This document shows positions 1 to 64,000 of a DNA stretch of 64,000 nucleotides, one piece after another. The stretch is from Candidatus Bruticola sp. (GTDB taxonomy: Bacteria > Vulcanimicrobiota > Xenobia > Xenobiales > Xenobiaceae). Below the pieces are notes generated by a model. That model did not search any database and was not told the origin of the DNA. It saw only the letters and a program-made list of their open reading frames with translations. The stretch is taken from contig JBJEGD010000022.1 of assembly GCA_051874735.1 (NCBI GenBank), positions 402 through 64,401 on the forward strand, written 5' to 3'. Numbering within the stretch: position 1 is the stretch's first letter; every line of letters begins with the position of its first letter. The position numbers and the translations under genes were made by a program.

Positions 1-190
1 GAACGGCCTCCACAGGGGCGCTCACCTCGGCAACAGACGGAACGGCCTCCACAGGGGCGCTCACCTCGGCAACAGACGGAACGGCCTCCACAGGAGCGCT
101 CACCTCGGCAACAGACGGAACGGCCTCCACAGGGGAACTCAATTCAGCGGCAGACGGAACTGGCTCCACAGGGGCGGTCACCTCGGCGGC
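1..190. repeat. 39-bp coding tandem repeat, about 5 copies, truncated by the window edge (13-aa unit AEVSAPVEAVPSV)
   Basis: Unit gaacggcctccacaggggcgctcacctcggcaacagacg starts at 1, 40 and 79, with diverged copies at 118 and 157. It is in frame with the giant ORF. Confidence 0.95.
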
Positions 191-3100
191 TGCAGCCGGT
201 TTTTCAGCAATGTTAGCCTGACGGCGCCGATCCAAACGCTGACGCATACGCATAGCGACACTATCTGCCAGCTTTCGAACGACCTGTTCACCCTTTGATC
301 CCTTACCTATTGAAGCTTCTAAATTTTCAAGAGATACGGCAGCCTGCTGTTTAGGAGATAAAGACGAATCATCGGCGACGGGTGAGGTTTTTAATTTAGG
401 TACGATAAGACCTCCGCCTTTACTAGAAGGACGAGCCGCAACTACAACTTTAGGTTTCACTCCTAAAAGCTCAGAAGCAAGCATAACCAAATTGTCAACA
501 GAAACTGAATTATTTACACCTTTAGGACGAGAAACACGTTTAGCTGACTGACTTGGTTTGGTAGCTGAATTTTGGGTATCGATCTGTCTGGCTCCCTCCT
601 TTTGAGGAGCTTTGCGACTAGATAACAAAGCCTGTTTTAAAGAGGCTCTATTAATAGTTTTTGGAGTTTCACTGCTAGAATTTGCTGCGGGAGGAATGGG
701 CGGAGTTTGCGAACTCATGGACACCGCGCCATCTGTTTTACTCTCTGAAACTATATCAACACTTGTAGAATCAGTAGTTTCAACTTTTACAGCCACATTC
801 TCAACAACTTGGCCTTCGGACGAATTAGCCTCTGCACTTAATGGCCCAGTACTATCGTTAACACCGGTGACAGCCTCGCTGTCGATAGAAGATGACGGCA
901 ACGCAACTGATTCAACAGGTACATCAGTATAGACAGCTTTTTCACTATCCGTACTGAGCGCTGCAGATTCAACATTACCAGCTGTTTTATCATTTTCTTT
1001 GGCAGTTTGATTGGCAGATTCTACAGCCGTCTGACTAGCTAAGCGAGCCTGCCTAAGCTCCTGACGCTCTTTACGCAGGCGAGCCTGTTCCATCCGGTCT
1101 TTAAGAGAATCAGGAATAGTTATCTGTTTTTTAGGGGCTGGCTTAGGCGGAGGTTCAGGTGGCAAAGAAGCAGCCTTCTTAGCCAAAGCTTCTAATTGTC
1201 CATCAGAAACTGTGCCCTTTAAAGAAATTTTGCGAGTCTCTGAAGCAGGTAAAGAGGCACCTTGTTTTTCTGCTTCAAAATTATCGCTATATGAATTCAA
1301 GGAAGCAGAAGAAGCTGTCTTAGCCTTACTGCGAGAAAGCTCCATAGAAGCTAAAGAAACATTAGCTTTACGAGCTAATTTTGAGTTGAGCCTCGCAGAA
1401 ATACGCTCCATATCAGTGCCACGTTCTTTAGGGGCCTCAGAATCGGTGTATTCGCTAATAGCTTTATCAGGAACAACGACACAATTATTATTATCAGCAG
1501 CGGCCGTCAATTCACTCTCAGCAGAAGGAGCATTTACCGAATTGGGCGATTTTGATGGGGCAGCAGCTGATTCTGAAGAAGTACTGGCAACGGAAGCAGA
1601 GGCGGCTTTCTTTCTGCCAGAAGAGCGCAATTTATCGAGAATTTGCTTTCTGAGAATTTCTTTAGCCGATGCAGAAAGAGGTATAAAATGCTCATCTTTC
1701 TTGGCAGTTGCGCTAAGTTCACTATTCGCTTTGGTATCATTCTGCATCGCGCCGACAGGAGCAGATAATTTGTCATCCTCGGCAAAAACTTCGGTAGAAG
1801 CTGTCGATTCAACAGCATTCTGTCCAGAACTCAGTTGTTCAGTTTTGGTTGATGCAACTTCAGTCTCATCGTTTAACTCAGGCTGCGCACGGTTTAATAG
1901 TTCAGATTCGCTAACATATTTAGTTTCATTTACTACTGGCGAAGCAGCACTGCGATTTGTTACGGATGAGGTCGAGGACAAATCGCTCTGCCCAGTACCG
2001 ATATTGTCAGGAATAACTCGGCGCAAATTACTCAAATCGTCACTGTCTTCGGAATTGTCCAATTCCTTATTGGCATAAGAGGAATCGTTAGGAACAAAAC
2101 TACTTGGAACAGAAAGATAACTGTCAGACTCAAAGTCGTCTTCTTCTGCAACACCTATAGACCCGGCCCCAGCTACTCTGTTTAAATCGATATGAACAAC
2201 TTGACCAGGCTTAGTTACGGCATATGTATCTTTAATCTCATTGTTACTAATATTTTCAGCAGCCTTGCTTTCCGCTATAGAAGCAGTATGCTTTAATTCG
2301 TCTACAACGTCGCCATTGCTATTTTCATCAGGATGTTTGATTGCACTAAGATGATCGAGGGGCGACTCGCTGGGCTGATTATTTTTACGTCCCAACAGAC
2401 GATCGCTAACAGCATTTATAAAGCCACTAGCCAGCCCTACGCGCTTAGTTTTTACGGAACGGCTCTCCTGTTTAACTAACTTAGCCAGAGGGGATTCTTC
2501 TGCTTCTGAAACAGAGTCATTCTCTTTAACTTCTTTAGTTTCAACTTTAGGAGTTAGCTCACCCCGCAAGAAAAGATCTATGCGTATATGATCTATTTTT
2601 TCTTTGAAATTACTGCTATCGTTCTTAAGCTTCTGTAAAATAAGCTCCGAAGAAGATAAAACATCTTTGGCTTCTTCGTACATGCTGCTCTTGATCAGAA
2701 GCTCAGCCCGCTTGATGCCTAAATCAACTTCTAAATAGGTTTTCGACTCACTATCAGTATCAGTACCAATTAAACTGAGTGCCTTTTCCAAGAGCTCAAC
2801 AGCGAATTTATTATTACCTTCACTAGCATAGAATCTGGCTAGCCCCTCTTGTGCTCTGACAGCAAAATTATCGGCCCAATGAGCAATTTCTAAATGCTTA
2901 CTGCCAAAACTAACCAGCTGTTCTAAAAGATACAGACCATCGCGTATGCCGGCAGCGCTGTCCATCAGTCCTTGATCGAGCCATAACAATAAGAGCTTCT
3001 CACCATAATGCACACTGCTATCAGTACTGCGCGAGGACCAATTAACAATAATAGATCGCAAAACAGTGATATAATTGCGGCGCATCCGATCACGCAAGCG

Positions 3101-6100
3101 GCTCTCTAAGGCAGATTCAAAGCTTTCAATATCTTTATTCTGCCACAGAGGCAGAATCAAAAGATCGCTGAGAATATCTTGAACCCCAGATGAACTTACA
3201 AAAGATCGTCCAATAAAAGCGGAAAAATTACTTAAGAAAGCTTCTCTTAAAAGGCTGCTCTTGTTAGATAAACTTACCCCACTCCCTAAAATAGAGAGTA
3301 TTTCATCAAGAAGAAAAACAGTTCGGTCTTCATTTCCTTCATTTTCGGCAAGTTCTACTAAATTCATTAGAACTAAGCTTAATTCTAATTCACACCCCTT
3401 ATTGTCAGTTCTGGAGCGCAGTTCAGAATAAAGCTTGTTAGCCTTCTCAAATGCCTCTTCGGCACTGCTGGCCTTATTATCTGACTTATCGAGCATCCCC
3501 TTAAAGAACATAATTTCAGCATAATCTTTGCGTTCTTTAATATTCAGCCCCTGTTTGGCAAGCTTGTCGTAGAGAGCTACACCCTTGCCCAAACAAAGCA
3601 TTAAATCTGCTTTCGAGCAATAAGCCGGAGTAATGTAATCGTTGCCTACCTGAGTACTGTTGCTGAAAACAAAGCGCACTATATTGAGGTGGAGCCACGC
3701 AACCGTCACTTCACTGCTGCGGGAGACAGAGACGACATCTGCTTCATTATCAGAAGCTTCCTGTATAAGCTCCTGAGTAAGGGACATAATTTCCTGTCCC
3801 CGTTCAAGAGAGGTATAAGCCTTCACTAACTCCACGCCAGCCTCAAAGCTCAAGCTAGGATTGAGACGATAAATAATCGGGCTCACACCAATATTGCGGA
3901 CAGCCCGCAAAGGAGAAACTACAGCTTCGCTATCTTTTTCTCTTAGAGCAACAGCTCCCTCAAAAAGAACCTGAGGGACAAAGGCATAGAAAACTGAAAA
4001 TACACTGAAGATCGCATCTTCGTTACCGTATTGAGCGCTGCGAACCGCAATTTTAGACCAAATAGCGCACCCAGCTTTATACTCTTGGTCAGCCTCATCG
4101 TGTTTTTCTTCTAAGGTACACGCTTTAGCCAAACCGAAATGAGCCATTACCAAAGAAACGCCCTGTTCAAAGGGAAGATTCTCCGGATTAGACAACATCT
4201 GAACAATTTTAGCGAAATGGAAACGAGCCCGTCCCCCATTCTTAAGTCCTATAGAAGAGAATCCGGCTCCAACTAGAGCTAAAATATCTTCACTGCCGAC
4301 ACTGCACTCAGACAACACTTTAGAGAAATCATTGAGCGCCTCTGAATATTTGCACTGATAAAGGCAAGAAGCTCCGTGGCCCAATAAGTCTTTGTGAGAT
4401 ATATCACTGCGCTGATGGGAGAATATAGCTGAGAAATCATCTTCAGCTCTTTTAAATTGTCCATCATAAAATAAAACCCAAACGCGTTCTGATAAAACTT
4501 GCAGCAAAGTAGCACGATCACTGCGATTTTCTGAAATTACCAAGCCCTTCTCAAACTGAGCCAAAGCAGAAAGCACATTGTTTAAACGGGCGTAAGTTAT
4601 ACCTAAATTTAAGAAAACTCTGGCTAAGGGAGCCTTAGCATTTTTTAAATCGTGAGCACCTGGCCACTTTTCTATAGAATTTTCTAAATCGGCTCTAGCC
4701 TCTTCATAAGCTCCCCTAAGTACACGCAACGAGCCGCGCTTGGCCAATACTTTAGCGTAATCGGGGATATAGCGAACTTGGCTGTCACCAATTAAGCCTT
4801 CATAATACTCCAAAGATTTGGCGATATATCCCTCGGCTTCCATATAACGGTTATTAAGTTCTTCAATGCGGGAACGCAAGAGCCATAACTTGGCTAAAGA
4901 AGCCCGATTGGAAAAATTACTAGCCTTACTTTCAAAGCTCTCAAAAATACTAATAGCTTTTTCGGTATACTGTAGACACTCGTCAAGACGATTGCTCTTT
5001 TCCAATAAGAAAGCAATCTGGTATATGACGTCAGCATAAAGATTGGCAACTTCTGCCCGTCCCTGCTCATTTATAAGTATCTCAAAGTAGACCTGCGACT
5101 GACGCAAATTAGTAATAGCCTGGTCGTAATCTCTGTCGTTGACTAAACCGAGCAAAGCTTTAGCACGAGCCTCAATGACTTTACTTGTTTCAGGCAAATC
5201 TTGAGAGAAGCGCAACACATCTTCAAAACGAGCGCGAGTCTGACGACTAGAAACATTTTGAGCAGCTAAAAGCTCTCCTAACTGCAAGTTTAGCTGTACC
5301 CAGGCCATACGAGCCTCAGGAGTACGCGGATTAGCTTTGCGATCAGCTACCTTTTGCAGCATAGCAATAGCCTGCGAACGCTGACCTAAAGACAGCTGCG
5401 CTTCAGCACGCAAACAAGCAGCCATAGCCAAATTGTCTAAGGCACTTACATCGCCTAAATCGGCAATTTTGTTCCAGACTTCAAAAGCCAAAGCCGCATC
5501 TTCGGCAGCCTGAGATGGAAGCTCCAATTCTAGGCTAATACGAGCTCGCTCACATAAAACTTTAGCTTTAACAACGCGGTTGCGATCGTTTGAAGAGACA
5601 AAATCGTAAGCACGATCAAGCTCTTGCTTAGCCTTATCATAGTCGAGCATACTGCGGTAAACACTGCAGCAGAACATACAAAGATCGACAACCCGCCCTC
5701 CTACTGAAGGCACGCCAGAGTCAACAAAAAATTGGATAAACTTTTTACTGACTTCCAGAGCAACCTTGCGATCCTCAGAGCTTCCGTTGGAAATCATTTC
5801 TTTAAGCCAAGCATCTACAGCCGGCATAAAGCTGCTGTCAGCCGCTAAACGCTTAATGAGTTCGGCATCACCGCTTTTCTTAGCCCAATCAGCAAGATAG
5901 CGCACCGCTAAAACTGTTGAAGGCGTAAAACTATCTTCAGTTTGCAAGGCAGACTCCGCCCACATGGCTAGCTGCCGATTGGCCAATACAATAGTCTGCG
6001 GATAAGTATCGCGACATATTTCCGGAATTAAAGGAGAACGCGGTTCGACGCCGTCATCTTCACCGAACGCCACTAAACCATTTAAACGGTACGCAGTGGC

Positions 6101-6994
6101 TTCGCCATCACGTATACCGAACCCAGGAAAACGCAAAAGTTCCACAGGTATAGCTTCACCGACTTCACAAACGGCAGCCAAAAGCGGCATATGATAGCGT
6201 TCTATAACTTCAGAGCCAAGAATATTTTTAAGCTTAGCGCGCAGTTCTTCGATACTTTCGGTTACCAGAGGCGCAACTTCGCTTTCAGACTCAATAACAG
6301 AAGTTATGCTGGTTAAGGAGCTGCGATCGCGGCTTAGCGAATTAGTGAAAAAGCGTCTGCGAAATATAGGATCGACCTCAAGAGTAATGAGATGACCAGT
6401 AGAATATTCTCGATAGAGGAAACGCTTGCCCAAGCAAGGAGACACTAGCACATGCATAGACTGTGCAGAGGCATGGCAAACCGGGCACTTATAAAAGACG
6501 ATAAAGGGCGGAATTTCATCACGACTGCTGTCAGTATTTAAAAACAGACGATTGCAGCCCCCTTTACGCTCGTCAATTTCTAAGCGCCAAATGCTGAGGA
6601 AGGTATCGAAGGCCGACACTAACCCATTGAGATGGGGAAGATAGTTAATAATTCCTGGAGCCATCGATGCCAAATCATTTAACTTGCGTCTTGAGAAAAA
6701 ACGCTCTCGCCAAATACTCCAAGGAACCTGAGCAAAATTAGTATTGGAACCGATCCCCAGCAAAGCAGCATAGTCTTTAGTTTCACTGCCTATAGTACGA
6801 TCGTGAACGACATATAGGAAGTTTAGTATAGCTTCTACCAGCGGATTCTGACGATTGCGCTTAGGTAGATAAGATACCGCCCAGCTCAGCAAACAGCAAG
6901 CAGCTTCCGCAAAATCGATACGCCATAAACTGCGCCGCCATCCTGGGAGCGGTGCTTCTGATGGAGAGAGAGGAGAGACAGAAGCAGAGGCCAT
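1..6994 (-). CDS. Giant TPR-like repeat protein, >=2331 aa, 3' end outside window
   Basis: ATG at 6994 reads MASASVSPLSPSEAPLPGWRRSLW. The same frame is open at the window edge. An internal in-frame stop would have produced a long minus-strand entry in the ORF track, and none is listed. Hand translation shows a CPVC motif near 6480, helical TPR-like segments (e.g. YRSMLDYDKAKQELDRA) and a low-complexity S/E/A/K-rich distal part. Confidence 0.85.
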   Translation of the reverse strand, partial: MASASVSPLSPSEAPLPGWRRSLWRIDFAEAACCLLSWAVSYLPKRNRQNPLVEAILNFLYVVHDRTIGSETKDYAALLGIGSNTNFAQVPWSIWRERFFSRRKLNDLASMAPGIINYLPHLNGLVSAFDTFLSIWRLEIDERKGGCNRLFLNTDSSRDEIPPFIVFYKCPVCHASAQSMHVLVSPCLGKRFLYREYSTGHLITLEVDPIFRRRFFTNSLSRDRSSLTSITSVIESESEVAPLVTESIEELRAKLKNILGSEVIERYHMPLLAAVCEVGEAIPVELLRFPGFGIRDGEATAYRLNGLVAFGEDDGVEPRSPLIPEICRDTYPQTIVLANRQLAMWAESALQTEDSFTPSTVLAVRYLADWAKKSGDAELIKRLAADSSFMPAVDAWLKEMISNGSSEDRKVALEVSKKFIQFFVDSGVPSVGGRVVDLCMFCCSVYRSMLDYDKAKQELDRAYDFVSSNDRNRVVKAKVLCERARISLELELPSQAAEDAALAFEVWNKIADLGDVSALDNLAMAACLRAEAQLSLGQRSQAIAMLQKVADRKANPRTPEARMAWVQLNLQLGELLAAQNVSSRQTRARFEDVLRFSQDLPETSKVIEARAKALLGLVNDRDYDQAITNLRQSQVYFEILINEQGRAEVANLYADVIYQIAFLLEKSNRLDECLQYTEKAISIFESFESKASNFSNRASLAKLWLLRSRIEELNNRYMEAEGYIAKSLEYYEGLIGDSQVRYIPDYAKVLAKRGSLRVLRGAYEEARADLENSIEKWPGAHDLKNAKAPLARVFLNLGITYARLNNVLSALAQFEKGLVISENRSDRATLLQVLSERVWVLFYDGQFKRAEDDFSAIFSHQRSDISHKDLLGHGASCLYQCKYSEALNDFSKVLSECSVGSEDILALVGAGFSSIGLKNGGRARFHFAKIVQMLSNPENLPFEQGVSLVMAHFGLAKACTLEEKHDEADQEYKAGCAIWSKIAVRSAQYGNEDAIFSVFSVFYAFVPQVLFEGAVALREKDSEAVVSPLRAVRNIGVSPIIYRLNPSLSFEAGVELVKAYTSLERGQEIMSLTQELIQEASDNEADVVSVSRSSEVTVAWLHLNIVRFVFSNSTQVGNDYITPAYCSKADLMLCLGKGVALYDKLAKQGLNIKERKDYAEIMFFKGMLDKSDNKASSAEEAFEKANKLYSELRSRTDNKGCELELSLVLMNLVELAENEGNEDRTVFLLDEILSILGSGVSLSNKSSLLREAFLSNFSAFIGRSFVSSSGVQDILSDLLILPLWQNKDIESFESALESRLRDRMRRNYITVLRSIIVNWSSRSTDSSVHYGEKLLLLWLDQGLMDSAAGIRDGLYLLEQLVSFGSKHLEIAHWADNFAVRAQEGLARFYASEGNNKFAVELLEKALSLIGTDTDSESKTYLEVDLGIKRAELLIKSSMYEEAKDVLSSSELILQKLKNDSSNFKEKIDHIRIDLFLRGELTPKVETKEVKENDSVSEAEESPLAKLVKQESRSVKTKRVGLASGFINAVSDRLLGRKNNQPSESPLDHLSAIKHPDENSNGDVVDELKHTASIAESKAAENISNNEIKDTYAVTKPGQVVHIDLNRVAGAGSIGVAEEDDFESDSYLSVPSSFVPNDSSYANKELDNSEDSDDLSNLRRVIPDNIGTGQSDLSSTSSVTNRSAASPVVNETKYVSESELLNRAQPELNDETEVASTKTEQLSSGQNAVESTASTEVFAEDDKLSAPVGAMQNDTKANSELSATAKKDEHFIPLSASAKEILRKQILDKLRSSGRKKAASASVASTSSESAAAPSKSPNSVNAPSAESELTAAADNNNCVVVPDKAISEYTDSEAPKERGTDMERISARLNSKLARKANVSLASMELSRSKAKTASSASLNSYSDNFEAEKQGASLPASETRKISLKGTVSDGQLEALAKKAASLPPEPPPKPAPKKQITIPDSLKDRMEQARLRKERQELRQARLASQTAVESANQTAKENDKTAGNVESAALSTDSEKAVYTDVPVESVALPSSSIDSEAVTGVNDSTGPLSAEANSSEGQVVENVAVKVETTDSTSVDIVSESKTDGAVSMSSQTPPIPPAANSSSETPKTINRASLKQALLSSRKAPQKEGARQIDTQNSATKPSQSAKRVSRPKGVNNSVSVDNLVMLASELLGVKPKVVVAARPSSKGGGLIVPKLKTSPVADDSSLSPKQQAAVSLENLEASIGKGSKGEQVVRKLADSVAMRMRQRLDRRRQANIAEKPAAAAEVTAPVEPVPSAAELSSPVEAVPSVAEVSAPVEAVPSVAEVSAPVEAVPSVAEVSAPVEAV

Positions 6995-7216
6995 AAAAAT
7001 GCCGACAAAATCTACTACTTCTCGAAAATACCAAGCGACCGCAACGAAGTTCACCTGTCCGCTTTTGTCGGGCGTTAGGCTGTTTTCTAAGCGTTTTAAA
7101 TGGACAAGCAGGGCATCCCTCACGGGATCTCCGCCATTGCGCACCCCTTCTGGAATAATTAACCTTGTGTTATCAGGCCCGCTGCTCACAATGACACTCT
7201 CCCAAGCATTTTTAAG

Positions 7217-7253
7217 AAAAAAAAAGCCTTTCTGTAATTCTAGACAGAAGGCT
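7217..7253 (-). terminator. Intrinsic terminator after smpB
   Basis: Stem agcctttctgt/acagaaggct with an adjacent A9 run (U tract on the minus strand). Confidence 0.75.
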
Positions 7254-7276
7254 CTTATTCCCCTTCGAAAAACACT

Positions 7277-7765
7277 TTATCTACGTTCAGCTATAGCACG
7301 TTCTATATCGCGTTTGGCTGTTTTTGCTGCCTCTGCTTCGCGCTTATCATATAATTTTTTGCCCCTAGATAAGGCTATTTCTACTTTTATATAGTTCTTC
7401 TTAAAGTACAGCTTAGTAGGAATAATAGTTAAACCTTTTTCATGAGTACGGGCCTTAAGACGACGAATTTCACTTTTATTCAGTAACAGACGGCGCGATC
7501 TTAAGGGATCGTGGTTGAAACAGCTTGCATAATGCCATTTACTGATATTTAATCCTTTGAGCCACACTTGACTGAAGTCATCTACCACAACATAGGCATC
7601 TACCAAACTTAACCGCCCCTCTCTCAGAGACTTAACTTCAGTACCTTGCAGAGATATACCCGCTTCAAAAAATTCTTCGAAGATATATTCATGACGGGCC
7701 TGTCTATTGACCGCAATAACTTTGACAGCAGAATCTGTTTTTTGTTTACTTTGCTTCTTTGCCAT
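7277..7765 (-). CDS. smpB: SsrA-binding protein SmpB
   Basis: Motifs NRQARHEY, EAGISLQGTEVKSLR, RRLLLNKSEI and GKKLYDKRE. Confidence 0.98.
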   Translation of the reverse strand: MAKKQSKQKTDSAVKVIAVNRQARHEYIFEEFFEAGISLQGTEVKSLREGRLSLVDAYVVVDDFSQVWLKGLNISKWHYASCFNHDPLRSRRLLLNKSEIRRLKARTHEKGLTIIPTKLYFKKNYIKVEIALSRGKKLYDKREAEAAKTAKRDIERAIAERR

Positions 7766-8414
7766 TTTCTTCCACCCTGGAGATATCGTGGGAACTGAGG
7801 GGAGCTAACTGCGGGTAAAGTTTGCTATATTTTTCAGCATTATTCAAGACCTTTTTTACAAAAAAACGAGTCTCTGATACAGGGATATCGTTAATTGTGA
7901 GCGGCTTTTGCCGTTTCTCTATCCAAGAATCCACTTCATGCTGACCGGCATTATAAGCGGCTAAAGCTTCGATACTTTTATTATCGAAGCGTTTCAATAG
8001 CCAAGATAAATAGTAAGCACCTAAATATATATTTAGTTCAGGTTCTCTCAACCGGCTATTACTGCGCTCTTTTACGTGTATGCTGTGCGACTCTGCTATC
8101 CACCAAGCAGTATCAGGCATTAACTGCATCAACCCCTGCGCTCCCACTTCAGATTGGGCCTCCGTATTAAAACTGCTTTCAGCTAAAATAACCCCGGCAA
8201 CTAAATAGGGACTGACTTCAGCACTGCGAGAAGCGGCCACAATAGTTCCTTCATAATGCAAAGGATATAAAAAATATTCGATCCGAGCCCATGTAGCCCC
8301 CAAAGACAGAACAAAAACTGAAATACAGAAAAAAAAACAAACTAACAAATGTGTTAGGCTTATCTTTCTATACTGTCCCTGACCGTGCCGATTCTTATTG
8401 AGTTCAAACTCCAT
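7746..8414 (-). CDS. Membrane-anchored lytic transglycosylase (SLT domain)
   Basis: N-terminal TM helix; ILAESSF (catalytic Glu), GAQGLMQLMPDTA and ALAAYNAG motifs; follows coaE. Start is uncertain (8414 or 8450). Confidence 0.9.
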   Translation of the reverse strand: MEFELNKNRHGQGQYRKISLTHLLVCFFFCISVFVLSLGATWARIEYFLYPLHYEGTIVAASRSAEVSPYLVAGVILAESSFNTEAQSEVGAQGLMQLMPDTAWWIAESHSIHVKERSNSRLREPELNIYLGAYYLSWLLKRFDNKSIEALAAYNAGQHEVDSWIEKRQKPLTINDIPVSETRFFVKKVLNNAEKYSKLYPQLAPLSSHDISRVEENGKEAK

Positions 8415-9057
8415 AAAGATGTGCGAACCTTTCTTGCCAAACATCCTCAATTTGACGACGTAGAGCCTTCAAACTGCCGTTGTTATCTATAAGAATTGTC
8501 GCCCGCTCCGCTTTAGCAGCCAAGCTCATTTGCGAGGCCACTCGATTCTTAGCTTCAAAAATAGTTAAATGATCCCGGCTCATCAAACGCTTTAATTGCC
8601 GGTCAGGATTTATATCAATGACTAGTACACCAGCGCAGGCAGCTTCTGCCCCATGTTCAAACAACAAAGGAGCCATAATAAATACTAAGGGATACTTCAA
8701 TCTAGCCTGAGCAGTCAACTCAAAAGTGCGCTTCCAAATAGCCGGATGAACTATCTCATTCAAAGTTTGCAATTTATCGGGATCAGCAAAAACTATTCTA
8801 CCCAAATACGATCGGCGCAGTTCTCCTGCTTTGTCTAAAATACCAGATCCGAATTCATCAACCAATCGGCTAACTAAAGGCGATCCACTCCCCATTAACT
8901 CGCGGCTAATTAAATCACAGTCGATAATATGTGCACCTAAATGGCGCAGATATTCCGCAGCTGTAGATTTACCGCAGGCTATCCCACCGGTCAATCCCCA
9001 TACGAGACCAGCTGTTCTCTTCTGTTTGTTAATCATATTAAACGCCAATAATCTCAC
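8404..9057 (-). CDS. coaE: Dephospho-CoA kinase
   Basis: GLTGGIACGKST P-loop, LNEIVHP and PLLFE motifs. Start may be 9036. Confidence 0.96.
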   Translation of the reverse strand: MRLLAFNMINKQKRTAGLVWGLTGGIACGKSTAAEYLRHLGAHIIDCDLISRELMGSGSPLVSRLVDEFGSGILDKAGELRRSYLGRIVFADPDKLQTLNEIVHPAIWKRTFELTAQARLKYPLVFIMAPLLFEHGAEAACAGVLVIDINPDRQLKRLMSRDHLTIFEAKNRVASQMSLAAKAERATILIDNNGSLKALRRQIEDVWQERFAHLYGV

Positions 9058-9098
9058 TAAAGCGTGGGGAAACTAACAATTTATTAGCCTCACTAACT

Positions 9099-9162
9099 AA
9101 AAAAAATCCCCGCCTTGATTAGGTCAAGCTGCAGCTGCACCTGGATAAGGCCGGGGATTTTT
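9099..9162 (-). terminator. Long-stem terminator after rpsA
   Basis: Closing stem aaaaatccccg/cggggattttt with an extended inner hairpin and A/T runs on both sides. Confidence 0.7.
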
Positions 9163-9203
9163 CTAACAGCTCGATGAAGCTGTCGCTCCACCAAGCCTAA
9201 AGA

Positions 9204-10469
9204 CTAAGCTTCTTCATTCTTAGTGATGTCGTTCAGTTTCTCTTTGCCCATTTTGGAGGCTAAGATCTCACCAATGGAGTTGCCACTTCCACGCTCATCG
9301 TGGGAAACGCGTCTGCTGCTGTTGTTCTCGGTAGAACGGGCAGCGGGCTGCTGAAGACGCTTGATAGACAAGGTCATACGGCGTTTTTCGCGATCGAGGT
9401 CGATAATCTCAGCTTCAACTTCCTGTTCGGGCTTAAGGACGTCGGAAGGACGATTTACGTGAGAACGATCCATCTCGCTGACAGGGATAAGCCCCTCTAC
9501 ACCAGGCATAACCTCAATGAAAGCATACTTACTGGCTAAGCGAGTGATGCGGCCCTTCACTATATCGCCTACTTTGTGTTTGTCACAAGCCATTAACCAA
9601 GGATCAGGAGCGGCTTGACGCAAAGATAAGGAAATACGATTAAGTTCAGGATCGACCTTCAAAACGAGAACATCAACCTGCTGACCGGGCTGTACCACGT
9701 CGGCAGGCTGCTTGATGCGGCTCCAGGAAAGCTCGGAGATGTGAACGAGTCCATCCACACCGCCTAAATTAACGAAAGCACCGAAAGGAGTCAAGCGAGC
9801 TACGGTACCACTGACGATACTACCCTCAGTCAGCTTCTTCATAGTCTCTTCTTTGCTCTTGCGGCGGATTTCCTCTTCAGCCTTCTTGCGAGAGAGCACA
9901 ACCTTGCGGCGGCTCTTATCGACTTCGAGAACCTTGAGATTAAGCTCTTCGCCGATGAACTCGGAAAGATCACGAACAGGACGAACGTCGGCGTGCGAGG
10001 CGGGCACGAAACCGCGAATGCCTACGTCGACAATCAAGCCGCCCTTAACCTGCTCAGTACAGGTAGCGGTGATAATCTTGCCCTCTTCCATGGCTTCCAA
10101 GATATCTCTCCAAGCCTTCTCATTATCAGCACGGCGCTTGGAAAGGATCAGATTTCCCTCAGACTCATCAACTTTTTGTACTACAACGTTGATTTTATCT
10201 CCGACCTTGACAACATCCATAGGGGATACGTCGGGGGCGTTGGATACCTGATTGGCGGGAATAAAACCGTCGGTCTTGTAACCTACGTCAACATAAACAC
10301 CGTCGTTATCGACGCGAATGACCTTACCCTCAAGGAAATCATCCTTGGAGATAGGCTTTACATTCTTTTCGTACTCTTCAAGAGCCTGAGCCATATCTTG
10401 GCAGTTCTCTTCGTTAGTTACACTATTCTCTCCAGCGGCTGAAGTGGTAGGTTGAGTCTTGTCGTCCAT
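9204..10469 (-). CDS. rpsA: 30S ribosomal protein S1 (short four-S1-domain type)
   Basis: S1 repeats (VYVDVGYKTDGFIP, RGFVPASH, FGAFVNLGGVDGLVHISELSW, EGLIPVSEM). Start moved to ATG 10469, which has an AAGGGAG RBS upstream. Confidence 0.95.
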   Translation of the reverse strand: MDDKTQPTTSAAGENSVTNEENCQDMAQALEEYEKNVKPISKDDFLEGKVIRVDNDGVYVDVGYKTDGFIPANQVSNAPDVSPMDVVKVGDKINVVVQKVDESEGNLILSKRRADNEKAWRDILEAMEEGKIITATCTEQVKGGLIVDVGIRGFVPASHADVRPVRDLSEFIGEELNLKVLEVDKSRRKVVLSRKKAEEEIRRKSKEETMKKLTEGSIVSGTVARLTPFGAFVNLGGVDGLVHISELSWSRIKQPADVVQPGQQVDVLVLKVDPELNRISLSLRQAAPDPWLMACDKHKVGDIVKGRITRLASKYAFIEVMPGVEGLIPVSEMDRSHVNRPSDVLKPEQEVEAEIIDLDREKRRMTLSIKRLQQPAARSTENNSSRRVSHDERGSGNSIGEILASKMGKEKLNDITKNEEA

Positions 10470-10792
10470 TGTCGTATGTAGCTCCCTTAAATAACCGTTC
10501 ACTCTAACCGCAAAACCCATAAAGATCTTTCGGCTAAATTCCTGGTTCAACCACTTAGGCTGCGCACATTCTACCCAAAAGAATCGTAAGAAGAGCGTCA
10601 AATCCATAGTGTCCGCAGGCGTATATTCGGGGGTGAACAACACCCTATTGTAAAGACACCTATTGTCGGGCGTCCCCAAAAACCGGCGGCACTCAGCAGC
10701 CGGAGCAGTCTGCTCTTTAGAACTGCTCCTGAAACTTCATAAAACAGATAATCTGAGCAGCATCTTGCAAACTTACTTATTACCGCGAAAAG

Positions 10793-10818
10793 TTCTGCTG
10801 TTTTTCGATTACTCCTTC
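10793..10818 (-). promoter_or_regulatory. Putative sigmaH-like promoter upstream of rpsA
   Basis: GAAGGA-N14-GCAGAA on the minus strand fits the Bacillus sigmaH pattern (AGGA...GAA). Similar motifs recur elsewhere in the window. Confidence 0.45.
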
Positions 10819-10852
10819 TATTGTTTGGGCAAGAAAATAACTTTAAAAATAA

Positions 10853-10885
10853 TATGGTCTGAAGTCCCATAGACTTCAGACCGTA
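10853..10885 (-). terminator. Hairpin after the polA-like gene
   Basis: 14-bp near-perfect stem tatggtctgaagtc/gacttcagaccgta with an A-rich flank. Confidence 0.65.
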
Positions 10886-10924
10886 CTGTTTTCTTACCCA
10901 AGCGCTACAGCGACATTCATAACA

Positions 10925-13645
10925 TTAATGAATGCGGTATTCTACACTAAGCGGGACCCCGCCCGCAGCTTCTAGACAAAGCTGGCGGCACTTCTCTGCT
11001 ATTTCATTTTCACGTCCAACCGGCGCATGAACTATAATCATATTTTTACAACACATTGCATATACTTCAGTGCCGAAATTTTCAAAAATTTTTACCAGAG
11101 CTGACCGCACAATATCCATGCATCCGCCTTCTATGGGGAAAGCTCTGGCAAAGCGCTCAGCATTTTCACGAACGTTGTAATTGCGACTTCCAGCTTCGAC
11201 TATACGGCAAACGCGCCCGGACAGAGTGCTGATCTCTTCCATAGCTGTAGCTTTAGCCTGATTGCGCAAAATAAAATTCCAGCTTACAGGGTAAGACTCC
11301 GCAAAGGCACTATCAAACTTATTTAAATATTCCGAAGCTCTCTGGAGACTATCCTCCCCTTCCAATCCTAAACGCCTGGCTAACCAAGCTGGACTAAAGT
11401 AGAACAGTAGCATACTCACAAAGAGATAGCGCACAGAAATACAACTGTTGAGATCGCTGCCAAAAACTTTCTTCATCAGTTCTATCTCTATATCCCGACC
11501 GCTTTGTAAGTCATCAGCTAAAGCCTTGTCCTTAGCTAAATACGCCAAAAAGCGCAACCCCATAGCTGGGAATCTAAGATAAATTAAAAGAGAATTGCCC
11601 TTAGGACGCAAAAAATCATCCATAGCTTTAGCTAAAGTACGGCGAACTGGAACACAGGCCAAGTTATCGATTACGGCCATCATATGTTCCATTAATTCGA
11701 TAATACCGCGCGCCGAAACACGACCCAAAATTTGCAGACGGCGCTCACTGACCAAGGCTAAATTAAACAGATGGCCCCCAATTTTGATCTCCGTCTTCCC
11801 CTCAACCATAAACTTTTGTACAAAGGTGCGCCTGAACTCGGAAAGTTCGCAGTAACAGCGTATTTTTTCCACAATAGGGTTCTGGTCTTGCAACGATTTT
11901 AGCATTTCTGCATTGAGCATAGAACCATTCTTAGGACGCGTAGGAACTAATAGAGCTAGATGATCGAATAGGTAACGACTTAGTTCTTCTTCAGAGTCAA
12001 GATCGAATTCAGGTACATCAGCCTCTGCAAAGAAACTATCACGCGCTTCTTGAAGTTTATTATCAATAAAATCAATAATTTTTTTCGTAAGTTCTTTATC
12101 GCAGCCTAAACCAAAATTGTTGAGTAGCCAATTCATTTTAGCCCAAGGCAACTCGATCGTTTCATATATTTGAACTAGATGCTTAGACTCTATTCTAGAG
12201 TACATCTTTTCACCCAAGGCGATTAGAACATCGGCTATGCGAGCGGTCCAACAGATGCGTCCGCGCATAGGCACATCTGCTAAAACTCCGTGTGCTAAGC
12301 CTAAAATTAAGTTGCGATCGTAAATAGCAAAACCGTAACGGGCACAAATCGATTCAATAGAATGTTCCCAAACATTGAGATCTAAAAGTGATGAGAAGAG
12401 CAAAACGTCTCTGACATTATTCATTTCAGCTTTGTTCTTCATGATTTCATGAATGCCGACTACGTATTTGGCCCGCTTACCGTCACTGAAAATAGGACGT
12501 AGCTTAGCCCATAGTTCTTCTATATCAGGAGCTTTTTCTTCAATAGGCACCTCAATATGCCAACTGGAAAGATCGATATAGACGGGATGTTCTCCCTTGA
12601 GACAGATGGACAGTCCCCAAGGAGCTTTTGTTTTATCGTTCTGGAACCAAACAAAAGCTACATCGGCAGATGAATTTTGAACTTTATCTAAAAATTCGAG
12701 GACCTTCTGGCTAGGCAAAGCACTTTCGGGAATAGCGCATGGAGACTCAACAGCCACATCTTTGTCCATAGCACGCAGAAAGACCTCAGCCCCTTCTAAA
12801 TGGATCTGCTCAAAGATACGTTTGGTCATCTGCACAGGGAAACCTTTGAATTCGCATTCATTCCAATTTATATCTAAAGGCAGATCGCGGCGTATAGTAG
12901 AACGGGACAAGAATTCGAAGGCGTCGTCTCTATTTTCAGAAAGAGGATTGCGCCACTTGGCTGGCAGATGTTCTAAAGAATCGAATAATTCAGTTAAACT
13001 GTTATACTGAGACAGAAGACGCCGAGCTGTTACTTCGCCTATACCTGGAACCCCACCGATATTTTGACTGGAATCACCTGCTAACGCACGTAAATCGGCC
13101 AGCTGTCCAGGGTGTAATCCGTATTTTTTCACCACGAGATCTTCATCGAAAATAACGGAATCAACAATACCGCGCCTCATAGTCATAACTTTTATATGAG
13201 GGGAAACCAGCTGCATCAGCCCTAAGTCGCCGGAGACTATTAAAGTTTCAAAACCGTCACAGTTGGCTTTAGCAGCCAAAGTGCCGATACAGTCATCGGC
13301 TTCAAAACCAGGCAAACGATAAGCTTTTATACCGCAAATATGCACAAAATCTTCAATAATGGGCAGCTGCAGTTCAAAATCGTCCAGCATTTCTCCGCGC
13401 TGTACGTTATAGGTTTGGAACTTCATCAGTGTATCTACCAAAGCTCCGTGATCAAAAGCAACAGCTACATGGGTAGGACGCTCCGATACTATAGTGTTAA
13501 TAACTAGGTTTATGAATCCTAGAATAGCATTAAGCGGAAAACCAAGCTCAGATTTGCGAGCCGGAAGAGCATAAAAAGCCCTGTAAGCCAATCCATTGCC
13601 ATCTATGAGCAATATTTTTTTTGTGTTATTACTTTTACTATTCAC
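10925..13645 (-). CDS. polA: DNA polymerase I homologue with a degenerate polymerase domain
   Basis: 5'-3' exonuclease motifs LIDGNGLAYRAFYA, EADDCIGT and GVPGIGE. The C-terminal part aligns to PolA (TLSGR, AERFARAFPIEGG) but motifs A, B and C lack catalytic residues. The symbol denotes family only. Confidence 0.85.
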   Translation of the reverse strand: MNSKSNNTKKILLIDGNGLAYRAFYALPARKSELGFPLNAILGFINLVINTIVSERPTHVAVAFDHGALVDTLMKFQTYNVQRGEMLDDFELQLPIIEDFVHICGIKAYRLPGFEADDCIGTLAAKANCDGFETLIVSGDLGLMQLVSPHIKVMTMRRGIVDSVIFDEDLVVKKYGLHPGQLADLRALAGDSSQNIGGVPGIGEVTARRLLSQYNSLTELFDSLEHLPAKWRNPLSENRDDAFEFLSRSTIRRDLPLDINWNECEFKGFPVQMTKRIFEQIHLEGAEVFLRAMDKDVAVESPCAIPESALPSQKVLEFLDKVQNSSADVAFVWFQNDKTKAPWGLSICLKGEHPVYIDLSSWHIEVPIEEKAPDIEELWAKLRPIFSDGKRAKYVVGIHEIMKNKAEMNNVRDVLLFSSLLDLNVWEHSIESICARYGFAIYDRNLILGLAHGVLADVPMRGRICWTARIADVLIALGEKMYSRIESKHLVQIYETIELPWAKMNWLLNNFGLGCDKELTKKIIDFIDNKLQEARDSFFAEADVPEFDLDSEEELSRYLFDHLALLVPTRPKNGSMLNAEMLKSLQDQNPIVEKIRCYCELSEFRRTFVQKFMVEGKTEIKIGGHLFNLALVSERRLQILGRVSARGIIELMEHMMAVIDNLACVPVRRTLAKAMDDFLRPKGNSLLIYLRFPAMGLRFLAYLAKDKALADDLQSGRDIEIELMKKVFGSDLNSCISVRYLFVSMLLFYFSPAWLARRLGLEGEDSLQRASEYLNKFDSAFAESYPVSWNFILRNQAKATAMEEISTLSGRVCRIVEAGSRNYNVRENAERFARAFPIEGGCMDIVRSALVKIFENFGTEVYAMCCKNMIIVHAPVGRENEIAEKCRQLCLEAAGGVPLSVEYRIH

Positions 13646-13868
13646 GGGAAGACTCCGATTATATTCTGTTGAAAGACTAACACCTTTTCATGCCGAAATA
13701 TTAAGGCATTGCATCTAAAATTTCGCAGAGAACAAAAAAACGAAAACGGATAATTTTCTTTCGACATCTGCTTAAAAAAACCTACAAAATATGATTTCTA
13801 GCCTTTAATATACAATGAAATAACGCCTTCAAAAGAGCACTATAGTATTCTAGTTCTCCTATGTGCAC

Positions 13869-13916
13869 AAAAAAAATCGATTTACATCCGCTTAGCAGAT
13901 ATAAATCGATTTTTTT
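13869..13916. terminator. Terminator after mgtE
   Basis: Inverted repeat aaaaaaaatcgattta/taaatcgattttttt. Confidence 0.75.
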
Positions 13917-13936
13917 ATTTTGATAAAACTAAATTT

Positions 13937-15265
13937 TCAAGTCATAGATATCAGAAGTCCAGCGACAGTAAAATAAACTATCAATCCGGTGACATCGACA
14001 ACTGTAGCTACAAATGGAGCAGAAGCGCTAGCAGGGTCCAGTTTGCACAAACGAAGCAAAAAAGGCAACATAGAGCCGGCTAAACACCCTAGAGTAACCA
14101 CTCCCAGTAGCGAACAGGCCACAGTCAATCCAAGAAGCATAGGAGAATCACCGTAGATACCGGGATAAAGATACGCCCAAAGCATGACACGAATCATGCC
14201 AACAATGCCTAACAAAATCCCAATAACTACTCCAGCTCCAATCTCCCTAGTCAAAACACTAAACCAATCGCGCATTTTAACTTCACCCATAGCCATAGCC
14301 CGTACCATAAGGGTAGAAGCCTGAGAGCCAGAATTCCCGCCACTGGAAATAATCAAAGGTACAAAAACTGCCAAATACCAAACGGCATCTAACTGTTTTT
14401 CGTATCTGGCCATAGCCGAAGCGGTCAACATTTCGCCGATTAATAATAGCACAAGCCATCCTGCACGCTTCTGAATCAGTTCAATGAAACCAGTACGCAG
14501 ATAGGACTCGTCTAAGGCCTCCATACCACCGTATTTTTGAGCATCTTCAGTACCTTCTTCGCGGATCACTTCTACAACATCATCAGCAGTAATAAGTCCC
14601 TTCATGCAGCCCCGATTATCTACTACTGGCATAGCAGTCAAACTGTAACGGGCAAATAAAGTTCCGACTTCTTCCTGATCCATATCTTCAGGACAAGTTA
14701 CGACATCTTTATCAGCCAGATCGACCACTAAATCGTCAGAGTCCGCCGCCAAAAGAGCATTTATGCCAACTTCACCTATAAGACGCTGCTCGCTGTCCAA
14801 TACATATACATGTTCTAAAGATATGCACTCTTGAGCTTGTATATGCAAATAATTAATAGCGGACTCTACAGTCATAGTAGAACGGACTCTGGCAAAGCGG
14901 GGGTTCATCAAACCTCCAGCATCATCTTCTGCATAGGCCAAAAGAGCACTTACTTTGTCACGCGCTCTAGTGTCGAGAAGTTCCAACCATTCTGCAGCTT
15001 CATCTTCTGGCAGTTCTGAAAGGATATCAGCTATATCGTCGAGATCCAAATAACGCAGCCACGAGCGCCTCTCCGGCAAACTCATAGACTGCAACAAATC
15101 TGCCTGATCGTTGACATTCATGCAATCTAAGAGATCTTCAGCCTCCCCTAGCGGCAGAGTGCGAAAAAGCTCGATGCGTCTTTCGCTCCCTAGACGAGGC
15201 CAATCACTTAGAGTCTGCTCGAACTGTTCTTGTCTCTCCATTTTTTCAGAGTTAGAATCTGCCAC
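13937..15265 (-). CDS. mgtE: Magnesium transporter MgtE
   Basis: Acidic N-domain, CBS pair (AGGLMN), and TM motifs GGNSGSQ and DPASASAPFVATVVDVTGL. Confidence 0.96.
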   Translation of the reverse strand: MADSNSEKMERQEQFEQTLSDWPRLGSERRIELFRTLPLGEAEDLLDCMNVNDQADLLQSMSLPERRSWLRYLDLDDIADILSELPEDEAAEWLELLDTRARDKVSALLAYAEDDAGGLMNPRFARVRSTMTVESAINYLHIQAQECISLEHVYVLDSEQRLIGEVGINALLAADSDDLVVDLADKDVVTCPEDMDQEEVGTLFARYSLTAMPVVDNRGCMKGLITADDVVEVIREEGTEDAQKYGGMEALDESYLRTGFIELIQKRAGWLVLLLIGEMLTASAMARYEKQLDAVWYLAVFVPLIISSGGNSGSQASTLMVRAMAMGEVKMRDWFSVLTREIGAGVVIGILLGIVGMIRVMLWAYLYPGIYGDSPMLLGLTVACSLLGVVTLGCLAGSMLPFLLRLCKLDPASASAPFVATVVDVTGLIVYFTVAGLLISMT

Positions 15266-15268
15266 TGT

Positions 15269-16891
15269 TTACTTGCCTTGTTCTGAAGCAGTTTGGGAGG
15301 CTTCACTTCTTGAAGCGGTGACGGTATCTAACTTTTCGCAAGCCTTAATCCAGTCATAACGCGGATCCTGAGCCAGATTAGCTTCAGTACCATCAGCTAA
15401 ACGTACAAAATAGCCTCCCTGTCCATCCTCATAAATATGGATATCAGCTGCTGGAGCAGTTTCAGAGTCACTGTCAGTGTACAGCTTGTAAGAAGCGATT
15501 TCCTTACTTTGTACATTTTTGTTTACCTTAGAATCAGACAGCTTTTCTTTCCACTGTAAGTCGATCAAATTGTAGAGAAGCCCGTCGGCTATTTCCAGCT
15601 TTTTGCCCTCATTTTCAATAGAAGGAGAGGGCTGGAGAATATTCCACCCGCTCTTAGATCGCTCAGCTACCACCTTATAAGCTCCGCCACTACGTTTGGC
15701 AGGTACCACAACTTCAAACCGCTGAACTTCATTCAACGACATGGAGACCACATGACGATCCACAAATTCAGAGCTGCGCCTGCCCACTAGGAGCTTCATA
15801 ACTTCTTCTAAGCTGGAACACTCTAACTGTAGTCTCTCATCTGGATTCGTACGGGAGGCATAAATAAGATTATTCTCACGAGGAACAGGCTGAGCAAATT
15901 CATAAATGAACGGCTCTTTCTTACCTTCAATTTCGACGGTCAAGCGCGCGTTTACTTTAAAAGGCGTAAGATCATCGTGATAAAGAAACTTTTTAATCTT
16001 CAAGTCTTGAAGAGCCCAGGCGAAAGTGTTACACAAGCGAGTATCGGCCAAAACCTCCTGTTCCCCATTTATCTGGGGATCAGATACATACCACTTAGCC
16101 TCTTTGAGATCGACGCTTTCGTCCATTTCATTTTCAAAACTGCCGTTGTCAGACTGAGATTTTTTATCTCCCCAACCTAAGAAAGAAGACTTCTTTTTTT
16201 CTTCAACTTTAGATTCATTTTTTACTTTAAGCGTAAACGAACTGTGAGGCAGAGAACTATCGCACGATTCATAACGAATAGTACGAATTTTATCTGGCGA
16301 GAAAGCGAACAAATTATGCTCGCGCAGATCGTCTATTAAAGACATAAAAACGGTAATAAAACCTCCAGGCACGGCCAGCACAGGGGCTTGACCTCCGGTA
16401 GTATCTAACCGAGCATAAGATCCACTATCGTCAATAAGCATATTGCCCAAAAGCAAGGTCGCTTTGGCAACTTGACCATTTGGTTCAGCATACTCTACAA
16501 CAAAACGATGTAAAGGTTTATCCAAGCCGTACTGGGCCAAAGATGAAGCTGTAGGATTCTCTACAATAACTTCTTGACGACTCAAATTAGCGACAGTTTC
16601 AGCCAAATCTTTAAGTTGGGCTCCATCAGCCCTAACCTTATATTCCCCCAGTTCAATAGTCCAGCCCACATCCTGACGCACAAAACGACGCACCGTATCA
16701 GGATTAGCAGCGCCATCTGACCAAACCATAGCTTTTATATCTTTGCTTTCAAATTGGGGAAAAACACGGCTAGATAAGCGCTGTTCTTCTCTGCTCTTTT
16801 CAGAACCGCGTATATCATGGAAGTACCAAAATCCGCCCAATAGTATGACTACTATGAGCATTGTGACTACGCTTCGCATATTTTTTTCCAA
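15269..16891 (-). CDS. DUF4340-like exported protein
   Basis: N-terminal anchor, LAQYGLDKP motif, and position downstream of the GldG-like gene. Confidence 0.75.
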   Translation of the reverse strand: MEKNMRSVVTMLIVVILLGGFWYFHDIRGSEKSREEQRLSSRVFPQFESKDIKAMVWSDGAANPDTVRRFVRQDVGWTIELGEYKVRADGAQLKDLAETVANLSRQEVIVENPTASSLAQYGLDKPLHRFVVEYAEPNGQVAKATLLLGNMLIDDSGSYARLDTTGGQAPVLAVPGGFITVFMSLIDDLREHNLFAFSPDKIRTIRYESCDSSLPHSSFTLKVKNESKVEEKKKSSFLGWGDKKSQSDNGSFENEMDESVDLKEAKWYVSDPQINGEQEVLADTRLCNTFAWALQDLKIKKFLYHDDLTPFKVNARLTVEIEGKKEPFIYEFAQPVPRENNLIYASRTNPDERLQLECSSLEEVMKLLVGRRSSEFVDRHVVSMSLNEVQRFEVVVPAKRSGGAYKVVAERSKSGWNILQPSPSIENEGKKLEIADGLLYNLIDLQWKEKLSDSKVNKNVQSKEIASYKLYTDSDSETAPAADIHIYEDGQGGYFVRLADGTEANLAQDPRYDWIKACEKLDTVTASRSEASQTASEQGK

Positions 16892-16897
16892 TCTCAG

Positions 16898-18385
16898 CTA
16901 ATTTTCTCTACCTTTGACCACGGCTAAACCGTAGAAGAAAACGAAACCGGGAATTAACAGGCATAATATAGCTGCCAAGGTCCAGTAAGTTTTCTGAGAA
17001 AGCATCAAAGGCTCGCTGTTTTCATCTTTGGGACGAATAGCCGCAGTGTCGTTACTCCCTCCCAACCAAGAGAACATGTTCATAACCAAATCTTTATTAG
17101 TGAACTGACTAGCGTCAAAAAGTTCATTAGAGAGGAAATCAGCATCACCAGAGAAAATGGCGCGGCATTTCTTTATACGAGATTCTTTGCCCTGTTCAGC
17201 TTTAGGATTATTCTGAGCCGCCTCTCGAGCTAATTCTGCCTTACTTTTGGACACAGAACGCTCAACAGTCTGAATGATAGGCAGCTCCTCGCCCTGACGA
17301 ACAGGAGTCAAGCGTCCACCTTGGCTGCTTTGCAAATTACTTATATCACAAGCCAAAGCTGCGACGTCGCTACTAATCAGTACATTTCTATCTAAAGTAG
17401 GATTTTTATTGCCTTTATTCTGCTCAATCGGACGGATCGTTTTGAAAATACAAGGCAGGCGCATGCCTTTTGTTATAGGATTAGTGAAGCTAAAGACATC
17501 AGTCATCACAAAAATTGGTTCTAAATTGGTGCCCATCTGAGCCATTTTAGGATCTATTACGAGCAAATCGCTAAGCTGCAGACCATAGATGGAGAACAGC
17601 CAATCGTAACCTTTGGGGGTATCCATTTCAGCAGCGAATAAGAGATTGCCGCCGGCATTAAGCCAACTAGATAAAGCTTTCTTTTCATTATCCAAAAGAG
17701 ATACTTTAGGAGCTATAATAGCCAAATTGGAAACCCCTGAAGGAATCTCCTTAGCGTACTTGCCCAGCTTAAGTTCTTCAACATTGTATCCTTCAGCAAG
17801 AAGACTCTTCTTAAGCTTGGAAATCGAAATCACATCTTTATCAAAACCTCGTTCGCCATGACCCTGCAAGAAGTGAATAGTACTCTTATTCTCATCAGTC
17901 ATAGAAATGATCAGACTGGTAACGCCCTCTTCACTGACGTCATAGAGCTTTTCATTCTTGTCATTGTAAACGGCTACTATGTCGCCAACGGCTTTAGCGC
18001 CTTTCTTCTGAGCTTCTATGGGATTTTTACGAGGATCAACGAAAGTATAATTTACATTTCCGTTGCTAATAATTTTGTAGTTGCGAAGTACACTGTCAAT
18101 GCGTGCATGTTCTTCATCGTTAGAATCGGAAATAAAAATGTAAAAATTGATTGGACTTTTTAGTTTTTTAACCGTTTCGACACTAAACGGCGACAAAGTG
18201 AAGCGTTTTTGAGAAGTTAAATCGTAAGTAAAAATATTATTGTTGGATACAACCAACACGAGCATCAGGGCGACTACTGCTAAAAGAACAGCAGCTGCTC
18301 CCTGCATGGCTAAATTCAGCTTATAGTTGTCGTTGCTGTCGCTGGTCTGCTTAGAAGTAGATCCTTCAGTAATTCTTTCGCTCAT
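16898..18385 (-). CDS. GldG-like ABC auxiliary protein
   Basis: DLTSQKRFTLS, FLQGHGE and GDADFLSN motifs; TM helices at both ends. Confidence 0.88.
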   Translation of the reverse strand: MSERITEGSTSKQTSDSNDNYKLNLAMQGAAAVLLAVVALMLVLVVSNNNIFTYDLTSQKRFTLSPFSVETVKKLKSPINFYIFISDSNDEEHARIDSVLRNYKIISNGNVNYTFVDPRKNPIEAQKKGAKAVGDIVAVYNDKNEKLYDVSEEGVTSLIISMTDENKSTIHFLQGHGERGFDKDVISISKLKKSLLAEGYNVEELKLGKYAKEIPSGVSNLAIIAPKVSLLDNEKKALSSWLNAGGNLLFAAEMDTPKGYDWLFSIYGLQLSDLLVIDPKMAQMGTNLEPIFVMTDVFSFTNPITKGMRLPCIFKTIRPIEQNKGNKNPTLDRNVLISSDVAALACDISNLQSSQGGRLTPVRQGEELPIIQTVERSVSKSKAELAREAAQNNPKAEQGKESRIKKCRAIFSGDADFLSNELFDASQFTNKDLVMNMFSWLGGSNDTAAIRPKDENSEPLMLSQKTYWTLAAILCLLIPGFVFFYGLAVVKGREN

Positions 18386-18391
18386 ATCAGC

Positions 18392-19138
18392 TTAACCTTT
18401 CCATTTGCGGCTTTCTAAAAAGCGCACCGTCAAAAACAAGAAAAAGGCGATCAGGGCAAGATAGTAAACTATATCCTGACTATTCAGCACGCCTTTAGCT
18501 AAATTCTCAATGTGACCAAAAATCGAAAGCGGACCAAAAGACTTAGTGTATTCAGCATTTTTATCAGGTATAGCCAAGAACCAGAGGCAGAGCAACAAAC
18601 CGTAATTAAAGGCAGCTGCCGTCAGCTGGCTGTTAGTAACACTGGAAGTAAAAATTCCCATAGCCGACATAGCCCCAGCCATCAATAACAAGGCCAGATA
18701 CCCACTCAGAAGAACCATCCACTCAATAGTGCAATTGACACTCAAATAGAAGAAAGTCAGTGAAGACAGAGCTAACATAATGGAAACTACAACCATAACG
18801 GCAAAAAACTTACCCCAAACGATCTGCCATTCAGAAATAGGATAAGTAAAGAGCAAATCTAAAGTACCTGAACGTTTGTCTTCAGAGAAGGAACGCATAG
18901 TGAGCAGAGGCAGGAAAAACATCATCATAACCCCTACGCTCTGCACCATGGGAGGCACGAAATAAGTATTTATATTGCACGGCATGCCGCCCTGCATAGC
19001 CGAAGCAGACATATCAGCATAAGCCCCCACCCCCAATAGCATAAACATGCCGATAATAAATGCAAAAGCGGCAATAAGTGACCAGGCCAAGAGCGAACCA
19101 AAGTAGGCCTTCATTTCACGATAAAAAATTGCGCCCAT
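18392..19138 (-). CDS. GldF-like ABC-2 permease
   Basis: REMKAYF and PLLTMRSFSEDKRSGTLDLLFT motifs; multiple TM helices. Confidence 0.9.
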   Translation of the reverse strand: MGAIFYREMKAYFGSLLAWSLIAAFAFIIGMFMLLGVGAYADMSASAMQGGMPCNINTYFVPPMVQSVGVMMMFFLPLLTMRSFSEDKRSGTLDLLFTYPISEWQIVWGKFFAVMVVVSIMLALSSLTFFYLSVNCTIEWMVLLSGYLALLLMAGAMSAMGIFTSSVTNSQLTAAAFNYGLLLCLWFLAIPDKNAEYTKSFGPLSIFGHIENLAKGVLNSQDIVYYLALIAFFLFLTVRFLESRKWKG

Positions 19139-20253
19139 TACTTCTCTTCCTCTTCTTTTTTCTCTGTATCAAGTGAATCTGCAGATGACGTCTGGGCTGC
19201 TGTCTCCTCAGGTGCCCTGCTTTCTACAGTAGATTCTGCTTTATTTGCATTTACAGAAGCACTGCTGTTCTCTTTTTCATACTCGCGAACTAAATTAATG
19301 AAAACATCTTCTAAAGAGATGCGCTCATCTTGGATACCGTAAACTTCCCACTTTTTGCTATTCATTACGTGGTTAATTTCGCGACGTACTGTCAGACTGT
19401 CCTTAGGAGCTTCAACAGTAAAAGTAAGCAAAGGATATTTTGAGTTGGCAATATTTTCACCGCCGCAGCTCACCACATTGCTTACACAATCTAACCCTTT
19501 AAGTACTTCCAAAACTTCATTTTGTGATGGAGCCAAAATTTGGATCTTCAATCCAATATTTTTTTGAACTCTGCTTTCCAAATTAGCCGGGGTATCAGCC
19601 GCGACTAAATTACCATGATCTAAAATGCAAACCTTATTGCAAGTCAAAGATACTTCAGACAATATATGAGTAGAGAGAATTATAGTTGATTGACCGGCTA
19701 AGCTAATAATAAGCTCGCGAAAATTTTTAATTTGCTCCGGATCCAAACCTACAGTAGGTTCATCGAGAATAAGTACTGGCGGCTCATTAATGATAGCTTG
19801 AGCTAGACCGACCCTCTGACGATATCCCCGAGAGACGGTGCGGATCAGTTGGTTAGCCACATTCTCTAGGCTACAGCGCTCCAACGTTTTCTTGATAGCT
19901 TTATCTATATCAAGATGGGCCATACCTTTAGTACGAGCGACAAAATTAAGGTATTCAGTTACCGTCATATCAAGGTAAACTGGAACATTCTCCGGCATAA
20001 AACCTATGGAACGGCGCACTCCTAAACTATCAGTCATTACATCGAAGCCATTGACAACAGCTGTTCCCATAGTAGGCGGATAAAAACAAGTCAGCATTTT
20101 CATCGTAGTAGTTTTACCGGCGGCATTCGGTCCTAAGAAGCCCAGAATTTCGCCTTTTTCTACATTAAAAGAAACCTTATTGACAGCAGTCCGCTTGCCG
20201 AACATTTTAGTCAGGCCTTTAGCCTTTATCATGAAATCTTTAGATTCTGTCAT
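19138..20253 (-). CDS. GldA-like ABC transporter ATP-binding protein
   Basis: Walker A GPNAAGKTT, signature VSRGYRQR, Walker B LILDEPT. Confidence 0.94.
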   Translation of the reverse strand: MTESKDFMIKAKGLTKMFGKRTAVNKVSFNVEKGEILGFLGPNAAGKTTTMKMLTCFYPPTMGTAVVNGFDVMTDSLGVRRSIGFMPENVPVYLDMTVTEYLNFVARTKGMAHLDIDKAIKKTLERCSLENVANQLIRTVSRGYRQRVGLAQAIINEPPVLILDEPTVGLDPEQIKNFRELIISLAGQSTIILSTHILSEVSLTCNKVCILDHGNLVAADTPANLESRVQKNIGLKIQILAPSQNEVLEVLKGLDCVSNVVSCGGENIANSKYPLLTFTVEAPKDSLTVRREINHVMNSKKWEVYGIQDERISLEDVFINLVREYEKENSSASVNANKAESTVESRAPEETAAQTSSADSLDTEKKEEEEK

Positions 20254-20689
20254 ACAATCTCCGCGAATCTCGCCTCAAGGTCTTTCGCGAATTTCTCCTT
20301 TATTTCAGACACTTAAAACGAAAATTTTCAGCATTGTTTCCCGTACAGACCATTTCAGACCGATACCCAATATCAGCAGGTGTGCCGGGAATTAAGTTTG
20401 CAGCCCTAAGCGCATACCGCACTCTATTTTTTCCTTCAGCTGAAGGAGCTTACTGCAGAAAACAGGCCTCTGAAAGAGCTAATTTTCCTGATAAAAAGCC
20501 TGTTTTTAATTAAGAGCGTCGTGTTTTCTGCGCAAACAGCTCTCACCCCTGCAATACATTTGGTGCGCGATCCCGGCAGGGAAGACCAAAGATAACAAGA
20601 ACTGTTGAAAAATTTTAGCGGTTTCGGTTCCCACAGCAGGCACGAAGCTGTTCAGCTAATCCGCACCAGCAAGTTAAGAGGTATTGTAA

Positions 20690-21679
20690 GTGCCGCCGGT
20701 TCCTCTTCCATTAGGAAGCAGTCTCCGCAATCGTTATCGTATCCAAAATCATATAAGCACAGAACATTGTAATCTATACGTAGTCCAGGACACTCACCTG
20801 ACAGGCAAGTACTGGATGCTCAAAGAAATAAGTATTTTTGGCTACGACCCGGTATTGCGCGCAAAACTGATCACTGTATTTCAGGCAGAAGCTAAACAGC
20901 TTTTAGCTATGGAGCACGCGTGCCTTCCTAAACTCGTCGATTTTTTTGTTGAAGGTCAATCTATATACGTATTACGTGACTTAGTTCAAGGCAGTGATCT
21001 CTTTTCACTTGTAAATTCTCGGGGAGTGCTTCCAGAATTATCAGCCCTAACTGTAGGTATAAAAATTTGCGATTTAATTCTTTACTTACAAAGTATAGGA
21101 CTGATGCAGAATGCTAACTTTATGGAAGCACTAAAAAACCATCTAAAACCCAGCAATATTGTTTACCAAGAAACGAGCGGAAATGTTGTCATGCTCGATG
21201 TAGGTTTTCCTCAAACCAACCTGTTTTTAAAATCGTATTCTCCTGGCGGTTGGATTCGGGTTTATAAAGTTCCTGAAGATGCAACTAGCACTTTGAGCAG
21301 CGAAGGCAAAAAGCTTGTTTATATCATTGGAGCTATGCTCTATCATCTGCTCACCACTATCAATCCCTCAGATTCACCTTTCAAACTAAAACCTATCGAA
21401 GCCCTGCGTCCCGATTTAGGAACTCTTACTAAAGCAGCTTTAGTGAAATCATTGCGAGTAGATCCGCGCGATCGCTTCGGCAATGTTGCTGATTTGCGCA
21501 ACAGTTTGGAAAAGGCCTACAAATCGACAGTCAAAAGAACGGGCGGCCGCCCAGCAGAGCGCCTGGGGCGAATCGACGAATCCAGAGTTTTTCCCAGCTG
21601 GATCTGGATCTTGTGCATGATTTTTGCCTGCCTTATTGGCGGAGCTGCAGTCGTCCTCTATCAAATGTTTCTTCAGTAA
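20690..21679 (+). CDS. Membrane-anchored Ser/Thr pseudokinase
   Basis: Hanks fold (YWMLKE, LPKLVDFF, LKPSNI) with no Gly-rich loop, His in place of the catalytic Asp and DVG for DFG; C-terminal TM helix. Confidence 0.8.
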   Translation: MPPVPLPLGSSLRNRYRIQNHISTEHCNLYVVQDTHLTGKYWMLKEISIFGYDPVLRAKLITVFQAEAKQLLAMEHACLPKLVDFFVEGQSIYVLRDLVQGSDLFSLVNSRGVLPELSALTVGIKICDLILYLQSIGLMQNANFMEALKNHLKPSNIVYQETSGNVVMLDVGFPQTNLFLKSYSPGGWIRVYKVPEDATSTLSSEGKKLVYIIGAMLYHLLTTINPSDSPFKLKPIEALRPDLGTLTKAALVKSLRVDPRDRFGNVADLRNSLEKAYKSTVKRTGGRPAERLGRIDESRVFPSWIWILCMIFACLIGGAAVVLYQMFLQ

Positions 21680-21758
21680 GTGCTAATTCTGATACTGCAG
21701 TATATATGTACAGACGAAAAGACAGTTTTACCGTAATACGCTCTCATCAGGAGACAGA

Positions 21759-24395
21759 ATGTTAAATCAAGGCGCCACCATAGGGACACACTATAAGGTC
21801 GTCCGCCTCTTAGGGCAAGGCGGCATGAGCAATATTTACATTTGCGAAGATTCCCATCTGTTTGGTAAAGTGTGGGCCGTTAAAGAGTTTACCGCCGTAT
21901 ACGCCGATCCGAAAGAACAAGCCACCGCTCTAGCCCACTTCGAAAGGGAGGCTCGCCTTCTCTCAACCCTATCTCATCCTAATTTACCGGCCATAAATGA
22001 ATACTTCCAGTTTCAAGGCAAATATTACTTAGCTATGGAGTACATTCAGGGCCTGGACTTAAGTAAAATTATTGAAAAAAAGGGCGGCCCTCTGTCCGAC
22101 CAGGAAACTGCCGATATCGGTCTACAAATGACAACGGTGCTTTATTATCTGCACTGCCAGAAACCCACGCCTATTATTTTCCGCGACGTCAAGCCTAGTA
22201 ACATAATTATTTGCAACGGTAATGTCAAACTTATCGATTTTGGCATTGCGCGTTTTTTTACACCAGGCAAGCGCGGAGACACCATGCGCATAGGTTCCCC
22301 AGGCTATGCTCCACCGGAACAGTATAACGGCCAAACAGATCCTCGCTCTGATATTTATGCATTGGGTATGACTCTGCATCAGTGTCTTACTGGACAAGAT
22401 CCTACCTTATCGACCAATCCTTTTATTGTGCCTCCAGTTTTGAATTTAAATCCCAAAGTATCTCCTGCTTTAGCTTCTATTGTGCAAAAAGCCATTAAGC
22501 TGGTGCCAGAAGATCGCTACCAAAGCATGCTAGAAATGAAAAAGGATCTGCGCGCCTTTTTGAAAGCTGAGGAACGAAAAAATACAGTTCCTTCGGCTAG
22601 CGCCATCGTGTCTCAGGCCGCAGCACCTGTTCTGCAAAAGCTTCCGACTATTTCTTCAGCTACTCCTCCCCCACAAATTACCGCCCAGCCGCCATCGACG
22701 CCGATTATCCCCTCAGGCCCCTCAGGCACTTCTAGCAATCAGCAGGCCAATTCAGCTTCAGTTGCTCAAATTCAACCAAATTCGCTCCAAGCTCATAAAG
22801 GCGGAACCAGCTTAGTTTCTCCCATAACTATGCCGTCTGCCCCCATTCAGCAGCCCAGCGCCAATATTTTGTCTTCACCGCTAATACCGCCTCCTACCCG
22901 GTCGGATTCGGGCTTCAATCAGCCCATCATTATTCCCGCTGATGAAGACGACTTGCCTCAATCTCCCGGAAGTTGGAAATTAGGTTGCTTCAAAGCAGTA
23001 TTTAACTTAACGTTATTGGCCTGCCTGAGCGGCCTAGGCTCTATATATTTTGGTTTTTGGAATCCAGTACTGATGCCGGCTAGGAATGTTCCTCTGGAGG
23101 CCCGACCACCTATAATCAGATTACTGCAACCAAATCAAGAGAATTTATCTCCTAATAACTACTTGGCAGTTTATAAATATACTGTCAACCGTTTAAAAGT
23201 TGCTGAAATTTTAAAAGAAAGGGTTGCTTCTTATCCTCAAGACTTAGCTGCGGCGCTGTTGAAAGGCAATTCTGATATAGCTACAATTATCAGCCATCAA
23301 AAAGCCTATATGTACGATTGGTCAGATGATTCATCATCGAAGGACAAAGCTCCCAGCGATCCCTACGGACTCAATCTTGACGACCAAGATATTCTTAAAC
23401 TCTTTGGGCCGGAGAATACAATAAGCGCAGTATTTCCTGAAGCTATTGACTTAGATAAAACAGATTCTCCTTTCGCTCGCGGTCTGGTGGCAGCCCAGAA
23501 AGTTTTTCAAAGTGATATTGCCCCTCAAGGTCAAGGCGTCATGATTAATCCAATAGTATCTGATCATCCCCTATCTTCGGCCCAGCTGGTTCAAGCTCTC
23601 AATAAGCAGATCTGCCAGGCTTCTCCTTGTCCCAAACCGGGACAGATCAATTCGCAAGCTGTTATAAGCCTAGACGACATAAGCTCTGCTTGGAAAGATT
23701 CGGATCCTTCGCCAATGTATAACACGGTCGAAGCTCCTTCTATTTATTTCGCTTTGAATACAACCGACAAGCTGCCCACTTTAACACAAATTGTGCAGGC
23801 AACTATCGATCGGAAAAAAGACGGACAAAAAATTTTCGTAGTTAAAGAAAATAAAACCGCTAAAGCTCTGGACTACCTCCCTCAAAAACTGAAAAATTGC
23901 CAAATAGTCGACAGTATTAGTGAACTCAGCCCAAATAAGAATACGGGAGGAGCCGTTTTGTTGACCTCTTATCAAGCTAAAGCTCACCCAAATATTCCTA
24001 TACAGTACAAAATAATAATATTAGCCCCAACTCTTCAGGCAGTTGAAAAGCTTGATATTCCCATTGAATGGCGAAAAAACGGACGTCTGACTATTTGGAC
24101 TCTGTTGTCGTACCAACACCCATACTCACAAGCTTCAGCCTTACTCAACAGCGGATTTATAAACAGCGAAACAGAACTAGATTTAAATAATCTCTATACG
24201 GCTTTAAAGGCGGCAGACGCTTTTACATTAAGCGCTATGCGTCTGCGCGACTTAAAAGGTCCATTTCCTGGTGCTTTGGCCCAATACAATATCACCCTAC
24301 AAACTTTTGTACCTATAAGCTGTCAAATTTTTACAGCCCAAACCAACTGCTTTAGTCCTGCCGCCTCTCCATCTCCGCAGCGGGACAAAATTTAG
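21759..24395 (+). CDS. Transmembrane Ser/Thr protein kinase
   Basis: GQGGMS, AVKE, FRDVKPSN, DFG and GSPGYAPPEQ motifs; Pro/Ser-rich linker, one TM helix and a large extracellular domain. Confidence 0.95.
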   Translation: MLNQGATIGTHYKVVRLLGQGGMSNIYICEDSHLFGKVWAVKEFTAVYADPKEQATALAHFEREARLLSTLSHPNLPAINEYFQFQGKYYLAMEYIQGLDLSKIIEKKGGPLSDQETADIGLQMTTVLYYLHCQKPTPIIFRDVKPSNIIICNGNVKLIDFGIARFFTPGKRGDTMRIGSPGYAPPEQYNGQTDPRSDIYALGMTLHQCLTGQDPTLSTNPFIVPPVLNLNPKVSPALASIVQKAIKLVPEDRYQSMLEMKKDLRAFLKAEERKNTVPSASAIVSQAAAPVLQKLPTISSATPPPQITAQPPSTPIIPSGPSGTSSNQQANSASVAQIQPNSLQAHKGGTSLVSPITMPSAPIQQPSANILSSPLIPPPTRSDSGFNQPIIIPADEDDLPQSPGSWKLGCFKAVFNLTLLACLSGLGSIYFGFWNPVLMPARNVPLEARPPIIRLLQPNQENLSPNNYLAVYKYTVNRLKVAEILKERVASYPQDLAAALLKGNSDIATIISHQKAYMYDWSDDSSSKDKAPSDPYGLNLDDQDILKLFGPENTISAVFPEAIDLDKTDSPFARGLVAAQKVFQSDIAPQGQGVMINPIVSDHPLSSAQLVQALNKQICQASPCPKPGQINSQAVISLDDISSAWKDSDPSPMYNTVEAPSIYFALNTTDKLPTLTQIVQATIDRKKDGQKIFVVKENKTAKALDYLPQKLKNCQIVDSISELSPNKNTGGAVLLTSYQAKAHPNIPIQYKIIILAPTLQAVEKLDIPIEWRKNGRLTIWTLLSYQHPYSQASALLNSGFINSETELDLNNLYTALKAADAFTLSAMRLRDLKGPFPGALAQYNITLQTFVPISCQIFTAQTNCFSPAASPSPQRDKI

Positions 24396-24408
24396 GAGTA
24401 ATTCTAAG

Positions 24409-25083
24409 ATGGTTTTCAAACGCATTCTGTACTGTTTGGTTGCTTTTATGATGAGCCTGGCTTTCGGTTTGACAATTGCGCCTAGCTTAGTTCAAGTTCT
24501 TAACCTGCCTCACAGTATGCTGGTTATCATAGTTCTGTCGCTATTCATAGCCCTATTGGGAACGGTAATTTTTTATACGGTTTCTTCTAAACTAAAAAAA
24601 ATAGCCGACGAAACTAGTGATTCCGATCCATCTCTGCAGCAGCAATGGGCCTGGCTGAAACCAGCTGGCGTAGTTCCCCGCTCTCCTTATCCTATAAATA
24701 AGGAACAAATTATTATCGGACGCGATATAGCTTCCGATATACTTTTATGCAATGACTCAATTTCTCGGCGCCATGCTGAAGTTGTGCGTTCTGCAGAGGG
24801 ATGGCGCGTCCGAGATTTAGGAAGTAGTAATGGAACTTTTGTCAACGGACAGCGAGTTGATGAAATGCTTTTAGTTGAAGGTGACGTCATTACTCTAGGA
24901 GATATCAACCTGACCTTTGAAGGACCGCGCCGCCCCGTTCCTCAATGTAGTCCGGAGCCGGTATCTTCCATGCCGACGATCGATCAACAAAGCCTGGGCT
25001 CAGATACTATAGCTCAAACTATCCCCCTAGGATCCTCTAACACCCAAATTTGGCCCCCCAGAGTCAACAACGAGAAAGAATAA
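24409..25083 (+). CDS. Membrane-anchored FHA-domain protein
   Basis: Two N-terminal TM helices; FHA motifs IGRD, SRRHA and DLGSSNGTFVNG. Confidence 0.93.
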   Translation: MVFKRILYCLVAFMMSLAFGLTIAPSLVQVLNLPHSMLVIIVLSLFIALLGTVIFYTVSSKLKKIADETSDSDPSLQQQWAWLKPAGVVPRSPYPINKEQIIIGRDIASDILLCNDSISRRHAEVVRSAEGWRVRDLGSSNGTFVNGQRVDEMLLVEGDVITLGDINLTFEGPRRPVPQCSPEPVSSMPTIDQQSLGSDTIAQTIPLGSSNTQIWPPRVNNEKE

Positions 25084-25086
25084 ACG

Positions 25087-26133
25087 TTGCATTTCCAAGA
25101 TCGGTATGGACAAACTTCTTCAAAACCACGCACTCTAATTTTAGCAGGCGGCGTAGGCGGCGCCCGTCTAGTTCATGGTTTTTATCAGTTTTTTTACTAT
25201 GATTATCGTGCTTCAGACAGTTCATCAAACCTCATATCAAGCCCAAATTATACAGACGATTTACCGCTTCACGTTGTGATAAACAGCGGTGACGACTTAA
25301 ATTGGATGGGGCTGAAAGTCTGCCCTGATTTTGACACAAACCTTTATACTCTGGCTGAGCTCAACCACAAGCAGCAAGGCTGGGGATTAGCGGAAGACAC
25401 TTGGTCGGCACTGCAAATGTTAAAGCGCTGGTCGGACAATCCAGTGTGGTTTCATATGGGAGACAGCGATTTGGCTGTCAGTCTGCAACGTACTTACTGG
25501 CTAAACCAAGGATACAATTTAGCGGAAGTAAGCAGCAGGCTGTGTGCTGGATTGGGCTTGCCATCATGTCTGTGGCCTATGTCGCTTCAAGAAGTTACCA
25601 CTTATGTGCACACCCCTGCAGGTGACCTGCCCTTTCAAGAATACTTTGTAAAGGGTAAAGCTCAAGCGCAAACTTTATCATTCTCCTATAAAGGTATAGA
25701 AAAAGCGAAGCCGCTTCCCGGATTACTTAAGTTAATTGCGCAATCAGACTTAATAGTACTGGCTCCTTCTAATCCGTTTGTCAGTTTGCTACCCATACTC
25801 AATTTACCAGGAATAGTCCAGGCTATTCAGGTAAGCCGGGCTCTCAAAATTGCGGTCAGTCCCTTACACGGAGGACAAGCTTTTAAGGGGCCTTTAAGAG
25901 ATATGCTTATTAACTGTGGCTTCAAGGCTTCCTCACTTGAAATACTCAAGTTATATCCCAACCTTATTGATAAATTTTTTGTAGCTTGCCAAGATATAAG
26001 CTCAAAAACCGCTCTACCAGACAAAAATATAGAGATTATTCCGACAGATATCGATTTATCTACTCCGCATCAGCGCCTTAAATTGGCAGCGGCTGCTATT
26101 GAAGAAGCGAGCAAATATGTACGCCAAATTTAA
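25087..26133 (+). CDS. cofD: 2-phospho-L-lactate transferase CofD family protein
   Basis: AGGVGGARL, GLKVCPDFDT, WFHMGDSDLA, FQEYFV, APSNPFVS and AFKGP match the CofD branch of the CofD/YvcK family. Confidence 0.82.
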   Translation: MHFQDRYGQTSSKPRTLILAGGVGGARLVHGFYQFFYYDYRASDSSSNLISSPNYTDDLPLHVVINSGDDLNWMGLKVCPDFDTNLYTLAELNHKQQGWGLAEDTWSALQMLKRWSDNPVWFHMGDSDLAVSLQRTYWLNQGYNLAEVSSRLCAGLGLPSCLWPMSLQEVTTYVHTPAGDLPFQEYFVKGKAQAQTLSFSYKGIEKAKPLPGLLKLIAQSDLIVLAPSNPFVSLLPILNLPGIVQAIQVSRALKIAVSPLHGGQAFKGPLRDMLINCGFKASSLEILKLYPNLIDKFFVACQDISSKTALPDKNIEIIPTDIDLSTPHQRLKLAAAAIEEASKYVRQI

Positions 26134-28501
26134 ACCCTATTTAGTTGAATGCTTATGTGCTTTTTTACTGGCTAGTCTAGCCTCATCTTTGTTGTTTGCG
26201 CCTATTTGGTTCACTTCAAGTTTTATATATGCAGGTGATTATACTGGTTCAGATCTGCTAGACATGAATCTACCTCTGCGTTTTTTAGCAGCTCAATCGG
26301 TAAAAAGAGGCAGCATGCCTTTATGGAGTCCAGAAATAGGCTGCGGTTTTCCCTTGCTTGCTGAAGGTCAGGCCGGAGTTTTTTATCCCTCCACTCTGCC
26401 ATTATTTATGCTTTTTTCAGTACCCTGGGCATCTAATCTAAGTATTATTTCATCGTTAGCCATAGCGTTCTTCGGAGGCTATATTCTGGGTAGAGTTCAC
26501 GGTCTTTCCCGCCAAGCCAGCTGCATCACAGCCTTGACGGCTGCTTTTAGCCCTATCCTGGTTTTTAGAATCAAACACTTAAATATGCTACAGGCGGCGG
26601 TCTGGTCTCCTTTAGCCTTCAGTGCTGTGAAGCTAATATGCACGTACGCATCTAAGCAGAGAGAAGATCTATTAATTCCGCTGAGATCAGGTGACCATAT
26701 TTCAGCTCAACTGGTATACCGCAGCGGGATACTGCTGCTGAGCTTATGCTGGCTAATGCAAATTTTGGCGGGGCACCCTCACATTGCTTGCGTCTGCGGT
26801 TTGGCAGCTTTAATTTATGCCATTATTCTCTGGCTGAAAAATACAATCGAAAAGAAACAACTTTTATATCAATCCTTCTTTGACATAGCTAAAGCCTTAT
26901 TTATAAGTGCACTGGCTGCAGTCGCTGTAAGCGGCCTTCAGCTGCTGCCTACGGCAGAACTAGCCGCTCAATCTAGTCGAGGTCACGCTTACAGTTGGGA
27001 TTCACTAAAAATGTTTCCCTTTACCTGGGAACATTTTAAACTTTTTCTCAATCCGTTCTGGCTGGGTAATCCTGCTCAAGCGACCACAGAAGCGCAGCTA
27101 CAGCGCAATATTATCAGCTACGGTGTCTTCTGGGAATCTATGCCGTATATAGGTTTAGTGCCCCTGTTTTTTATGTTTTACTCTCTGAGACGCCTACAGC
27201 ATTTTCTACTTGGGGAAGCGGCTGTGGCAGCTCTCGTTTTTTTACTCATGGCTCTGGGACCACAAGGCTGGCTCTACTGGTTGCCTTGGAAATTATGTCC
27301 AGGTTTCAATCTCTTCCGCTTCCCAGCCCGCTTTCTTATACCTTTCGGCACTGTTGCCGCTCTCTGGGTCGGATGCGGCTTTGATGCTTTCAAAAACGAT
27401 TGGTTTAACAAATGGCAAAGTAAATTAGAGACAACTGTTTTTGCATTGATAGCCCTGACCGTATGGTTCAATTTTTTCTGGGCCGCCAACGAGTATGTCT
27501 CGTATTTGCCAAACTCCATCTTTAGACGTCCTATAACTGCCGATATGTGCGAAGGAGCTTCACGCATAGCTTCACCCACCATGCAGAATAATTGGGCCTC
27601 TATAGTGCAGTTACAAGGTTGGAAAAATAGTTCGGATGCTATAGTTTCTATTTTTCACGCCCTTTCGCCTGACTCAGCTATATTCTGGGGCCTTAAGCAA
27701 AATACGAACCGCACTGTTTTTGAAGGCGGTATGTGTTTAGTAAATTACACCGACATACAAAAAGCTGCAATAAAATTTATTAATTTAGGTGCCCAAAATA
27801 AGCAACACTTTATGCGCATCAGCCGCAAGGGGCTGCAACTTTATAAACTTCAAAATGTCAGCCATTTACTTTCTTTTGAAACCTTGATAGACACTCCATC
27901 GAAACCTGGCAATCTTGTAGGGGAAACAGAACTGCCACCGTTTTCTGCTCCGCTGCATATATACAAATTAAATGAGCCCCAACCTAGAGTGATCCTGGCT
28001 TCTGCTTTTACTGAAGGAGAAGCTAATCTTTCCGTTGATTCATTCCTGAATGAGTACGGAGCCAGTATTGAAGAAACCAGTTTTGTAGTTATACATAAAG
28101 GAGACAATAAAGCTGTCAAAACAGACTCTTATCAATCGTCTTCATCAAGAGACAGGAGCGATTATCCTCTGCAGCCTAATGAGTACTGCCGAATAACCCA
28201 AGACACCCCTCTTCATTTAGAGCTGGAAGTAAATACTAATCAAACTAGGGCTTTACTATTTACAGAAAATTACTATCCGTCATGGCGGGCCTTCCTAAAC
28301 GGCAGCCCCTTGAAAATATATCGAGCTAATTTAGCCTTTATGGGCTGTATAATTCCCCCAGGACATCACAAGATAGTTTTAAATTTTGTTTCCGTTTCTC
28401 TCAAATGGGGCAGTTTGCTAAGTTTAATGGGTATTATATTGATACTTCGATTGATATTTTTAACTTGGCAAACGGCAAAGGAGCAAATTTCTGCCAGGTA
28501 A
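26117..28501 (+). CDS. YfhO-family polytopic membrane protein (GT-C-type glycosyltransferase)
   Basis: PLWSPEIGCGFP, AGHPH, FRFPARF and ENYYPSWRA motifs; many TM helices; overlaps the cofD stop. Confidence 0.85.
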   Translation: MYAKFKPYLVECLCAFLLASLASSLLFAPIWFTSSFIYAGDYTGSDLLDMNLPLRFLAAQSVKRGSMPLWSPEIGCGFPLLAEGQAGVFYPSTLPLFMLFSVPWASNLSIISSLAIAFFGGYILGRVHGLSRQASCITALTAAFSPILVFRIKHLNMLQAAVWSPLAFSAVKLICTYASKQREDLLIPLRSGDHISAQLVYRSGILLLSLCWLMQILAGHPHIACVCGLAALIYAIILWLKNTIEKKQLLYQSFFDIAKALFISALAAVAVSGLQLLPTAELAAQSSRGHAYSWDSLKMFPFTWEHFKLFLNPFWLGNPAQATTEAQLQRNIISYGVFWESMPYIGLVPLFFMFYSLRRLQHFLLGEAAVAALVFLLMALGPQGWLYWLPWKLCPGFNLFRFPARFLIPFGTVAALWVGCGFDAFKNDWFNKWQSKLETTVFALIALTVWFNFFWAANEYVSYLPNSIFRRPITADMCEGASRIASPTMQNNWASIVQLQGWKNSSDAIVSIFHALSPDSAIFWGLKQNTNRTVFEGGMCLVNYTDIQKAAIKFINLGAQNKQHFMRISRKGLQLYKLQNVSHLLSFETLIDTPSKPGNLVGETELPPFSAPLHIYKLNEPQPRVILASAFTEGEANLSVDSFLNEYGASIEETSFVVIHKGDNKAVKTDSYQSSSSRDRSDYPLQPNEYCRITQDTPLHLELEVNTNQTRALLFTENYYPSWRAFLNGSPLKIYRANLAFMGCIIPPGHHKIVLNFVSVSLKWGSLLSLMGIILILRLIFLTWQTAKEQISAR

Positions 28502-28568
28502 AGAAATTTTGTTGTCATAATAGCAACTACCACCAAAATCAATTATCAGAAAGGCATAATAATCCAAA

Positions 28569-29219
28569 ATGAACAAAGTGATTCCTACTCTTCTAATCTT
28601 GGCAGCAGTTTCTTCTGCGTGTGCCAACAATACAACTTCTCAACAGCCAGCCTCCGTCAGTTCAAAAACACCGGCAGCCGCCATCCTTCAAGGCACGGAT
28701 CAAAAAAATGCCCCAAAGAATGAGGCTACAGAGGCTATAAGCGTATGTATACGCTATATAGATCGCTATTGTTCTGAACCAGACGCAAAAAAAGATGATA
28801 TTAAACCTTTAGCGGAAGCTTTAAATAACAGTATAAGCGTTATAAGTGATGTTTCTTCCAGCAAAAGTGACAAAATTCAATCGGTGCGCGAGGCTATGAA
28901 AGTAGCTGACCAAATCAGTTCCAAACTTCCCTTCCTAAAAGAAGACGGTATGGACAATATGCTGAAAAAAGTTATTACAGCCATTGAGAATATGCCTGAA
29001 GTCGATCCTGATAACATTAAGCCAGGCAAAGAAGAGCCTACCTATGAAGCCAAGCCGGAACAACCTCAAGCCCAGCCAGGACGGCCTCAAGCTCAGCCGG
29101 GACAGACTCAAGCCCAATCGACACAGCCTCAAGCCCAGCCAGGACAGACTCAAGCCCAATCGACACAGTCTCAAGCCCAGCCAGGACAGACTCAGCAATC
29201 ACCTGCTAAAGCTAAATAA
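28569..29219 (+). CDS. Putative lipoprotein with a Q/P-rich repeat tail
   Basis: Signal peptide ending VSSAC; repetitive C-terminus. Confidence 0.8.
   Translation: MNKVIPTLLILAAVSSACANNTTSQQPASVSSKTPAAAILQGTDQKNAPKNEATEAISVCIRYIDRYCSEPDAKKDDIKPLAEALNNSISVISDVSSSKSDKIQSVREAMKVADQISSKLPFLKEDGMDNMLKKVITAIENMPEVDPDNIKPGKEEPTYEAKPEQPQAQPGRPQAQPGQTQAQSTQPQAQPGQTQAQSTQSQAQPGQTQQSPAKAK
29064..29195. repeat. 21-bp coding tandem repeat, about 6 units (PQAQPGQ/TQAQSTQ)
   Basis: Alternating cctcaagcccagccaggacag and actcaagcccaatcgacacag units give a 42-bp higher-order period. Confidence 0.92.
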
Positions 29220-29488
29220 TATCTTATCAATAGCCCTAAAAATGCAACTTTTTAACTGATGCAGATCTGCTCAAAGAAATGTATCTTAGGAAAATATATG
29301 TTTGCTTTTTTGAAGAGCGATTTTTTATTTACATAGCTTAAAATTAAGGAGACCGAACTTCATAACAACGTGTTGTCATTGCTTTACAGTTTTAATTTTT
29401 GCTAGTACTATTCCTTTAAAGTATTGGCATTGTTGTGACGGTCTCCGCTCCCTCTTCGCATTCAAAATTTTTACTATTACAAAAATTC

Positions 29489-31255
29489 ATGAAGATTACC
29501 ATAATAATTGTAAGTATAGTTGCAGGACTAGCAATATTGTCGGTTATCCTGACCAGAGCTTTGCAAGTTTTCTTAAGAAAAAGGCTCAATAATTATTTTG
29601 ATTACTTAATTAGAGAAGGCGACCTCGATCAGGCTCAGAGCCATTTTAAAGACGTTATCAACATCGCTCCATCTTTTATTGAATACAATGAGACGCTGCT
29701 TCAAGCGGCAGAAGATTTGCACAAGGTAAATTCTAAACAAAGTATTCACAACTTAGAGAACTGTTTTAATAAAATTGCCGATATTTACTTAGACAGCCAA
29801 CCTGAATCTAGCTTTGCCAACATAGTTGCTGCAGGTATCAAAAAACGCTCCAATCCAGTTTTAGCTAAAAAATGCCTAATAAAGGCTGTGAACTCAGAAA
29901 AATCTTCAATTGTACTTAGTGCAGGCAGTTTTATTGCCCGAGATTTCGATAATTGTTTGTCCGTACTGTTAGCCCTGGGAACTTTGAACGCCTTAAAAAA
30001 AGATAAAAATTTTGACGATAAAAGCCTATTTTTTACTATATTTTTGATTCAAGCTTTAAATTGTGCTGGAGCAAATCACAGCGCTGAGCATTATCTTAAA
30101 GAGTGGATAAACAGCCACGACATCAGTTCACTAGATCGTGAAACTACAGCTTATGTTTTAGATTATCAAGCCCAAATAAAACAGTTGATCGGTCGTGGTA
30201 TGACTTGCATCGATTCTCTGACTAATCTGAATCATGCTGATTTTTATACTCCATATCTATTTTTCCACGCTATTTTAATTTGTTTAGCTAATCATCAATC
30301 TCTAAAAGCTTGCCAACTTATTCAAGCAATAACCAGCTATCCCGATCTTGAGCTGCCTCTTTGGTTTGGGGACAGTCTCAAAAACTATGCAGCGGTCATA
30401 TCCTATATAACAAACTTATATAACGAAGGTAAGAGAGAAGCTGATCCGGATAGCTTAGATATTCATCTTAAGAATTTAAAAGATATAGCCCACACTTATC
30501 ATAATATCAAATATGTTCAAATTTTAGCGGCCGACGCCCACATGTGCGCGGGTAAGTACAATCAAGCTTTAATTTATCTAGAAAGAGCCAAACAATTACC
30601 TTGGAGCTTAATTATTGAAGCTGATATCATAGATGATCAAGAACAATATGAGCTGTCAGAGCATCTTATATGTTCTTTAGCCAAATTCTATTTATCTGGT
30701 AATGTCAATATAACAATGGCTCTATATACAGCTCAGACTAACAACGGTGATGACTCTGAAGCGCTGGCTTTAGCTGAGCAACGTTTGCGCAACAATGATT
30801 TTTCAAGTCCTTTACTGAAAGCAGTTTGGCTCTTCTGTGCGGCTAGATCATCTAAACGACTCGGCCTCGATATTCAATCGCTTATGTTTGAAACACAATG
30901 TGAAGATATGCTCGACGCTTATAGCGAAGATAACCACATTGACGGAGAGCCAATTCCCCACGAAGATTTAATTGCGACCTTATCTTCACCCAGAAGTTTT
31001 GGCCCGCCTATATATCATTTTCTAAGAGGCGCCTTAGCTGCCGAGCACAATGAGTCTGAAAATGCGTGTATCTACTTACAAAAAGCTCTGCCTGAACGTC
31101 CTAATTTCTTGCCAGCCTTGCGCTTATTAGGACGTCAAGCCTACTTAACTAAAAATCTAACAGCGGCTCGTTTAGTGTTAGATAACCTTAAACTCTTTTA
31201 CACCTCGATTGAAGACCTGCAGTTAATGTCAAATTTGGAAAAAATTATCGATTAA
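29489..31255 (+). CDS. Membrane-anchored TPR-like hypothetical protein
   Basis: N-terminal TM helix and helical repeats (AGKYNQALIYLERAKQ, ACIYLQKALPERPNF). Start is uncertain (29435 or 29489). Confidence 0.7.
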   Translation: MKITIIIVSIVAGLAILSVILTRALQVFLRKRLNNYFDYLIREGDLDQAQSHFKDVINIAPSFIEYNETLLQAAEDLHKVNSKQSIHNLENCFNKIADIYLDSQPESSFANIVAAGIKKRSNPVLAKKCLIKAVNSEKSSIVLSAGSFIARDFDNCLSVLLALGTLNALKKDKNFDDKSLFFTIFLIQALNCAGANHSAEHYLKEWINSHDISSLDRETTAYVLDYQAQIKQLIGRGMTCIDSLTNLNHADFYTPYLFFHAILICLANHQSLKACQLIQAITSYPDLELPLWFGDSLKNYAAVISYITNLYNEGKREADPDSLDIHLKNLKDIAHTYHNIKYVQILAADAHMCAGKYNQALIYLERAKQLPWSLIIEADIIDDQEQYELSEHLICSLAKFYLSGNVNITMALYTAQTNNGDDSEALALAEQRLRNNDFSSPLLKAVWLFCAARSSKRLGLDIQSLMFETQCEDMLDAYSEDNHIDGEPIPHEDLIATLSSPRSFGPPIYHFLRGALAAEHNESENACIYLQKALPERPNFLPALRLLGRQAYLTKNLTAARLVLDNLKLFYTSIEDLQLMSNLEKIID

Positions 31256-31343
31256 TATATCGAGACTACCAGAGGCAAGAGGCGGCTTCAGCAGGTTGGC
31301 TCATGGGACAACATCTGATTGAAAAAAAATTGCATTGTACCCC

Positions 31344-31372
31344 TTGTCAAAGCTAAGGTAAGTATGTATAAT
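31344..31372 (+). promoter_or_regulatory. Sigma70-type promoter of tRNA-Gln
   Basis: TTGTCA-17 bp-TATAAT ending 14 bp before the tRNA. Confidence 0.8.
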
Positions 31373-31386
31373 GATCAACGTATCAT

Positions 31387-31462
<76 letters not shown>

Positions 31463-31464
31463 TA

Positions 31465-31495
31465 AGAGCTCGGATTTTTAGTCCGGGCTTTTTTT
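31465..31495 (+). terminator. Terminator after tRNA-Gln
   Basis: Stem agagctcgga/tccgggcttt followed by a T run. Confidence 0.8.
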
Positions 31496-31957
31496 GTTGG
31501 CATATTTATCTACTTTATCCCAGCCAATAAGTTATTCAAGCTAAATCATAGAGTGAATTAGTACTTTAATTTTCAGCACCTATACTAGGGTATGTTCTTA
31601 TATATAAACAAAATCAGCCATTTTTAATACATTTTAGTAGCGTAAGCAGAAGAGAAATGGTCTGCGATATGGACAACTATTACAATCGTTTTACCCTCGC
31701 TAATTAAAAGAACCTATTTATATAGCTAATGTACATTTTGCAAGTAAGAAAAAGTGCCAGATTTCCTACAAATTGCCGATCTTACCGCCACATTTTTATA
31801 TATTTAACGATATTTTTATATTCTCACAAATGTCAACTCAGAATAAAAATGAGAACATCATATTTAAATTCCTTTGGAGGAAGAGACAACTTACTCAGCT
31901 AAAGGTAACCGCTGTTTACTGTGGTAAGTTTATAGAATATCTCCTTCGGAGGTTTTA

Positions 31958-33403
31958 ATGAACAAATTTTCCAAGGCTTTAGCAGCCGCAGCTATTTCTC
32001 TGGCTTTTGCCTGCCCCGTTTCGGCTTCCGTTCCGGACGACTTTATAAGTGTTTCTGTCAATGGTCAAATTCTTTACTTAGATCAAGCTCCGGTACTCAA
32101 AGACGGTACTACTTTAGTTCCTATGCGAGCTATTTTTGAAGCTCTCGGTGCTACTATCAAATGGAATGCCGAAACAAAAACGGTACTAGCGAACACCGCT
32201 TCTGATGCGGAGTTAATGGCCAATCCCCAAGCTCCCAACACATCAATATCTTTGACTATTAACGCTCCTGAAGCTACTGTAAATGGGCAAGCGGTCAAAC
32301 TGTTAGCTCCGGCACAGATTATTGCCGGTAACACCATGGTCCCCCTGCGTTTTGTTGGCGAAGCTTTGGGCGCCAATGTAAAATGGGATGGACACTCACG
32401 CCTTATCCGCGTCTTATCCGATAAGGCTAAACTGCAAGTAGCCGAGCAAAAGAATGATGGAACTATCGTAAAGATAATCTCTCCTGAGAACGAAATTTCC
32501 TACATGTATATTAAAAATGAGGCCGATACTCCGAGCAATTGGGATCTATTATCTCTTAAGCGGCTCCAAGTTGGCGGTCAAGCGGGCATTCTCCGAGTTC
32601 TCGATGAGACAGGAAGCAATCCCATTTACACGCGCACTTTAGACAATTACACCACTGCTGCCTACAGCCCGGAGCAACGCTTAGAAATAGTCAAGCATCT
32701 GGGCATAGATAGTTCAGATGCCAATAAAATTGCCGTCAGCTTGATTACGAATTACGTTCAGAACCGCAAATACTTTATGCAGCTAGTGGCCCTTCTGGGA
32801 GCTATATGCAGCAATAAATCGTTAGTTTTAGACGACGAAATACGAGAGCAGGTTATGGCATTTTTAGTTAATAAACTGCAGAATGGCGATCCTAAACTAG
32901 ATGCCAATAGCAACAATATGCTGAAGCGTCAATGCTTGCTTTCCTTAGCCTTGGCCCGGAAAATCAGCCCCGAAGCCCTGCGCGCTGTCGTTAAGTACTA
33001 CGAGTCTGAATCTAATTATTATTGTTTAAGCCCCATAAATTTCTTCTTCTTAAGTCATGCCGCTGACATACAAGCTTTAAGTGATGGTAGCAGCCTGCTT
33101 GAGAGGGCCAAAGCGGTCAATTCTATGTATAAAGATCAGCTGGCTGACGCTATTGCCAAAGGTTTGAAAAAACAAGCTGATGACATGAAGCCGATTGTAC
33201 CTACCGCTTCGGCAGCGGCTCCGTTGAAATCTGAAGAACTTGAGGCTATAGTGACCAAAACAACTTCTTCTAAAAGCAACTCTGCAACAACTCCTAAATC
33301 GGCTCCATCTAAGAGCACCGATTCTACTAAACAACAAAGCTCTACATCAGACTCTCCGGTCTCCTCTACCGAAGATGCTCCTCTGCCCAAATCCGTACTG
33401 TAG
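31958..33403 (+). CDS. Secreted protein with a copper amine oxidase N-terminal-like (stalk) domain
   Basis: Signal peptide; TLVPMRAIFEALGATIKW and TMVPLRFVGEALGANVKWD motifs; helical middle region; S/T-rich tail; GGAGG RBS. Confidence 0.88.
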   Translation: MNKFSKALAAAAISLAFACPVSASVPDDFISVSVNGQILYLDQAPVLKDGTTLVPMRAIFEALGATIKWNAETKTVLANTASDAELMANPQAPNTSISLTINAPEATVNGQAVKLLAPAQIIAGNTMVPLRFVGEALGANVKWDGHSRLIRVLSDKAKLQVAEQKNDGTIVKIISPENEISYMYIKNEADTPSNWDLLSLKRLQVGGQAGILRVLDETGSNPIYTRTLDNYTTAAYSPEQRLEIVKHLGIDSSDANKIAVSLITNYVQNRKYFMQLVALLGAICSNKSLVLDDEIREQVMAFLVNKLQNGDPKLDANSNNMLKRQCLLSLALARKISPEALRAVVKYYESESNYYCLSPINFFFLSHAADIQALSDGSSLLERAKAVNSMYKDQLADAIAKGLKKQADDMKPIVPTASAAAPLKSEELEAIVTKTTSSKSNSATTPKSAPSKSTDSTKQQSSTSDSPVSSTEDAPLPKSVL

Positions 33404-33639
33404 TAGTTGCTTTAAATAAATAATTTCATAACTCACAGAGCCGACTTTTTTCTCAACAAAAATCAGTGCAAAAAGTCGGTTCTTTTGATTTTACTTGGCA
33501 AAGGTAAAAAGCTCTCCGCAGGATCACTAAAAAAAGCGTAGAACACTTGACCCCCTTTGGTGCGAATAATCATTAGGCGGTCAACAATAAGAGCAGCCGC
33601 TGCCGAAGGAATCAGCAATCAAAAAAGGTTGTCGCAAAA

Positions 33640-35025
33640 ATGCAGAACCAAGAAGAGCAAAAAATTGCCGCTGTCGTTTTAGCTGCAGGCAAAGGTACCA
33701 GAATGAAATCGGAGCAGGCGAAAGTGCTCCACCAAGTTCTAGGCAAGCCAGTTATATTCAGAGTTCTCCAAGCTCTGAAAGGAATAAACTGTTCTCGTAG
33801 TATTATTGTTGTCGGCCACCAAGCTGAACAGGTTAAAGCATATTGTGAAACTCAGTTCACCGACTGCCTGTTTGCTGAGCAGCCAGTTCAGAATGGCAGC
33901 GGCCATGCTGTGCAGATGGCTTTACCTCATTTATCTAATTTTGAGGGATACGTTCTTATCTTAAACGGAGACATGCCTTTGCTGGACGTCTCTGCTCTGC
34001 AAAAAGTGATTAATGCTGCTCAGGCAGGCAATTATGCTCTAACTTTGCTTACAGCGGATTCATCTGATCACAGAGATTTTGGGCGTATTGTCCGCAATAG
34101 CGACAATTGTGTAGAACGCATTGTAGAGGCTAAGGACTGCACACCTGAAGAATATAAAATCACCGAGGTAAATATAGGTGTTTATTGCGCCCAGGCTGAC
34201 TTCTTGCGCCGCTTCCTGCCTCAACTAACTCCAAGCAATGCGCAGGGTGAGCTGTATTTGACCGATTTAGTTGGTTTAGGCCGAGCTGCTGGAGAAGAAA
34301 TAGGAGCGGTTATAGGTCAAGTAGACTACGCTTTAGGAGTTAATACGCGCGCCGATTTAGCTAAAGCTGCTGCAGCTTTGAAAGAACGTAAGTTAACCGA
34401 TCTTATGATTAGCGGCGTCAGTATTATAGATCCTCAATCGGTATGGATCGAAGATAGTGTAACTATTGGCAAAGACAGCGTAATCTGGCCGGGCACAGTA
34501 CTACAGGGCGGTACTGTTATTGGTGACAGATGCCAAATTGGTCCTAATTCTCAAATTACTGATAGCACTATTGGTAATAATAGCAACATAGTTCATTCCG
34601 TACTCAACGACGCTATAGTAGGCAGCGGAGTAAATGTTGGTCCCTTTGCTTATCTACGTCCCCGCGCTAATATTGCCGACCGAGCCAAAGTAGGCGATTT
34701 TGTAGAAATTAAGAATGCCAATATAGGAGAAGACACAAAAGTTCCTCATCTGACTTATATTGGCGATGCAGACATAGGCAGCGGCACCAATATAGGCTGC
34801 GGTACAATCACCTGCAACTACGACGGTAAAGCTAAACACCGCACCACTATCGGAGATCGCGTTTTTATAGGCTCAAACTCGAGTTTAGTAGCTCCCGTAA
34901 CTGTAGGTTCTGGCGCTAAAACCGGAGCAGGTGCCGTTGTAGTGCACGATGTATCTGAAAACAGTGTAGTAGTGGGAGTGCCGGCTCGTCCCATTCATCA
35001 TCGGCAGATAGCAGAGGGGAAGTAA
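33640..35025 (+). CDS. glmU: Bifunctional UDP-GlcNAc pyrophosphorylase / GlcN-1-P acetyltransferase
   Basis: LAAGKGTRMKS, NAQGELYLTD, hexapeptide repeats, HLTYIGDA and TCNYDG. Confidence 0.98.
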   Translation: MQNQEEQKIAAVVLAAGKGTRMKSEQAKVLHQVLGKPVIFRVLQALKGINCSRSIIVVGHQAEQVKAYCETQFTDCLFAEQPVQNGSGHAVQMALPHLSNFEGYVLILNGDMPLLDVSALQKVINAAQAGNYALTLLTADSSDHRDFGRIVRNSDNCVERIVEAKDCTPEEYKITEVNIGVYCAQADFLRRFLPQLTPSNAQGELYLTDLVGLGRAAGEEIGAVIGQVDYALGVNTRADLAKAAAALKERKLTDLMISGVSIIDPQSVWIEDSVTIGKDSVIWPGTVLQGGTVIGDRCQIGPNSQITDSTIGNNSNIVHSVLNDAIVGSGVNVGPFAYLRPRANIADRAKVGDFVEIKNANIGEDTKVPHLTYIGDADIGSGTNIGCGTITCNYDGKAKHRTTIGDRVFIGSNSSLVAPVTVGSGAKTGAGAVVVHDVSENSVVVGVPARPIHHRQIAEGK

Positions 35026-35035
35026 AGAATTAGCT

Positions 35036-36067
35036 ATGAGCGAAATTAACGATCCTAATATATCAGAGCTTACAGCCTCAGAAAACATGGAAGCTATTCC
35101 TTTAGATTCCGTATTTCAGCCCACTCATCACGTCAAACTGTTCCACGGCAACTCTAATCCAGAGCTAGCTAAAGCGGTGGCTGATTATTTGAATATTCCC
35201 TTGGGCAAAGCGATGGTAACAACCTTTGCCAATAAGGAGATACGAGAAAAGATCGAAGAGAACGTGCGCGGAGCCAGAGTTTTTGTTATTCAGCCAACCT
35301 GCGGAAACGTGAATGACACACTCATGGAACTGCTCATAATGATCGATGCTCTTAAACGAGCTTCAGCTCATCAAATTTGTGCGGTTATTCCCTACTACGG
35401 ATACGCTAAGCAGGAAAAAAAGACTTCCGGCCGAGAGCCTATTACGGCCAAATTGGTTGCGAACTTAATTACTACCGCAGGAGCTAATAGAATTATCACC
35501 TGTGATTTGCACGCTGCTGCCATTCAAGGATTTTTTGATATTCCAGTAGACAACTTGAGCGCTTTACCTATCATAGCTGAGCATTACTTAAACAAAAATA
35601 TTCCTAAAGAGAATTTGGTAGTTGTTTCCCCAGACGCCGGCGGCGTAGCCCGAGCCACCAAATTGGCTGAACGTTTAGGCGCTAAGTTGGCTATTATTTT
35701 TAAACGTCGCCCCGAGCCAGACAAACTTGATGTCATCGACATTGTAGGCGATATTAATGGTAAAACTTGCATAGTTGTAGACGACATGATTTCAACAGGT
35801 GGTACCTTAGTAAAGGGAGTTGAGACTCTTATTGAGCACGGAGCTAAACGAGTTTACGCCGCCGCAACTCACGCCATCTTTGCCGAAGATGCCGTTCAAG
35901 TTATCAAAGATTCTCCTATCGAAGAGTTGATTGTAACTGATACTATTCCTATTTCCGAAGAAGCCAGAAATATGGGCAAACTAAAAGTTCTTTCTTTGGC
36001 TCCGCTCTTAGGGGAAACTATCCGTAGAACTCACTTTAATTTGTCGGTCAGTGAACTTTTTGTTTAG
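35036..36067 (+). CDS. prs: Ribose-phosphate pyrophosphokinase
   Basis: DLHAAAIQGFFDIP, VVSPDAGG and VDDMISTGGT motifs. Confidence 0.98.
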   Translation: MSEINDPNISELTASENMEAIPLDSVFQPTHHVKLFHGNSNPELAKAVADYLNIPLGKAMVTTFANKEIREKIEENVRGARVFVIQPTCGNVNDTLMELLIMIDALKRASAHQICAVIPYYGYAKQEKKTSGREPITAKLVANLITTAGANRIITCDLHAAAIQGFFDIPVDNLSALPIIAEHYLNKNIPKENLVVVSPDAGGVARATKLAERLGAKLAIIFKRRPEPDKLDVIDIVGDINGKTCIVVDDMISTGGTLVKGVETLIEHGAKRVYAAATHAIFAEDAVQVIKDSPIEELIVTDTIPISEEARNMGKLKVLSLAPLLGETIRRTHFNLSVSELFV

Positions 36068-36134
36068 TTACGCTGATCAATAAAACAATAATAAAAATAC
36101 AAGAGTCCCGCGCTCTGCCGCCGCTGCAAATATC

Positions 36135-36163
36135 TTGACACTTATAATGAAAAAAGATAAAAT
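36135..36163 (+). promoter_or_regulatory. Sigma70-type promoter of rplY
   Basis: TTGACA-17 bp-TAAAAT. Confidence 0.75.
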
Positions 36164-36298
36164 AGGCGGGCAATTTATCCTGGCAGCCGTAAGTTTAAAC
36201 ACAACGCGGCGCTAAGTAAAGGATAAGCGAGTAGTCGATCTTTTCCCCTCCCTGAGTTAATGCGGAAAAGATCCTCGCGGGTACCGAGGAGGAATATA

Positions 36299-36937
36299 AT
36301 GTCCCAGGTTAAGCTGGAAGCGAAAATTCGTAAAGAGACCGGTAAGGGTGTTGCCAGACGTTTGCGCCGTGAAGGTCGTATACCTGCCGTGTTGTACGGT
36401 CATCACCTCGAAGAGCCAATTATCCTTGACGTAAACTCAAAAGACACTGAAAAGATTCTTCAAACCGTTGGTAAAACTGCTATTATCAATTTAACCTTCG
36501 GAGAAGAGGGAGTTCAGGATCAGCTGGCTATGTTAGCTGATTACTCTCGCGATGTATTCGGTACTTGCCTCCTGCATGTAGACTTTAAGCAAGTTCGCAT
36601 GGATGAGAAAGTTACCGCTTCCGTTCCCGTGGTATTAGTAGGCGAAGCTGTAGGCGTACAAGAAGGCGGCGTCGTTGAGCAGTTGCTCCGTGAAGTAGAG
36701 ATCGAGAGTTTGCCTATGTCTATCCCCGCTCATATTGAAGTTGATATCAGTGGTTTAGGCCTTGGCCATCACCTCACTGTAGCTCAGATCGCTTGCCCGG
36801 AGGGTGTAGAGATTAAGGCAGAACCTTCCGAAACTATCGTCAGCATTGCTATTCCTAGAGCTGCTGCTGTGGCCGCTGAGGGTGCTGAGGGTGCTGGGTC
36901 TGAGGAGCAGGCTAGCGACTCCGGTAATGCCGAGTAA
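36299..36937 (+). CDS. rplY: 50S ribosomal protein L25/Ctc
   Basis: ARRLRREGRIPAVLYG, HVDF and GVQEGGV motifs. Start moved to ATG 36299, which has a GAGGAGG RBS. Confidence 0.96.
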   Translation: MSQVKLEAKIRKETGKGVARRLRREGRIPAVLYGHHLEEPIILDVNSKDTEKILQTVGKTAIINLTFGEEGVQDQLAMLADYSRDVFGTCLLHVDFKQVRMDEKVTASVPVVLVGEAVGVQEGGVVEQLLREVEIESLPMSIPAHIEVDISGLGLGHHLTVAQIACPEGVEIKAEPSETIVSIAIPRAAAVAAEGAEGAGSEEQASDSGNAE

Positions 36938-37000
36938 GGTTATAGGCTTTGTATAAAGCGCAAGTTTACAGAAAGCACTTAGCTGCGGGAGATTTGTAAG

Positions 37001-37582
37001 TTGAACGTTGCTAGTGCTTTTTTAGTTGTTGGTTTAGGCAATCCCGGAGCTGAATATAAAAATACCCGCCACAATATGGGGTTTCGAGCGGTAGATCTGT
37101 TCGCTCAAGCGCACCATTTTGAATTTACACGCAAAACTAAACTCTATACGGCGGCTTCTGGTACCATCGGCTCCACTGACATATTCATAATTAAGCCCAG
37201 AACTTATATGAATCTTTCAGGGAATGCTGTTCTCTCTATGTGTACCAGTTACGGCTTTAAGCCGCAGCAAATTATTGTTATATCTGACGACTTTTGCTTG
37301 CCTTTAGGCAGATTGCGCATTAGGTGCAGCGGAGGCAGCGGTGGTCACAATGGACTCAACAACATTATAGCCTGTTTGGGAGCTAATAATTTTATTCGTG
37401 TGCGCTTAGGCATAGGTTCAGCTCCAGTAGGTTCAGATCCCATAAATTTTGTCTTAGGAACTTTCTCTCCCAACGAGTATGAACCCATAAACGATTTGCT
37501 GCAGCGAGCTTCAGAAGCCATCTCCTATATTATCGAATGCGGACCGGAAGCGGCCATGAATAAATTTAATGGCCAGTCCTAA
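37001..37582 (+). CDS. pth: Peptidyl-tRNA hydrolase
   Basis: VGLGNPG, TRHNMGF, KPRTYMNLSG and GGHNGL motifs. Confidence 0.98.
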   Translation: MNVASAFLVVGLGNPGAEYKNTRHNMGFRAVDLFAQAHHFEFTRKTKLYTAASGTIGSTDIFIIKPRTYMNLSGNAVLSMCTSYGFKPQQIIVISDDFCLPLGRLRIRCSGGSGGHNGLNNIIACLGANNFIRVRLGIGSAPVGSDPINFVLGTFSPNEYEPINDLLQRASEAISYIIECGPEAAMNKFNGQS

Positions 37583-37622
37583 GTAAAATAAGCTACATTC
37601 CAAAGTAGTGTCTTTTTTACAT

Positions 37623-37672
37623 AAAAAAATGGGTTTTAGAGGCTAAATTTTCGCTTCCAAAACCCATTTTTT
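37623..37672. terminator. Bidirectional terminator between pth and the flavoprotein gene
   Basis: Inverted repeat aaaaaaatgggtttt/aaaacccatttttt between convergent genes. Confidence 0.8.
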
Positions 37673-37707
37673 CTATTAACAAGCCCAAAATAATCAGTGT
37701 ACGAATA

Positions 37708-38322
37708 TTAACGTATAAAGTTAGTATATTTAGTCGGCTCAATTTCCGGAACTGGCAGCTTAGCAGATTTTATATTTTGCAAAAGCCAGGCCATGTTATC
37801 CCCTAAAGTGCGCATAGTCTGCAAACCTTCTTCATCTTGTGCAACTTCTTCGGCATTATAACCGTGAGTGCCATTCCAATACTGAGAAGAAACTATAGGC
37901 ATACGGTTTATAGTAAAGTATTTATTCAAACGATCAAAAGATGCTGTAGTACCGCTGCGCCTGGCATTTAATACTACGGCTCCAGGCTTAAAAGCTAGCC
38001 TACCCTTACTAGCAAAGAAGGCGCGATCCAGCAAAGCACACAGGGCTCCATTAGGTCCAGCATAATAAACTGGAGAACCGATAATAATGCCATCAGCTTC
38101 GAGCATTAACTTCAGCATTTCATTGGCAGGATCATCATCAAAAACACATTTTCCCAACTGAGCACAGGCACGGCAAGCTATACAGCCATGTACAGCTCCT
38201 TGACCTATATGAAAAATTTCAGTTTCAATATTATGTTTTTGCAAGGCGGCAGCAACCTCTTGCAAAGCGGTATAAGTAGCTCCATGGGCATGAGGACTAC
38301 CATTGATTAACAAAACCTTCAT
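37708..38322 (-). CDS. Flavodoxin-like iron-sulfur flavoprotein / NADPH-dependent FMN reductase
   Basis: INGSP, CIACRAC...C cluster motif and GSPVYY. Start moved to MKVLL at 38322, which has a GGGAGG RBS. Confidence 0.92.
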   Translation of the reverse strand: MKVLLINGSPHAHGATYTALQEVAAALQKHNIETEIFHIGQGAVHGCIACRACAQLGKCVFDDDPANEMLKLMLEADGIIIGSPVYYAGPNGALCALLDRAFFASKGRLAFKPGAVVLNARRSGTTASFDRLNKYFTINRMPIVSSQYWNGTHGYNAEEVAQDEEGLQTMRTLGDNMAWLLQNIKSAKLPVPEIEPTKYTNFIR

Positions 38323-38476
38323 TATCAATTCCTCCCAAAATAGAAATATGCTTTCGTAAAATTGACTATGCAACTTTATAATATTTCGTATTTTATCTTA
38401 CCGCTTAAAATTCTTGTCTCTGAAATAAAAAAGATTGAACCTCAGACTTGCCGAGATTCAATCTTCACCATTTGTA

Positions 38477-38561
38477 TGGTGCGGAGAGAGGGACTCGAAC
38501 CCTCACGGATTGCTCCATACGCCCCTCAAACGTATGCGTCTACCGATTCCGCCACCTCCGC
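38477..38561 (-). tRNA. tRNA-Leu(GAG)
   Basis: Minus strand reads GCGGAGG...TACGT-TTGAGGG-GCGTA, long variable arm, GGTTCGAGTCC and terminal ACCA. Confidence 0.97.
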
Positions 38562-38573
38562 GGGAACGGGGTT

Positions 38574-38601
38574 ATTATAGCAAAAAAATAATGTAAGTCA
38601 A
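38574..38601 (-). promoter_or_regulatory. Sigma70-type promoter of tRNA-Leu
   Basis: TTGACT-16 bp-TATAAT with an extended -10 TGn. Confidence 0.75.
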
Positions 38602-38737
38602 GAGATTATTCCACCAAAAAATATATTTATACGAATAAATAATTAAAGTGTAAACAGGCAACCAAGAGACTAAAAACGCTTATCCACCCACTTAAAGAAG
38701 GGAAGAACATTTTTTTTGCAAAATAAGCCACCGAGCC

Positions 38738-39640
38738 ATGTCTATACAAAATCATTCCTATGTTTTAAAAGAATCGTACAATTGGTGCCGCCAACTGACA
38801 GCTAAGCGCGCCCGCAATTTTTATTACGCTATTCGCCTACTACCTAAAGCTAGGCGCGACGCTATGTGTGCCGTTTACGCTTTCTTCCGCCAGTGCGATG
38901 ATATTTCCGACGCCCACAACGTATGCAGTCGACGTGAGCAGTTAGAAAATTGGAAACAGATCATACAGGGACAAGAGCCCTCGACTTTTATGCCAGGTCT
39001 TCCGGCTCTACGTCATACTGTAGCTAAATATCACATTAGCCCGCAGCCCTTTCTCGATTTAATAGATGGCATGTTTATGGATTTGGAGGAGATTCACTTC
39101 AAAACTTTCGATGAATTATATCTTTACTGCTACAGAGCAGCGTCTACCGTAGGGTTGGTATGCATTAGTATCTTTGGAGCTCAAAACAAGCCTGAAGTTT
39201 ATAAAATGGCCGAGTATCACGGCATTGCCTTCCAACTCACTAACATTCTGCGCGATATCAATCAGGATGCTTCAGAAGGCAGAGTATATATTCCCGATGA
39301 AATTTTAGACAAGTTTGACATCACGCGTCAGTCTATACTCAACAGAACTTACAACGAATCAAAGATGGCTAAACTTATTGAGTACATGGCTAAGTTGGCT
39401 CAAAGCTATTACGATCGGTCAGAATTTCTTCCTTATTTTATTCCTCTGCCCAGTCGTGTATGTCTGCGCGCCATGACTAATATATATCATGGTATTTTGA
39501 AGAAAATAGAAAGCATGGGCACAGCTATCCTGCATACAAAAGCCCGCTTGAAATTGTGGCAAAAACTTCTGGCCATTGCTTCAGCCTACTTTGTAACTTG
39601 GGCAGACTTTCTGCGGGAAACTTTTTTGCCTTCAAATTAA
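38738..39640 (+). CDS. Squalene/phytoene synthase family protein (HpnD/CrtB-like)
   Basis: NFYYAIRLLP, YAFFRQCDDISD, FQLTNILRDI and GRVYIP motifs. Confidence 0.92.
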   Translation: MSIQNHSYVLKESYNWCRQLTAKRARNFYYAIRLLPKARRDAMCAVYAFFRQCDDISDAHNVCSRREQLENWKQIIQGQEPSTFMPGLPALRHTVAKYHISPQPFLDLIDGMFMDLEEIHFKTFDELYLYCYRAASTVGLVCISIFGAQNKPEVYKMAEYHGIAFQLTNILRDINQDASEGRVYIPDEILDKFDITRQSILNRTYNESKMAKLIEYMAKLAQSYYDRSEFLPYFIPLPSRVCLRAMTNIYHGILKKIESMGTAILHTKARLKLWQKLLAIASAYFVTWADFLRETFLPSN

Positions 39641-39645
39641 CAGTT

Positions 39646-40092
39646 ATGAGAAAAATAAAAACCATCTTGGCTCTGCTGTTTGCCATGACAGCCACTACTT
39701 TAGGTGATATCTTTATGGCCAAACTGCTACGCCCTTATGAGGGCGTAGCTATTAGTAATCTATCTCAAGTTTGGGATATAGTTTTAAATTTACTGTGCTG
39801 CGGTACATTTTGGCTGGCCATCGTCTGTTTTTTATCTTTTTTTATTACCTGGTTGAGCGTGCTCTCTTATGAAGATCTTTCCTTTGCCCTACCTTTAACC
39901 GCTATTACCTACATTCTGAACGCTTTTTTAGCAGGTCCCATGCTAGGAGAGCAGTTAAGTCCAACCAGATGGCTGGGAACGATTATTATAGGCCTAGGAG
40001 TAGTATTCGTTTCCCTTAGTGAAGGCCAAAAAGCTCAGCCGAACTGTAATTCCGAAAGTAAAGCTCCTCCCCCCCAAGCCCATCAAGCTTAA
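39646..40092 (+). CDS. Small DMT/EamA-type membrane protein
   Basis: Four TM helices; DLSFALPLTA and LGEQLSPTRWLG motifs. The start chosen at 39646 lies 5 bp after the upstream stop. Confidence 0.85.
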   Translation: MRKIKTILALLFAMTATTLGDIFMAKLLRPYEGVAISNLSQVWDIVLNLLCCGTFWLAIVCFLSFFITWLSVLSYEDLSFALPLTAITYILNAFLAGPMLGEQLSPTRWLGTIIIGLGVVFVSLSEGQKAQPNCNSESKAPPPQAHQA

Positions 40093-40106
40093 ATTGTCTA
40101 AGAAAA

Positions 40107-41795
40107 TTAATCGGAGATTCCAGCTGTACAGCAGAAATCACGTCCTTCCTGCCATCCCCTTCCCTGAAGAAAAGTTCTGATCTCCTCACGCGATCTGGGG
40201 TTTCCAACCGCTGTTATTAAAAAAAAGTGCTGTGGTTCAGGCAATTCATCTAAACTAAGTACTTTTAAACCGCATATAATTTGACCGTGGCGAGCCGGCA
40301 AAATATCAGTATAAAAGGCAGGCTCAAAACCATGAGCCCTCAGAGTTTTAACTAAAGCTTTGCCGTTAGGACCGGCTCCCCAAACAATTAGCTGCCGCTT
40401 ATCTGCAGACAAACTTCGCAGCCCTCGCTCTTCCTGACTAGAAGGAAAAAAAGCTCTCAATAAAAAGCTGACCTTTAAATTTCTCAAAGCTTCGTGACTG
40501 CAGCGTTTATCCACCCGCGTCAAACGATTGGGTAAATCCCGCCAGAAAAACAATACTTGATCAACTTTAGCCATTTTGAACCCTCTGAGCCAGAGACGCA
40601 GCCAAAGATGATAGTCTTCCGGCCAACATCCGTCTTCGTATAACCCCGCTTCTTCCAAAGCAGCTCTGCGTATAATTACCGAAGGATGAACTAGAGGACT
40701 CTCGACAAAAATATCTCTATCTAAAATTTCTGGCTGACAAGCTTTATTGAGCCAACGTTCATAGCGCTTCATACCTTCAGTAAGTTCCTGCTTAGGGAAA
40801 ATACGCACTTTACATCCTACAGCTGCCACTTCCGGATGTTTGCTCAGATAAAGCATTTGTTTAGCAAAACGCTCTGGATGCGAAATATCGTCTCCATCCA
40901 TACGAGCAATAAAACGGGCTCTGCTCTGGCTAAAAGCAAAGTTTAAAACTGCAGTAATGCCAGAATGCTTTAAACTAAAAACGCGTATTCTAGGATCAGC
41001 GGCGGCTAAGTTTCTAGCTATTTCCAAAGTAGCATCGGTAGAGCCATCATCTACCAAAATGAGCTCCCAACTTTTGAAAGTTTGCTTCTTGATAGACTGA
41101 ACGGCATGCTCCAGAGTAGCCGCACAGTTATAAATGGGCATCAAACAAGAAATGAGAGGAGCCTTAACTGCATTGTAATACAAAAAACGCTCATATTTGG
41201 TCAGGGTCTGTTCTGTGAGCCTAATTCCAGCCCGCTCGGCCCAGGACTCCACTAAACTCTGCAACTGAGCAGCGCGCCACGTTTCTAACTCCAATTCATA
41301 TTCCGTGTGCTCTCCGTTAAAGGTAGTGCAATCAAGTTCAAATTTTTCCTCACCAGCTAAACCAGCCAATTCTATAGGCCAAACTAAACGCAAATTGCGC
41401 ACATCTCCAACTGGGCGCAATTTTCCCTTGAAATTGTCATCAATAATCTGCCGTCCAACTTGACTCTGTCCTGCCCAATCTAAATTTCCAGCCAACAAAG
41501 CTTCAAACTCAGCCTCAGTTAACTCTTCTTCTATTTCTAAAGCGGAAAAACAACCTCGCTCCATAGATAAGCCACGTTTATAGACAAAAAGCAACCGTCC
41601 ATTTTCTCGACGCAACCGCAGCATACAGCGTCTGGAAGCAAAAAATCCATCTTCCGAATCGAAATATATATTCTGTTGATGCAATTCTTGGCAAGGACGA
41701 CCTAAAATAGCTTGTATTTGCTCCCAGTCACTTCTATTAGCTAATGACCACTTAAATTCACGCTCAGTATGTTTAACGGCGCAGTTACGCTCCAT
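40107..41795 (-). CDS. CYTH domain - GT2 glycosyltransferase fusion
   Basis: CYTH motifs EREFKW, LRLR, YELELE and TKYERF; then GT2 motifs MPIYN, VDDGSTD, RMDGDD and EDYHLW; C-terminal IVWGAG Rossmann-like part. Confidence 0.88.
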   Translation of the reverse strand: MERNCAVKHTEREFKWSLANRSDWEQIQAILGRPCQELHQQNIYFDSEDGFFASRRCMLRLRRENGRLLFVYKRGLSMERGCFSALEIEEELTEAEFEALLAGNLDWAGQSQVGRQIIDDNFKGKLRPVGDVRNLRLVWPIELAGLAGEEKFELDCTTFNGEHTEYELELETWRAAQLQSLVESWAERAGIRLTEQTLTKYERFLYYNAVKAPLISCLMPIYNCAATLEHAVQSIKKQTFKSWELILVDDGSTDATLEIARNLAAADPRIRVFSLKHSGITAVLNFAFSQSRARFIARMDGDDISHPERFAKQMLYLSKHPEVAAVGCKVRIFPKQELTEGMKRYERWLNKACQPEILDRDIFVESPLVHPSVIIRRAALEEAGLYEDGCWPEDYHLWLRLWLRGFKMAKVDQVLFFWRDLPNRLTRVDKRCSHEALRNLKVSFLLRAFFPSSQEERGLRSLSADKRQLIVWGAGPNGKALVKTLRAHGFEPAFYTDILPARHGQIICGLKVLSLDELPEPQHFFLITAVGNPRSREEIRTFLQGRGWQEGRDFCCTAGISD

Positions 41796-41922
41796 AGTAA
41801 AAATAAATTCCTTAATTCAAAAATAAACAGATAATTACAAACAACATAAAAAAAGAAGGGGCCCTATCATTTTACCTAAGGCTCCTCCTCTTTTTAAATT
41901 TTACCACAAATCGACACTCTAT

Positions 41923-42660
41923 CTATCCGAAAGGAAAGAGTCTGGGAACTAATTGTCTCATCTGAACTTTCCACCAAGGCCAATCATGAGCGACGTCGTA
42001 TCCCCATAGCTCAAAGTTGTGCCTAATACCAACCCGTTCCATAACTTCGTGAATTTCTCGGCTGTAGTGAACACGCTCCCAAGCTCCCTGACCACAAATA
42101 ATATTAATATTGCACCCATCTAAAGAGCGTCTAATATCAGGATCGTAGAGATTAGCTATATAGCTAACTGGATTGTGGAAGTAGCAGCGTTCATCAAAAT
42201 AACCATCTAAAAAGCAACCGATATTGTAAATACCGCTCATACCGATACACCAACGGAAAACTTCGTGGTGACGGAAGAGAGTATTAATAGCATGATAAGC
42301 TCCGAAACTAGCTCCTACAGCCGCTATGGGAAGCGAGCCTCCACAATTTCGAAAAATGAAAGGAACTACCTCATCTATAATGTAACGATCGTAAAGTTCC
42401 TGACGCCACGCACGCTCACCGGGGCCGATGCTTTCATTATTCCAGCTTAAATCGTTGATACTATTGACAGAATATATTTTTATTCTTCCGCTATCAATAT
42501 GATCAGCTAAAGCACCGATCATGCCGAAGCGTTCAAGTTCTTCAAAATCGGCTGAAGCGGTCGGGAAATAAAGAACAGGCACTCCCCAATGACCATACAC
42601 GGCAATAGGCATATCGCCGCTCAAATGTCTGCTGTAAAATCTGCTCTTCTCTACGTGCAT
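41923..42660 (-). CDS. Putative alpha/beta-hydrolase esterase
   Basis: YGHWGVP, nucleophile elbow GASFG and HDWPWW. Confidence 0.9.
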   Translation of the reverse strand: MHVEKSRFYSRHLSGDMPIAVYGHWGVPVLYFPTASADFEELERFGMIGALADHIDSGRIKIYSVNSINDLSWNNESIGPGERAWRQELYDRYIIDEVVPFIFRNCGGSLPIAAVGASFGAYHAINTLFRHHEVFRWCIGMSGIYNIGCFLDGYFDERCYFHNPVSYIANLYDPDIRRSLDGCNINIICGQGAWERVHYSREIHEVMERVGIRHNFELWGYDVAHDWPWWKVQMRQLVPRLFPFG

Positions 42661-42693
42661 TTAGCTGCTAGACAAATAAATAAGTATCTCAAC

Positions 42694-42900
42694 TTACAAT
42701 TTGTCATTTACCTCCTGCCTATTTTCTTCACCCTTAAGCCAATACTCAGGAAAAGTTTGGCACTTTTCAAATCCGGGGCACCCTAAACAACGCTTACTGC
42801 GCATATTAACCTCACGCAAACGTTTATCGCGACACTGAGGCTCAAAAAAATCGAAATTATCAAAGTACTTTTCTAAATACTCTTCTTTGTAGAGAGCCAT
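42694..42900 (-). CDS. Small Cys-motif hypothetical protein (68 aa)
   Basis: AGGAGG RBS upstream of the ATG; C...CxxCx5C motif; co-oriented with the esterase. Confidence 0.7.
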   Translation of the reverse strand: MALYKEEYLEKYFDNFDFFEPQCRDKRLREVNMRSKRCLGCPGFEKCQTFPEYWLKGEENRQEVNDKL

Positions 42901-43419
42901 TCCATCCTCCTACGGGCCCTGAGCCCGGATAAGCTGCAGACTTTTCCCAGGCTTTTTACCTCAAATCATACGTTCAACATTTTACCACATACAGAACTGG
43001 CTAGCAAGAAAAAGAAAATATGGGAGCTTAGGATTGCCTAAACAGTTTGCCTCTCGTATCAATAATTCACTTATTAAAGAAGGTACAAGCGCAGGACAAA
43101 GAGACTTTAGAGAAGAAGAGTGGGAGCGAGTTTTGGAGAGCTGCGTGCGAAGGCAGCCTAACTTGTCGGATTTTCGGACAGCAGCGCTTATCAGGAGATG
43201 GTTCCTTGAAGCGTTTTGTTGTTTTTTGCTTTTCCATTGCACCAATAGTAGGTAAAGTGAAGGAGAAAGCACAAATTGCAGACAAAAAAAACTGTTATAA
43301 AAAGAGACAAATAATTTTCTAGGTTATCGGCTGTCTGCTAAAGAAAACTAATAAAACATTCCGATGCGACAGCGAAGCTTGTGCCAGCAATAGAGAGTTG
43401 TTGACTAGTATCAGGAGGG

Positions 43420-44124
43420 ATGGTTATGTTTTTAGATTGGTTTAAGAGCAAAAAACCCGCTTTAAAGCTTAAGGCTAAACAAGAAATTGAAATAGAGTTC
43501 TTTGCTGATGAAACCTATAAAACCTACTTCACCACAGTGTTAGACGTCAGGCGCAAGGAAATTATTCTAAAAAGCCCCGGAACTGAGCGCCGTCCTGTCA
43601 AGATGGAAGCCGGACAACGTCTCACCGTGACAACTCTCGATGACAACAAATTGTATTATTTCGAAACTGAAGTTACCGATGCAGGTGAGCGCGAATTCGA
43701 TATTGCCACACCTGTCAACGTGGAAAGTGAAGACGTCCCGAAGTTTGACGAAAATACTAGCATCGAGGCCCCGGTAAACGTGGAATATCGTGCTATGAAA
43801 TTGGCGCATACTCAATCAGCCCAGACAGTTTCCATCAGCTTGAATAATTTAATCTTAGGCTGCAATATTGCCATTCCTGAAGGAACTGATTTGCACGTTG
43901 AAGTTCAAATTCCAGGTACTCCCGTATTTTCGTTTAAGGGACGAGCTTTAGCATCTAAGCCGAATTCTAACAGTAAAGGCAAGAAGTTCCTCTGTGAAAT
44001 CGAATACGCAGAGGATGCTGACAAGAACGATCGTATGGCCATTATGCGCTATGCTGTTTATTTAAAACGACGCGAACAGCGCCGTGCTCTCCGCGGAGAC
44101 GACATGGGCAATAAAAAACTTTAA
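43420..44124 (+). CDS. YcgR/flagellar-brake-like PilZ protein with degenerate motifs
   Basis: N-terminal PilZN-like barrel (YKTYFTTVLD, LYYFETEV) and a PilZ-like barrel ending AIMRY...REQRR; AGGAGG RBS. Confidence 0.65.
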   Translation: MVMFLDWFKSKKPALKLKAKQEIEIEFFADETYKTYFTTVLDVRRKEIILKSPGTERRPVKMEAGQRLTVTTLDDNKLYYFETEVTDAGEREFDIATPVNVESEDVPKFDENTSIEAPVNVEYRAMKLAHTQSAQTVSISLNNLILGCNIAIPEGTDLHVEVQIPGTPVFSFKGRALASKPNSNSKGKKFLCEIEYAEDADKNDRMAIMRYAVYLKRREQRRALRGDDMGNKKL

Positions 44125-44381
44125 GAATTTTCTCGTAACAAATAATCAGCGGCTTGAAATGAGAAGTTTATTGATGCAAGTCCTGTAAAAGTCCAGTCTG
44201 TAGAGCTGTTCTAAGGAGCCCCTCCCCAGGCTGGGCTTTTTTGGCATAATGTTTGACATTAACTGGCTTTTGTTGATCTAAGTTACTAAGAGAAATAAAC
44301 AAAAAATAATTTATTTGCCCAGCAGAATTCTTCGGCGCTGTCGCAATTTAAAAAGAACGCAAACTTAAAGGAGTAGCTGCC

Positions 44382-47300
44382 GTGTGCGGTATAGCTGGTA
44401 TTCTCTACAAATACTCTGAATCGATTCATAATCTTAATTGGGATAGTTTTCTGCAAGAAATCAACGATATAACTTTAGCAGAAATAGCTATAGACAACCC
44501 TCCTAATGAAGCGATCACAGCGTTGGAAGAAAAAGTCTCTCATCTAAAAGAGTATCAAGCTTTTTCAATTCTGTGGGGCAACGACGAGTTAGTTGACCGT
44601 TTGCATAAGGCGGCAGACTCTGTACTAAGTTTTGAACAACGCTCTAAGAAAGTTATATCCACTTCTAAAATTCCCATTCCTACTACTTTGGTGGAGAATT
44701 GGAATTCCTTAGGTGTACGTCTGCGTGATATACATTGGACAATTTCTCAAGATGTTATCGGTAATCTTAATAAAGTCAAACTCATTATCCCCGATTTTAT
44801 AAGAACAGCTAACATTGACGCTTGGAAAATCACAGCTGTGCTCAACAATATGGATCGCCTAGAGGTGCGCGGCCGTGACAGTTTGGGTATAAGCATCAGC
44901 CTTAGTTTTGCTTCAACTAAAGGTTTTGAGTATTTCTGGGATATTATTAGCAAAGCTGGTTTAATTGCAGAATTTAATCAAAGAACAAACTGCCCTACTC
45001 TAGAGAACATGAGCATTCGCTTCGATAGCCACAGTGCTACGCCCAGCTTAATGTTCATTTACAAGGTTTCACAAGAAGTAGGAGCTCTGGGAGACAATGT
45101 CGCTTCTATCAGACGCAACCTTAAAGAAGATAGCTTGCTTTGGTACGCTCTCAGTTCACCTTCTATAGAAACCAACATTTGGTCGCACACTCGCTGGGCT
45201 TCTAACGGAGTAATTAATATTGCTAACAGTCACCCAGTGGACGAACAAACAGAGCCCACGAAAGCTGAAACTGACCATTATTGGATAAGTGCGGCTTTGA
45301 ACGGAGACGTCGACAATTTCCAGTCCTTGGCTCAAAAAGTATATTCTGCTGATTTAGTTTCTATATCACCTAAAATTACGACCGATGCTAAGGTTATTCC
45401 CGTTTTAGTCGATTATCACTATCGCAGATGCGGCAATTTAACCAAGGCTTTTATTAAATCTGTCAGCGAATTCGAAGGATCAGTAGCTATATGTTTGAGC
45501 TCTAGTTTAGAACCTGGCCGCATCTATTTAGCCCTCAAAGGAAGCGGACAGTCCTTATTTGTAGGTCTTTGCCGCCAGGGCTACGTATTTGCCTCAGAGG
45601 TTTACGGTATCGTCGAGCAAACTAGTCGTTATATTCGCCTAGACGGAGCCTCTGAGCATATTCCTGGACATCCAGAGAGTGCGGGGCAAATTTTTATTCT
45701 GCAAGAAGGACAAGTAGGCTTGGCAGGCTTAAAAGCCTTCCATATTGACGGCACTCCCCTAGAATTAAGCGATAAAGATATAAAAACTGCAGAAATTACT
45801 ACTAGGGATATCAATCGCGGCCAATATGCTCACTTCCTACTGAAGGAAATCTGCGATTCTCCAGGCTCTATTGCCAAAACTTTGCAGGGCAAATACTTTA
45901 TTGAAGATAAATTTGACGGCGCTGCCCAAGTGAACTTAGGACCGGAAGTTTTTCCTGTTTCCTTAAGTGAAAAATTCCAAAAGCATCAAATTAATCGCAT
46001 TCTCCTTATTGGCCAGGGAACAGCAGCTGTAGCGGGTATTGCAGTCGCCTCCATGATGCAGCGGGCTCTGAGTGGCGCTGGTATAGAGGTTAGAGCCATG
46101 AAAGCTACTGAGCTTTCCGGCTATTCCTTAGAAGAGGATATGGCTAAAACTCTTATCATAGCCGTTTCCCAGTCTGGTACTACTACTGATACTAACCGCA
46201 CAGTTGATGTAGTCAGAGCACGCCACGCTTCCGTATTAGCTATTGTCAACAGACGCAACTCCGATCTAACTTATAAAGTAGACGGAGTCATGTATACTAG
46301 CGATGGCCGCGATATTGAAATGTCAGTGGCTTCTACAAAGGCGTTTTATAGCCAAGTGGTAGCTGGTTATCTGATAGGACTGCACATTGCTTCTCTTGTC
46401 GGCTCAATAAGTACTAAGAAAGTTCGCCGCGAACTACAAGAGCTGCTCAGTCTACCTAGCAAAATTTCCTCAGTCATAGAAAAACGCCAAAATATAGAAG
46501 CTTTAGCCCGCCTTTACGCTCCTACTAGAAGGGATTGGGCTGTAGTAGGCAGCGGCAGCACCAGAGCAGCAGCGGATGAAATACGCATTAAACTTAGTGA
46601 GCTATGTTACAAATCTATTGCCACCGACTACATTGAAGATAAAAAACATATCGATTTATCTTCAGAGCCTTTGACACTAGTTTGTACAGCCGGCCTTCCT
46701 GCTATGGCTCTACGCGATTCAGTTAAAGAAGTGGCCATTTTCCGTTCGCATAAATCTATCCCCATAGTGATAGCTTCTGAAGGTTTTGATGAATTTGAAC
46801 ACTATGCATCCGGAGTAATTTACGTCCCCACTGCTTCAGCGAACGCTTCTGTGCTTTTGAATACTGTAGTCGGCCACCTCTGGGGCTACTATTGTGCTTT
46901 AGCCATAAATGAAGGAGCTAATCTGTTGAAGCCAGGCCGCGCTTTAGCGGTACAACATTTGAGTAGCGACAGCGGATTAGTATTAAACCAGGCTAATATC
47001 CGACGCATGCTTTCAGTTGGCAAAACTTTCCAAGACAACTTAAAGAAGGGGCGTTTTAACAGTTCCTTATCAGTAGATTCAGCTGTACGCCTTTCTCTTA
47101 TGTTCCAATACTTTACTGGAGCCCGCTCCTTACGCCAACTGACTACCGATTTTAAAGGGAATAGTTTAGTTGAAACCATGGTTACCTTGCTTACTCAAGC
47201 CATACAAGAACTTTCCCGTCCCATCGATGCGATTAAGCATCAAGCTAAAACGATTACTGTTGGAATTTCCCGTTCTGATGAGTTAGCAGAAGGGCCTATT

Positions 47301-47864
47301 TTCGAGGCACTGAGCAACTTTAACATTACCCCAGACGATCTACCCTACCGTGATTTAGCCTTCATCCGCGCTCTTAACAAGACTATCGATAGTATTGTAG
47401 GTGCGACTCTTTATGAGATAGACGGTCTTAATGCCTTAAACGAAGTAACCGACTCAACTTGTATCAAAGTAGTGAAGAAAATCGGTCTGGCAGTCAACAT
47501 GAAATCTCGCTCAGATAACGGCTCTCCTCTGGTGGGTACTAAGCAGTGGGTGACTAACAATCGGCGTTCTTATGTAGGTCACGGTCACAACGACGCAAGA
47601 CCTATACTAATTGCTCCTATTATAAGTACTGGCCGAGTTGATCATTTGGCTCTGTTACATCTGAGTTTCAAACATGAACTATCCCTTGAGGAGCGAATCG
47701 ACGTTATCAAAAACTTAACTAACCGCTACGGCGATCTAGTCAGCCAAGTTGAAGAGACTAACATTGTCTGGAACGACGAATTCCTCAACTTACTGAGCGT
47801 AGAGGAGCTTTCTACTCTTCGAGCGGCAGTTTTGGCGGAGCTAATCATTAAGCGTTGCGGCTAA
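44382..47864 (+). CDS. glmS: Extended glutamine-fructose-6-phosphate transaminase (1160 aa)
   Basis: MCGI start, RLEVRGRDS, HTRWA, LNGDVDN, SQSGTTTDT, VASTKAF, IKLSE and QAKTITV motifs; AAGGAG RBS. Confidence 0.88.
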   Translation: MCGIAGILYKYSESIHNLNWDSFLQEINDITLAEIAIDNPPNEAITALEEKVSHLKEYQAFSILWGNDELVDRLHKAADSVLSFEQRSKKVISTSKIPIPTTLVENWNSLGVRLRDIHWTISQDVIGNLNKVKLIIPDFIRTANIDAWKITAVLNNMDRLEVRGRDSLGISISLSFASTKGFEYFWDIISKAGLIAEFNQRTNCPTLENMSIRFDSHSATPSLMFIYKVSQEVGALGDNVASIRRNLKEDSLLWYALSSPSIETNIWSHTRWASNGVINIANSHPVDEQTEPTKAETDHYWISAALNGDVDNFQSLAQKVYSADLVSISPKITTDAKVIPVLVDYHYRRCGNLTKAFIKSVSEFEGSVAICLSSSLEPGRIYLALKGSGQSLFVGLCRQGYVFASEVYGIVEQTSRYIRLDGASEHIPGHPESAGQIFILQEGQVGLAGLKAFHIDGTPLELSDKDIKTAEITTRDINRGQYAHFLLKEICDSPGSIAKTLQGKYFIEDKFDGAAQVNLGPEVFPVSLSEKFQKHQINRILLIGQGTAAVAGIAVASMMQRALSGAGIEVRAMKATELSGYSLEEDMAKTLIIAVSQSGTTTDTNRTVDVVRARHASVLAIVNRRNSDLTYKVDGVMYTSDGRDIEMSVASTKAFYSQVVAGYLIGLHIASLVGSISTKKVRRELQELLSLPSKISSVIEKRQNIEALARLYAPTRRDWAVVGSGSTRAAADEIRIKLSELCYKSIATDYIEDKKHIDLSSEPLTLVCTAGLPAMALRDSVKEVAIFRSHKSIPIVIASEGFDEFEHYASGVIYVPTASANASVLLNTVVGHLWGYYCALAINEGANLLKPGRALAVQHLSSDSGLVLNQANIRRMLSVGKTFQDNLKKGRFNSSLSVDSAVRLSLMFQYFTGARSLRQLTTDFKGNSLVETMVTLLTQAIQELSRPIDAIKHQAKTITVGISRSDELAEGPIFEALSNFNITPDDLPYRDLAFIRALNKTIDSIVGATLYEIDGLNALNEVTDSTCIKVVKKIGLAVNMKSRSDNGSPLVGTKQWVTNNRRSYVGHGHNDARPILIAPIISTGRVDHLALLHLSFKHELSLEERIDVIKNLTNRYGDLVSQVEETNIVWNDEFLNLLSVEELSTLRAAVLAELIIKRCG

Positions 47865-48091
47865 ACAGTTCTTCCCTACTTTGTGTTTAGTCAGTACTGC
47901 AGTTACATACAAGCTGCAGCACTGATTAGACATAATATACGCCTATCCATCTGCATTATAAGCTCAATCGATTTTTATATAACGCGACCAATGGTTTGCG
48001 ACTTTCGCAATACGGTTTGCCGCTGAGGCTCAGTATAATTTATAAATTAAAGATAGGCTCCAAATTTTTCACGAGCCGAATTAATGGAGTA

Positions 48092-50563
48092 CTAGCCTTT
48101 TTCTTCCTTAATTCCACGACGATACAACTTAATAAGTTCATATTTACCTTTACGTATCTCAATAAGATAAATATCACGTATATCTAGCTGCCTAGCTAAA
48201 GAAAATGTTCCAGTAGCCCCCTTCCAACAAAGCCGGGCCTGAGGTTCTTTAGGATCAGCACCAATAGAATGCAGATAAGAACGCATTTCTTGGCGAGTCT
48301 TCACTCCATTTTTATAAGCACTCAACATAATATTAGCAGCATCAAAAGCGCTGGCATCCAAATGAGAAGGCGAGATACCTCCAAATAGACGCCGGAAACG
48401 CTCAGTATAACGTTTAGTCACCGGATCAGGACTGTCACAATGGAAATAACCAGACAGTATTAAACCATCTGCAGAACTTCCGCCCACAGATATTAAATCT
48501 TTCGTAAAGGGAGCGACTTGACTGGCGATGGGAACATCGATACCACGCGAACGCAATTCTTCAGCAAATAGAGCTAGCGGCGTGCCACGATGATCGGAAA
48601 AGAATATACAATCGACCTTATCTTGGACGAATTTATCTATAACACGGTCAAATTTTACGTTAGAGAAATAGACCTCAGATCCAATAAAGCCCCCCGCTTT
48701 TTTGAAGCTACTGCGGAAATAATCGGCAACATTGGCAGAAAGTACGCTATCCCTGTCAATAACTATACCAACGCGGCGGTAACCTTTTTTCACTAAATAG
48801 TCAGCAATAACACGACAACGTGCTGCATTAGTATCACTGGCAGTAAAAATACAAGGCCCTTGTTCCCAAATACCAGGAGCTGACACTACAGGAGTAAGAA
48901 TAGGCAGCTGAGCAGCATTAAAAAGGGGAGACAAGGCCAAAGAAAACTGTGAACTAAATGGGCCAATTACGCCTAAATACTCTTGATCGCCACTAATACT
49001 GCTGCATATACCGGCCGCAGTCTCCATACTAGAGCGATCGTCATAGATATCAATAACCGCTAATCGTCCATCTTTGGCTCCACCACTGCGATTAAAATCA
49101 TTTTGCGCCATAGCTATTCCGTAAAGCAGGCGGTAAGCTTCCGGAGCATTGGCTCCACTCAAAGTCATAAAAGCAGGCAGACGGAAGTACTTTTTGCCGC
49201 TCAAGTACACATTGACATTTTCCTTCATAATATGTGCTTCTGCGTCGCTAGGATGACGAGTGACCGCCTGCACCAAACAGACCATAGCTTTAGGCCAATT
49301 TTGCTGATTTATGTAAAGACGAGCTGTCTCTTTATCAGAATTAACTAATTCATAAGGTATATCAAACTCCCAGCTGTGACCATTTAAAACCGATAGCAAA
49401 CCGCCCCAAGCTCCCCAAATAAAAAGCAAACTGCAAACAATAATAAGAATAGTGGCGAGTTTAGAAGTAGAGGCAGCTCTAGGAGAGTGGACAACTAGAC
49501 TGCTGCTAGGATTGGCATTGGCGACCACCACATGATGCGGCCGGTTGATACTTTGAGCAGCCACACGGCAAAAAGACTCCGCTCTAAGTTCATCTTTGAG
49601 AATAGGATCATCGGAAGCTACAACGGAAAGTATAGCGATAAGCTCTTTAATGACCTGCCCCATATTTTGGCAGCGTTCACTAGGATTAACCTGCATACAC
49701 CACAACACCAACTTAGAAAAGTTGGGATTTATATTGGGACAGTAAGGTGATAATTGATGACGTCCATATATCGGTGACGGTGGCTTGCCAGTTAAAACAA
49801 AATAGAGAGTGGCGCCGAAAGAATAGATATCACTACGCACATCAGTTTGGCTGGAATCTTCCCAAACTTCTGGAGGAGCATATCCAACAGATCCTACAGC
49901 AGAAGTATCACGCTTTTTAGTGGGATCAAAAAAGCGAGCTAATCCGAAATCTATCAGCTTAATATGCCCATCAGAACTGATCATGACATTTTCAGGCTTA
50001 AGATCACGAAAAATAATTGGAGGCTGCTGACTGTGCAAATACTCTAGCACCTTGGCAATTTCTAGCCCCCAACGCAAAGCCTCAACTTCACTGGGTGGTC
50101 CATTCTCTTCCACTAACTGGGCTAAGTTGCAGCCTTGAATTTCTTCCATAAGCAGAAAAGTAGACTCACCTTCAGAGAAGAAGTCAACAATAACTGGCAG
50201 ACTGCGATGGATTAGAGAAGATAAGAGACGCGCTTCCCTTTCAAAGCTGCGCTTCGCTTCAGCTAGCTGCGACTTATCTGGGTAACGTAGTTCCTTAAGA
50301 GCCCAAAATTTTCCAGGTAACCGAAGATCGGTAACCCTGTACACAGCTCCGAATCCGCCTCTGCCTAAGAGCCCCACCACTTTATAACGTTTTTGCAGTA
50401 CAGTGCCATTACTAATCTGAGTAGATGAACTGCTCTCAATTTCCTTAATAAAGCCAGAAGTAGGCAGAGACATAGGGCCTGAAGCCATCGTAAATTCGGG
50501 CTGTTTCGGAGTTTTACCCTCAGTGAAGTTATTTTCTGCCAACTTTTTACTCCGTTTCTTCAA
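48092..50563 (-). CDS. Ser/Thr kinase - TM - periplasmic binding protein (LivJ-like) receptor
   Basis: GRGGFG, FRDLKPEN, DFG and GYAPPE motifs; one TM helix; PBP-type motifs GIAMAQ, GVIGPFSS, AFDAA and GATGTF. Confidence 0.93.
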   Translation of the reverse strand: MKKRSKKLAENNFTEGKTPKQPEFTMASGPMSLPTSGFIKEIESSSSTQISNGTVLQKRYKVVGLLGRGGFGAVYRVTDLRLPGKFWALKELRYPDKSQLAEAKRSFEREARLLSSLIHRSLPVIVDFFSEGESTFLLMEEIQGCNLAQLVEENGPPSEVEALRWGLEIAKVLEYLHSQQPPIIFRDLKPENVMISSDGHIKLIDFGLARFFDPTKKRDTSAVGSVGYAPPEVWEDSSQTDVRSDIYSFGATLYFVLTGKPPSPIYGRHQLSPYCPNINPNFSKLVLWCMQVNPSERCQNMGQVIKELIAILSVVASDDPILKDELRAESFCRVAAQSINRPHHVVVANANPSSSLVVHSPRAASTSKLATILIIVCSLLFIWGAWGGLLSVLNGHSWEFDIPYELVNSDKETARLYINQQNWPKAMVCLVQAVTRHPSDAEAHIMKENVNVYLSGKKYFRLPAFMTLSGANAPEAYRLLYGIAMAQNDFNRSGGAKDGRLAVIDIYDDRSSMETAAGICSSISGDQEYLGVIGPFSSQFSLALSPLFNAAQLPILTPVVSAPGIWEQGPCIFTASDTNAARCRVIADYLVKKGYRRVGIVIDRDSVLSANVADYFRSSFKKAGGFIGSEVYFSNVKFDRVIDKFVQDKVDCIFFSDHRGTPLALFAEELRSRGIDVPIASQVAPFTKDLISVGGSSADGLILSGYFHCDSPDPVTKRYTERFRRLFGGISPSHLDASAFDAANIMLSAYKNGVKTRQEMRSYLHSIGADPKEPQARLCWKGATGTFSLARQLDIRDIYLIEIRKGKYELIKLYRRGIKEEKG

Positions 50564-51830
50564 CAGGAACTCTGATAATTATAATTATACCGACGTCAGC
50601 TGAAGACTTTGCCTCTATAGTACCATTATGCTTGCGAACAACCTCTTGCACCAGCCCTAAACCGAAGCAGCTGCTCAACCCCGGATGAGAATTAGCAAAA
50701 AATGGTTCAAATAGCCTAGGCAGCTCATCTTTGGAGATTAGAGTGCTATTAGAAGAAAATTCCACCTGAATTTCTCCCTTACAATAGTTAGTATGGACTC
50801 TTACCAAAGGATTGACGGTATGCTCAATTTTGATTAAATCCCGCAAAAAAACCAAAATATTAGCAAAAGCCTGCGACCATTGGGTAGAATTAGCTCTAAC
50901 TTGAGGAAGTTCTGCGTATTTTACTCTAGCAGCAATTTTATTCTCAGCAAAATCATCACGCAGTAGCTCCAAACTATCGGCAACGACTTGGTTTATATCA
51001 GTAGAAGCTCTGACAAACTGAGAAAAGCTGACCTTATTTTCATTTTCAAGAGAAGTTCTGGAATAGACTAAAAGTTTTTCGATAATACCTTTGCACTTTT
51101 GAACGGCGTCTTGAATAATGTGTAAACGTCGGGAGTTTACAGGGTCGCCAGCAGTTCTTGATAAGCTACCAACCATAGTAAGTACAGCGCTGAGCGGTTG
51201 GCTAAGTTCATGCGCTACTCCAGCTGCTAAACGTCCCACTCCGGCTAAATGGCTCTCCTGAGCGACTTCCCCTTTGAGCATCTGAATTTCTTCGTGAGCC
51301 TTATTAAGAGCCTCTTCACGAACAAAACGAGGAGCCATCAAAGAAGCTACTGAAGCTGCTGATTTTAAAAGACTGCGCTCTAATTCACCGGGATTTTTTG
51401 TACTTTCCCAAGCGGCTACTATGACCCCACCACCAGAGTGACCGTGCCATACTGGTACCGCCATCATCCAGTGGCCTGAAGCTCTCGATTCAGCAGTTTC
51501 ACCAGTCTCCCAAGCTTGCTTTAGTAAATCTTTTACCATGCCTGGGCCAGTATCCTCAGCCGGAGTACCAGCTTTAGCAGCCAAGCGGAATCCAGTTTCT
51601 TCATGGCCAGGTTGCAAATAGAGAGTGCATCCATCAGCATTAATTTCATCTAAACACGCCTGACAAAGCAACTGAGCCTGACTGGAGAAGTCATCTGTAA
51701 CCAAAGGGGCTTCCTGAAGGGCCAAAAGACTGCGCTGATAAGCATCGCGCTTGCAGAGCAAATTATAAGACCACCAAGAGTAAAACAGAGCTAGCGAAGT
51801 GGCAGCCAGCCATACAATATAAATCAACAA
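50547..51830 (-). CDS. Membrane GAF-like sensor histidine kinase with a degenerate ATPase domain
   Basis: TM helix, GAF-like region, H-box GRLAAGVAHELSQPL, F-box LFEPFF; N, G1 and G2 boxes altered. Confidence 0.85.
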   Translation of the reverse strand: MLIYIVWLAATSLALFYSWWSYNLLCKRDAYQRSLLALQEAPLVTDDFSSQAQLLCQACLDEINADGCTLYLQPGHEETGFRLAAKAGTPAEDTGPGMVKDLLKQAWETGETAESRASGHWMMAVPVWHGHSGGGVIVAAWESTKNPGELERSLLKSAASVASLMAPRFVREEALNKAHEEIQMLKGEVAQESHLAGVGRLAAGVAHELSQPLSAVLTMVGSLSRTAGDPVNSRRLHIIQDAVQKCKGIIEKLLVYSRTSLENENKVSFSQFVRASTDINQVVADSLELLRDDFAENKIAARVKYAELPQVRANSTQWSQAFANILVFLRDLIKIEHTVNPLVRVHTNYCKGEIQVEFSSNSTLISKDELPRLFEPFFANSHPGLSSCFGLGLVQEVVRKHNGTIEAKSSADVGIIIIIRVPVEETE

Positions 51831-52097
51831 GGTTAAAAAGGAACCTCACAGCCTGTGTTTTTGCTTTAAACCTGTTTTTTCACACAGTCACTCCTCTTAT
51901 CCTTTTCTTTTGCGTACATATAGTTATCGTAAACTATATTCATTTTTTACCTTCCCTAAAGAAGTAGGCCAATAAAAATAGATCCACGTCACTATTTTTT
52001 CATTAATTTTATAGTTAAATTAGTATAAAGGCCTATGATATAAATTTGCCCAAAATTTTATAAAAAAGTTAACTGCACATTAACTGCCACTTTATTA

Positions 52098-53234
52098 TTA
52101 AACGGATTGGAGCAGGATGCGCAAATGCATCAAGACAAATAAATGGTGAGCTCTTTGGTAAAACCAATTAAGATGGCTGATTTGATGCTCTAAGGCGAAT
52201 GGCTCAGGTAGAACTTGAAATTCATTTTCCCAACTTAATAAACTTTCTACAAGAGGATCGCCGCTCTGCAGTTCTTCCCATACATTTTCATTTTCTAAAA
52301 TATAGCCTAGTTCATCGGCGACAGAGGCTAACCAGTTTGCACACTGTCTAAATAGCGAATGGTTTTTTATTAACTTTTGTTCTATATTGCGGCCTAAATC
52401 TAAGATATAGTGCAAATTGTAACTCGGCAATACACCGCTGCCCCAGCATAAATTCCAAGCTAAATTGGTATTGTGCAATAAATTATCAATATGAGCAGGA
52501 TATAGGCGTTTTAAATTAAGATCTTGTACACGTTTTAACTCATTCACTTGCTGAATTAAACAGCGACTATTTTTGGGAAACGGCAAAGGCCATTCGACCA
52601 TATCGCCAGCCCAAAAAACTTTAAATCGCGGCAACAACACTCCTAACTGACCGGAGGTGTGAGCGTCTGCGCCGATAAATTCCGCTTCTAAACCGCCTAA
52701 ATCGACTTTATCTCCCTCCTGCCAAATAGTGTCAGGAAGTTCTATAAAACTATTGGAAAAATTTTGACCATTTTTACCGTTTAAAAGTAGTTCTATTTCC
52801 TTTTTTTCCACAGCACGACACAAAGCATCAATAGTGGCAGACGAAGCACCTATGCGCAATTTATCTTTGAATATACGTTTAAACGGACGATTAGCCCAAG
52901 CATGATCCCAATCAGCATGCGTATTCAATAAATAGAAGTTTTGGGGGGTGAGTCCCTTAGAATGCCAGCGCTTTTTAACTGAAACTATAACTTCCTCAGC
53001 TAAATGCTCATCCCAACCGCTATCGATAAATAGAGCAGATTGTTTAGTAGTCAAAACATATACTAAGACTAAGTTATCCAACAAAAAGGAGCAAAAATCT
53101 AGACACCCCTGCTCCTCTGCCGCTAATGAATCAGTTAGCGAAAACTCTCGACAACGACCGCTCAATGATGGTGTTCCCTTTCTGTTCTGGGAATATTTTT
53201 TATGGAACAGATATAGCTTCTCCGACCCCTCCAC
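52098..53234 (-). CDS. Metallo-beta-lactamase-fold hydrolase
   Basis: IDSG, THADWDH, AHT, AGD and PAH motifs. Confidence 0.85.
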   Translation of the reverse strand: MEGSEKLYLFHKKYSQNRKGTPSLSGRCREFSLTDSLAAEEQGCLDFCSFLLDNLVLVYVLTTKQSALFIDSGWDEHLAEEVIVSVKKRWHSKGLTPQNFYLLNTHADWDHAWANRPFKRIFKDKLRIGASSATIDALCRAVEKKEIELLLNGKNGQNFSNSFIELPDTIWQEGDKVDLGGLEAEFIGADAHTSGQLGVLLPRFKVFWAGDMVEWPLPFPKNSRCLIQQVNELKRVQDLNLKRLYPAHIDNLLHNTNLAWNLCWGSGVLPSYNLHYILDLGRNIEQKLIKNHSLFRQCANWLASVADELGYILENENVWEELQSGDPLVESLLSWENEFQVLPEPFALEHQISHLNWFYQRAHHLFVLMHLRILLQSV

Positions 53235-54315
53235 CGTTTACATGCAACTCAACATCATCAGCAGCTTCTCTATCACCGTCATTAAGCCCTATATTTACTG
53301 ATTGTGGTTCAACCGTTTCATAATCAGCAGCAGGTACTTCGCTACTGTCATCACTAACACTTTCTGCGGCAGAATCAGGGTTGTTATCTTCAAAAGCAGT
53401 ATCCACTGCAGGCTTAGAGAGGCTATCCTCATAAACACCGCGGTCTACAGCCGCATTATCCGTATTATTCTCCGCTCCATCACTGTTATTATTATCTGCC
53501 GCCCGCACCTCCTCAACAGCGCTGTCATAAGGTACCGACTTACCATCTAAATTTGAAGAGGGAAGTTTAGGAGATATTTCATACTCCTTTATAAAAACGT
53601 TTTTAAAACGCACATCTATAATATCAATTTTTTTATTTTTCATTCGAAATTGATCGAGTAAAGTACGAACAATTTCAAGTTTAATATTCAGATTATCCAA
53701 ATTGCCAATCTTTATGAGAGTTTCATGGTCCAAAAAATCTATGCAAATACTTATACTTTGAATACTATCAATAGCATAATAGATAGGCTTTATACTGAGA
53801 GCTTTCTCTATTTCATGAGCGGCCCTAAGAACGACGCTGATGAGCGCATTGTTCATCTGCCCCAGTTTAGGAATAATGAAGTCGACTTTTAAACGCGGCA
53901 GATTGCTGAAACCGGGGCGTTCTTTGCTCAATATACATCCCTCACTATCGGTCAACAACCAATATATGGGATCATGTTCAGAGCTAACTAGTACTACTGG
54001 AGTACGCTCTTTTACTTTAATGACTACCAAACCGCGTCTTTCTAACGAAATAGAATTTTCTAAAATGGCCGGATCCTTCAGAGGGTGAGTTCCACTATTC
54101 AAAAGTGAAGCCCAATAATAAAGCCCCACCTTGTAAGGCGATTGACTAATTATTTCATCGTTACTGAAAAGATTATTGCCTTCAACCCGAATCTGCGAAA
54201 TTTTGAATACAGGCGAAAGAAGAAAGACGCCCTGCGCTAAGCAGAAAAAAATGATTAAGATTACCCTCGATACCAGCCGCACAGAATAATTGGAAGGCAA
54301 GTGCATAGAAGACAA
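53200..54315 (-). CDS. ftsQ: Cell division protein FtsQ/DivIB
   Basis: TM helix then POTRA domain (FKISQIRVEGN, IKVKERTP), IDVRF motif, and dcw position; long acidic tail. Confidence 0.85.
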   Translation of the reverse strand: MSSMHLPSNYSVRLVSRVILIIFFCLAQGVFLLSPVFKISQIRVEGNNLFSNDEIISQSPYKVGLYYWASLLNSGTHPLKDPAILENSISLERRGLVVIKVKERTPVVLVSSEHDPIYWLLTDSEGCILSKERPGFSNLPRLKVDFIIPKLGQMNNALISVVLRAAHEIEKALSIKPIYYAIDSIQSISICIDFLDHETLIKIGNLDNLNIKLEIVRTLLDQFRMKNKKIDIIDVRFKNVFIKEYEISPKLPSSNLDGKSVPYDSAVEEVRAADNNNSDGAENNTDNAAVDRGVYEDSLSKPAVDTAFEDNNPDSAAESVSDDSSEVPAADYETVEPQSVNIGLNDGDREAADDVELHVNGGGVGEAISVP

Positions 54316-54425
54316 CGTCTGTTTTCCTCTCTTATTGAAGACTGATAATCAATTTTAGAATAAAAGAGGACATTAACCGCTATAAATTTAGCAGCCAGTC
54401 CTCATAGAATTTCCTAATACTTAAA

Positions 54426-55868
54426 TCAATTAATACAAGAATGTGAAGAAGTAAGACACTCAGCGCAACTAGCCGCACATTTATTGATATCGCCAGCCCC
54501 TAAGAAAAGCACAATATCTCCCGCCCGACAGTTGCAATTAACATACTTTACGACATCGGCTGGAGATGGAGTATATACAACATCGTGAGGAGAGGTTAAT
54601 TTCTGTTTTTGTACTCCCTCTACAATGTCTTTGGCACTAACTCCGTTAGGCTGCTCACCAGCGGAATAAATATCTGTAACTAGAAGAACATCAGCTCCAC
54701 CAAAGATCGAGCAGTACTCCTTCTGAAAAAATTTGGTGCGCGTATAGCGGTGAGGCTGAAATACAGCGATAATCCGCTTAGCTTCACCAGTGCGAGCTGC
54801 TTCTATAGCGGCCTTAATTTTACTAGGATTATGGGCGTAATCGTCAACAAGGGTCACGCCATCGAACTCTCCCAAAACTTGGAACCGACGCTGCACTCCT
54901 CTAAAGGCAGCCATATAGCGAGAGATATCCTCAAACTTTAAGCCGATCTCTAAACCGATAGCAATAGCAGCTAAAGCATTTTGAATGTTGTGGCGACCAG
55001 GGACTCGCAGAATAAGCTTTCCTAAAACTTGTCCTCTGCGCACGACCACACATTTGGAAGCGTAATTGGCGAAAGTTATGCTGACAGCTCGCACATCGTT
55101 ACCTTCATCGAGTCCATAAGTAACAACTTTGCGCCTAACTTGTGGAATCAGCGAGCGCACTCCCTCATGATCGCCACACATTACGACAAATCCATCTTCA
55201 GCTACCCTATGAGCGAACTGCAAAAATAGCTCTTCCACACGCTGTCCCATTTTATCATGATCGTAACCACAATCGCAGTAAGCTTTAGTTGAAAGATTTA
55301 CATCCGGATCGATACTAGTAATGACCGCAGCATAAGGAGAGAGATCAACAAAAGACGCATCTGATTCATCGGCCTCAGCCACTAAATAGGGGCCTTTTCC
55401 CAACTTAGCATTTGAACCGATATCGTTAATTTCACCGCCTACTACAACAGTAGGATGCAATCCAGCCTCTTCTAGCAGGGTTGCGATCATTGATGTTGTG
55501 GTAGTTTTGCCATGAGTACCTGCAACTGCAATTCCTTTAGTCGGCTTCATGAGCAAACTCAGCATATGACCGCGCTGCACAATTAAAATGTTGCGTTTTT
55601 TGGCTTCAACAACTTCCGGATTATCAGCGGGAACAGCTGAAGAGACAACTACAACGTCTGTCTCGGCAGGAATATTATCAGCACTATGACCGCAGAAAAT
55701 TTTGGCGCCCAATTCTTCCAAGCGCTGGGTTATACGCGAAATTTTCAAGTCTGAGCCAGAAACACTATGCCCCATCTGCAGCAAAATACGAGCGATACCG
55801 CTCATTCCAATTCCACCGATGCCGACAAAATGGGCATGTTTAAAGTCTAACATCACATTATCTATCAT
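54426..55868 (-). CDS. murC: UDP-N-acetylmuramate-L-alanine ligase
   Basis: GIGGIGMSG, AGTHGKTTT, EADESD, DDYAHNP and FQPHRYTRT motifs. Confidence 0.97.
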   Translation of the reverse strand: MIDNVMLDFKHAHFVGIGGIGMSGIARILLQMGHSVSGSDLKISRITQRLEELGAKIFCGHSADNIPAETDVVVVSSAVPADNPEVVEAKKRNILIVQRGHMLSLLMKPTKGIAVAGTHGKTTTTSMIATLLEEAGLHPTVVVGGEINDIGSNAKLGKGPYLVAEADESDASFVDLSPYAAVITSIDPDVNLSTKAYCDCGYDHDKMGQRVEELFLQFAHRVAEDGFVVMCGDHEGVRSLIPQVRRKVVTYGLDEGNDVRAVSITFANYASKCVVVRRGQVLGKLILRVPGRHNIQNALAAIAIGLEIGLKFEDISRYMAAFRGVQRRFQVLGEFDGVTLVDDYAHNPSKIKAAIEAARTGEAKRIIAVFQPHRYTRTKFFQKEYCSIFGGADVLLVTDIYSAGEQPNGVSAKDIVEGVQKQKLTSPHDVVYTPSPADVVKYVNCNCRAGDIVLFLGAGDINKCAASCAECLTSSHSCIN

Positions 55869-55974
55869 TTAAGAACAATCCTTTGATTATGGCACCTTCA
55901 AATCTTATTCAGATAAGGAAGGCACATAAGTATTTTTTACCAGTTTTCAAAACTGCCCTCCCCGTTCCACTTAA

Positions 55975-57504
55975 TCATCGAATTTTGGGCAAAGCTTTTA
56001 AACGATTATGAGAGATAACCTGTAAAATCTGAGCTATTACAGCCTCAGAGGCTCGCGGCCTACCTAAATTTCCAGAAGCAACGGCCATCTTTTTAAGTTC
56101 ATCCTCATCATTCAGGAGCGATAATAAGCTACCTGATAACTCAGATTCAATTTGATTGTCCAAAATCACTTTAGCTGCTCCATTCTTTTCCAGCACGCGA
56201 GCATTGGCTTCCTGATGATTTTCAGCAGCATAAGGGTAAGGAACTAATATCGAAGGCAACTTTCGAGCCGTAACCTCCGCTAAAGTTGTAGCTCCGGCAC
56301 GACATATAACTAAATCGGCTGCACCGTAAACAGAAGCCATATCATCCGTATAGGCCATTGGTCGATAATCGATACGACGACCTGACACCAAATCGCCGCT
56401 GCGCGAGCTTATCTCATCAATATGTTTCTGTCCCGTTAAATGGATTAATGTCAAATCCATATCGAGTAAAGTTGGCAATAAAGCTAAAACAGCCTTATTC
56501 AAACTAGCAGCTCCCTGGCTGCCTCCAACTACGGCTACACATTTTCTCTCAGCAGGAATATTGAGCGCTTGTCTAGCCTCAGCGCGTCCTTTTAGTAAAA
56601 TAGAGGTTCGCACCGGATTGCCAGTCATAACCAATTTTGAAGGTTCAACACCAGTATAATTACCGGGTAGCGAGACACAAACTCTTTGTGCGAAACTGGC
56701 AATTAGTTTAGCCGATTTCCCCATAAAAGCGTTCTGCTCCATAAGCAAAATGGGTATATCTAAACAAGCAGCCGCCAACGACACTGGAACAGAAACATAT
56801 CCGCCAGAAGCAACTAAAATGTCAGGTTTGAAAACAAGAAGATGGTACAAACTTTCAAAGAAACCAAGGCCCATTTTACAAACAGCTATCAATTTATCTG
56901 ACCAACTGCCGCTCAATCCCTGAGCGTGAATATTTCGCAAACGGAAGCCTAACCTTTCCGCTATGCTACGACCGACTCCCTTATAAGCATCGAAAAAGAG
57001 CGTCTGAACTCCCCCACCTCCCCGCATAACTTCCGCTACCGCCAAAGCAGGGTACAGATGTCCACCTGTGCCGCCTCCAGCGAAAGCAACCTTAAGCGGC
57101 TTAACTCCAACTTGAGCTTTAAATGGAAATACTGCTGCAGATGGATTGATAAAACCAGGATGCATAGCAATGCCTGGCCTTATAACAGCCTGGTTAGCCC
57201 CGATATAAGCGCTATTAGCAACTTTTTGCTGTAAAGGAGTTTGACTACTAAGCGAAGGAGTGTTGACCGGAACAGACACCTCTAAACTAGAGGTGCTCGG
57301 TCTATCGGCATTCGAAGACACAACCTTACTGCCTAGCACCTCTGAAGAAGCAGACAACGCGGCCTGACGAGTACCAAAAGCCTTAGCAATAGTCTTTGCA
57401 ACTTCCGGAGATAACTTCAAAGGACGAACTGACGAACTAATTTTCTCATCGTTACTGAGAATTTGATCATCTTTATCTTTTGGCACAATTATCGCACCCC
57501 TCAA
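55975..57504 (-). CDS. murG: Lipid II GlcNAc transferase MurG with an N-terminal extension
   Basis: GGGTGGHLYP, GGYVS, GNPVR, GGSQGA, RAGATT and HQEANA motifs. Start is uncertain. Confidence 0.95.
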   Translation of the reverse strand: MRGAIIVPKDKDDQILSNDEKISSSVRPLKLSPEVAKTIAKAFGTRQAALSASSEVLGSKVVSSNADRPSTSSLEVSVPVNTPSLSSQTPLQQKVANSAYIGANQAVIRPGIAMHPGFINPSAAVFPFKAQVGVKPLKVAFAGGGTGGHLYPALAVAEVMRGGGGVQTLFFDAYKGVGRSIAERLGFRLRNIHAQGLSGSWSDKLIAVCKMGLGFFESLYHLLVFKPDILVASGGYVSVPVSLAAACLDIPILLMEQNAFMGKSAKLIASFAQRVCVSLPGNYTGVEPSKLVMTGNPVRTSILLKGRAEARQALNIPAERKCVAVVGGSQGAASLNKAVLALLPTLLDMDLTLIHLTGQKHIDEISSRSGDLVSGRRIDYRPMAYTDDMASVYGAADLVICRAGATTLAEVTARKLPSILVPYPYAAENHQEANARVLEKNGAAKVILDNQIESELSGSLLSLLNDEDELKKMAVASGNLGRPRASEAVIAQILQVISHNRLKALPKIR

Positions 57505-57721
57505 AAAAATTGAACTGTGGCCTAGTATTGGTCAAAGCTGAGTCTACTTCCTGGCTAAAGGTTCGCTTTTTACCTCCATGTAAAAAAGAAAAACCGTTTA
57601 AGTGCATATTTTTTATCTTTATTTGTGTATTCTAATGACAATCATTATTATAAGGCGAGTATTTTACTGCAGGATTGTCTGCTGTGCCAAGCAGATTGAT
57701 TATTTTTTTAACTTAATAAAA

Positions 57722-59140
57722 TCAGTTATCCTTTATGTCGGATTCATCTGACAAACTAGGATCGACAACCGGAAGAGGTATACTACTCCGCGGCTCAATA
57801 CATTTGCTTGAGGCAATAGCTTCCCACTCTGTAGAACGATGATGTACACTGCTCTGCTGATCTGAAGAAGATAAAGTAGCTCCTTCCCGTATAGCTTTCG
57901 GCTTTTTAACTTTAATAGGACGAGTTTTTACCTCGGTATTACTATTAGTCGATATATTAAGCATTAGCCCCATGGAGACCATAGTTACTATTAGAGAACT
58001 CCCTCCCGCTGAAACAAAAGGAAGAGGCAATCCTTTATTGGGAAGCAACCCGGTGACTACTCCTATATTGAAAAGAGTTTGTCCGACAATTTGCAAAGAT
58101 ATACCAAAGGCAATTAAAGCTTTGTAAGGATCAGGACAGGTGAAAGATATTTCTATACAGCACATGATCAGCACAAGAAATATAAGCAGAAGCCCCAAAG
58201 AGCCTATTAGGCCAAGTTCCTCACAAATAATTGCATAAATAAAATCGCAATGCATTTCAGGCACAAAATCGAATTTTTGGCGTGAAAACGGAAAACCTAC
58301 CCCCCAAATACCGCCTGAACCTATAGCTAAAAATGAGTTACAAGCCTGATATCCTATCCCCTGCGGATCGGACATCGGATCAAGCCAGCTAGACAATCTG
58401 GACATACGGTAGGATTCTTTAAATATCATCAGCACTCCGCACAAGAAAGCTAATGAAGAAGATCCGACTGTAAATTGCCAAGGCGTACCTACAGCTATGA
58501 GCATCATAAATATGGTAACACCAATCACAACAATAGTACCGAGATCTTTACCCATTTCGATCAGGGCAAGTAGGACAGCACTAACAGCTAAGGCAGGCCA
58601 CAACACCAGAAAAGTTTTATAAGCAACGTTGAAATTATATTGTAGCCACTCAAAGCTAAAAGTTCTAACACTGGAAACCTCCTGATCAACGCTCAAAGGA
58701 GATTCCTTAGCCTTAACTATCTCTTCATAATTACGGGCTAAAAAATCAGCCCAAAAAAGAATAATCGCTAGTTTAGCAAACTCTCCCGGCTGAAACTGCA
58801 CCCCTCCGACAGAAGCCCAGCGGTTTACTTCGTTAACTGAACTGCTCAATAACGCCCAAATTTGTAAAGCCGCAGTTAAACAAACTAAAGGCAAACTGAC
58901 AACCTGACGCCATTTGCTGAAGTCAAACCATTTGTAGATGCAAAACATCAACACGGAGCCTATAATAAAGAAAAGAACCTGACGGTTAAAGAAATGAAGT
59001 GAGCTATAATTGTAATCAGGAGACAAAGCTCCTAGGCCTATCGAAGCCGAAAGCACAATCAGCAAACCGAAACAAACCAACACAGCAATAACTACGAACA
59101 GTGTTGAAGTAATCGGCTTATTAAAATACTCAAATTTCAT
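57722..59140 (-). CDS. ftsW: SEDS peptidoglycan polymerase FtsW
   Basis: RW...FQPGEFAK, PEMHCDFI, EELG and LPFVSAGGSS motifs; between murD and murG. Confidence 0.94.
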   Translation of the reverse strand: MKFEYFNKPITSTLFVVIAVLVCFGLLIVLSASIGLGALSPDYNYSSLHFFNRQVLFFIIGSVLMFCIYKWFDFSKWRQVVSLPLVCLTAALQIWALLSSSVNEVNRWASVGGVQFQPGEFAKLAIILFWADFLARNYEEIVKAKESPLSVDQEVSSVRTFSFEWLQYNFNVAYKTFLVLWPALAVSAVLLALIEMGKDLGTIVVIGVTIFMMLIAVGTPWQFTVGSSSLAFLCGVLMIFKESYRMSRLSSWLDPMSDPQGIGYQACNSFLAIGSGGIWGVGFPFSRQKFDFVPEMHCDFIYAIICEELGLIGSLGLLLIFLVLIMCCIEISFTCPDPYKALIAFGISLQIVGQTLFNIGVVTGLLPNKGLPLPFVSAGGSSLIVTMVSMGLMLNISTNSNTEVKTRPIKVKKPKAIREGATLSSSDQQSSVHHRSTEWEAIASSKCIEPRSSIPLPVVDPSLSDESDIKDN

Positions 59141-59178
59141 TTACAACAGCCCCCGATCAGTTACGTTATATAATTTAT

Positions 59179-60612
59179 TCATTCGATAACCGAGGCATAT
59201 TCAGCAAACAGGCGCCCACGTTCCTCAGCATTGCGGAACATATCAAAACTAGAGCATGCAGGAGAAAGCAACACTACACCTCCACTTTCTCGTACCTGGC
59301 TCCATCCTATAGCTACAGCTTCCTGCAAAGTTGACGCTCTGTAAATAGGTAGAGTTCCAAACTGACGTACCGTCTCTTCCAATCGGTCTGCAGCTTCACC
59401 AATTAAAACTAAATAGTTGCAACCTTTAACAATAACCCGCCCCAAAGGAGAAAAATCGAATCCTTTGTCTTTACCACCGGCAATAAGAACTAAAGGAGCC
59501 CGCTTAAAAGCTTCTATAGCCGCTATTACAGAACTAGTATTCGTAGCTTTCGAGTCGTCAATAAAGCGAACACCTTTATAATTTCGCACTAACTCCATAC
59601 GATAATGAAGAGGACGATGGGCTTGCAAAGCAGCTTTTATATTTTCCTGACTGACATGAAGGAAACGAGCCACCACCACAGCAGCTAAAGCATTGGCTAA
59701 ATTATGGGGGCCAGGAAGTCCTGGGTATTCATGTTCCTCCCAAGAAACTACTTGTTCGGCGCATGATTCATTTCTGTACCAAATCCAGCCTTTTTCGTAC
59801 CAGGCGCCTTTAGCTACAGAATGATCGACAGAAAAAGTCATAACTTGCGGACAGGCGGCAACTTCTGGACGCGGGTAAGATGGCAACCAATTAGGAAGGA
59901 GACCTTGGCGCAATAAACTAGCCATACGCTTAGCTTCTGGATCATCGTCGCTGAAAATAGCCAAGTCTGCCGGTCCCATTCTAGCGAACAAACGCGCTTT
60001 GGCGGCAAAGTATTCCTCTAAATTGGGATGACGATCTAAATGATCAGGTGTCACATTGGTCAAAACAGCGATGTGGGGGTGAAACAGATCGACACTTTCT
60101 AATTGAAAACTAGAAATTTCAGCCGTCACAAAACCGTCCGCCTCAGCCTTATCGACTTCAGCTACTAACGGATTGCCAATATTGCCGGCCAAAATAGAAT
60201 GTTTTCCCAGCATACGATCAATAAGAGTGACGGAAGTTGATTTGCCATTTGTACCTGTTACGGCAATAAATTGGGCTTTAGAAAGACTCCAAGCTATTTC
60301 TACCTCACCCAGAACCTTAATTCTGCGGCGCATAGCTTCTTCAATCAGTGGGCTATGTATGGAGACTCCAGGGCTGATAACAATTATGTCACTATTGAAA
60401 ATTTCATCAGAATGTCCCCCGCACTCGTAAGCAACTCCCAAGTGCTGCAGGGCGTCTATCGCTTCGGCGAGCTGCTCTGCCTTTCGAGAATCACTAACTA
60501 AAACTTCAGCTCCCCGCCCTTTTAACACCTCAGCTAAAGCTAGGCCACTCTTGCCCATTCCGATTATGGCGATCTTCTTGTTTTTATAAAGGTTATTAAT
60601 AGTGGAGTTCAT
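59179..60612 (-). CDS. murD: UDP-MurNAc-L-Ala-D-glutamate ligase
   Basis: GMGKSG, TGTNGKST, EISSFQL, DDSKATN and SPACSSFDMF motifs. Confidence 0.98.
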   Translation of the reverse strand: MNSTINNLYKNKKIAIIGMGKSGLALAEVLKGRGAEVLVSDSRKAEQLAEAIDALQHLGVAYECGGHSDEIFNSDIIVISPGVSIHSPLIEEAMRRRIKVLGEVEIAWSLSKAQFIAVTGTNGKSTSVTLIDRMLGKHSILAGNIGNPLVAEVDKAEADGFVTAEISSFQLESVDLFHPHIAVLTNVTPDHLDRHPNLEEYFAAKARLFARMGPADLAIFSDDDPEAKRMASLLRQGLLPNWLPSYPRPEVAACPQVMTFSVDHSVAKGAWYEKGWIWYRNESCAEQVVSWEEHEYPGLPGPHNLANALAAVVVARFLHVSQENIKAALQAHRPLHYRMELVRNYKGVRFIDDSKATNTSSVIAAIEAFKRAPLVLIAGGKDKGFDFSPLGRVIVKGCNYLVLIGEAADRLEETVRQFGTLPIYRASTLQEAVAIGWSQVRESGGVVLLSPACSSFDMFRNAEERGRLFAEYASVIE

Positions 60613-61586
60613 GACAGACCTCCCATAAAATAGAGCACGCCGACTAGAGCCAGTATTACAGAAACAATCACGAAACGAGAAGTTACCTGAACTTCGTGGA
60701 GCCCACTTAATTCAAAGTGATGATGGATTGGACTCATTTTAAAAATCCGCTTGCCGTTAGTTAATTTAAAATAAGAAACCTGCATAATTACGGATAGCGC
60801 TTCAACTACAAAAACTCCGCCTATAACGACAAGTAGGAATTCTGTGCCAGTAAGCAAAGCCAAAGCGGCTAGCGCTCCCCCTAAAGCTAGCGATCCGGTA
60901 TCCCCCATAAAGACACGGGCAGGGAATACGTTGTACCACAAAAAACCTACACAAGCTCCAGCCATAGCAGACGCCGCCAAACAAAGTTCCATATGACCAG
61001 TATAAGCAGCGACAGCACTATAAGCTAGCAAAGCCACCGTACAAGTTCCTCCGGCTAGACCGTCGAGACCGTCAGTCAAATTAACAGCATTGACAGTCCC
61101 ACTAGTCAACAGAAGAGTTAAACCTAGAAGCAACCAAGTACTGCTGACAAAGCCGAACACAGGCACAGTGACTCCCAGAGGCTCTCTTGTAAAGTATAGA
61201 TAAACAAATAGAGCCAATCCCAATCCGAGGAGAGCAGCCATTTTATGGCGTGCTTTCAGACCTAAGCTGCGGTGTTTCATAAGCTTGCTTAAATCATCAG
61301 TCATGCCCAAAACAGCGCAAAATACAGTGACCATGCGAAAAACCCATAGGTCTAACGCATTAGGCGCCCAAAAACTAGCCAGCAGGCCGGCAAAAATAAG
61401 GACGATACCGCCCATAGTAGGCGTTCCCGCTTTAGATAGATGTGCTTTGGGGCCTTCTTCACGAACTTCTTGTCCCCACCCATGACCTTTAGCCCAACGC
61501 AAAAAGATGGGCATACTTACTAATGACAATCCCAAACCTGTAAGAATAGTTAGCCCTATCAAATTCATCCCCGGCAAGTTACTCAT
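60609..61586 (-). CDS. mraY: Phospho-MurNAc-pentapeptide transferase
   Basis: GTPTMGG, NAVNLTDGLDGL, FMGDTGS and PIHHHFE motifs. Confidence 0.98.
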   Translation of the reverse strand: MSNLPGMNLIGLTILTGLGLSLVSMPIFLRWAKGHGWGQEVREEGPKAHLSKAGTPTMGGIVLIFAGLLASFWAPNALDLWVFRMVTVFCAVLGMTDDLSKLMKHRSLGLKARHKMAALLGLGLALFVYLYFTREPLGVTVPVFGFVSSTWLLLGLTLLLTSGTVNAVNLTDGLDGLAGGTCTVALLAYSAVAAYTGHMELCLAASAMAGACVGFLWYNVFPARVFMGDTGSLALGGALAALALLTGTEFLLVVIGGVFVVEALSVIMQVSYFKLTNGKRIFKMSPIHHHFELSGLHEVQVTSRFVIVSVILALVGVLYFMGGLS

Positions 61587-61611
61587 AAAACGCCTCTTTT
61601 TCCCAAAAATT

Positions 61612-63129
61612 TTACTCTACAGTATAAACATCCCTGATCTTCTGGGCCATAGCAGACAAGTTAACAGAATGTGAAGCTTTAATCAACAAACAGTCACCGG
61701 GCTGACGCACTCCGCTCAACATCTCGTAGGCCTGTTCCCAATTTGAAGCCCACAGAGAATGAAGCCCGCAACTTTGGGCTTCCTTAACAGTATTCACACT
61801 TAATTCCCCTACTCCAATCAACATATCTAGACCACTGTTGGCGCAAAGTTTTCCCAGTTGTCGGTGCAGTTCCTTTTCCTCTGCCCCTAATTCCAGCATG
61901 TCTCCTAAAACAGCTAAACAGCGCCTCTTGTCTCCAGTTTGGCCAGCGCCTAATCCGATTTTGCTTAACAAAGATGGAAGTTTAGGCATTAATTCTAAAG
62001 CTGCTTTCACTGAACTGGGAGCAGCATTGTACGAATCGTCTATCAAAACTGTGCCATCGGGAGCGGCCTCAATTTGGAGTCTTTTACCGGTAAGCTGACA
62101 GGAGGCCAAACCGCGAGCCCCTTCTTCTAAACTGACTCCAGCTTCAGAGCAGGCAGCCAACGCAGCCAACATATTAGCGCAATTGTGCCTTCCTGGTACT
62201 GGTAAAAATACTTTGTGAATTCCCATAGGAGAGGCAAAATGCACAATTTGTCCCCAAATTAAGCGACACATACCCCTGCTGTGTTCACTCATTTCTGTTG
62301 TTTTAAGACATTCTTCAGTCTCAAGCAAGTGCCAATCTGCCTGGCTATTGAGCACCCCAAAAGACACACACCGCCCTTTAGCATGTTCATGAAGTAGATC
62401 ATAAAAATCTGAATCAGCTGGAAGTATAGATACACCAGTGAAACTGCTCTCGTCCAAAAGTTCTGCTTTGGCCAGAGCTATTTCTCTCCTACTGCCTAAC
62501 CTTTCCAAATGAGACTCACCTATAGTACTTACAATACTAATACTAGGAACAGCTATTTTGGCTAAACGCTCAATCTCACCACGAGCTCGCATTCCCATTT
62601 CAGTAACCGCCCAGTCAGTATCTAAGCGCAACGACAAAAGAGTTTCAGCAAAGCCTATTTCATTATTGTGGTTGGCCACAGTTGCAGTTACCTTATAGCG
62701 CTGACTAAGAATAGAACGCACAAAATCTTTAACAGTTGTTTTTCCAACTGAACCTGTTACCGCCATAACTTTAGAACCACAACACCGCAAATAATAGCCA
62801 CTTAAAAGAAGATAAGCCTGAAGACAAGAATCAACGTAAATAAGTTTACCCGCATAATTTGGGGACGGTTTAATCTCTCCAGCCTCTCTTATAGACCATA
62901 AAGAAGCAGCAGCCCCTCCTTTTAAGGCACTCTCCACAAATTTATGGCCATTAAAGCGCTCACCGCGCAAAGGTACAAACAATCCCCCGGCTATAGGACT
63001 GCGACTATCAGTAAAAAGACCAGTTAGAACTAAATCTTTTGATATTTGCTGAGGAAGTTCAGATTGAAGAACTGTAGATATTGTTTCTACTTTCCAAATT
63101 TCGGCCATACAGATGTTATAACGTTCCAT
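61612..63129 (-). CDS. murF: UDP-MurNAc-tripeptide-D-Ala-D-Ala ligase
   Basis: TGSVGKTT, NNEIG, EMGM, DDSYNA and LGDMLELG motifs. Confidence 0.97.
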   Translation of the reverse strand: MERYNICMAEIWKVETISTVLQSELPQQISKDLVLTGLFTDSRSPIAGGLFVPLRGERFNGHKFVESALKGGAAASLWSIREAGEIKPSPNYAGKLIYVDSCLQAYLLLSGYYLRCCGSKVMAVTGSVGKTTVKDFVRSILSQRYKVTATVANHNNEIGFAETLLSLRLDTDWAVTEMGMRARGEIERLAKIAVPSISIVSTIGESHLERLGSRREIALAKAELLDESSFTGVSILPADSDFYDLLHEHAKGRCVSFGVLNSQADWHLLETEECLKTTEMSEHSRGMCRLIWGQIVHFASPMGIHKVFLPVPGRHNCANMLAALAACSEAGVSLEEGARGLASCQLTGKRLQIEAAPDGTVLIDDSYNAAPSSVKAALELMPKLPSLLSKIGLGAGQTGDKRRCLAVLGDMLELGAEEKELHRQLGKLCANSGLDMLIGVGELSVNTVKEAQSCGLHSLWASNWEQAYEMLSGVRQPGDCLLIKASHSVNLSAMAQKIRDVYTVE

Positions 63130-63157
63130 TTCTTAGAAATATAAAATCAAAATAAAA

Positions 63158-63192
63158 TCCTCTTAGTAGAGGCGCACCTCAAACTAAGAGGA
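63158..63192. other. Intergenic hairpin between murE and murF
   Basis: Stem tcctcttagt/actaagagga with an inner gagg/cctc stem; could be an attenuator or mRNA-stability element. Confidence 0.5.
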
Positions 63193-63211
63193 CCAAAAAA
63201 TAGCTCTGACC

Positions 63212-64000
63212 TTATAGGGCAGCTCGATCTACAACGTAAAGACTGTGATTTATAGCGCGTCGATTCCACTCAGCAGCCATCCGCACGCTAATAGGAGCTA
63301 AAGACTCTCGACTATTTTCTAGAGCCATTGAGCTTAGAACTTTTTCAGCTTGTTCTACGTCGTCGAAGTGAACGGTTTTATCGCTAAACTTCTGGTACGT
63401 TTCATGGCCCTTACCGGCAATAACGACTGTATCGCCAGCTTTAGCGCTGTTCAACGCACGAGATATAGCCTCAGCACGACTGAAAACAACTTCGACATAC
63501 TGCATATATTCTGAGGATATTCCAGCCAAAATCTGACGTATTATAACTTCAGGATCCTCGTTTCTAGGATTGTCGTTGGTTATATAAATTTTATCAGCCT
63601 TTTCAGCAGCTAAACGCCCCATTATAGCTCGCTTGCCGTGATCGCGATCTCCTCCACATCCGAAAACCAAAGTCAACTTGCCTTTTGTAATCATACGAGC
63701 AGAATCGAGCAAATTAGACAAGCCATCTGGAGAATGGGCATAATCTACAATGACAGTAAAGTTTTGGCCTTTACGAACGAGCTGGAAGCGCCCAGGAACG
63801 GCAGCGACCGATTCTAGACCTTTAACAATACACTTTCCATCGATGCGCAAAGCCATACCGACGGCAGCAGCGGCCAAAGCGTTGTGCAAATTAAAGAGTC
63901 CAGAAAGTGGCAAATTTACCTCGAATTCTCCAACACGAGTCTCGATAGTGAAACTCAGCCCACTTGGGTTTGCTTTGACGTCGTAAGCTCGCACATCAGC
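63212..64000 (-). CDS. murE: UDP-MurNAc-dipeptide-meso-DAP ligase, 5' end outside window
   Basis: VPGRF, VDYAHSPD, FGCGGDRD, DNPR (meso-DAP-type motif) and AGKGHE. Confidence 0.97.
   Translation of the reverse strand, partial: ADVRAYDVKANPSGLSFTIETRVGEFEVNLPLSGLFNLHNALAAAAVGMALRIDGKCIVKGLESVAAVPGRFQLVRKGQNFTVIVDYAHSPDGLSNLLDSARMITKGKLTLVFGCGGDRDHGKRAIMGRLAAEKADKIYITNDNPRNEDPEVIIRQILAGISSEYMQYVEVVFSRAEAISRALNSAKAGDTVVIAGKGHETYQKFSDKTVHFDDVEQAEKVLSSMALENSRESLAPISVRMAAEWNRRAINHSLYVVDRAAL

Follow-up and report, generated by a model that had tools for sequence, protein, structure and literature searches.

Can a bacterial lineage keep a full-length DNA polymerase I whose polymerase active site has been destroyed and, if so, what might the protein be kept for? 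This question is raised by a polA-like gene in 64,000 nucleotides of DNA (the window, meaning the whole stretch that was analysed) from Candidatus Bruticola sp., a gut member of the poorly known phylum Vulcanimicrobiota (also Eremiobacterota). A sequence-only reading had described the gene product as a Pol I homologue that appeared catalytically dead, and proposed that it was either a repurposed non-catalytic Pol I or the mark of a lineage that manages without Pol I synthesis. All genomes compared here are metagenome-assembled; that of the window (G000) is 92% complete, in 42 contigs.

Gene architecture and predicted fold

10925..13645, minus strand: polA-like gene with FEN, exonuclease-like and putatively dead polymerase domains (906-aa ORF, Pfam, NCBIfam, structure model)
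12842..13618, minus strand: 5' nuclease (FEN) domain, residues 10-268 (PF02739, PF01367; mapping to E. coli Pol I and Xni)
12086..12778, minus strand: middle 3'-5' exonuclease-like domain, residues about 290-520 (alignment with E. coli Pol I)
10982..12085, minus strand: family A polymerase domain, residues 521-888, apparently catalytically dead, folded and constrained (PF00476, dN/dS, Foldseek)
10853..10885, minus strand: terminator-like hairpin of 12-14 bp with a T run (consensus scan only), immediately past the polA stop codon

The intact 906-aa frame reported earlier was borne out: it opens with GTG, has no internal stops and ends in a stop codon at 10925-10927. The hairpin next to it comes from a promoter and terminator scan in which site counts for the region were no greater than in shuffled sequence. 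Pfam recognised both parts of the 5' nuclease in the window protein (5_3_exonuc_N, residues 10-176, 139.9 bits; 5_3_exonuc, residues 178-268, 75.6 bits), and DNA_pol_A (PF00476) scored only 99.4 bits over residues 521-888. The NCBIfam Pol I equivalogs remained below their cut-offs (NF004397, 382.7 against 720 bits; TIGR00593, 357 against 600), the best stretch spanning residues 9-613 only. The predicted structure reached a pLDDT of 90.5 and a pTM of 0.89, and its top Foldseek match was the full-length mycobacterial Pol1 (6vde_A, E 4e-36; 4.5e-66 for the match by sequence). Foldseek gave 6vde_A, 1taq and Klenow a probability of 1.00 each; Taq and Klenow ranked next after 6vde_A at TMt about 0.7, and Klenow, Bst and KlenTaq aligned to the model at TMt 0.65-0.71. 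Judging from the model, we are confident that the window protein retains the whole Pol I fold and its three-domain architecture.

The polymerase active site

The motifs were placed by three independent alignments: HMMER against Taq and M. smegmatis Pol1, MAFFT of 49 PolA-type proteins, and MAFFT with E. coli K-12 Pol I. The 49 rows comprise 34 dead-type and 15 canonical rows from relatives; they omit two duplicates of the window gene (L001, L002), an ORF split in two (L010), a partial sequence (L029) and a solo FEN (L003). The dead-type genes of G002, G014, G015 and G017 lie outside the alignments and were classed by their PF00476 score. Every motif string quoted in the sequence-only reading was found in the window protein, opposite the canonical motifs in all three alignments.

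11552..11590, minus strand: motif A remnant LLIYLRFPAMGLR, residues 686-698 (HMMER and MAFFT alignments)
11399..11437, minus strand: motif B (O-helix) remnant SVRYLFVSMLLFY, residues 737-749 (HMMER and MAFFT alignments)
11036..11059, minus strand: motif C remnant AMCCKNMI, residues 863-870 (HMMER and MAFFT alignments)
11681..11734, minus strand: 18-residue insertion, residues 638-655, between the Arg of 'GRL' and the 'NLQ' remnant (MAFFT alignment)

In motif A (LRFPAMGLR), E. coli D705 and E710 are replaced by R691 and G696, and the Asp of this column was found in 0/34 dead-type rows vs 15/15 canonical rows. Motif B retains R754 (as R739), K758 and Y766 have become V743 and F748, and F762 falls within a 3-4-residue deletion of the O-helix. 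None of the 34 dead-type rows carries the Lys and only one carries the Tyr, each of which is present in 15/15 canonical rows. The H881-D882-E883 of motif C reads K867-N868-M869; at the Asp position, Asp persists in 20/34 dead-type rows and Asn occurs in 14/34, the whole genus of the window among them. Acidic residues were looked for by alignment at the motif A and C positions of the window protein, where Arg, Gly, Asn and Met stand instead. The earlier claim of a dead site is thus upheld by the replacement of catalytic and dNTP-binding residues in the alignments with E. coli, Taq and Pol1, and the polymerase site is dead on all sequence criteria. The substitution pattern recurs in 34 orthologues, which places it far beyond chance.

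The described erosion of GRLSSxxPNLQN stands in part. The strings do differ, but the Arg is retained (R636, E. coli R668) and is followed by the 18-residue insertion before '..DNLA'. This insertion was present in 34/34 dead-type and 0/15 canonical rows, as well as in 8/8 dead-type library representatives and 0/31 of the canonical representatives checked, and across these comparisons it is a signature of the dead clade. The DNA-contact Arg residues were retained in the dead-type rows (R668 and R841 in 34/34 each, R682 in 33/34), and the thumb motif 'RPKNG' was invariant in alignment A1.

Graded intermediates were also observed, f2 and f3 retaining the Asp-Glu of motif C and f10 the Asp of motif A. 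The dead-type motif A of f1g3/g5 reads 'LEYDQLELR', with Glu at the catalytic position and Asp two residues on.

The 5' nuclease and the middle domain

The replacements reported for the 5' nuclease were confirmed by alignment (E. coli K78 to N80, D140 to G142, D188 to Q194). The carboxylates D15, D65, E115, D117, D118, D140 and D191 are retained (E. coli D13, D63, E113, D115, D116, D138 and D185); 6/8 metal-binding FEN carboxylates are present, and the equivalents of D148 and D208 in M. smegmatis FenA are G142 and Q194. It is correct, then, that two acidic ligands have been replaced, but both belong to the third-metal site and the M1/M2 carboxylates are invariant clade-wide. Among alignable rows, D63, D115, D116 and D138 were conserved in 33/33 each, D185 in 34/34 and D13 in 24/24. 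The only ligands to vary across the clade were those at the D140 position (Asp in 21 rows, Gly in 11, Glu in 2) and the D188 position (Gln in 15, Asp in 13, Glu in 6), and the K78 equivalent was Asn in 33/34 dead-type rows. The H3TH 'GVPGIG' is intact in the window protein, and 'GVPGIGEVTA' is invariant across the clade.

At the D140 position E. coli Xni shares the Gly of the window protein, and both D185 and D188 are absent from it. The available text of PMC5934675 describes this enzyme (ExoIX) as a two-metal FEN that relies on M1 and M2, without an M3 site. Since the lost ligands are those of the third metal only, the Gly is Xni-like and the M1/M2 set is invariant, the 5' nuclease of the window protein is more likely active than inactive. 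Between f3 genomes, compared over the same pairs, FEN identity was 68-80% for the dead copy vs 54-61% for the active copy, and polymerase-domain identity was 46-57% vs 55-65%. The middle domain lacks the proofreading carboxylates (the D355/E357 region is gapped, D424 is I401 and D501 is I470), which are also absent from the relatives' active PolAs.

Selection, phylogeny and locus

NG86 dN/dS was estimated for 12 pairs within the genus, of which the nine with finite values in all three domains were used; WIN-G004, WIN-G005 and G005-G004, which involve distant genomes, were dropped because one or more domains gave a saturated or undefined dS. The ratio was 0.019-0.049 for the polymerase domain, far from 1, 0.009-0.021 for the FEN domain and 0.046-0.088 for the middle domain, several of the remaining pairs having dS >1.5 and being indicative only. 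In the pair G004-G001, for example, dN was 0.021 and dS 0.646 over the polymerase domain. Strong purifying selection acts on each of the three domains. Every relative has an intact frame, the close ones showing neither frameshifts nor stops, and dead-type orthologues were recovered from 40 further genomes and from 8 independent 50%-identity clusters of a library of 1.84 billion proteins.

The dead form made up one clade of 34 sequences from an order of the class Xenobia (SH-aLRT 98). This clade was sister to the active PolA of G040, from a neighbouring family (SH-aLRT 96), a result that was repeated with 43 rows.

The genes around the locus were as follows.

9204..10679, minus strand: rpsA, ribosomal protein S1, downstream neighbour (four S1 domains)
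8404..9057, minus strand: coaE, dephospho-CoA kinase (PF01121, 184 bits; synteny)
7746..8450, minus strand: SLT-domain lytic transglycosylase (PF01464; synteny)
13937..15265, minus strand: mgtE, Mg2+ transporter, upstream neighbour (PF01769, PF03448, CBS)

The gene had been placed near coaE-SLT, by comparison with Firmicutes. Both genes do adjoin the locus, but the S1 gene lies between polA and coaE; the host is a member of Vulcanimicrobiota and not of Firmicutes. The polA-S1-coaE gene order is typical of Actinobacteria. The order polA-S1-coaE-SLT was found beside the dead copy in 4/4 genomes of the order examined (G028, G024, G022 and G023) and not beside the active extra PolA copies; upstream, the order ABC-aux, DUF4340, MgtE, polA is also present in G013. 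By tree and synteny, the window gene is orthologous to polA in both position and descent, and the dead form is order-wide, old and vertically inherited rather than peculiar to the window genome. We rejected the idea that the dead copy is a paralogue duplicated within f3, as it occupies the ancestral locus and belongs to the native lineage, the active 'type-2' copy grouping elsewhere.

Other polymerases and nucleases

The PF00476 search of the window genome gave a single match, the window gene, and tblastn with five canonical PolAs found only this gene and a solo FEN, which has all acidic motifs. Dead-type PolA is the only form in the genomes of the window family (f1, 18/18) and of f2 (5/5); f3 has a fully active PolA alongside the dead copy. 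With no other family A polymerase in the genome or the family, synthesis by Pol I would not be available to this lineage, as the second of the two early proposals had it. The solo FEN was present in 18/18 window-family genomes and in all 41 genomes, G040 included, a distribution on which we rejected its being the remnant of a truncated second PolA.

The window genome also encodes one DnaE and an archaeal-type PolB with intact motifs. Apart from the dead PolA, PolB was the only non-C-family polymerase found in the genus, DnaE being the other polymerase; the PolX search included here had a weak positive control, with no control genome scoring above the cut-off. The PolB motifs DxxSLYPS, KxxxNSxYG and DTD were intact in 12/12 orthologues checked, and the nearest solved relatives are the archaeal Pfu/KOD-type enzymes. 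At the PolB C-terminus, where a conserved clamp-binding motif was looked for, only an 'LYKKF'-like stretch was conserved. PolB was found in 9/10 genomes of the genus and not in G009 (92% complete); in the genus f3g8 the dead copy is present and PolB was found in 0/6 genomes.

In a sample of 81 genomes of the phylum, PolB occurred in 22/23 genomes with only an eroded PolA vs 11/58 with a canonical PolA, some of these classes being set by PF00476 bit score and not by motif inspection. A second clade of eroded PolA, also accompanied by PolB, is probably of independent origin: in the AU test, a common origin of all eroded PolAs was disfavoured only marginally (p 0.039), for a group named after the tree had been seen. 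The link between PolB and eroded PolA is a correlation among relatives that amounts to about two evolutionary events.

Comparison with known systems

The window protein resembles Pol I of E. coli, Taq and M. smegmatis (Pol1) in its three-domain architecture, its fold, its polA-rpsA-coaE slot, its descent within the lineage of the phylum's active PolA, and its conserved DNA-contact Arg residues and FEN core. However, it is without the motif A Asp, the motif B Lys, Phe and Tyr and the motif C Asp and Glu, has the 18-residue insertion, and reaches only about half of the NCBIfam equivalog cut-offs. With E. coli Xni it shares the Gly at D140, the missing Asp at D188, the lack of a full third-metal site and the retained M1/M2 ligands. 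Xni, however, is a 251-aa stand-alone protein that lacks D185 and retains the Lys of YK, whereas the window protein has D185 (as D191), Asn in place of the Lys, and a 620-aa Klenow-like body. Although the window protein is not a member of the Xni family (NF007017, 137.4 bits against a cut-off of 261; Klenow-like fusion), it may work like Xni.

Textbooks assign repair and Okazaki-maturation synthesis to Pol I. According to the available text of a survey (PMC12926913), about 96% of complete bacterial genomes have Pol I, and many Tenericutes and Verrucomicrobia have lost it and retain a solo 5'-3' exonuclease only. The same text presents the 5' nuclease, not the polymerase, as the near-universal requirement and, citing its ref. 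88, bacteria as viable without Pol I's polymerising activity given the 5'-3' exonuclease. Like these lineages, the one described here would dispense with synthesis by Pol I and retains a FEN-type nuclease; there, however, the polymerase domain was deleted, whereas here it is full length, predicted to be folded and under purifying selection, also in f2 genomes of 5-9 Mb. The polymerase pseudoenzymes mentioned in that text are ImuB, a dead Y-family member, and PolX1, with an inactivated polymerase site and a conserved PHP exonuclease (PMC12926913). As in these, the polymerase fold has outlived the catalytic residues and the associated nuclease is conserved more than the polymerase site, but they belong to other polymerase families with other nucleases, and the available text of the survey mentions no family A example.

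In B. subtilis, the discrete FEN is described as the main Okazaki nuclease and the FEN of Pol I as feeble, with E. coli xni no substitute, and a division of labour is proposed in which the polymerase extends and the discrete FEN cuts (PMC10191290, as far as its available text goes). A parallel with archaeal and eukaryotic Okazaki maturation by a family B polymerase and FEN1 may be drawn, as the genus has an archaeal-type PolB and FEN-type nucleases, although the latter are bacterial Pol I-type FENs and not FEN1. Our search of the openly accessible literature found no paper on a polymerase-dead Pol I. The available text of PMC12926913 and of the family A reclassification PMC10201439 describes no group of PolA1 whose polymerase site is inactivated, and mentions family A inactivity only for 3'-5' exonuclease domains.

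Possible function of the protein

A dead polymerase site under strong purifying selection points to a repurposed, non-polymerising Pol I rather than to a decaying gene, so that, for the polymerase function, the first of the early proposals is supported as well. The reading we favour, and consider rather probable, is that of a pseudo-polymerase that persists as a 5' nuclease able to bind DNA, PolB or DnaE having taken over synthesis. The polymerase active site would have been destroyed once, early in the clade of the Xenobia order, and the protein then kept. Its activity would be that of a structure-specific 5' nuclease whose two-metal site is Xni-like; at a nick, gap or flap junction the dead Klenow-like body would bind the 3' end and position the nuclease, in a mode that could be likened to nick translation without synthesis. 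Gaps would be filled by the archaeal-type PolB in the window family and f2, and by a second active PolA and/or PolB in f3, and the fully equipped solo FEN probably shares in primer removal. Because an intact solo FEN exists, the nuclease role of the window protein could be redundant, but the very strong constraint on it would then be unexplained.

More tentatively, and with the odds against it, PolB could have taken over Okazaki and repair synthesis, probably twice, and the dead Klenow-like body could have become an obligatory junction-recognition module for the 5' nuclease. If true, this would be a natural case in bacteria of lagging-strand finishing by PolB and FEN in the archaeal and eukaryotic style, and the first described family A pseudo-polymerase.

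The protein could instead be a wholly non-catalytic DNA-binding or scaffold factor that, for instance, marks nicks or flaps and recruits the solo FEN, PolB, ligase or the clamp, which we regard as unlikely but the most serious of the alternatives. The FEN domain has lost the conserved Lys and two of its eight carboxylates to replacement, and equivalent single mutations kill M. smegmatis FenA, where D148 and D208 are essential (Ala and Asn mutants keep <=0.1% activity) and K76 matters moderately; moreover, 18/18 family genomes have an intact solo FEN, and in B. subtilis it is the discrete FEN that does the main job. However, the M1/M2 core keeps its six carboxylates unchanged order-wide with dN/dS near 0.01, while the polymerase carboxylates drifted freely, which would be surprising if metal binding did not matter, and the example of Xni, a recognised two-metal enzyme, shows that a FEN can do without the M3 ligands.

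It is less probable still that the dead domain has gained a new activity or partner outside Okazaki maturation and repair, such as regulatory DNA or RNA binding or a role based on the insertion. The insertion lies beside the primer-terminus Arg in 34/34 dead-type and 0/15 canonical rows, the dN/dS of 0.02-0.05 is tighter than a mere spacer needs, and a dead copy beside a fully active PolA in f3 suggests a distinct job. Yet we identified no new constellation of conserved polar or catalytic residues, the invariant residues being the classical DNA contacts, and by its synteny and phylogeny the gene is an ordinary polA.

That polymerisation persists through migrated or non-canonical catalytic residues is very improbable. 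The motif C Asp-Glu of f2 and f3 and the Glu and Asp of 'LEYDQLELR' in f1g3/g5 would be compatible with it, but in the window protein Arg, Asn and Met take the place of the three carboxylates, the O-helix is 3-4 residues shorter and without Lys, Phe and Tyr, and both the motif A Asp and the motif B Lys are at 0/34. A decaying gene or an assembly artefact, which the very low Pfam and NCBIfam scores of the polymerase domain and the metagenomic origin of the genome might suggest, can practically be dismissed given the intact frame, the dN/dS of 0.02-0.05, the orthologues in 40 genomes and 8 clusters and the confident fold prediction.

Significance

A whole order, including free-living members with genomes of 5-9 Mb, appears to retain a full-length Pol I with a destroyed catalytic site and the rest strongly constrained. 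It would represent a natural separation-of-function allele, in which the Klenow body has a selectable role besides synthesis, be it to bind junctions, to position the 5' nuclease or to recruit partners. The lineage could serve as a testbed for whether a bacterial PolB can assume the synthesis job of Pol I, and the graded intermediates (f2/f3 and f10) may allow the path from essential enzyme to pseudoenzyme to be reconstructed. Automatic annotation labels the dead-type proteins 'DNA polymerase', and inventories of metabolism and replication for these lineages of gut and soil would thus be wrong on the point of Pol I.

A complete Pol I homologue with an inactivated polymerase site

The polA-like gene of the window, whose intact 906-codon frame had already been claimed from the sequence alone, and the domains of its product are as follows:

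10925-13645, minus strand: polA-like gene, one open frame with a GTG start
Residues 10-176: first half of the 5' nuclease (Pfam PF02739, 139.9 bits)
Residues 178-268: second half of the 5' nuclease (Pfam PF01367, 75.6 bits)
Residues 521-888: family A polymerase domain (Pfam PF00476, only 99.4 bits)

Against the NCBIfam Pol I equivalogs the protein scored 383 and 357 bits (cut-offs 720 and 600), the good match being limited to residues 9-613. Among proteins of solved structure it comes closest in sequence to full-length M. smegmatis Pol1 (6vde_A, E 4.5e-66) and to Taq polymerase. An alignment of 63 sequences gave an AlphaFold2 model of high confidence over its whole length (mean pLDDT 90.5, pTM 0.89), for which Foldseek returned full-length Pol1 (E 4e-36) and Taq, followed by the Klenow, Bst and KlenTaq large fragments, the latter three at a target-normalised TM of 0.65-0.71. 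The Pfam and sequence matches, the confident model and the Foldseek results together point to a complete Pol I-type protein that is predicted to be well folded.

The catalytic site was mapped by three independent and mutually agreeing alignments: HMMER to Taq and Pol1, MAFFT of 49 proteins of the PolA type encoded by related genomes, and MAFFT with E. coli K-12 Pol I (NC_000913). All three confirm the changes in motifs A, B and C described in the sequence-only reading, and in the alignment to E. coli and Taq Pol I no acidic residue stands at the positions of D705, D882 and E883, so that by alignment the polymerase site is predicted to be dead. Arginines that contact the primer/template are retained. 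The proofreading carboxylates are gone (D424 to I401, D501 to I470), as they equally are from the active PolAs of relatives in the alignment with E. coli Pol I. Three PolA types can be told apart among the 49 proteins, namely the dead type, which includes the window protein, and two active ones, type 2 (ADWSQIELR / AKTVNFATIYGQG / QIHDE) and type 1 (ADYSQIELR), the latter present in the related genomes G040, G039, G022 and G033.

Table. Polymerase residues in E. coli numbering; counts are for 34 dead-type and 15 canonical rows.
E. coli; window protein; dead type; canonical
D705; R691; R12, S11, E4, G4, A2, Y1 (Asp 0/34); Asp 15/15
K758; V743; Lys 0/34; Lys 15/15
Y766; F748; Tyr 1/34; Tyr 15/15
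H881-D882-E883; K867-N868-M869; at D882, Asp 20 (families f2 and f3, one genus of f1), Asn 14; at D882, Asp 15/15
R668 (primer/template); R636; Arg 34/34
R682 (primer/template); R668; Arg 33/34
R841 (primer/template); R831; Arg 34/34
E710; G696
R754; R739 (kept)
F762; within a 3-4-residue deletion
N845; A835
Q849; E839

Distribution and descent of the dead form

The window's genome (2.47 Mb, 42 contigs, 92% complete) is from Ca. Bruticola, placed by NCBI in Vulcanimicrobiota, class Ca. Xenobia. The database protein closest to its PolA is 88% identical over the polymerase part and is labelled Candidatus Bruticola sp.; a further match is labelled 'bacterium UBP9'. A PF00476 search covering 41 related genomes gave one weak match each (53-159 bits) in the 18/18 other genomes of the window's family (f1), one match each of about 245 bits in 5/5 genomes of f2 (5-9 Mb), and, in most of the 16 genomes of f3 (mostly 5-9.5 Mb), a canonical copy of 460-509 bits together with a weak copy of 161-222 bits; the one genome of f4 has the canonical copy only. 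A profile of 16 dead polymerase domains, searched against 1.84 billion representative proteins, ranked eight dead-type clusters first (589-316 bits), and the lower-scoring matches checked (P0039-P0069) were canonical in 31/31, from which the dead form appears to be a compact family restricted to one clade.

The large genomes of f3 carry up to three PolA-type genes (e.g. loci L004-L019, type 2; L012, G022:C3 and G033:C70, type-1-like). In these genomes the dead copy sits at the ancestral locus. An active copy, distinguished by the unusual motifs ADWSQIELR and NFATIYGQG, falls outside the phylum's native lineage, and the third gene, a further active copy, occurs in three genomes.

Maximum-likelihood analysis of the FEN domain (quick IQ-TREE, 62 rows, 278 columns) united all 34 dead-type rows in one clade (SH-aLRT 98), sister to the G040 active PolA (support 96), and the f3 active type-2 copies form a separate clade together with an unrelated outgroup protein; the placement of the dead clade was reproduced in a second tree of 43 rows. 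The gene order in the window is mgtE - polA - rpsA(S1) - coaE - SLT, and the proximity to coaE-SLT remarked on earlier is thus real, with the S1 gene standing between polA and coaE. The order polA-rpsA-coaE is that of Actinobacteria. S1, coaE and SLT follow the dead copy in 4/4 other genomes of the order examined (G028, G024, G022 and G023) and lie beside none of the type-2 and type-1-like copies at the loci examined; the G040 contig ends short of the side relevant to synteny. With one dead clade sister to the G040 active PolA, and synteny at the polA locus, the window gene is the native polA, descended vertically at that locus, and not a stray paralogue.

A consensus scan picked out a GC-containing hairpin of 12-14 bp with T runs on both strands at 10853-10885, after the polA stop and ahead of the S1 gene, which suggests that polA may be transcribed separately from rpsA-coaE. 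Upstream of mgtE, at 15269-20253 on the minus strand, a DUF4340 protein, an ABC_transp_aux/DUF7088 protein, an ABC-2 permease and an ABC ATPase make up a predicted GldG-like auxiliary ABC system; part of the window order (ABC-aux, DUF4340, MgtE, polA) is kept in G013. The coaE and SLT frames as listed share 47 bases (8404-8450), and their GTG and TTG starts, picked mechanically, may be too far upstream.

The 5' nuclease and the 18-residue insertion

The window nuclease keeps D13, D63, E113, D115, D116, D138 and D185 of E. coli Pol I (as D15, D65, E115, D117, D118, D140 and D191) and carries the substitutions D140 to G142, D188 to Q194 and K78 to N80, the first two being the loss of two acidic ligands that had been read from its altered motifs. 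For FenA, the M. smegmatis FEN, passages of PMC5934675 describe three metals (M1-M3) bound by eight carboxylates, mutants of D148 (M2 and M3) and D208 (M3; M2 via water) with at most 0.1% activity, and 18-35% activity left in K76A. The window protein is missing precisely the counterparts of D148 and D208, together with that of the Lys, which argues for a crippled nuclease. The main rival explanation holds that the nuclease too has lost its activity, leaving a protein that serves purely as a scaffold at DNA junctions. Counter-evidence to a living nuclease also comes from B. subtilis, where, in passages of PMC10191290, a discrete FEN is the chief Okazaki nuclease, the FEN of Pol I itself is feeble, and xni does not substitute.

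On the other side stands E. coli ExoIX (Xni), a stand-alone FEN without an M3 site that functions on M1 and M2 (same passages of PMC5934675). Xni aligns a Gly at the D140 position, as does the window protein, but lacks both D185 and D188, whereas the window protein retains the former. Throughout the dead clade the M1/M2 ligands are invariant (D63, D115, D116 and D138 in 33/33 rows each, D185 in 34/34), D13 is kept in the 24/24 rows having the N-terminus, and only two M3-type positions drift (D140: D21, G11, E2; D188: Q15, D13, E6). The polymerase carboxylates of these proteins, unlike the M1/M2 nuclease ligands, have drifted freely. From within the data, this difference is the strongest sign that selection still acts on metal-dependent chemistry in the nuclease. 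We hold with moderate confidence that the window nuclease is an Xni-like two-metal FEN, and consider the pure scaffold unlikely.

The GRLSS..PNLQN segment, described earlier as eroded, is indeed changed, but by an 18-residue insertion (residues 638-655) directly after the R668 equivalent, which is itself kept. A new function built on this insertion is a less probable explanation still. Residual activity of a polymerase site so altered is very unlikely.

Selection on the dead PolA

Pairwise Nei-Gojobori comparison among nine genomes of the window's genus gave dN/dS of 0.019-0.049 for the polymerase domain, 0.009-0.021 for the FEN domain and 0.046-0.088 for the middle domain, with 3/12 pairs saturated and unusable and several others at dS >1.5; in the least saturated pair (G004-G001) the polymerase domain has dN 0.021 and dS 0.646. 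The dead PolA is under strong purifying selection and is maintained, not decaying. Values so far below 1 do not bear out the neutral decay considered in the sequence-only reading, and decay or artefact is the least credible explanation of all.

In f3 genomes carrying both copies, compared over the same genome pairs, FEN domain identity is 68-80% for the dead and 54-61% for the active copy, whereas polymerase domain identity is 46-57% and 55-65%, respectively, and this contrast places the centre of selection on the dead protein at its nuclease. The polymerase body is clearly constrained too.

Other replication enzymes and the association with PolB

A tblastn search of the window's genome with five canonical PolAs returned nothing beyond the dead PolA and a solo FEN; there is no other PolA in this genome. 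The solo FEN, its second PF02739 match, has 290 aa, lies on contig C31 and bears all acidic motifs (VD, FE, YKANR, EADD, DKD, GDASDN), so that, of the second polA or stand-alone FEN envisaged earlier, only the FEN was found, and it is intact. Exactly one solo FEN accompanies the dead PolA in each f1 genome (18/18), and f2 genomes have two each. The window's genome also encodes one DnaE (1190-aa frame), RNase HI and RNase HII. A Y-family polymerase is absent from it and from 10/10 genus genomes, and the PolX palm domain was not found in 10/10 genus genomes by a search with a weak control. A family B polymerase is present in 9/10 genus genomes; that of the window's genome has 772 aa, with DVQSLYPS, KILINSFYGYLG and YDTDG intact, and among proteins of known structure it is closest to archaeal enzymes of the Pfu/KOD type (88 bits).

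On contig C42, outside the window (L055:1270-1872, minus strand), an ORF of 200 aa, flanked by a proB-like gene (AA_kinase and PUA) and dnaE, aligns weakly (32.5 bits) with positions 1-90 of PF07733, the Pol III alpha domain. A weak PF07733 match upstream of dnaE recurs in 8/10 genus genomes, and the product seems to be a small conserved protein resembling a fragment of DnaE.

Of the 41 relatives, those of f1 (17/18, in addition to the window's genome), f2 (5/5) and the f3 genera g7 (8/8) and g9 (2/2) have PolB, which is absent from f3 genus g8 (0/6) and f4 (0/1). PolB and/or an active PolA occur in 39/40 genomes with a dead PolA, the exception being G009 (92% complete). In the rest of an 81-genome sample of the phylum a single canonical PolA (>465 bits) is found almost everywhere. 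In four genomes from other families, G055 (383 bits) and G045 (367) in f10, G059 (294) in f16 and G050 (280) in f15, the sole PolA has a reduced score and is eroded differently, with nuclease motifs fully intact and without the 18-residue insertion (loci L075-L078):

G050: motif A FEYPYLDIQ, motif C TGNI
G059: motif A FAFFQLDIL, motif C YGHE
G055: motif A FEFSHLEHR, motif C IHNS

Erosion is mildest in G045, where D705 and K758 are kept, Y766 is N and D882 is E; judging by these residues its PolA may still be active, and may represent an intermediate. These four PolAs form their own clade (SH-aLRT 100), separate from the dead clade, and a single origin of the eroded PolAs is disfavoured only marginally (AU test p 0.039, for a group defined after the tree was seen). 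The same PolB is present in 4/4 of these genomes, and its motifs are intact in 12/12 orthologues checked. Over the 81-genome sample PolB occurs in 22/23 genomes with an eroded PolA only vs 11/58 with a canonical PolA, a tally of related genomes that amounts to roughly two events and in which unaligned genomes were classed by PF00476 score.

A possible role and its precedents

The alignments show DNA-binding and nuclease cores of the dead PolA that appear intact, and the window's genome encodes PolB, DnaE and a solo FEN. At a nicked, gapped or flapped junction the Klenow-like body would bind the 3' end, and the two-metal nuclease would cut the 5' RNA/DNA flap lying downstream; the short stretch to be synthesised, a few nucleotides, would come from PolB or DnaE and, in f3, also from the active PolA. 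Such a mechanism would agree with a finding quoted in a passage of a 2026 survey, that the polymerase of Pol I is dispensable in bacteria whereas a 5'-3' exonuclease is not (PMC12926913).

Other passages of that survey describe loss of the whole polymerase domain, with solo FENs, in Tenericutes and Verrucomicrobia, and dead polymerases in other families, namely ImuB and a PolX1 with an inactive polymerase site and a conserved PHP nuclease. Neither passages of the survey and of the family A reclassification (PMC10201439) nor full-text search of non-subscription articles yielded an account of a full-length Pol I orthologue whose polymerase site is inactivated. Since only domain loss and dead polymerases of other families were found described in these sources, the case would be new as a family A pseudo-polymerase. 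We read the window protein as such a pseudo-polymerase, clade-wide and under selection, and probably coupled to replacement by PolB.
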